A stretch of DNA of 64,000 bases from a virus. The notes beneath the pieces are model-generated. The model was given only the letters and a program-made list of their open reading frames with translations. It was not told the origin of the DNA and ran no database searches. The DNA is taken from the IMG/VR virus record IMGVR_UViG_3300045988_094037. The stretch is one strand, 5' to 3'. The translations under genes were made by a program, and so were the position numbers. Shown one piece after another: positions 1-64,000 of the stretch (position 1 is the first letter of the stretch; each line of letters begins with the position of its first letter).

Positions 1-55
1 GGGTATCTTCTCTAAGAAGCCTTATAAATTTACGGTATCATTTCGTGATGATATT

Positions 56-391
56 ATGCTTTCTACCTTTTTAATCAATGCTCGAACCGAAAAAGAAGCG
101 GTTAAAACGGGGAAAAACTATGTTGAAAATATAGTTCAATGTTGGGTTGAACAGTCAGAAGAAAATCAAGCCACCGGCGAATATATGATTTTAACTGGAA
201 ATATGGCTGATACAAAAAGATTTGAGTGGTCGCCTAAAATCTACGCCATTACCGGGTATGAAATTAAATTTATTTCTTGTGAAATGGTTTGCGACTGGGC
301 AAAAGAAAGGGTCGAGAGAGCGGCAAGAGAACTGACTATGGAGCAATTTAAGCAAGTTTTTAGTGAAATTCCGGCTGAGATTTTTCATTAA
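56..391 (+). CDS. hypothetical protein (111 aa)
   Basis: Intact ORF in the track; weak RBS; no recognisable motif. Confidence 0.4.
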   Translation: MLSTFLINARTEKEAVKTGKNYVENIVQCWVEQSEENQATGEYMILTGNMADTKRFEWSPKIYAITGYEIKFISCEMVCDWAKERVERAARELTMEQFKQVFSEIPAEIFH

Positions 392-408
392 AGAAAGGAG
401 ATTTTTAG

Positions 409-660
409 ATGGTTGATATTGATTTCAACAAACTGAATGATGAGGAGTTGCAATGGTTGAGTGCTACCGCCTATAAAGAAGTGGCACTTAGAAAACAAAA
501 AGCGCAAGAGAAAGATTGGAATAGTCTAATCGAAAAGATAGACGAGTATTGTAAAAAGTATGGAGAAATAACTATCGTTGGATATGGAGATGAATTTGTT
601 TTTGAATCTCCGATACGGTGTAACTGTATAGGAGAAATCAATTTAGAAAACGAGGATTAA
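409..660 (+). CDS. hypothetical protein (83 aa)
   Basis: ORF with AAAGGAG RBS 8 nt upstream; followed by a hairpin plus T-run. Confidence 0.55.
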   Translation: MVDIDFNKLNDEELQWLSATAYKEVALRKQKAQEKDWNSLIEKIDEYCKKYGEITIVGYGDEFVFESPIRCNCIGEINLENED

Positions 661-695
661 GAAAAGAGAGGCTTTGGCCTCTCTTTTTATTTTAT
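661..695 (+). terminator. rho-independent terminator
   Basis: gagaggctttggcctctc hairpin followed by TTTTTATTTT. Confidence 0.6.
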
Positions 696-1474
696 ATTTT
701 CTAAACTCGACGGGCCGGTCGCGGGCGACTCGGCCCGAATTTCCCCGATCGGACCATAGCGCAAAATTTTCATAGCAACTTGGCCATAACGCAACTTCAT
801 AGCAATTTTCCCAAAATTCATAACGCCATCTTTCAAACACCGATCGGCCCTACTTTACTTCTTTCTTTATCTAGTTCCGATCGGTCCAGCAATATTGGCT
901 CTCTCGTCCAATTTTTTATAATAAAAATCTTAAAATTGTCAAGTATTCACAGTACCAAAACTTTCTAAAATACAACTAGCAATAGCAAAGATATAGCTAT
1001 GAAAAACAAATACGACCAGAGATTTCTTTCGCGGAACCGATCGGTTTAACACGATTTTATGATAAAAATAGCTCAAAAATAGAGATTTTAGCTAGATAAA
1101 CCGATCGGCCCGCGATCTTTTACCTCTTGTTATCGCAAAATATAACAAAAAACCTCTAAAATCTTGCAAAAATGCGCGTTTTTCTAACAAATTTACTTAA
1201 AAATAAGCAAAAAATGCCTCGTTTTTCTCAAAATTTCTTGATATTCACAGAATTAAAACCATTAAAGATACAGCAAACAATAGTAAAGATGTTGCTAACT
1301 ATTTGAAAAGGAAAAATCTTTTCCGCGGGATTCCGTTAAAGCGATCTTTTTATCTAGACCCGATCGGTTCGACAATATATAAAAAATATAATATAATATA
1401 TACATAAGATAAAGAAAAGGAGGATTTTAGTTTAAGAAGCATCATAACGCTTTTTCTAACTAAAAGAACTTATT

Positions 1475-1930
1475 ATGAATAGTTATGAGATTATGATTCG
1501 TGATGCAATGCAGAATGGTTCTACTCAGGAGGAGATTGCAAAGGCATTTACTGATGCTATGAATAGAATCTCCGAGGCTAACGCCGCAGACCATGAACGA
1601 GATATTCTTCTGGATGAGATTGAGTCTACTTTTTATGGCAATGTTGATGATTTGTCTCTCACTGAGGATGACGTTGGTCGTGTAGCTGCGCTGGTTTATA
1701 GCAAGAGCAATCCTAAGTGGACAGCAAATGATATTAAGCAGTTTATGCAGGCTATGACTGTAACTGCTAAGACTTCCGCTCGAGTAGTCAATGCAAAGAG
1801 TCTTGATGAAGTAATTGACATTGCTGTTGACTCTATTTCTGATGCTCTCGCAAAGAGTGTGCCTCAGGTTAAGGGTAATACTAAGTCTGATGAAGATAGT
1901 ATTATGGAGTTTTTGAAGCATTTAAAGTAA
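1475..1930 (+). CDS. hypothetical protein (151 aa)
   Basis: ORF from the track; hairpin terminator downstream (1950-1990). Confidence 0.5.
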   Translation: MNSYEIMIRDAMQNGSTQEEIAKAFTDAMNRISEANAADHERDILLDEIESTFYGNVDDLSLTEDDVGRVAALVYSKSNPKWTANDIKQFMQAMTVTAKTSARVVNAKSLDEVIDIAVDSISDALAKSVPQVKGNTKSDEDSIMEFLKHLK

Positions 1931-1949
1931 CAAGAGGAAAAAGATTAAA

Positions 1950-1992
1950 GGAGAGAGAAGTATTGTAGCTTCTCTCCTTTTTTATATATATT
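1950..1992 (+). terminator. rho-independent terminator
   Basis: ggagagagaag...cttctctcc stem followed by TTTTTTATAT. Confidence 0.6.
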
Positions 1993-2143
1993 ATAATCGC
2001 GGAAGGCTAGGTTTACGATCGTTGTGACGAGTGTTGTGATGGTTCGTACCTAGACCCGATCGGCACCCAACTCCATCATTTTATAAACTTCTTTTAATTT
2101 CCTTTAATTTCTTTCAATCTTCATATAAAGATAATCTACATCT

Positions 2144-2533
2144 CTATCCAGTTCTATTTATCTCTCTTATCCTTCCAACCAAATCATATATCTCTCCATT
2201 TTTATCTCGATTTTTCAATTCGATTTCTCTAAAACCTTCTTCTAACTTTTCAATTCGTTTTTCTAAATCGGTTATAGAGTCCTCTAAATCTTGAGTAAAA
2301 ACATCTATACTTATCCTATTATGATACTTATCTACTATAACTCTACTTCTTCCTTCTACCTTTAAATTCTCTTCCATCCATTCTTCTAACTTATCATCAA
2401 ATTTATTCTTTACAAAATATACCTTGCCTTCTTCTTCATCATCTTTAAAGTAAACTAATACTGGTTCATACTAATTTAATCCATTCTTCATGAATTGATA
2501 ATTTTCTACCTTAATCGGTTTAAATACTTCCAT
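2144..2533 (-). CDS. hypothetical protein (~129 aa), needs read-through of one TAG
   Basis: The track ORF 2144-2377 extends upstream in frame through TAG to an ATG at 2531-2533 preceded by AGGAGGA. Confidence 0.45.
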
Positions 2534-2627
2534 GCCTTAATCCTCCTACTCATCGCTTTTTCACAAATACATAAAAAAGTCGCGACTGTTATCTTAACTC
2601 TGTTATCTAATATATGTTATATTTGTT

Positions 2628-2877
2628 GTATTGTCAGAATACCATGAAATGGATTTTTATTTACTTTCATGGTATTGTCAGAATACTATGACATGGTATT
2701 GTTGGAAAGCTATGAAAATCCTTTTTATTTAATTTCATAGTATTATCAGAATACCATGAAAACAATTTCATCGCTTTCCAACAAATACATGAAAATTTCA
2801 TAGCTTTTTCACAATATGATGAAATCATAGTATTCTCAGAAATACATGAAATTTTTCATAGTATTGCAGAAATACGA
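2628..2877. repeat. Five iteron-like repeats (GTATTGTCAGAATACCATGA-like), each with an internal inverted repeat
   Basis: Copies at ~2628, 2672, 2740, 2830 and 2861, lying between two minus-strand regulator-like genes. Confidence 0.6.
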
Positions 2878-3267
2878 TTAAAAAGAAAATTTCTCTCCAT
2901 CTGGAGCTATATAATTATACTTATCGTCGTCACTATCAATAGGAATCTCGTAAAAATCGTAATATCCTTTTCTCTCAACTGGAACTAAATATCCCTTTTT
3001 TACCAATCCATCTACTGCACTTGTATATTTCGCTCTCTTTATACCAAGCTCTTTTTCTATAATAGTAGGCCCAAAATCATAATCAGTTAACCTCTCAGAT
3101 TGACTAGCAAAAAATATCCACAAAGAGAACTCTCCATCTGTCAACTCTCTACGGGCCGCAAATAACGCTTCCTTATTAATCCTAGCATATATATTATTAG
3201 TATCACATGGTTCCTTATGAATATGATTAATAGTTCGCTAATTAGGACTTCTTCTTTTGTCTGCCAT
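2878..3267 (-). CDS. winged-helix DNA-binding protein (~129 aa), one in-frame TAG
   Basis: The track ORF 2878-3144 extends through TAG (3238-3240) to ATG 3265-3267 with a GGAGGA RBS; contains an ELGIKRAKYTSAVDGLVKKGYL wHTH-like segment. Confidence 0.5.
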
Positions 3268-3463
3268 GGCAATCATCCTCCAATAGCGAACTTATCCCTT
3301 TATACTTCTAAACTGCATCCCTTAAATCCTAACTATCTTCAAAAAGATAAACATTTAACCAAGGTTTCTAAACATTAGGAACAGTTCCAACAATAATAAA
3401 ACCAAGATCACAAAGTTTGCGTGCTAACTTTACCGTAAAAACTTTATAAGTATCATTAGTCAT
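3242..3463 (-). CDS. hypothetical protein (~73 aa), three in-frame TAG
   Basis: ATG preceded by AAGGAG; only open if TAG is read as sense. Confidence 0.3.
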
Positions 3464-3478
3464 TTAGTTTAATCTCCT

Positions 3479-3622
3479 TTAGTCTATTTTATTTTTCTCA
3501 ATATATTCTTTAACAGCCTTTCTAATTACCTAAGACATTGTTAAATCACAACTCTTAGCAAAGACTTCCAAATCTTTCTTCTCTTCCTCTGTTAATCTAA
3601 CAGAAACAGTGGAATAATTCAT
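3479..3622 (-). CDS. ribbon-helix-helix (CopG/Arc-like) DNA-binding protein (47 aa), one in-frame TAG
   Basis: Translates to MNYSTVSVRLTEEEKKDLEVFAKSCDLTMS(Q)VIRKAVKEYIEKNKID; GAGAGG RBS; direct repeats lie upstream. Confidence 0.5.
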
Positions 3623-3733
3623 AAAATCACCTCTCTACTATTCTTTACTTTTATTATAACATAATTTTCTGGTTTTGTCCTAAAATTTGTTAAACTTTTT
3701 TCTAAAATTATAAACAATAGAACAATCAATCCA

Positions 3734-3815
3734 TTAGAAAATTTTGGACAAGTCATTAGAAAAAATCGGACACTTTATTAGAAATTTTTGGACACTCGTT
3801 AGAAAATTTTGGACA
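3734..3815. promoter_or_regulatory. Four direct repeats of TTAGAAAATTTTGGACA at ~22-bp spacing (candidate operator for the RHH protein)
   Basis: Copies at 3734, 3756, 3778 and 3799, upstream (minus-strand sense) of the RHH gene at 3479-3622. Confidence 0.5.
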
Positions 3816-3991
3816 AAAATACCTCTATGACCATTTTATTAAAATTACCGCGGGATTGCCAATTTCTCTGCCTAAAAAATTCCCGCATCCGTGAGAAATT
3901 ATGACGGTTCGTTATAATCCATAAGATTTACTTGCGTATCTTAATAAAATATGGTAATATATTTATATAAATAAGAAAAGAGGTTTTGCTC

Positions 3992-4498
3992 ATGCCATTA
4001 GCTATTGGATTCTTTATATTACTCATGGTTACATCGCTTATAGTATTATATAAAGACTGTGACTCTTTTGCAGAATATCTATTCTCTACAATTCTCGGAG
4101 TTGTACTTTCAGCGTTTATCGCTTTCTTATTTGCGATTATAATTTGTGGTATTGTTATTTTTATTGAACCTGCAACTTATTCTGCAAAAACCACTCAAAC
4201 ATATTCTATTACTGCTTTGAGTGATAATTTTAGTTCTTACGTAGGCCGTTATTATACAGAAGATGGGCTCTATTACTCATTCCTGTATCAAACAGATAAA
4301 GGTATAACCGCCAAATCTATTGAGGCAGATCAGTCCTATATTAAGAATACAGATGATGCCCCATACATAGAAGAAAACAAAATCCGTTTTAAAAACCCAG
4401 TTTTGAATTTCCTGCTTGGGCCATGGTCTACCGAGTATACCATCTATATTCCAGAAGATTCATTTATCCAAGAGAATTATGTAATCGACCTTGAGTAA
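3992..4498 (+). CDS. membrane protein (hypothetical)
   Basis: ATG after an AAGAGG RBS; two N-terminal hydrophobic segments; terminator downstream (4500-4537). Confidence 0.6.
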   Translation: MPLAIGFFILLMVTSLIVLYKDCDSFAEYLFSTILGVVLSAFIAFLFAIIICGIVIFIEPATYSAKTTQTYSITALSDNFSSYVGRYYTEDGLYYSFLYQTDKGITAKSIEADQSYIKNTDDAPYIEENKIRFKNPVLNFLLGPWSTEYTIYIPEDSFIQENYVIDLE

Positions 4499-4537
4499 AA
4501 TAAAGACGCTCTTAAAAGAGCGTCTTTATTTTTTTAT

Positions 4538-4575
4538 AAAATTATTATATAATATATATAGAAAGTTAAGGAAAG
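4538..4575 (+). promoter_or_regulatory. sigma-A-like promoter + RBS cassette (TTATATAAT ... AGAAAGTTAAGGAAAGGAAGT)
   Basis: This cassette recurs more than 20 times in the window upstream of TAG-free genes (e.g. 12515, 13105, 17470, 22395, 39610, 45255, 49300). Confidence 0.5.
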
Positions 4576-4587
4576 GAAGTAAAAGTT

Positions 4588-5022
4588 ATGAAGATTAGTG
4601 AACTGATTAAATCAGAAGGATATAAGAACTCCACTGTAAGAATCTGCGAGTTCCTCGGCTTTTCTGATACAGACCAACTCAAAAGAGCTAAATTCTTCGC
4701 TATTCAAGAAACTTATAGTCCTATTCCGGTTCTTGGAGTCAGCATTAATAATGGAGACCCAACTTGGCGGTTATGCGAAGTAGATAATAATGTAAGAGAT
4801 CTCTATTCTGTTGATGAAGGATATAAAATTCGCCTTAAAATTTGCAACGAGTTCGGAGGTCGTACTTACTATCAAAGTGACTTTCTTTCCTTGCTAAAAA
4901 GTGGACATATTGTTTACTGTCCCGATGAAAATAAATATGAAATTAAACACATTGTTTGCGCAGAAAAAATCAGTGATGGAACAATCTTAATTCATGAATT
5001 TGATTCTATAGAGGAGGTGTAA
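4588..5022 (+). CDS. hypothetical protein (144 aa)
   Basis: ORF immediately downstream of the promoter/RBS cassette. Confidence 0.6.
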   Translation: MKISELIKSEGYKNSTVRICEFLGFSDTDQLKRAKFFAIQETYSPIPVLGVSINNGDPTWRLCEVDNNVRDLYSVDEGYKIRLKICNEFGGRTYYQSDFLSLLKSGHIVYCPDENKYEIKHIVCAEKISDGTILIHEFDSIEEV

Positions 5023-5025
5023 AAT

Positions 5026-5217
5026 ATGGATATGTCATTTCTCGCATACACTGGCGCTTTTGAACTGGCTGCTCGAGAATTAGCTTCAAAGCCATGGACT
5101 ATGAACGATCCATCTCAGCAAGCTCAAATCTGCGCAAAATACGGTATCTTTTTTGATAACATAACAGATGATGAAATTGATATGCTTTCTCAAATGGTTG
5201 AAGAGTATTCTAATTAA
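5026..5217 (+). CDS. hypothetical protein (63 aa)
   Basis: ORF with GAGGAGG RBS. Confidence 0.5.
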   Translation: MDMSFLAYTGAFELAARELASKPWTMNDPSQQAQICAKYGIFFDNITDDEIDMLSQMVEEYSN

Positions 5218-5233
5218 AGAAAGGAAGAGAAAT

Positions 5234-5770
5234 ATGATTGGAAAGACTATTACTGTAAATGGAGTAAAGTGCCTTGTTCTTGACGAAATTGATGGTAACC
5301 CCTTCGTAATTGCACTTGAAGTAGGAATTGATTTTGTTTTTGGAAATTCTAATAACTATAAAGAGAGTACATTGCGGAAGGGCGCTGAGGCTTGGCTTAA
5401 GAAAACTGGCATCAAGGCTATTCCGCGCGATGTCGACCTGACCGCAATGGATGGATATAAAGGATATGGTTCGCTAAATACCGCTGTTGCACCCCTTACC
5501 TTCGACGAATATCGCAAGTATAATCATATTCTAACTCCTCATATCAAGAATTGGTTCTGGCTTGTTACTCCTTGGGGAAGCCCTGAAAAGGATAATTGGG
5601 CCTCGAACCACGTTTGCTTTGTCACCGGCGATGGATCTGCGCTCAACGTCAGCTACAACCACAGCCACGGACTGGCGCCGGCTTTCATTCTTGATAAAAA
5701 TGGGAAATCTCTTAGTGACTTTACTAACGAGGAGCTAATTGCTGAACTCAACAAGAGACTGAAGGTATAA
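5234..5770 (+). CDS. hypothetical protein (178 aa)
   Basis: ATG 5234 preceded by AAGGAAGAG; in frame with the track ORF 5168-5770. Confidence 0.55.
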   Translation: MIGKTITVNGVKCLVLDEIDGNPFVIALEVGIDFVFGNSNNYKESTLRKGAEAWLKKTGIKAIPRDVDLTAMDGYKGYGSLNTAVAPLTFDEYRKYNHILTPHIKNWFWLVTPWGSPEKDNWASNHVCFVTGDGSALNVSYNHSHGLAPAFILDKNGKSLSDFTNEELIAELNKRLKV

Positions 5771-5773
5771 GAT

Positions 5774-6646
5774 ATGTATATCCTCAATTCAAGTCTTATA
5801 AATCTTATCCTTACCGAATACGCCGAAAAAGTTAAATTCGGTTATAATAAAATTTCGTATGATTCGTGGAGAACCCTAAAGAAACTAAGTAATACTAGTA
5901 CCGATTATATAGTCAAAATAGAGATTACAGATAAAAACTCTATGCTCTATTTAACTGACACCCGAACCGATATTACCAGCGCGATCCCTGTAACTGATGG
6001 ATTCGCTTATCTTGTTAAAGAAAGGACTATTCATATGGTTGACACCAATTCTAACATCAATGCGCCTATGCCCAACAAAAGCGGAAACACTACTCGAAAA
6101 GGCTTTAATATGAACTTTGATTTTGGCCCTTGCGGGGATGAGGTAGCTTTTTCTCCTTATGGCTTGGCTATTCGTAATTCTAAGGGTGAGTATTTTACCT
6201 ATAATCCTGCTACTAAGCAGACCATTGATGTGACTGGCTTTACCTTCTCCTTCCAGAACATGGTATATCGTATGCCTGTCGCAGCCTCTGCCGTCAAAGA
6301 GGGCGATATGATTATTCATAAGCATCATCCTATGTTTGTATCTGCGGTTGACGGCAGTAATATTGAAGTCGTAGATATCTTGGAATCTGAGGTTAAGACT
6401 GTAATTCCTACCTCTAATCCTTTTGGCTTCAATTTTATTACCAAGATTATGCCTATCATTAATTTTGGTAATACTGCTCCTTCTCCTGATCAGCCCTTCG
6501 GCAATCTCATGCCTATGATGATGGCTAACATGGTTTTTGGCGACAGTGACGGCAACAGCAGCGATATGGGTAAGATGTTTATGCTCTCTACCATGATGGG
6601 CAACTCTAATCCTTTTAGCTTCCTCACTGGAGACACATCTAAGTAA
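5774..6646 (+). CDS. hypothetical protein (290 aa), C-terminus rich in Met/Gly/Asn
   Basis: ORF from the track; the antisense ORF 5951-6676 is judged a shadow ORF. Confidence 0.6.
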   Translation: MYILNSSLINLILTEYAEKVKFGYNKISYDSWRTLKKLSNTSTDYIVKIEITDKNSMLYLTDTRTDITSAIPVTDGFAYLVKERTIHMVDTNSNINAPMPNKSGNTTRKGFNMNFDFGPCGDEVAFSPYGLAIRNSKGEYFTYNPATKQTIDVTGFTFSFQNMVYRMPVAASAVKEGDMIIHKHHPMFVSAVDGSNIEVVDILESEVKTVIPTSNPFGFNFITKIMPIINFGNTAPSPDQPFGNLMPMMMANMVFGDSDGNSSDMGKMFMLSTMMGNSNPFSFLTGDTSK

Positions 6647-6772
6647 TCCTAATAGGCGAGATTGGAGAATTTCCAATCTCGCCTACCCGCGCATCTTCTA
6701 TTTTTCTCTTGTTGCAATTATATTTATTATAATATATAATAAATATATAAAATAAGAAAGGAAGTAAATGCC

Positions 6773-7003
6773 ATGACTGCTATTATTACTTGTTCTATCG
6801 AAAATAAAACTTTCGAGAGCCATTTCCCTATTGATAGAGAAACTCCTGAGTATATGATTGCGGACGAGGCATATAGGCTTGCTATTCTTTTCGCACAAAC
6901 TCAATTTATCGCAAAATTCGGTAGAATTATTTCTGGATATGATTTTGGCGAATTTCTCAAAAATCTTGATTATGATTATAAAATCAAAGAAGAGGCATCT
7001 TAA
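6773..7003 (+). CDS. hypothetical protein (76 aa)
   Basis: ORF behind the promoter/RBS cassette; terminator at 7012-7052. Confidence 0.5.
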   Translation: MTAIITCSIENKTFESHFPIDRETPEYMIADEAYRLAILFAQTQFIAKFGRIISGYDFGEFLKNLDYDYKIKEEAS

Positions 7004-7113
7004 AACTTTATTAACTAGCAAAGAGCTTCCTTAAAGGAAGCTCTTTTTCTTTTGCAAAAATTAAAAAATAATGATATAATAATTATAGAAGATGAGGAAA
7101 GGAGTATCAAAAG

Positions 7114-7335
7114 ATGAAGAATTACTATGAATACGAGGTAGAAATGTTCGAGGAGTTTCAAGTAAAGACTTATCAGGGCATTACATACGGTAACGACTTC
7201 GCTGAAGCTCTCAGAAATGTAGCTGATTACTACGGCGAGGAAAATTTAAATTCTGTAAAAATTATCCCCTGGGATTGCGAAGGTTGTATTAGCTTGAGCA
7301 AGAACGCGCTTAATGAAATTCGTGAAAATCATTAA
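7114..7335 (+). CDS. hypothetical protein (73 aa)
   Basis: GGAAAGGAG RBS. Confidence 0.55.
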   Translation: MKNYYEYEVEMFEEFQVKTYQGITYGNDFAEALRNVADYYGEENLNSVKIIPWDCEGCISLSKNALNEIRENH

Positions 7336-7348
7336 GGAGGTTTAAATT

Positions 7349-7831
7349 ATGCCTGTTGCACCTAGTTTTCAGTCCTATAAGCGCATTACTGAAGAGCCTT
7401 TTATTAAAAATGGTAAATATTATGTTACTGTAGAGCATCCAAATACTAAGAATCATCGAGATGTTCGCTACTATAGCGATGCAGAATATGCAAAAGCCTA
7501 TGGTAAGAAGATTGTTGATACCGATAAAGGCTATGATGGTCTAAAGCATGCTCGCGGCTTTGACAATGGGCCTATTCTTGTAATTCGTGGAAATAAGGCC
7601 GCTGACGAAGATTGGTTGCGGGAGTCCGTAGCTAGATATGCCGTAGGGATTGGTTGGTATATCGCTTCTACCGATATTTTCCCTGATGATGCTCCTGAGC
7701 ATCTGAAGTATCTCCTGCTCGGTTGGGATGAATTCCGTGATGGAGATGACCGTCATATGAAGAAACCTGCGGATTTGTCTACCTTACTCGATAAAAAAGC
7801 TAGAAATAAGGAATGGGTTAAAATGAAATGA
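7349..7831 (+). CDS. hypothetical protein (160 aa)
   Basis: AGGAGG RBS. Confidence 0.6.
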   Translation: MPVAPSFQSYKRITEEPFIKNGKYYVTVEHPNTKNHRDVRYYSDAEYAKAYGKKIVDTDKGYDGLKHARGFDNGPILVIRGNKAADEDWLRESVARYAVGIGWYIASTDIFPDDAPEHLKYLLLGWDEFRDGDDRHMKKPADLSTLLDKKARNKEWVKMK

Positions 7832-8078
7832 AAACTACTCTGCTGCTAATACTATATATGTTCCTTGTCTTTTCGTCTCTAATACTTCTGTATTCTTCAC
7901 CAACAATGCTTCACGCAGTCTTATATAGCATCTCCGCAACTTGTTGGATTACAAATCTAATCCTTTTCATTAGAGATATTTGACATAAAAATTACCACTT
8001 TAGTCAAGGAATCGGTTTGCAAAAAACAAAAAAATAAGTTATAATAAATATAGAAAGTAGGAAAGGAGATTTCTTGTA

Positions 8079-8387
8079 ATGAGCGTTAGCTATTTTACTA
8101 AAATCGTCTATGGAGTTCGTCTTGAAAATGACGAAATCAATGTCTTAAATCAGAAGGATGATGAATTTTGTGATAAAAATTGCGATTTTATTCACAGAGC
8201 TAACTACTATGATAATGATGAAGATATTGTAATTGGTATTCAAGTAGGCGATGACGTTGAAGAAGGGACAATTAGAGAAATCACTTTCTCTAATAACAAT
8301 CTTGAAACCAGTGAACTTAAAAACATTTTGGGCGCGTTAAACATTATGCGAGAACCTAAATGGTATGTAGTCCATTGTGTTTTGTAA
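8079..8387 (+). CDS. hypothetical protein (102 aa)
   Basis: GGAAAGGAG RBS. Confidence 0.55.
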   Translation: MSVSYFTKIVYGVRLENDEINVLNQKDDEFCDKNCDFIHRANYYDNDEDIVIGIQVGDDVEEGTIREITFSNNNLETSELKNILGALNIMREPKWYVVHCVL

Positions 8388-8469
8388 ATTACAAGAAATT
8401 TTCTTGACTTTACTCAAAAAATATCATATAATATAAATACAATAAAACAAGAGAGGAATTGATTAAATT

Positions 8470-8910
8470 ATGTCTAACACTGTAAAGAAGCCCACAAAGA
8501 AAGCCAATTATAATGCTATTTTGAGCATTTTGTCTGTCGCTGAGAACGAGGGTCTTGTCCTCGAGTCCAGTGAAATTACTTATGACAGCCTGCGCGAGTT
8601 CGTCGAGCACGAGGTAGAGTTGCTTGACAATAAGGCTGCTGCTGCCGCTAAGAGAGCTGCTGCTAAGAAGGTCGAGGGAGATGCTCTTCGCGAGAAGATT
8701 TATGAAGTCCTTGGTGATGAGCCTATGACTATCAATGATATTGTAAAGGCTTTGAACGACGAGGACATTTCTGCTCAGATGGTTACTGCTCGTCTAACCC
8801 AGCTTGCTTCTCCTGAGGTCAATCGTGTTGCTAAGGAGACCGTAAGTGTTCCTGCTTCCACTGAGGGTGGAAAGTCTAAGAAGCTCTCTGCTTACCGCAG
8901 AATTGGCTAA
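8470..8910 (+). CDS. hypothetical protein, possibly DNA-binding (146 aa)
   Basis: ORF followed by a strong terminator hairpin at 8920-8960. Confidence 0.55.
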   Translation: MSNTVKKPTKKANYNAILSILSVAENEGLVLESSEITYDSLREFVEHEVELLDNKAAAAAKRAAAKKVEGDALREKIYEVLGDEPMTINDIVKALNDEDISAQMVTARLTQLASPEVNRVAKETVSVPASTEGGKSKKLSAYRRIG

Positions 8911-9203
8911 TTAAAACCTTTAGAAAGGTATCTACGAAAAGTAGATACCTTTCTTTTTAGCCATACTTTAGTACAAATTGCAAATCCAGAAGGGCCACCT
9001 GGAAAATTCATAATATGAAATGCCGCGAATAATATTACGCAAATAGCGATAATAATAAAAACCACAGTTAAAACTCCTTTTTTATTTATATATTTATTAT
9101 AACAAAAGCAAAAGGATGTGTCAATTTGGCATTTTCATCTCAAGATTGACGGATTTTTTATTATATGCTATAATAAATATATAAATAAAGGAGGGCTTAT
9201 TTA

Positions 9204-9980
9204 ATGATATTTAGTGTAAATTATCATTCCAGCAATATAAAAATGGCTGGAGAGATACGTTGCCCCTACAATCAATTAGGAACAATCATTAAATTTCTTA
9301 AAGAAAATCCAAATAAAAGGTGTAATATAATTATTCCAGATGAATTAACTCAGGTGCAATTAACAAGATTGGCTGAGCAGGTTGAGATAATTAAAACAAT
9401 AGCAAATGATTACACTATTCAATGCGGAAACATATATCAATTAAATGATTTAAAAGATATGGGATATAATAGATATTTGCGGTTCCCGGTTACTGATTGG
9501 GAAACTTTTCAAGAATTGCGGGAGGCCAAGGTTAGTGACATCTATATAGATGGACCACTAGGATTTCAAATGGAGTTATTAGAAAAGGTTAAAGGAGATA
9601 TTAAGATAAGAGTATCACCCACCATTTCCCCTAATGTCTCCCTATCCGCAGAAAGAAAACCTTCAAGTTTTTTTATTCGTCCAGAGGATCTCCATTTATA
9701 TTCTGCTATTGATGTAATAGATTTTAAGCAACCTAATTTAGAAAAAGAAGATACTCTGTTTAATATCTATAATAGAGGTTCATTTAATTATGACATAAAT
9801 CTTCTTATTGATGGCTTACCGGCAAGAAATAATCTAACATTTAAAGAAACATTTGCAAAAACTCGTTTAAACTGTGGGCAAAAATGTAATATACCCGGTC
9901 ATTCTTGTCATTATTGTGATACTTATTTTTCAGTAATCTCGCATTTCCATGAACTTGCTAGACTTAGCAAAAAGAAATAA
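9204..9980 (+). CDS. hypothetical Cys-rich protein (258 aa)
   Basis: AAAGGAGGG RBS; clusters CxxC and CxxC...CxxC. Confidence 0.6.
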   Translation: MIFSVNYHSSNIKMAGEIRCPYNQLGTIIKFLKENPNKRCNIIIPDELTQVQLTRLAEQVEIIKTIANDYTIQCGNIYQLNDLKDMGYNRYLRFPVTDWETFQELREAKVSDIYIDGPLGFQMELLEKVKGDIKIRVSPTISPNVSLSAERKPSSFFIRPEDLHLYSAIDVIDFKQPNLEKEDTLFNIYNRGSFNYDINLLIDGLPARNNLTFKETFAKTRLNCGQKCNIPGHSCHYCDTYFSVISHFHELARLSKKK

Positions 9981-10045
9981 TTAGATTTTATTATTTTTAT
10001 ATATTATAATATTATTATAAAGATAATAAAAGGAGTGTTTCTAAA

Positions 10046-10759
10046 GTGAAATGGTCGGAAATTCTTCCTCAAGAGGCACTGGATTTAAGTGTTCAACTTG
10101 AAAATCATGCTTTAGAAGAGCGCTCTAAAGGAAAGATTTTATTTCCAGAATAGGATAAAATCTTTAGAGCGCTTAATCTTACGCATCCAGAAGATGTAAA
10201 AGTTTGTATTGTAGGACAAGACCCGTATCATACCCCAGGCGCAGCAAACGGGTTAGCATTTTCTATTTCTGATGGGAGCCCCATTCAACCATCTTTAAGA
10301 AATATTTTTAGCGAACTTAATAGCGATTTAGGGATTCCAATTCCGCGGTCTGGAGATTTAACATCTTGGGCAGAAAGAGGAGTATTGCTTCTTAATGCAA
10401 GTTTAACTGTCTATGAACATCAAGCCAATAGCTGCGTTAATTGGGGATGGAGTAGGTTTACGACAGCGGTGCTGAAAGCCGCAACCCAGTTGGCACAACC
10501 TATTGTTTTTATGCTGTGGGGAGCTAATGCTCAAAATTTATTAAAAGATTTAAATTCTAGTCCTATGGTATGGGATGGACCTGGAGTTGCCAGAGAGAAT
10601 TTAATTAAGAAGGCTTATATTTTATCTTCCCATCCAAGTCCTTTTAGTGTAAGTAAACCATGCAAAGGAACTCCTGCGTTTAAAGGTAGTAAACCGTTTT
10701 CAACAGCGAATGATTTATTGCTTTCTATGGGTGGAGAACCGATTGATTGGAGTTTATAA
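10046..10759 (+). CDS. ung: uracil-DNA glycosylase (family 1), one in-frame TAG at 10151-10153
   Basis: Motifs GQDPYH...GLAFS and HPSPFS. The TAG aligns with a Gln of E. coli Ung (YPPQKDVF versus FPE*DKIF). GTG start 10 nt after AGGAG. Confidence 0.75.
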
Positions 10760-10780
10760 GATGGGAGATATAATGTATAG

Positions 10781-12085
10781 ATGATAGAATTACAGAAGTT
10801 ACAAAATGATTTTGAATCTGTACTTGTCCATTCTCAAGATTATCCATTTTATCTCGATTCAAAAAATTTAATCGAACAATGGGCAGAAGCGAAAAAAGAT
10901 ATAATAAATCTTTTTGGCGGAGAATTGATATTAAGAAGCAAGGAACCAATTAAAATTTTTTTGACAGAAGAGCAGAAGAATAAAAGATTTGAAGAGTTTA
11001 TTCAAGCTCTTGATGAAAATGGAATCTTAACTACTGATCTCGAATTATTTTTGAGAGATAATAAAGGAGGATTTTTTGATAACAGGGTTTTATTACCATA
11101 TCCTTCTTTTAATATTCCACTAGGCTCTAAATTATCCAAATCTTTTAAGCGATTTATTAACAGTCAAGAGATTGTTAGATGGGCACAAGATACCGCTTCA
11201 AGATATATGCAAGAAAATAAAATAGAAGGATATTTATATCTTTCTATTCATCCTCTTGATTTCTTAACTGTTTCAGAAAACAATGAAAATTGGTGGTCAT
11301 GTCAGTCTCTTGATGGAGATTATAGAAGTGGAAATCTTAGTTATTTAGTAGATAAAACAACTATTGTTGCTTATTTATCTAATGGTAAACAAGAGCATCT
11401 AAAATGTCTTCCATTAGGAATGAAATGGAATAGCAAAAAATGGAGAATGTTAGTCCATACAGATGGTATCAGAAATATTTATTATAATAGACAATATCCA
11501 TATGAATCAAGAGATTTACTCGCTTGTGTACATAATATGTTACTTAAATTGATTAAATTTGATATGTCTCTTCCTCTTGATTATGGATTTAAAGTAATCC
11601 AAACTCAATGGGGTAGTGAGCAACTTATATATAATCAAATAAATGCAGGTGGACGTATTCATGATACGAGAGATGTAATTGATATGAGTGATTATTTAGG
11701 ATATTCTGATTTAGTTATTTCTAGTACGTACGCACCGATTATATCAGTAAATAATGGAAAGTATGAGGATTATACAAAGCATTTAGATCAAAATAAATAT
11801 GTGGAAGAACTATATTTTAATGATGTTTTTCAAATCAAAATTGGTGAAAGACCAATTTGCCCCTGTTGTGGAACAGAACATATAAATAGAGAAGATTCAT
11901 TTTTATGTAATTTCTGCATATCAGAGAAAGAGGCAGATGAAGATTTCTTCTTGACTTGTAATAGTTGTTATCGTAGAATATATGATGAAGATAAAATTTA
12001 TTGGATGGATGGTAGGCCGTATTGTAAGACTTGCCATAATCTAATGAAACAAGAGGATAGATTAATCGAGGAGGACGATGAATAA
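10781..12085 (+). CDS. hypothetical protein with C-terminal multi-Cys zinc-ribbon clusters (434 aa)
   Basis: Intact ORF; CPCCG, CNFC, CNSC and CKTC clusters. Confidence 0.6.
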   Translation: MIELQKLQNDFESVLVHSQDYPFYLDSKNLIEQWAEAKKDIINLFGGELILRSKEPIKIFLTEEQKNKRFEEFIQALDENGILTTDLELFLRDNKGGFFDNRVLLPYPSFNIPLGSKLSKSFKRFINSQEIVRWAQDTASRYMQENKIEGYLYLSIHPLDFLTVSENNENWWSCQSLDGDYRSGNLSYLVDKTTIVAYLSNGKQEHLKCLPLGMKWNSKKWRMLVHTDGIRNIYYNRQYPYESRDLLACVHNMLLKLIKFDMSLPLDYGFKVIQTQWGSEQLIYNQINAGGRIHDTRDVIDMSDYLGYSDLVISSTYAPIISVNNGKYEDYTKHLDQNKYVEELYFNDVFQIKIGERPICPCCGTEHINREDSFLCNFCISEKEADEDFFLTCNSCYRRIYDEDKIYWMDGRPYCKTCHNLMKQEDRLIEEDDE

Positions 12086-12393
12086 TGGCAGTTAGACGAG
12101 GAGATGCCGCGAAAGACCTAATTACAAAGACAATTCTTTCAACATTTGAAGGCTCTTTTGTTTCGGATAAAAAGATTTACATTTCAGTAAAAGATGGAGC
12201 GAGTGGAGAAGTTGTTCAGATTGCTGTATCACTTACAATGCCTAAGACACCGATTGCGGGCGGAGGAGATAGTACGCTCTCTACATCAAGTTCTGATACT
12301 CCATCCGCAAATAGTTTTACTCCAACTGAGTTGGCTCCAGAGGATAAAGCTAAGATTGAGGAACTTAAAGCCAAGTTGGGAATTACTGATTAA
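12085..12393 (+). CDS. hypothetical protein (102 aa)
   Basis: ORF overlapping the previous stop (ATGA). Confidence 0.5.
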   Translation: MAVRRGDAAKDLITKTILSTFEGSFVSDKKIYISVKDGASGEVVQIAVSLTMPKTPIAGGGDSTLSTSSSDTPSANSFTPTELAPEDKAKIEELKAKLGITD

Positions 12394-12568
12394 AAATTTT
12401 GGGTATGGGTAATTAAGATATTTAATATAAAGTTTAATAATAGTACAAACTTCCTTACTAAAAGGGAAGCGTAAGAGAAATATTTTCTAGAACTTACGCT
12501 TCCTTGAAAAATAAAAAAAATTATTATATAATATATATAGAAAGTTAAGGAAAGGAAGTTTTGAGTTT

Positions 12569-12742
12569 ATGAGTAAATATACTTATGCAGTTTCTTTCAC
12601 TATCCTTGCTACTATTGAGAGTGATGAACCTCTAGCGGAGGAAGAGATTATTTCTCAGGCAGAACTTGAAACTTGTGTGACTAGAGATCTATGTAATGAT
12701 ATTGATATTACTGGTCTTTATGGAACACCTACTCCTTATTGA
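12569..12742 (+). CDS. hypothetical small protein (57 aa)
   Basis: ATG behind the promoter/RBS cassette; below the 60-aa cutoff of the ORF track. Confidence 0.4.
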   Translation: MSKYTYAVSFTILATIESDEPLAEEEIISQAELETCVTRDLCNDIDITGLYGTPTPY

Positions 12743-12746
12743 TTAT

Positions 12747-12775
12747 TTGAAAAATAAAAATAAATATTATATAAT
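12747..12775 (+). promoter_or_regulatory. sigma-70/sigma-A promoter TTGAAA-N17-TATAAT driving the tRNA array
   Basis: TTGAAA at 12747-12752, a 17-nt spacer, TATAAT at 12770-12775; no RBS follows and tRNA-Ile begins ~95 nt downstream. Confidence 0.55.
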
Positions 12776-12870
12776 ATTTATATAAGTTATCGACAGTAAC
12801 TATAAATAATTGCACAGGTAAGGCGTGAGTGGGGCTGATATGCGTTAAATAAAATACTCACTTTATCTAT

Positions 12871-12946
12871 ACTCCGGTAGTTCAAAGGTTAGAACGGGCG
12901 ACTTATAATCGCTTGATGCTTGGTTCGAGTCCAGCTCGGAGTACCA
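12871..12946 (+). tRNA. tRNA-Ile (anticodon TAT)
   Basis: Acceptor ACTCCGG/TCGGAGT; D-arm GTTC..GAAC; anticodon stem GGCGA/TCGCT with loop CTTATAA; T-loop TTCGAGT; CCA encoded. Confidence 0.65.
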
Positions 12947-12986
12947 TTTAAGAGGACAGACCCAATAGGAGGGCCCTCTTGCTATA

Positions 12987-13101
12987 AGACGCATACAGCA
13001 AATCTATTTCCAGAATAGTCAAATGGTTAAGACATTTCAACTCAAAGTGAAAAATTATCGGTTCGAATCCGATTTCCGGAGCTAAATAGCTAGCGTCTTG
13101 A
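12987..13101 (+). ncRNA. Stem-closed structured element A (AGACGC-ATACAGCAAAT...GCGTCT-TGA) containing a tRNA-like domain
   Basis: 5' AGACGC pairs with 3' GCGTCT; the motif ATACAGCAAAT is conserved in four other elements; the interior folds as a cloverleaf with a mismatched acceptor and an 8-nt anticodon loop. Confidence 0.5.
13009..13081 (+). ncRNA. Atypical tRNA-like domain inside element A (8-nt anticodon loop ACTCAAAG, mismatched acceptor, no CCA)
   Basis: Good D-arm, T-arm (ATCGG TTCGAAT CCGAT) and a 5-bp anticodon stem, but an 8-nt loop and an A·C mismatch in the acceptor. Confidence 0.4.
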
Positions 13102-13160
13102 AAACATTTGAAAAACTTTTATAAATATGATATAATATTTATAGAAAGTAAGAAAGGAAG

Positions 13161-13367
13161 TTGCATATGGATAAGAAGTTATATCTTGCACAACTCGCGG
13201 CCGAGGCTCTTTCTTGTTATAAAAATGAGGATAGTATTTGTGATGCTATTTGGCTTATGAATGGTGGAGTTGGTGGCCCCGAGGAACAGTGGGAGAACTT
13301 TAACGCAACTTTCAAGGATACCTTTGGTATTTCTTATGATGAAGCTAAACAACTGAATCTTTTTTGA
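13161..13367 (+). CDS. hypothetical protein (68 aa)
   Basis: ORF behind the promoter/RBS cassette. Confidence 0.55.
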   Translation: MHMDKKLYLAQLAAEALSCYKNEDSICDAIWLMNGGVGGPEEQWENFNATFKDTFGISYDEAKQLNLF

Positions 13368-13392
13368 AAAACAATAAAAAATATTGTATAAT
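13364..13392 (+). promoter_or_regulatory. sigma-A-type promoter TTGAAA-N17-TGTATAAT (for a tRNA/ncRNA unit)
   Basis: Extended -10 TGTATAAT; the same 30-mer recurs at 14656 and 43030. Confidence 0.5.
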
Positions 13393-13401
13393 ATTTATAT
13401 A

Positions 13402-13476
13402 AGGCAGACACAGCAAATCTTTTATTAAATAAAACACTTATTTTTGGTTTAAGAAAGTTTATTTATTCTGCCTTGA
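13402..13476 (+). ncRNA. Stem-closed element D (AGGCAGA-CACAGCAAATC...TCTGCCT-TGA)
   Basis: A 7-bp closing stem with the conserved ACAGCAAAT motif; AT-rich interior; immediately precedes tRNA-Asn. Confidence 0.45.
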
Positions 13477-13480
13477 GCTT

Positions 13481-13557
13481 GGGTCGGTAGCTCAGAAGAG
13501 TAGAGCGCTTGCCTGTTAAGCAAGATGTCGTGGGTTCGAGCCCCACCCTTCCCGCCA
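13481..13557 (+). tRNA. tRNA-Asn (anticodon GTT), acceptor stem with two mismatches
   Basis: Anticodon arm CTTGC-CTGTTAA-GCAAG; T-arm GTGGG-TTCGAGC-CCCAC; CCA encoded; acceptor GGGTCGG/CCTTCCC is imperfect. Confidence 0.5.
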
Positions 13558-13683
13558 AAGTCGAGTTTGTGAGTAGCGCCGCGACTTTAACCCTAAACTC
13601 TCAATTCGTCCACTGCGAACTAAAATAATAGGCTGGCCCAATAGAGCGACGGGTAGTTCTGAAACAAATAGTTGCTCTTTTAT

Positions 13684-13760
13684 GTTCTCGTGGTGCAATA
13701 GGCAGACACGCGTGGTTTAGAACCATGATGTTGCGGGTTCGACTCCCGCCGGGAACACCA
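13684..13760 (+). tRNA. tRNA with anticodon TAG (Leu by anticodon) but a class-I short variable arm
   Basis: Acceptor GTTCTCG/CGGGAAC; anticodon arm CGTGG-TTTAGAA-CCATG; T-arm GCGGG-TTCGACT-CCCGC; CCA encoded. Confidence 0.5.
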
Positions 13761-13917
13761 GATGGTTCCGGTGACATTGTCTTAAACCCATATAACCGGC
13801 GGAGCTATGGCCCGTAGTTGAAGACTGGATTTCTTGTCGTAAATGGCCAAGCATTTATGATGGCTAGTCAGTATTAAAAGAGGAAGCCTTGGAACTCGAT
13901 CAATACCATAGAAATAT

Positions 13918-14004
13918 GCGCGTGTGCTGGAATCGGCAGACAGGCGAGCTTGAGGTGCTCGTGTTCGTAAGAGCGTATGGGTTCAAGTCCCATCATGCGC
14001 ACCA
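13918..14004 (+). tRNA. tRNA-Leu (anticodon GAG), class II
   Basis: Acceptor GCGCGTG/CATGCGC; anticodon arm CGAGC-TTGAGGT-GCTCG; long variable arm; T-loop TTCAAGT; CCA. Confidence 0.7.
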
Positions 14005-14108
14005 TGGTTTCTACTGATTTCCCATGCCCAATAAGTCAGAAGTGTGATATATGTGAACGACGAGGCGCAAAGCACACGGGGTGCGTATGACCCTTCCTCG
14101 CCTTATAC

Positions 14109-14653
14109 GGTGGCGTAGTTCAGTAGGCTAGAACGTCGGCCTGTCTTGGAAATTGATAGAGAATATCTTTAGAGAGAGGATTAATAGCATTGGAGAAATT
14201 AAATCCATCTCAGATTGGAGATATTACAGAGCTTAAATGTTAGGTGTATTTAATTGAGAACGGTTGGAATGTTCTTATCCCGATTGGAAATCATCAAAAG
14301 TATGATTTAGTGATAGAGAAGAACGGCAAATTCTATAAAATTCAAGTAAAACACGCTATGCCGGTAGAGGAAACTGGATTTCTTGTTCGTACTAAATATG
14401 AAGTGCGAGAAAACGGAAAAGTTAAAAAAATGACTTATTCTGCTAAAGATGTAGACTATTTTATGACAGAGTTTAATGGAAAGTTTTATATGTTCCCCGT
14501 TTTTGGAACAGTAGAGACTAAGTTTTGGACTGTTGCCACAAGATTATCTACTCAAAAGCAGGCTAAAGATTTTAAAGCTGAAGATATTCTATCCACACTA
14601 TAATCACTAAGGCACGCCGAAGGTCACGGGTTCAAACCCCGTCGTCATCGCCA
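14109..14653 (+). tRNA. tRNA-Asp (anticodon GTC) interrupted in the anticodon loop by a 468-nt intervening sequence (14145-14612)
   Basis: 5' part GGTGGCG-TA-GTTC..GAAC-G-TCGGC-CTGT, then 468 nt, then CAC-GCCGA-AGGTC-ACGGG-TTCAAAC-CCCGT-CGTCATC-G-CCA. Joining the halves restores the canonical Asp loop CUGUCAC. Confidence 0.6.
14244..14603 (+). CDS. ORF within the tRNA-Asp intervening sequence (119 aa; possible small nuclease / homing endonuclease)
   Basis: GTG-start ORF filling most of the insertion; carries a D..ExK-like YDLVIEKNGKFYKIQVK segment; no family confidently recognised. Confidence 0.45.
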   Translation: MYLIENGWNVLIPIGNHQKYDLVIEKNGKFYKIQVKHAMPVEETGFLVRTKYEVRENGKVKKMTYSAKDVDYFMTEFNGKFYMFPVFGTVETKFWTVATRLSTQKQAKDFKAEDILSTL

Positions 14654-14655
14654 AT

Positions 14656-14684
14656 TTGAAAAACAATAAAAAATATTGTATAAT
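14656..14684 (+). promoter_or_regulatory. sigma-A-type promoter TTGAAA-N17-TGTATAAT
   Basis: TTGAAA at 14656-14661, a 17-nt spacer, TATAAT at 14679-14684; sits directly after tRNA-Asp with no ORF downstream. Confidence 0.5.
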
Positions 14685-14867
14685 ATTTATATAAGGTTAA
14701 GAAAGAACAAAGTATCGCAAGTCGTATATAGGCAGCGATAGCGCGCAAGCGAATCAGCAATGCGGTGTCCCTTTTAGGTTGATGCCTGGCACATTGGACT
14801 GTAGTAGCCGATAAATTAGAGCGTAGTTCTCCTTGATTGACACGACCAATCATCTTAATCACAATAT

Positions 14868-14943
14868 GGGGCATTAGCTCAGTTGGGAGAGCGCCTGCCT
14901 TGCAAGCAGGAGGTCACGAGTTCGACCCTCGTATGTTCCACCA
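14868..14943 (+). tRNA. tRNA-Ala (anticodon TGC)
   Basis: G3·U70 in the acceptor; anticodon arm CCTGC-CTTGCAA-GCAGG; T-loop TTCGACC; CCA. Confidence 0.8.
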
Positions 14944-15195
14944 TAGGTATCTACTAATAATTATATATGATACCGTCTAATGATTACAGGTTTTTATTGA
15001 TTTCATTGCCATAAGAACAATAGGGCATTCCTATTTCCGTCCTTAATAGAAATAGGTGGTTTTCAGTGACGCCGCTGTTCACCAACTAGAAGATAAGTTA
15101 ATATTCTCTTTATATATAGTAATGACAGTATAGCTTATAATAAACAATAGCTATTATTAAATAAGACAGAAAGAGATTATTAAAAGTGCAGATAT

Positions 15196-15270
15196 GCTCG
15201 GTTAGTCAAGCGGTAAAGACGCTGGCCTTTCACGCCAGAAACACGGGTTCGACTCCCGTACCGAGTACCA
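15196..15270 (+). tRNA. tRNA-Glu (anticodon TTC)
   Basis: Anticodon arm CTGGC-CTTTCAC-GCCAG; T-arm ACGGG-TTCGACT-CCCGT; CCA. Confidence 0.75.
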
Positions 15271-15298
15271 TTAAACAATAGAAAAGGAGATTGCTATT

Positions 15299-15535
15299 AT
15301 GAAGAATGTTCACGGGAAGTTCAACTCTTTCGCAGAGCTTGGTAAGGCTCTCGGAATTAAGGTTCCGCAGAATGTGGAAAAGGAACGTAAGTGTTCTAAT
15401 TGCGGAAACCCGCTTCGCAAGATTGGTAATACAAATGTTTATATTTGTGATTATTCCATTCTTGAGGACAACGAGTTGAACGGAACTCCCGTGCAGGTGT
15501 TCACTAAATGTGGCGCCGTCGAACTTAGCGATTAA
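15299..15535 (+). CDS. zinc-ribbon protein (78 aa)
   Basis: AAAAGGAGA RBS; CxxC ... CDY ... C arrangement. Confidence 0.55.
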   Translation: MKNVHGKFNSFAELGKALGIKVPQNVEKERKCSNCGNPLRKIGNTNVYICDYSILEDNELNGTPVQVFTKCGAVELSD

Positions 15536-15574
15536 CTAAAAGACCTGAGCAAGTCAATAAACTGCTCTTTAAAT

Positions 15575-15652
15575 GGCCTTGTCGACGAAATGGCAAAGTC
15601 GCCACCCTCTCAAGGTGGAGGTTGATGGGTTCGAATCCCTCCAAGGTCACCA
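15575..15652 (+). tRNA. tRNA-Glu (anticodon CTC), imperfect D and T stems
   Basis: Acceptor GGCCTTG/CAAGGTC; anticodon arm CCACC-CTCTCAA-GGTGG; T-loop TTCGAAT; CCA. Confidence 0.5.
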
Positions 15653-15963
15653 GATGTATGGGTTCCACAGTTTCGAGTGAAAGAAAAGACGGGCCTTTCT
15701 TGTGCGTAGAGTATGGTACGGCAAGAATGAATTATTGATATGTGGCACGCCCTTGCTTAATTAAAGTGAAACGGTTCCGGCTGATACATCCAGCGGAGGG
15801 GCGCAAGAGTACCGTGGCTATTAGAGTTATTCCAAAATATAGAATATATGAGGCGAGAATAAAAAGCGAGGAGTGGCAACGCAGACCAACTCAAGAGTGT
15901 CTAGGCGTTAAGTAGTAAAAATATATTTTGGTTTCATTATAATTTAATTCTAATAGCTGTATA

Positions 15964-16038
15964 TCGCGGGAAGGGTGTTGGTTCCCAGTCGAGTCTCATA
16001 AACTCGATTACGCGAGTTCAATTCTCGCTCCCGCACCC
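15964..16038 (+). tRNA. tRNA-Met (anticodon CAT), initiator-like C1·A72 mismatch
   Basis: Acceptor CGCGGGA/TCCCGCA; anticodon loop CTCATAA; T-arm GCGAG-TTCAATT-CTCGC; CCA. Confidence 0.65.
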
Positions 16039-16436
16039 ATTAGGTGCCAAGAACCTAAAGGCTCAGTTGAAGCAGCTTTATATAGCGCTGTATAAAGAAA
16101 TCGGCTGGCTGAGAGATAAAATCTGGAGTAACGAAAAGGGTTCGGGGATGGAAGTCAACGACCTCGTTAAAAAATTAAGTTGGCACCGATTATTTTCTCA
16201 ATAGAGATTTATATATAAAAGACTAGCGAATCGGGAACCTATCAAAAGTGCAAGATAGGCTGTTAGAATGGCACTACCGATTAAAATAAATTAAGGAGGT
16301 ATTAAAAAATGATGGATATTGATGATTTCATTTTCGCAGAAACAGAAGTTATTCATAGTGATAGATAACTTTTATGTTTAATGCGGCCGCCGATAGGTGA
16401 TGGTTCCAAGCCCATAAAACGCAGAGGAAACATATT

Positions 16437-16529
16437 TGGAGGGGTGGCAGAGTAGGTTGAATGCGAGGGATTGCTAATCCCTTGATTGTGGAAACACGGT
16501 CCGGAGGTTCGAATCCTCTCCCCTTCGCC
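16437..16529 (+). tRNA. tRNA-Ser (anticodon GCT), class II
   Basis: Anticodon arm AGGGA-TTGCTAA-TCCCT; long variable arm; T-arm GGAGG-TTCGAAT-CCTCT; CCA. Confidence 0.75.
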
Positions 16530-16561
16530 AATAGCCAATCGGGATAAGACACTGTTGTATA

Positions 16562-16826
16562 TGCCGGCCGCATATAAACGAGGCTATTGTGTCAACTACG
16601 AAAACCGACTAAGTAGTTCCGTTTGCTTGCGGTGACAATACAAGCGATTAACGAAATAATAGGGCTTGTGAAGGTTTGGAAGTATAGCCGCCTGCCGGTC
16701 TCAATGAGACAAAAACAACTTCAATATAATCTCGTCAAGTTTTTCGGTACTGCTGCGGGAGCCTATGGGGAAGAGAAGGCCAAAACCGAAAGACAGAGGA
16801 ATGGGTTCGACTCCCATACGGCCGGC
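16562..16826 (+). ncRNA. ~265-nt element whose 5' GCCGGCCG pairs with 3' CGGCCGGC right next to a canonical T-arm (tRNA-like acceptor/T domain with a large insertion, no CCA)
   Basis: T-arm ATGGG-TTCGACT-CCCAT at 16801-16817 abuts the 3' stem strand; the 5' strand lies 250 nt upstream; the track ORF 16623-16832 falls inside and is probably spurious. Confidence 0.35.
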
Positions 16827-16914
16827 GATTAAGCTGGCGGTTGGTGTATAGTGCGGAAACGAGCATACTGTCGATTTTCTTAACCCGAGCCGGGGTTTAT
16901 ACCGGCCATTATAC

Positions 16915-16990
16915 GCTGGATTAGCTCAATAGGTAGAGCAATCGCCTTGTAAGCGATAGGTTAAGAGTTCGAGTCTCTTATCCAGCTCCA
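16915..16990 (+). tRNA. tRNA-Thr (anticodon TGT)
   Basis: Acceptor GCTGGAT/ATCCAGC; anticodon arm ATCGC-CTTGTAA-GCGAT; T-arm AAGAG-TTCGAGT-CTCTT; CCA. Confidence 0.75.
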
Positions 16991-17171
16991 GCCTCGGCAG
17001 AGGCGTTTAAACGCGGCAAGAAAGCCTGCAAGATATTGTGGCCACTTTATCAAGCAGTCCGTATGGTAAATCGAGTCGGATAGGGTTAGATAGGGCGCAG
17101 AGAATTGTACCGCCAATTCCGAGCGCAAAGGCCGGAGGCTAATACCCGATATTAAAATCTATTGCCAATAT

Positions 17172-17248
17172 GTTGTGCGTAGCTTAATTGGTAGAGCATC
17201 AGATTGTGGCTCTGAGAGGTGCGAGTTCAAGTCTCGTCGTACACCCCA
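17172..17248 (+). tRNA. tRNA-His (anticodon GTG) with G-1
   Basis: Extra 5' G pairing with C73; anticodon arm TCAGA-TTGTGGC-TCTGA; T-arm GCGAG-TTCAAGT-CTCGT; CCA. Confidence 0.7.
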
Positions 17249-17316
17249 TAGACCTATTCAGCAACTTTAAATCATATGTTTTTGGTACATAATAAGATGA
17301 AAAGGGGTCTAGTAAA

Positions 17317-17475
17317 ATGAATTTAAAAACTATAAAGCAGGCTCAAAAGAAATCTCCAGAAGAGCTGCAAGAATATCTTCATTTTAAACAGAGAGGTTCT
17401 ATAACAAGAGCAAAGAAAGGAAAAGGTTCCTTTAATAGAAAACTCAAGCATAAAAATCTTTTTGAAAATTCTTAA
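17317..17475 (+). CDS. hypothetical basic small protein (52 aa)
   Basis: ATG after AAAAGGGG; below the track cutoff. Confidence 0.35.
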   Translation: MNLKTIKQAQKKSPEELQEYLHFKQRGSITRAKKGKGSFNRKLKHKNLFENS

Positions 17476-17525
17476 TTTTTATTATATAATATATATAGAA
17501 AGTTAAGGAAAGGAAGTTTTGAGTT

Positions 17526-17801
17526 ATGATTATTGCTTCTGCAATTAAATTTATTCCTCACTTTAGTAAGTACCCTGTAATTATTTGCGGGAAGCGCCAT
17601 GCAGATTGCCTCGAAGAAGCATATCAGATGGGGTATGAATGGGATAAAGAAGATTTAGTGCAAGGGTTCTTGACTGATGATGCTAAATTCCTTGATAGAT
17701 ACGACGCAAAGCCTGAAGCCCGCAGATGTAGACAGTTAATTGTCGATGATGACAAATATCGAGAATTGTTTAGTGAAGATATGTGGCTAGAGGAGGATTA
17801 A
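17526..17801 (+). CDS. hypothetical protein (91 aa)
   Basis: Behind the promoter/RBS cassette (17470-17520). Confidence 0.55.
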   Translation: MIIASAIKFIPHFSKYPVIICGKRHADCLEEAYQMGYEWDKEDLVQGFLTDDAKFLDRYDAKPEARRCRQLIVDDDKYRELFSEDMWLEED

Positions 17802-18022
17802 GTGTGAGAGACGCAAATCGCATTTCTAGTATTGCTAATAAGATTGAGGTTATTTGGCGAAAGACTAATCCAAATCTGCGCTTTTGGCAATTTCTTGAAG
17901 TGCTAGTTTGTAGATGTAATGCAGATCATTCTCTTACTGATCGTAAAACTATGAATGAGATGTTCTATGTTGAGGATGAAGATTTTGAAAAGATTCTCGA
18001 TAATATCCTAAGTGAACTTTAA
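17783..18022 (+). CDS. hypothetical protein (79 aa; alternative GTG start at 17804)
   Basis: ORF from the track; the GAGGAGG RBS favours GTG at 17804. Confidence 0.45.
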   Translation: MARGGLSVRDANRISSIANKIEVIWRKTNPNLRFWQFLEVLVCRCNADHSLTDRKTMNEMFYVEDEDFEKILDNILSEL

Positions 18023-18034
18023 AAGTTTACAGTC

Positions 18035-18111
18035 GCGTGTGTAGCTCAGTAGGCTAGAGCACCTGCCTTTTAAGCAGGGAGTCGCGAGTTCGAATCTCGC
18101 CACACGCACCA
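18035..18111 (+). tRNA. tRNA-Lys (anticodon TTT)
   Basis: Acceptor GCGTGTG/CACACGC; anticodon arm CCTGC-CTTTTAA-GCAGG; T-arm GCGAG-TTCGAAT-CTCGC; CCA. Confidence 0.8.
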
Positions 18112-18379
18112 TTTCTACTCTTGAGTGAGACACAACTGTTATTCTGTGCACGAGAATTTTCAGTCAAGGTTAAACCGAGTAGCGTTTCTGGTAGTCTGGC
18201 GTTACGAAGACTGCATGACTTAGGGACAACTTGATGACGATTCTCTGATTCAAGAAGAAGAAAACAATTTCGTTCATCTCCGCATTTTGGTTTGTTTTGT
18301 TTGAGCGGGTTATCTGTGAACAAACGACAAAGTCGACTTGGGTTAGGTAGTACCTCTAAAAAACAGGGAAACTACCATA

Positions 18380-18455
18380 TGCAGGATTAGTGTTAGCGGC
18401 TAGCACGTCTGCCTTCCAAGCAGAAAGGGCCGGTTCGAATCCGGTATCTTGCTCC
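18380..18455 (+). tRNA. tRNA-Gly (anticodon TCC)
   Basis: Anticodon arm TCTGC-CTTCCAA-GCAGA; T-arm GCCGG-TTCGAAT-CCGGT; CCA. Confidence 0.75.
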
Positions 18456-18682
18456 ACCCCTCGTAGCCGGGGCGAATAGACTGCGGGAAGCTCCTCCTCG
18501 GAGGCGTATAAAGGAAAGCCACGCCATTCTTCGGCGGAAAAGTTGAAAGTGATAAACTGGGTGTCAAAAAACTTTCTGTTGGCGGACATAACGCTGGGCT
18601 GTCGTCGAGGTATGCCCTAAGGCCTCAGACTGGGGAAATGGTTCTCCTCAATGCGGGTGACGCCGAAACGAACCTATTATAT

Positions 18683-18759
18683 GCTTCGGTAGTTCAGTTG
18701 GTTAGAATACGCGACTGATAATCGCGAGGTCGGCAGTTCAAATCTGCCTCGGAGCACCA
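18683..18759 (+). tRNA. tRNA-Ile (anticodon GAT)
   Basis: Anticodon arm CGCGA-CTGATAA-TCGCG; T-arm GGCAG-TTCAAAT-CTGCC; CCA. Confidence 0.75.
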
Positions 18760-18998
18760 ACCGAATGTCAGCCTTGATAGATGGCAGGGTGAATACCTAA
18801 CGCAAAATTCTATCATGTGCAAAGAGTTCGGTTCGAAAAATTCTTTGTGGGACAAAGACCACAGAGGCCATGCTACACTAGGGTGTCATGCTGCTTTGAC
18901 TAGAGTGTAGAACAAAAGGCTTTTGTTTATCGAGTTCGCCCGTCAGTGGAAGCAGCTCCAAAGTAACTCGATTAGGGCTGGGGACGCTCAGCTTACAT

Positions 18999-19073
18999 AG
19001 GGCGATCGGTTAATGGCTAAACCAATGGTCTCCAAAACCATGACTGTAGGTTCGAATCCTACTCGCCCTGCCA
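18999..19073 (+). tRNA. tRNA-Trp (anticodon CCA)
   Basis: Acceptor AGGGCGA/TCGCCCT; anticodon arm ATGGT-CTCCAAA-ACCAT; T-arm GTAGG-TTCGAAT-CCTAC; CCA. Confidence 0.75.
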
Positions 19074-19091
19074 ATAAAAGGGGAGAGTGCC

Positions 19092-54572: not shown

Positions 54573-55982
54573 ATGACTAATGCTCAAATTATTTGGAAAT
54601 ACTTTAAAGGCAAAGGTTTTAGTGATTGCGGAATTGCCGGTTTAATGGGTAATCTTTATGCCGAAAGTGGACTTAATTCTATTAACTTATAGAACACCTA
54701 TGAAAAAAAATTAAAAATGACCGACGCAGGATATACCTCCGCAGTTGATGATGGAAGGTATAAAAACTTTGTAAAAGATGGAGCGGGATATGGATTGGCT
54801 CAATGGACATTTTGGAGTAGAAAACAAAATTTGCTTTAGTTCTGTCAAAGTCGAGGCAAATCCATTGGAGATTTAAATACTCAATTAGATTTTTTATATT
54901 AGGAGTTAATTACAAGTTTTTCTAGTTTAGTTAAAATTTTGATTTCTGCCACTTCTGTCACAGAAGCCTCTACCGCGGTATTACTCTAGTTTGAAAGACC
55001 TTCAGACTAGAGTTTTTCTATGCAACAAAAGAGGGCTAATTATGGTCAATAGTATTATAATAAATTTGCTAACATTTCAAATGTAATTGAAGGAGGTAAT
55101 AAAATGAAATATAGCGATAGCAATAAACCACTTCAATGTATGATGACAAATAGCACTTGCTATAAACAAACACGCACCATGCAAGTTAAAGGAATCTTAT
55201 GGCATAGTACTGGTGCAAATAATCCTAATTTAAAAAGATATGTATAGCCAAGCGATAATGATCCTAACTACACCAGTTTAATAAATAAATTAGGAAAAAA
55301 TACTAGCAAGAATGACTGGAATCATATATCTGTTCAAGCTGGATTAAACTGTTGGATTGGTAAATTGGCTGATGGAACAGTAACAACAGTATAGACAATG
55401 CCATGGAATTATCGTCCTTGGGGATGCGGTTCTGGGTCTAAAGGTTCTTGTAATAATGGATGGATTCAGTTTGAAATTTGCGAAGATGGATTAAATGATG
55501 CAAATTATTTTAACAAAATTTATGAAGAGGCTTGTCAAATTACTGCTTATTTATGTAAAATGTATAACATAAATCCATTGGGAACCACTACTTTAAATGG
55601 TATCACCGTTCCGACTATTTTATGTCATGCTGATAGTCACAAGCTAGGATTAGGATCTAATCATGCAGATGTAAACCATTGGTTTCCAAAATTTGGAAAA
55701 AGCATGGAAACCGCAAGAACAGATGTTTATAATTTAATGTCAAATATCTAGGAGGATGATGAAGATATGACTGACGAGAAATTCGCTGAACTTATGAATA
55801 CTTGGCTTACTAATAAAGCTAATGAAAAAGAAACTTGGGGCACCGATAATCTTGAATGGGCTAAAGCGAATGGGATTATGGCTGGAGACAGTGCTGGAAG
55901 AATGATGCCAAATAAATTCTGCACTAGATTAGAAACTGTAACTATGTTAAGAAGATTGGCTGAAAAGCTGGGTTTAAAATGA
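54573..55982 (+). CDS. multidomain endolysin read as one TAG-containing frame: lysozyme-like (PF18013-like) + N-acetylmuramoyl-L-alanine amidase (Amidase_2) + SLH domain; an internal RBS/ATG at 55104 could also express amidase-SLH alone
   Basis: GIAGLMGNLYAESG...GLAQW...FERPSDQ; amidase ILCHADSHKLG..SNHAD; SLH-like WGTDNLEWAKANGIMAGDSAGRMMPNKFCTRLETVTMLRRL. The frame from 54573 stays open to 55982 if TAG is sense (checked codon by codon). Confidence 0.5.
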
Positions 55983-56314
55983 AAAAATTAGAATTTTCCA
56001 AAAAACTTATAAATGATATTCGTATGTTATTATGGGTCGTGACTGTGTCAGGTATCCTTTTGGCATTTATGTGTGTTTATATGGGATATTTAGGAACCCT
56101 TCCATGGATTAGTGCTCTTGTTGGTCTACCATGGAGCGCCCACGGAGTAGTTTGTTCTTTTTATTTAGCAATGGCTAAATCAGATCACAAAAAAGGCGGC
56201 ATTACTTATGACCTAGCTTTAAAAGAAACTGAATTCAATTCTGCATATAACATCCCCGCAGAAGATTTTTCAGCCTCTAATGATATTCCCATTGATCTCG
56301 ATGGTCCTATTTAA
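55979..56314 (+). CDS. holin-like membrane protein (111 aa)
   Basis: Two or three TM segments directly after the endolysin; terminator at 56320-56362. Confidence 0.5.
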   Translation: MKKLEFSKKLINDIRMLLWVVTVSGILLAFMCVYMGYLGTLPWISALVGLPWSAHGVVCSFYLAMAKSDHKKGGITYDLALKETEFNSAYNIPAEDFSASNDIPIDLDGPI

Positions 56315-56440
56315 TATAAAGGCTTAATGAGTTAAATACTCATTAAGCCTTTATTTGTTTGTAGTTTGATTTTTCTTAAAATATATGATATTATATATTA
56401 AGAAAATAAAAAGAATAAAAATAAAGGAGCATTTGTATTT

Positions 56441-56905
56441 ATGACTATATATACTGATGGTTCTTGCTTAGGAAATCCCGGTCCAGGAGGTTTTGGGGTT
56501 ATAGTAGTTGATGATAATGGTATTGTTATAGCTGCTTATACAGAGCGTGAACCTAAAACTACTAATAATAGAATGGAAATGTCTGCTATAATTTATGCTC
56601 TTGAAAACTATGGAGCTAAAGATGGAGATTTCTTTGCCCCTATTGTTTATAGCGATTCCGCTTATTGTGTAAATAGTTTTACTTCATGGATTAAAGGATG
56701 GAAAGCTAATGGTTGGACAAGAGCTGGAGGTAAAAAGCTAGAAAATCTTGATTTAATTAAGACCTATGATATGTTAAGCAAAGACTATAGAATTGATTTA
56801 AGAAAAATCAAAGGTCATGACGGAGAGCTTTATAATGAACTAGCTGATGCATTAGCTACTGGAAGAATGACCTCAGAAGAAATTTTAAGAGAGTATGGTG
56901 AATAA
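56441..56905 (+). CDS. rnhA: ribonuclease H
   Basis: IYTDGSCLGNPGPGG and a full-length RNase HI-like protein. Confidence 0.75.
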   Translation: MTIYTDGSCLGNPGPGGFGVIVVDDNGIVIAAYTEREPKTTNNRMEMSAIIYALENYGAKDGDFFAPIVYSDSAYCVNSFTSWIKGWKANGWTRAGGKKLENLDLIKTYDMLSKDYRIDLRKIKGHDGELYNELADALATGRMTSEEILREYGE

Positions 56906-58795
56906 ATGTCAGATAAGTTATATAATGAAAAAAGTATTGAGTCATTAAGTCCTCTAGAATTTACTCGTTTAAGACCTGGGGTATATTGTGGAGATACATC
57001 AACTTCTACTCAATTAGTAGTAGAGATTGTATCAAACTCGGTAGATGAATTTAGATTGGGTCACGGTAATGAAATAGACGTACAAATTAATGGTGCCAGA
57101 GTGTCTGTCAGCGATCATGGTCAAGGATTTATTCCTAATTCTTTTAGAGAAGATGGGAAAACAATTTTGGAAGCCGCATTTAGTGTATTAAATACCAGTG
57201 GTAAATATAGAGAAGATGGAACTTATGAGGGAACTTCTCTTGGTAGTTTTGGTATTGGTAGCAAACTTGCAACTTATCTTAGTCATGAATTAACTGTGTG
57301 GACATATAGAGATGGAGAAGGAGAACAAGTAAGATTCAAAGAGGGCATTTTTGAATCTAGAGATTCTTGTAAGGTTGATAAAAATGTTCATGGAACTTCT
57401 GTTTTCTGGATTGCAAGTGAAGAGTTTTTTACTGATCCAAAGCCAGACGCAAAAGCATTAAACTCCTTATTTAAAACTATTGTATGTCTCTGTCCGGGGC
57501 TAACTATCAAACTAGATGATAATGGAAAAAAGACAGAGTTCTTCTCTAAGAATGGTCTTATGGATTTGTTAGATGAAGGCGTTAAGGGAAAAGAGATTCT
57601 GAAAAATCGTTTCTCAATTAATTTTTCCGAAGGTAAAAATAAGTTGGATTTAGCTCTAACTTACACAAATAACTACTCTTCTACGATTGTTCCATATGTA
57701 AATACTGGTTTAACAGAAGCAGGTCCGCATATTACGCAAATTAAAACCCTTTTAACAAGAGAATTTAATAAATTCTTCCGAGAAAAAGGGTGGCTAAAAG
57801 ATAAGGATGAAAATCTCTCTGGAGATGATTGCCAAGAAGGAATGTATCTTGTTTTTAATATTACAGCACCAAATATTGGATATGATGCTCAAGTAAAATC
57901 TCGTGTCACAAAACTAGATATGAAACCTTTTACACAAGCAATAGCAGAAGAGCTGCAATATTGGTTCACAACAAATGAAAAAGAAATTAAAAGTATCGCG
58001 GATAAAGCATTAAATGCTAGAAAAGCAAGAGAGGCAGCTCGTAAAGCAAGAGAGGCAGCAAGAGGAATAAAGACAAAGAAAGAAACCGGATTAAAGGCAA
58101 AAATGAAACTTAGTAATAAGTTTATTGATTGCGGAAATCGTAGTCCTAAAGATCGTAATCTCTTGCTTGTTGAGGGACTATCAGCAGGAGCTTCCGCAGT
58201 AGAAGCACGAAATCCTAAAACTGATTGCATTTATATGTTGCGAGGAAAGATTATCAGCCCATTAAAGACTGCTATTGATAAGCTGCTTTCTAACCAAGAA
58301 ATGTCTGATATTATTAGGATCCTTGGTGGAGGTTTTGGTAAAGATTTTGATATTAGTAAATTGACCGTTGATAAAGTTGTAATCACGGCCGATGCAGATA
58401 GTGATGGTGCAGATATTGAATTAATGCTTATTACTTTCTTCTATACATATATGCGTCCTCTTATTGAAGCTGGTAAGTTATATAGAGCTGTAACTCCATT
58501 ATATATTATTCGACAAAAAGGAAAAGAGTATTACTGTTATAGTGACAATGAACTTGAAGAGTGGAAAAAGAATCATAGCGGCAGTTATGATTTACTTAGA
58601 GCTAAGGGATTGGGAGAATTAAATCCAGAGGATCTGCAAAAAGTATGTTTTATGAATGAAAGATATAAACGCATTACTATTAGTGATGCCAAAGCTACCA
58701 CAGAATTGCTCGAAATTTTGATGGGAAGCGCAGTTGAACCCCGCAAGCAATATATCTATGATAATGCAGAAGAATTAGGATTTAATTTTGAATGA
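56906..58795 (+). CDS. type II DNA topoisomerase, ATPase/TOPRIM subunit (GyrB / T4 gp39-like)
   Basis: GHKL motif EIVSNSVDE; TOPRIM LVEGLSAGASA. Confidence 0.7.
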   Translation: MSDKLYNEKSIESLSPLEFTRLRPGVYCGDTSTSTQLVVEIVSNSVDEFRLGHGNEIDVQINGARVSVSDHGQGFIPNSFREDGKTILEAAFSVLNTSGKYREDGTYEGTSLGSFGIGSKLATYLSHELTVWTYRDGEGEQVRFKEGIFESRDSCKVDKNVHGTSVFWIASEEFFTDPKPDAKALNSLFKTIVCLCPGLTIKLDDNGKKTEFFSKNGLMDLLDEGVKGKEILKNRFSINFSEGKNKLDLALTYTNNYSSTIVPYVNTGLTEAGPHITQIKTLLTREFNKFFREKGWLKDKDENLSGDDCQEGMYLVFNITAPNIGYDAQVKSRVTKLDMKPFTQAIAEELQYWFTTNEKEIKSIADKALNARKAREAARKAREAARGIKTKKETGLKAKMKLSNKFIDCGNRSPKDRNLLLVEGLSAGASAVEARNPKTDCIYMLRGKIISPLKTAIDKLLSNQEMSDIIRILGGGFGKDFDISKLTVDKVVITADADSDGADIELMLITFFYTYMRPLIEAGKLYRAVTPLYIIRQKGKEYYCYSDNELEEWKKNHSGSYDLLRAKGLGELNPEDLQKVCFMNERYKRITISDAKATTELLEILMGSAVEPRKQYIYDNAEELGFNFE

Positions 58796-58807
58796 GGAAG
58801 TGTATAA

Positions 58808-61174
58808 ATGAGTAGTTTAATTACAGAAGTAGATATTCTTGATGAAGCAAAAAACACATTCTTAACATATGCAGAAGAGGTTTTAACTGATAGAGCCATT
58901 CCTGCGGCGGAGGATGGGCTGTTAAGCGCGCAAAGAAAAATCATTTGGACTATGGAAGATTATTTAAAGATGAATAATAAGAGTAAGACCAAAAAGTGTA
59001 ATGCTATTGTTGGTTCTACTCTAGCCACCTCTTACTTTCATGGCGATATTGCTTGCTATGGTGTTCTTCGAAAGATGGCGCAACCATTTTTAATGCGTTA
59101 TCCTCTTATTACAGGACAAGGACAATTAGGAACTCAAGAAAATAATGATATGTTTTCTTCTTCTCGTTATACAGAGGCAAAACCTTCACTATTTGCTGAT
59201 ATAATGATGAATGATTACAAGAAAAATGTAGTTCCAATTAAAGAAACATATAATGGAGAATTTATGGAGCCAGTGATTTTACCAGCCCTTTTTCCAAATG
59301 CTATTTGCAATGGAAGACAAGCCATTGGTATTTCCATGGCCCATAATAGCGCTCCACATAATTTAACAGAAGTATGTAATGCAGCAATTGCTCTAATTCA
59401 AAAAGGCTCGCTCACTATTGATGAATTACTAACCTATATTCCTGGCCCAGATTTCCCTCTTGGCGGAACTGTTCTAAATATCAAGGATGTAAAGAGCGCG
59501 TTTAAAACGGGAAAATCCACAATCTCTTTGAAAATTCAAGGCGACTATGAGATTGATGGGCAAAAAATTATCTTTACAAGTATTCCTTATAGAACCTATC
59601 GAAATAAAATAAAAGAGCAAATAGAGAAGAATATTGAAACATTAAGTGAGATTATTGAAGATTTTGATGATGAATCAAATATCGGTAATAATAGGCTTGT
59701 ATTTTATGTAAAAGATGGTGTTTCTGTATCTAAAGCATTAAATCAATTATTTGTATTAACTGACTTACAATCTTCTATTTCTTATAATATGAATTATATT
59801 GTAAATGGAACTCCTAGACTTTGCTCAATGATAGATTTATTACAGATTTATGTCAGCCATCAGGAAGATGTATTAATTAAAGCAACTCAGTTTGATAAGG
59901 AAAAAGCTGAGGCCCGCAAACATATTCTTGAGGGATTGATCGCTGCTGTTGACAAAATTGATGAAGTTATCAAAATTATTAAAAGTGCAAATAACACTAA
60001 TGAAGCAAAGAAAGAACTAATTGCTTTCTTAGATGTAGATGATATTCAAGCTAAAGCTATTTTAGATATGAAACTTGGCAAATTAACTCGCATTGATAAA
60101 CAAGAGTTAGTTGATGAGCTAAACGAAAAAATAGAATTTATAGCTAAGTGTAATGAGTTGTTAAATAATAAAGAAGTAAGGAATAATAAGTTAATTAAAC
60201 TTATTACCGAACTTAAAGATACATATGGAGATGCTCGCCGCACAAAACTTATTAATACAGAAATCCCTAAACAAGAGAAAGAACAAGTAGTTGTAGAGCC
60301 AGAAGATTGCGTTGTTATTATTTCTAGTAAAGGCACAGTAAAAAGAATTGCGAAAAAAGCCTTTAAACCTCAAAAAAGAAATACTACTGGAATGAAAATT
60401 AATGACATTATAGCATTTTCTTCTGCTACAAATACACAAGATACTTTGATGATATTTTCATCAAAAGGAAAGATGTATAGACTGCTCGTGGATAATATTC
60501 CAGAAGGAAATAACAATTCTATTGGCGTACCCTTATCTACTTTGATTACTTTTGAAGATAATGAAACTCCTATGGCATATACTACTTTAACAAGAGATAC
60601 AAATAAGAAGTTTATATTCTTTGCTACTAAAAAAGGAATAGTCAAAAAAGTTCCTCTGGAAGAATATGACGCAATGAAGAGAACTGGAATTGTATCAATT
60701 AAGTTAAAAGATGGTGATGAACTCGCCGCAGTAACTTTTATAAATCAAGAGGAAATGATACTTGTTACTAAAAATGGAATGACTATAAGATTTAATACCG
60801 CGGAAATGCCAATTTCTTCTAGAACCGCGCAAGGAGTAAAAGGAATGAATATATCCGATGATGATAGTATTATCGCTGCATTACCAATAAGCAATAATGC
60901 AGATTACCTTGCTATTATTTCAGAAGATGGTCTTGGAAAGAAAATTGAGCTAAAAGAGTTTAATAAACAAAACCGCGGTGGCAAAGGAGTATCATGTTAC
61001 AAAGGAACAGTTGTCGGAGCAGAATTGGTGTCTGATGATAATGATATTTTAATTTCTGGTAATAAGAGTTCTATTGTCGTTAGTGTAAAAGATTTTCCCA
61101 AGCTATCAAGAATTTCTATGGGAAATATAATGATAAAAAATAATGATAAGATTATTTCAGTAGCCAAGATTTAA
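58808..61174 (+). CDS. type II DNA topoisomerase, DNA breakage-reunion subunit (GyrA / T4 gp52-like)
   Basis: AIPAAEDGLLSAQRKII and the active-site region SSSRYTEAK. Confidence 0.65.
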   Translation: MSSLITEVDILDEAKNTFLTYAEEVLTDRAIPAAEDGLLSAQRKIIWTMEDYLKMNNKSKTKKCNAIVGSTLATSYFHGDIACYGVLRKMAQPFLMRYPLITGQGQLGTQENNDMFSSSRYTEAKPSLFADIMMNDYKKNVVPIKETYNGEFMEPVILPALFPNAICNGRQAIGISMAHNSAPHNLTEVCNAAIALIQKGSLTIDELLTYIPGPDFPLGGTVLNIKDVKSAFKTGKSTISLKIQGDYEIDGQKIIFTSIPYRTYRNKIKEQIEKNIETLSEIIEDFDDESNIGNNRLVFYVKDGVSVSKALNQLFVLTDLQSSISYNMNYIVNGTPRLCSMIDLLQIYVSHQEDVLIKATQFDKEKAEARKHILEGLIAAVDKIDEVIKIIKSANNTNEAKKELIAFLDVDDIQAKAILDMKLGKLTRIDKQELVDELNEKIEFIAKCNELLNNKEVRNNKLIKLITELKDTYGDARRTKLINTEIPKQEKEQVVVEPEDCVVIISSKGTVKRIAKKAFKPQKRNTTGMKINDIIAFSSATNTQDTLMIFSSKGKMYRLLVDNIPEGNNNSIGVPLSTLITFEDNETPMAYTTLTRDTNKKFIFFATKKGIVKKVPLEEYDAMKRTGIVSIKLKDGDELAAVTFINQEEMILVTKNGMTIRFNTAEMPISSRTAQGVKGMNISDDDSIIAALPISNNADYLAIISEDGLGKKIELKEFNKQNRGGKGVSCYKGTVVGAELVSDDNDILISGNKSSIVVSVKDFPKLSRISMGNIMIKNNDKIISVAKI

Positions 61175-61177
61175 AGA

Positions 61178-61208
61178 TAAGAGTGGTAAAACCACTCTTA
61201 TCTTTAGT
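61178..61208 (+). terminator. rho-independent terminator
   Basis: aagagtggtaaaaccactctt followed by ATCTTT. Confidence 0.55.
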
Positions 61209-61255
61209 TGATTTTTCTTTTTTATTATTATAATATATTTATATAAAGAGAAAAA

Positions 61256-61462
61256 ATGAGGTTTTATATGATTGATAAATTAAAAAATTCTACTCTTATT
61301 AAATTCATACTAGTTGACATTCTTCTTGTCTTCGTTTTAGCTATGACAATATTTTTACCAATCATCTTATGTTTTACTGTTAGTCCTTGGTTTTTATTTT
61401 TATATGCCATTCCTATAGGAATTTACTTTGGATATAAAGAATATAAGGAGTTTGATAAATAA
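61256..61462 (+). CDS. small membrane protein (68 aa)
   Basis: Two TM segments. Confidence 0.45.
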   Translation: MRFYMIDKLKNSTLIKFILVDILLVFVLAMTIFLPIILCFTVSPWFLFLYAIPIGIYFGYKEYKEFDK

Positions 61463-62568
61463 TGTATCCTGAAGCTAAAATGATAGATGCTATGAAGGTG
61501 TGGAAATTACCTGCTGGTAAAGAATCTATGCTTTCTGAAATGTGCCAATCTGGAGATTATTTTCTCGAAGAAAAAATTGATGGATATTGGTATGAGTTTG
61601 AAAAGACAGATAACTACAGTTATCTATTTTCTCGTAATACAAGTACAACAACTGGATTACTCTCTGAAAAAGGTGCAAATGTGCCTCATATTATTGAAGC
61701 CTTAAATTGTATGCCATCAAATACAATTTTAATTGGTGAGATTTATTATCCTGGAGGGACATCTAAAACAGTAACAAGCATAATGGGATGCCTACCAGAT
61801 TTAGCTATCAAAAGGCAAAAAGATAATCCTATTCATTATTATATACATGATATAATTGAATATGATAATATTAATTTAGTAAATGTCGGTGCAGAAGATA
61901 GATATAAAATCCTTGCGGCAGTATGGGAAAAACATAATTTATCACAATATAGTTTCTTGCGGCTAGCAGTAAAAGTAGACACTAATCTTGAAGAAGAAAT
62001 CTCTCGAATCTTGAAAAGTGGCGGCGAAGGCGCGGTTTTAAAGAAAAGGGATTATCCTTATACTCCTGGAAAACGTCCCGCTTGGTCTACAATTAAAATT
62101 AAACAGATGGATTCTATTGATTTAATCTGCATAGGTTTTTGTCCTCCAACAAAAGAATATACAGGAAAAGAGATAGATACATGGGAGTATTGGGCTATTG
62201 AAAAACAAGGCGAGAATGGAGTATGGGTAGAACAAGAAAAAATAAATTCCTATAAAGCAATTAGATCTCCCGATTATAGAACAATCCCTATTAGTAGATA
62301 CTATTTCTATGGATGGAATACAGCAATTAAAGTTGGCGCTTATGATAATCAAGGCGAACTAATAGAATTAGGTACGGTTAGTTCTGGTCTAACTGATGAC
62401 ATGAAGCGCGATATGACTGAAAATCCGCAGAACTATCTTAATAAAGTTGTTTCTCTTGATTGCATGTCTATTGATAAAAAAGAACATACATTAAGACACC
62501 CAGTATTAAAGTTGTGGAGAGAAGATAAAGACACAAAAGATTGTATTATAGATGAAATTTTCTCATAA
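61462..62568 (+). CDS. ATP-dependent DNA ligase
   Basis: Motif I KIDGYW; EGAVLKK motif; the C-terminus is typical of phage ligases. Confidence 0.7.
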   Translation: MYPEAKMIDAMKVWKLPAGKESMLSEMCQSGDYFLEEKIDGYWYEFEKTDNYSYLFSRNTSTTTGLLSEKGANVPHIIEALNCMPSNTILIGEIYYPGGTSKTVTSIMGCLPDLAIKRQKDNPIHYYIHDIIEYDNINLVNVGAEDRYKILAAVWEKHNLSQYSFLRLAVKVDTNLEEEISRILKSGGEGAVLKKRDYPYTPGKRPAWSTIKIKQMDSIDLICIGFCPPTKEYTGKEIDTWEYWAIEKQGENGVWVEQEKINSYKAIRSPDYRTIPISRYYFYGWNTAIKVGAYDNQGELIELGTVSSGLTDDMKRDMTENPQNYLNKVVSLDCMSIDKKEHTLRHPVLKLWREDKDTKDCIIDEIFS

Positions 62569-62666
62569 AATCTAACTTTGCTGAGATATTTACCTAAAAT
62601 TCTTGACTTAAAAAAATATTTTAGATATAATATATATGTAATTCAGGGATAAAGGATAGAAATTAT

Positions 62667-62870
62667 ATGACCCGAAAATAGATGAAAAAGCTCGCTCAAG
62701 AACTTTATAAATGTGAGCAAATTCACCAAAATGAAACTTCCTCAAAGGAAGAAAAATCCCGAGCCGATAATCGAATTATGCAGATTACCAATCAAATTAT
62801 GTCATTAAGCGACGGGATAAATATTATGCTAGAAATTGACACTATGGTTCAAGATTTAGCAACAAATTAA
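62667..62870 (+). CDS. hypothetical protein (67 aa), one in-frame TAG
   Basis: ATG with AAAGGA 9 nt upstream; the track ORF starts at the second ATG, 62682. Confidence 0.35.
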
Positions 62871-62907
62871 ATTAAAATAAATTTATTATTAAAGGAGAAT
62901 GTCTACT

Positions 62908-63174
62908 ATGGCAGCTATGAAAGAAAATACTCGTAAGGTTTTAGATTATTTAAAGGAGCATAATGGTGAAAATTTAACAGCGGCAGATGTTGCTGAAGCT
63001 CTTGGACTTGAGAAGCGTCAAGTTGATGGTATTTTTACTTCTGCTTTCCAACGCAAGGGACTTGGAGAGCGCGTTCCTGATGAGGTAACTCTTGAAGATG
63101 GTTCTCATCAGAAGGTAAAGTATCTCCATTTAACTCAAAGCGGGCTAGATCTCGACCCAGACGCTCAAGAGTAA
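62908..63174 (+). CDS. winged-helix DNA-binding protein (88 aa)
   Basis: LTAADVAEALGLEKRQVDGIF; AAAGGAGA RBS. Confidence 0.5.
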   Translation: MAAMKENTRKVLDYLKEHNGENLTAADVAEALGLEKRQVDGIFTSAFQRKGLGERVPDEVTLEDGSHQKVKYLHLTQSGLDLDPDAQE

Positions 63175-63180
63175 TTTTGT

Positions 63181-63212
63181 TCGGGGAGAGGTTAACTCTC
63201 CCCGAATTTTTT
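63181..63212 (+). terminator. rho-independent terminator
   Basis: cggggagaggttaactctccccg followed by AATTTTTT. Confidence 0.6.
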
Positions 63213-63216
63213 AAAT

Positions 63217-64000
63217 ATGATTATAGGGTTATTATTAATTACTATAATCGGGTTAATAATTTATATCTATTATCTCAAGAAACAAGAGCATCAAATAATT
63301 GAAGTTAATATAGATAATTAGAGGAAAAACTCAGAGATAGAATAGGAAATAAAACATAATAGAGAAGTATTATCTAATATAAAAGAAAATATATACTCTG
63401 AAAATGAAATTCTTTCTTCTCTAGTAAAATCTTAGGAAGAAATGCGGGAAAATGCACAAAAGCAAGCTGATGAGGCATACTAGATTCGCATTTCCGCACT
63501 TTTAAAATCCTATGAAGAAAAAGAAAATGAGCTTACTATGACTTTTGATGCTAAAAGTCAAGATTTATCAAATAAAATTTCTATCGAATCCAGTAAATTA
63601 GCGGATTTACAAGCTAAACAACTTGCTTATATTTAGGCTCAACAAAGATAGGAAGAGATTGACTCTAATCAAGATTACTATCGTTTAGCTCTTGATGAAA
63701 TTGATATAAATGATATTACATTATTGCGTGAGTTGCAACCTAGATTTGTCAAAAAAGAAAGCATAGATAAGTTAATATGGGAAGTGTATTATAAACCAGC
63801 TTATGATATATTAACAGCTCGGTTATTCCCAAAAGCAATTAAATATTGTGGGATTTATAGGATAACTGATTTGACCACTGGGAAATCCTATATAGGATAG
63901 TCAGTTGATATAAAAGAACGTTTTAGACAACATATTAAATCTGCTTTAACTTACGGAAAAGCAACCAATAAACTATATTCTACCATGTAGAAATCTGGAG
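63217..64000 (+). CDS. partial gene (runs off the window): TM + coiled-coil + C-terminal GIY-YIG nuclease domain, at least 9 in-frame TAG
   Basis: C-terminal GIYRITDLTTGKSYIG(Q)SVDIKERFRQHIK, with TAG at the conserved Gln of YIGQS. Confidence 0.5.

Follow-up and report, generated by a model that had tools for sequence, protein, structure and literature searches.

The window, as the whole 64-kb stretch of DNA analysed here is called, is part of the genome of an uncultivated phage and carries the whole of a large tRNA array at about 12.8-32.4 kb. The array comprises 31 tRNAs found by ARAGORN and a tmRNA located by Rfam at 20718-21038. The host is bacterial, as indicated by the tmRNA and sigma-70 genes and by the encoded CCA. 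On the plus strand of the array, a tRNA-Asp(GTC) gene at 14109-14653 is interrupted in its anticodon loop by a 468-nt insert, most of which is occupied by a nuclease gene (Table 1).

The tRNA-Asp gene was absent from the default ARAGORN and Rfam output for the window (31 tRNAs and the tmRNA). Intron-aware ARAGORN (-i) returned it as a single tRNA with exactly these limits and a 468-nt insert. In the window, every arm of its cloverleaf is fully paired (acceptor 7/7, D 4/4, anticodon 5/5, T 5/5). The gene is the only tRNA-Asp(GTC) detected in the 64-kb window, where the array serves 18 other amino acids; a second intact copy was looked for throughout with ARAGORN and Rfam and none was found. A first-pass annotation, made from the letters of the window, had described a tRNA-Asp(GTC) split by 468 nt in its anticodon loop, with perfect anticodon and acceptor stems and no other tRNA-Asp in the window. 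Each of these points was borne out, the first of them also by the empty alleles described below.

Table 1. Coordinates of the interrupted tRNA-Asp gene, its insert and associated features in the window.
Feature	Position	Strand	Details and basis
5' exon, tRNA positions 1-36	14109..14145	+	ARAGORN -i, stem pairing, empty alleles
5' exon: acceptor	14109-14115
5' exon: D arm	14118-14134
5' exon: anticodon stem, 5' strand	14136-14140
5' exon: loop	14141-14145		CUGUC
5' exon: anticodon	14143-14145		GUC
468-nt mobile insert	14146..14613	+	36/37 register; filled/empty pairs, comparison over six tRNA identities
3' exon	14614..14653	+	A37 C38, anticodon stem 3' strand, then variable loop
3' exon: anticodon stem, 3' strand	14616-14620
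3' exon: T arm	14626-14642
3' exon: acceptor, 3' strand	14643-14649
3' exon: G73	14650
3' exon: encoded CCA	14651-14653
Predicted joined-exon junction			GGCCUGUC/ACGCCGA; loop CUGUCAC
Homing endonuclease gene	14190..14603	+	137 codons + TAA; PF11645; probable TTG start
Shine-Dalgarno-like GAGAGAGGA	14172..14180	+	9 nt before TTG 14190; read from sequence
In-frame TAG codon	14241..14243	+	CAA, CAG or TAG in homologues
Junction helix, 5' strand	14142..14149	+	U33, G34 U35 C36 and first four insert bases UUGG
Junction helix, 3' strand	14607..14614	+	CUAAGGC (insert end) + A37; GGC pairs with anticodon
H1b	14154..14159 with 14598..14603	+	Stop codon included; covariation UA/CG, AU/GC
H2, 5' strand AGAAUAUCUUU	14160..14170	+	Partner 14580-14590
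H2, 3' strand GAAGAUAUUCU	14580..14590	+	Inside ORF end, codons ..AEDIL..; synonymous change suppressed
Suppressor tRNA(CUA)	31263..31338	+	Needed for the in-frame TAG of the nuclease gene (context)

At the DNA level the boundary of the insert is ambiguous by one base (14144/14145...14612/14613 or 14145/14146...14613/14614), and 14145-14612 is equally valid as a description at that level. Comparison of related elements favours the second register, which corresponds to tRNA position 36/37.

Close relatives of the phage were sought among deposited phages; there was no long DNA match, and GyrA was at most 35% identical. In-frame TAG codons in the window are confined to late or structural ORFs. 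Genes of the end-healing and sealing style are present, namely an AAA_33 kinase, two metallophosphoesterases, an ATP-dependent ligase resembling a DNA ligase, and a Thg1-like enzyme. Splicing endonuclease (EndA), RNase III, RtcB and Rnl1/2 were not found among the approximately 40 ORFs of the 64-kb window. A DUF2828/vWA protein and a vault-like protein are also encoded in the window.

Identity of the interrupted tRNA

Empty alleles were used to assign the identity of the gene. In one filled/empty pair, the uninterrupted tRNA (L065) reads GCATGCCTGTCACGCATG and its flanks are 97-98% identical to those of the filled locus (L028). In another, the uninterrupted tRNA (L167) is identical at 77/77 positions to the joined exons of its filled counterpart (L023). 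Because these empty-site alleles show it, the gene was assigned as Asp(GTC), and the same two pairs establish the insert as a presence/absence polymorphism. An alternative ARAGORN register giving Ala(GGC) was rejected as wrong, the empty alleles of near-identical phages reading CCTGTCAC.

When long introns are forced, ARAGORN does build chimeras of neighbouring tRNAs. An artefact of this kind was ruled out, as both halves of the gene are orphans, empty alleles exist, and in other contigs a split tRNA likewise encloses 51 of the 65 homologous nuclease genes. At several of the remaining places a split tRNA was recognised by eye, or the gene lies at a contig end.

The nuclease gene

The first-pass annotation had given the insert a 119-aa ORF starting at GTG 14244, with a possible D...ExK nuclease-like segment. 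This ORF (14244-14603) matches PF11645 (4e-19) and I-Ssp6803I (PDB 2OST; 5e-9). Alignment to the profile starts no earlier than position 18; an ORF with this start therefore lacks the N-terminus. Beyond the TAG the frame continues upstream, reading LNPSQIGDITELKC, then the TAG codon, then VYLIENGW. The extended ORF is spanned end to end by 213 database homologues of 135-140 aa, with identity of up to 92%. Homologues have Gln at the position of the TAG, and the codons CAA, CAG and TAG interchange there. The bounds of the gene were set on the basis of the end-to-end homologues, the Gln at the TAG position, the tRNA(CUA) and the upstream GAGAGAGGA, whose GG(A) core is invariant among homologous inserts (conserved columns of alignment A2). 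The gene thus runs from TTG 14190, the probable start, to 14603 and encodes 137 aa with TAG read as sense, in place of the shorter product first proposed. With the ORF extended, free non-coding sequence is reduced to approximately 45 nt on the 5' side and 9-10 nt on the 3' side; the earlier figure of approximately 100 nt for the 5' side was too large.

No variation was seen at the active-site residues E, D (KYD) and Q-x-K (IQxKH) among 17 homologues (alignment A1) or among 26 (alignment A3), and these residues align with YD...VQVK of 2OST. Membership of PF11645 is above the curated threshold, and the homology extends to the solved enzyme (2OST). Judged by homology, the insert ORF is a genuine PD-(D/E)xK homing endonuclease of the I-Ssp6803I family.

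Pairing between the ends of the insert

An alignment (A2) was made of 28 distinct mini-precursors, each made by combining the two exons with the insert's 52 initial and 46 final bases. With the cloverleaf and three end-to-end helices imposed, 95% of cells were paired, compared with 42-47% when the partners were slid by 1-3 columns. Pairs changing on both sides numbered 27, against at most 15 in the slid controls, and none of 500 shuffles reached the observed pairing values. Within H2, change on both sides was seen at 6/11 pairs. The same helices were returned by RNAalifold unaided and are present in both the minimum free energy and the centroid folds of the 545-nt precursor (z = -3.8). Non-Watson-Crick cells in the insert helices were G-U in 80 cases and A-C in 6. 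This excess of G-U over A-C places the pairing in RNA, on the plus (transcribed) strand, and argues against a DNA inverted repeat. Selection acts on the RNA to keep the two insert ends complementary to one another and to the anticodon.

The anticodon stem and the insert helices together form a rod of approximately 35 bp, with the nuclease ORF as its terminal loop. All non-coding bases of the insert are covered by the three end-to-end helices, the Shine-Dalgarno site and a spacer. In a comparison of 32 homologous ORFs, synonymous sites (fourfold and twofold) were free in the ORF interior and constrained only in the last approximately 8 codons. Terminators were also looked for inside the insert, and none was found above chance. 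The exon stems are themselves rich in compensatory changes (acceptor stem 6/7 pairs, anticodon stem 4/5). These changes were not counted as proof of selection after insertion, because horizontal spread means that they may predate the insertions; the inserts are more conserved than the exons and flanks.

Pairing with the anticodon and choice of register

Related inserts carrying more distant PF11645 genes occur in Ile, Arg, Asn, Gly and Pro tRNAs. Register 36/37 gives canonical anticodon loops in all of these hosts (Ile CUGAUAA, Arg CUACGGA, Asn CUGUUAA, Gly UUGCCAA, Pro UUUGGGA). The final three bases of the insert complement the anticodon (anticodon:insert end, GUC:GGC/GUC, GAU:AUC, ACG:CGU, GUU:AGC, GCC:GGC, UGG:CUG). 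This pairing is present in 8/9 elements, over six tRNA identities, and is absent from one distant subfamily (L010 321-843). Among the 34 Asp copies, the last three bases of the insert are GGC in 26, GUC in 6, and GUU and GGU in 1 each. As the insert end complements the anticodon, the helix opened by U33-A37 continues without a gap through the anticodon into the insert. On opposite strands of this helix are the two junctions whose joining restores CUGUCAC, separated by 3 bp in register 36/37 or 1 bp in register 35/36.

A 3-bp target-site duplication of the anticodon was considered as the source of the terminal triplet. It fits GTC...GTC, as found in six copies, but fails for Arg (ACG...CGT), Ile (GAT...ATC), Asn (GTT...AGC) and Pro. 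It was rejected because in other tRNAs the insert end is the complement of the anticodon and no copy of it.

Mobility of the insert

Insert identity was compared with that of the surrounding sequence in pairs of filled loci. The inserts of L001 and L003 are 99.6% identical, compared with about 45% for their flanks. Those of L014 and L018 are 89% identical (exons 73%), and those of L017 and L048 are 96% identical (exons 87%). Where flanks were unalignable, insert identity was 89-99.6%. Since insert identity exceeds flank identity and often exon identity, the insert moves between diverged tRNA-Asp genes. On this evidence the insert spreads horizontally among TAG-recoded gut phages, and the combination of filled and empty sites with high insert identity is the pattern left by homing into intact tRNA genes. 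The mobility fits homing by an enzyme with a relative, I-Ssp6803I, that binds pseudo-palindromic anticodon stem-loop DNA as a tetramer (PMC3384342). One filled/empty pair suggests that homing can swap the anticodon arm, which would give a route for changing tRNA identity.

Transposon terminal inverted repeats were rejected on the ratio of G-U to A-C cells (80 vs 6) and on the protein, which is a homing nuclease and no transposase. Contigs of 531-542 nt carrying the gene were considered as RNA-derived molecules; they proved to be ordinary low-coverage metagenome fragments. Insert-bearing contigs include IMGVR_UViG_3300045988_093451, _142128, _166184, _122850 and _162434, and samples in which these phages occur include ENA ERZ27250626, ERZ27297538 and ERZ27298769 and IMG 3300045988.

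Proposed removal of the insert from RNA

On balance, the element is probably a ribozyme-less intervening sequence comprising little more than a homing endonuclease gene, which is removed from RNA by trans-acting proteins and the exons then ligated. We infer both the removal and the ligation from structure and context. In DNA, the nuclease would cut the pseudo-palindromic anticodon stem-loop of an empty allele to either side of the anticodon, and repair would copy the insert into the cut tRNA gene. In the transcript, one or more trans-acting proteins would recognise the rod and cut both of its strands 3 bp apart, after C36 and after the last base of the insert (opposite G34). An RNA ligase would then close the anticodon loop again, yielding a functional tRNA-Asp. 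Four observations favour removal at the RNA level: pairing with the anticodon recurs in six tRNAs, selection maintains the rod as RNA, the split gene is the sole tRNA-Asp of the array, and few copies show exon decay. Also in line with it are the end-healing and sealing genes of the window and the finding of no above-chance terminator inside the insert. Bacterial and phage tRNA introns are regarded as self-splicing, and we know of no protein-spliced, ribozyme-less tRNA intron in bacteria or their viruses. A point against removal is that a continuous helix cut at sites 3 bp apart suits, to our knowledge, none of the established RNA-processing enzymes, as the overhangs left by RNase III are 2 nt long and EndA requires bulges.

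A competing explanation, which we consider rather unlikely but the most serious of the alternatives, is that the gene is dead. The cassette would never be removed, tRNA-Asp would be inactivated, and the rod would serve the nuclease gene, for example as an RNase III site freeing the mRNA from a polycistronic tRNA transcript, as a stabilising stem or in control of the Shine-Dalgarno site. The rod could indeed serve stability or processing of the nuclease mRNA in this way, and in bacterial rRNA, intervening sequences whose ends form long stems are excised by RNase III with no re-ligation. The insert moves horizontally faster than its hosts diverge, so the intact, covarying exons may predate insertion and may mean recent invasion. 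Phage tRNA genes can be dispensable, and the splicing enzymes listed above were not found among the approximately 40 window ORFs. Exons have decayed in L013 and L034, where the 3' strand of the anticodon stem is broken, and in L010 and L022, where the acceptor stem is poor. Damaged exons are however confined to 2-3 of 34 copies, and perfect cloverleaf halves are kept in 31-32/34. A dead gene would also leave unexplained why the insert end complements the anticodon in six different tRNAs, why the helix crosses both junctions with no gap, and why, in an array serving 18 further amino acids, the tRNA-Asp that is interrupted is the sole one.

If the insert is removed, the cutting enzyme might be its own PD-(D/E)xK nuclease, with a phage or host ligase resealing the loop, although we think this improbable. 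The anticodon-insert helix would then be an RNA copy of the left half-site and central triplet of the nuclease's DNA target; its top strand is the same as the DNA target up to C36. Bonocora and Shub reportedly found in 2001 that I-Ssp6803I cuts both DNA strands beside the anticodon, leaving 3-nt 3' overhangs. Both splice sites would fall at the presumed DNA cut positions, 3 bp apart and flanking the anticodon. This coincidence of RNA and DNA cuts is a lead and no evidence, because it follows in part automatically from insertion at the cut site and from a gapless helix. If the proposal were true, one small protein would be both a DNA homing nuclease and an RNA splicing nuclease.

RNA catalysis and other processing routes considered

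The first-pass annotation had proposed a group I intron, which would self-splice with guanosine, with U35 as the last exon base, an omega-G at the end of the insert and a catalytic core overlapping the ORF. Read in register 35/36, the window copy does have an exon ending in U and an insert ending in G, and G is the terminal base in 27/34 related copies. Group I introns at 35/36 exist in tRNA-Asp and tRNA-Asn of Patescibacteria, and PF11645 genes ride in tRNA group I introns (PMC13011429). The splice-site bases hold for the window at 35/36 but not as a rule: the terminal base is U in 7/34 copies, and the register common to all related elements and subfamilies puts C or U last. The Rfam scan that had been put forward as a check (RF00028) was run over 14000-14760, and neither RF00028 nor any other ribozyme family gave a match at E ≤ 10; a scan at E ≤ 1 of 12 related loci (60 kb) likewise returned no ribozyme family. 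Free change at synonymous sites of the ORF interior shows that the coding sequence does not conceal a ribozyme core, contrary to the overlap that had been suggested. The approximately 55 non-coding nucleotides are all assigned to simple helices and the ribosome-binding site. An internal guide sequence was looked for beside the 5' splice site and none was found; U35 pairs with the insert's own penultimate or last base. The element is also smaller than known ORF-bearing tRNA group I introns; known tRNA group I introns measure at least 184 nt without an ORF and more than 500 nt with one, those with PF11645 included (PMC13011429). A group I intron is therefore highly improbable.

A different RNA catalyst, either a small ribozyme of unrecognised type that the rod would form or an RNA of the phage acting in trans, is also very unlikely, if slightly less so. 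CUU, at the insert's start, and AAG, close to its end, do not vary even though they lie in a helix that is free to covary, and large structured RNAs of the ROOL/GOLLD class, of unknown function, neighbour tRNA genes in related phages. Self-cleaving ribozyme families nevertheless gave no Rfam match at the window locus or the 12 related loci, the rod lacks conserved internal loops such as small ribozymes require, and ROOL and GOLLD were below threshold in the window. Hammerhead, hairpin, twister and other small ribozymes were rejected individually, with no Rfam match and no conserved core. A hammerhead-like GUC triplet at the 5' junction, with cleavage after the C, is unmatched at the 3' junction, where most copies have GGC.

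The motif termed bulge-helix-bulge (BHB) is defined as a 4-bp helix between two 3-nt bulges bearing the splice sites (PMC4090602). Strict BHB geometry (hBHBh') was found in 0/34 copies at every register. An archaeal BHB intron was rejected, as a relaxed form is obtained only at an offset giving U37, and the empty alleles have A37. Action of RNase P or RNase Z on the rod was dropped because the strand polarity is unfit.

Comparison with known systems

The protein was filed as a member of the I-Ssp6803I family, and the element as a homing-endonuclease-bearing type of tRNA intron without a ribozyme. The Synechocystis PCC 6803 tRNA-fMet intron that carries I-Ssp6803I is a group I intron of 600-900 nt with a full self-splicing ribozyme, compared with 468 nt here. 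The PF11645 group I introns in tRNA-Arg(UCU) of Bacteroidota and Campylobacterota are likewise 600-900 nt long with a ribozyme, of which the present insert gives no signal. Compared with PF11645 group I introns generally, the insert is essentially an ORF only, with an end-to-end rod and pairing to the anticodon. The 35/36 group I introns of Patescibacteria tRNA-Asp and tRNA-Asn occupy the same tRNA species at nearly the same insertion point and, like the present gene, are missed by standard tRNA finders (PMC13011429). They are 184-894 nt long, were shown to self-splice and are mostly without nuclease genes, whereas the present insert lacks a ribozyme and is best placed at 36/37.

RNase III-excised rRNA intervening sequences likewise form a long stem from the insert ends and sometimes contain an internal ORF. 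The 2-nt stagger of RNase III is not seen here, the junctions being 3 bp (36/37) or 1 bp (35/36) apart. Fragmented rRNA works without re-ligation, and a tRNA cut in the anticodon loop does not; an anticodon loop left unsealed here would thus presumably be non-functional. Archaeal BHB introns, some of which in rRNA carry homing-endonuclease ORFs, are removed by EndA and RtcB. Here there are no 3-nt bulges (0/34), the position is 36/37 and not 37/38, the host is bacterial, and EndA and RtcB were not found in the window (about 40 ORFs). The anticodon-intron pairing of archaeal and eukaryal BHB introns is found here in 8/9 elements. The insert is a natural bridge between group I introns of the I-Ssp6803I type and archaeal ORF-bearing BHB introns, and bears on the origin of ribozyme-less introns.

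Widespread non-self-splicing tRNA inserts with an RNA structure that presents the junctions would make protein-dependent bacterial tRNA splicing directly testable. Asp, Asn, Ile, Arg, Gly and Pro tRNAs are under-counted in recoded gut phages because standard tools miss or mis-assign the split genes. Annotation of the nucleases is also affected, their ORFs being truncated at recoded TAGs. The nucleases offer a ready panel of compact enzymes against different tRNA anticodon stem-loops.

In the literature searched, phage tRNA inserts consisting of an ORF only are nowhere described. The only mention found of phage tRNA introns was that of the short, ORF-less 'enigmatic' introns of Lak megaphages (PMC6784885). 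Those phages are likewise TAG-recoded gut phages, and their introns are unclassified by Rfam, about 90 nt long and identical in sequence across cohorts (PMC6784885). The present inserts differ in having a nuclease gene and a defined rod, and the insert family may explain the Lak-phage introns. Short ORF-less inserts are also present in the window and in its relatives (for example 23406-23522), and these may be nearer to the Lak type.

A short insert in a second tRNA

A second atypical tRNA gene of the window was matched by Rfam in an alignment that paired just three anticodon-stem base pairs, around a 55-nt gap. By our own reading this gene is tRNA-Pro(UGG), with the anticodon arm CGU-insert-GC UUUGGGU GCACG; the insert, so read, would be about 44 nt in length, free of any ORF and placed between positions 29 and 30. 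It comprised a GGUCUU/AAGACC hairpin and the conserved ACAGCAAUCUUU. The same insert type was found in four related loci. The bulge-helix-bulge geometry of archaeal tRNA introns was absent from this type, which also differed in geometry from the nuclease-encoding insert of tRNA-Asp. It may be akin to the 'enigmatic' introns of Lak phages. Its CAGCAAU core was shared with a structured motif, AAGAC.C-N3-CAGCAAU...G.GUCUU, which recurred in the spacers between tRNA genes of the arrays.

Locations of tRNA, RNA and protein features in the window and in related phage loci (L numbers)
Feature	Location	Remark
Second atypical tRNA	window 23406-23522	Rfam match, 49.8 bits
Same short insert type	L006 56-172; L002 6-129; L003 111-232; L017 1285-1407	
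Inter-tRNA spacer motif	window 31176-31255; many spacers in L005, L010, L018, L028, L065, L070, L078, L165	
Asn-type interrupted tRNA	L023 261-801	
Its empty-site counterpart	L167, around 4084	reverse strand
Asp-insert copies, damaged-looking exons	L013/L034 2432-2975; L010/L022 about 2440-3000	
Suppressor tRNA(CUA)	window 31263-31338	
ROOL, GOLLD-like, skipping-rope and weak YrlA-like RNAs (as a set)	L002 200-788; L018 3477-4077; L005 3838-4440; L014 3801-4257; L002 2576-2657	
Gene cluster of RNA-repair/NAD flavour	window 32641-49886 and 52406-53662	
NAMPT-like ORF	window 45319-46908	529 aa; resemblance judged by eye
GIY-YIG ORF	window 63217-63999	continues past window end

Possible outcomes of homing

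The interrupted Asn-type tRNA was compared with its empty-site counterpart. Acceptor and T arms were shared; the anticodon arm was different, the counterpart having the loop CUCUUAA with the Lys anticodon CUU. Co-conversion during homing may have exchanged the anticodon arm and thereby changed tRNA identity. Among the damaged-looking copies of the Asp insert, the 3' strand of the anticodon stem was broken in L013/L034 and acceptor-stem pairing was poor in L010/L022. These exons possibly represent stages of decay within the homing cycle.

Suppressor tRNA and large structured RNAs

The acceptor stem of the suppressor tRNA(CUA) resembled that of the phage tRNA-Gln(UUG), and its anticodon arm was almost identical to that of tRNA-Trp(CCA). 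The tRNA alone leaves the amino acid inserted at TAG uncertain; Gln is favoured by alignments of homologues. The tRNA arrays of related phages contained ROOL RNA (240-349 bits), GOLLD-like RNA scoring below the gathering threshold, skipping-rope RNA and weak YrlA-like matches. No match to ROOL, GOLLD, skipping-rope or YrlA reached threshold in the window.

Other genes of the window

The gene cluster of RNA-repair and NAD flavour included a DUF2828/DUF7788 (vWA/TROVE-like) protein, a major-vault-protein-like protein of 813 aa, a weak RlaP match, two metallophosphoesterases, a PRPP-synthase-like protein and the ORF that resembles NAMPT by eye. NadE, a Thg1-like protein, an AAA_33 kinase and a fusion of PIN with PhoH also belonged to it. 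The ORF with a GIY-YIG nuclease domain contained eight in-frame TAGs and is a candidate second homing endonuclease of the window.
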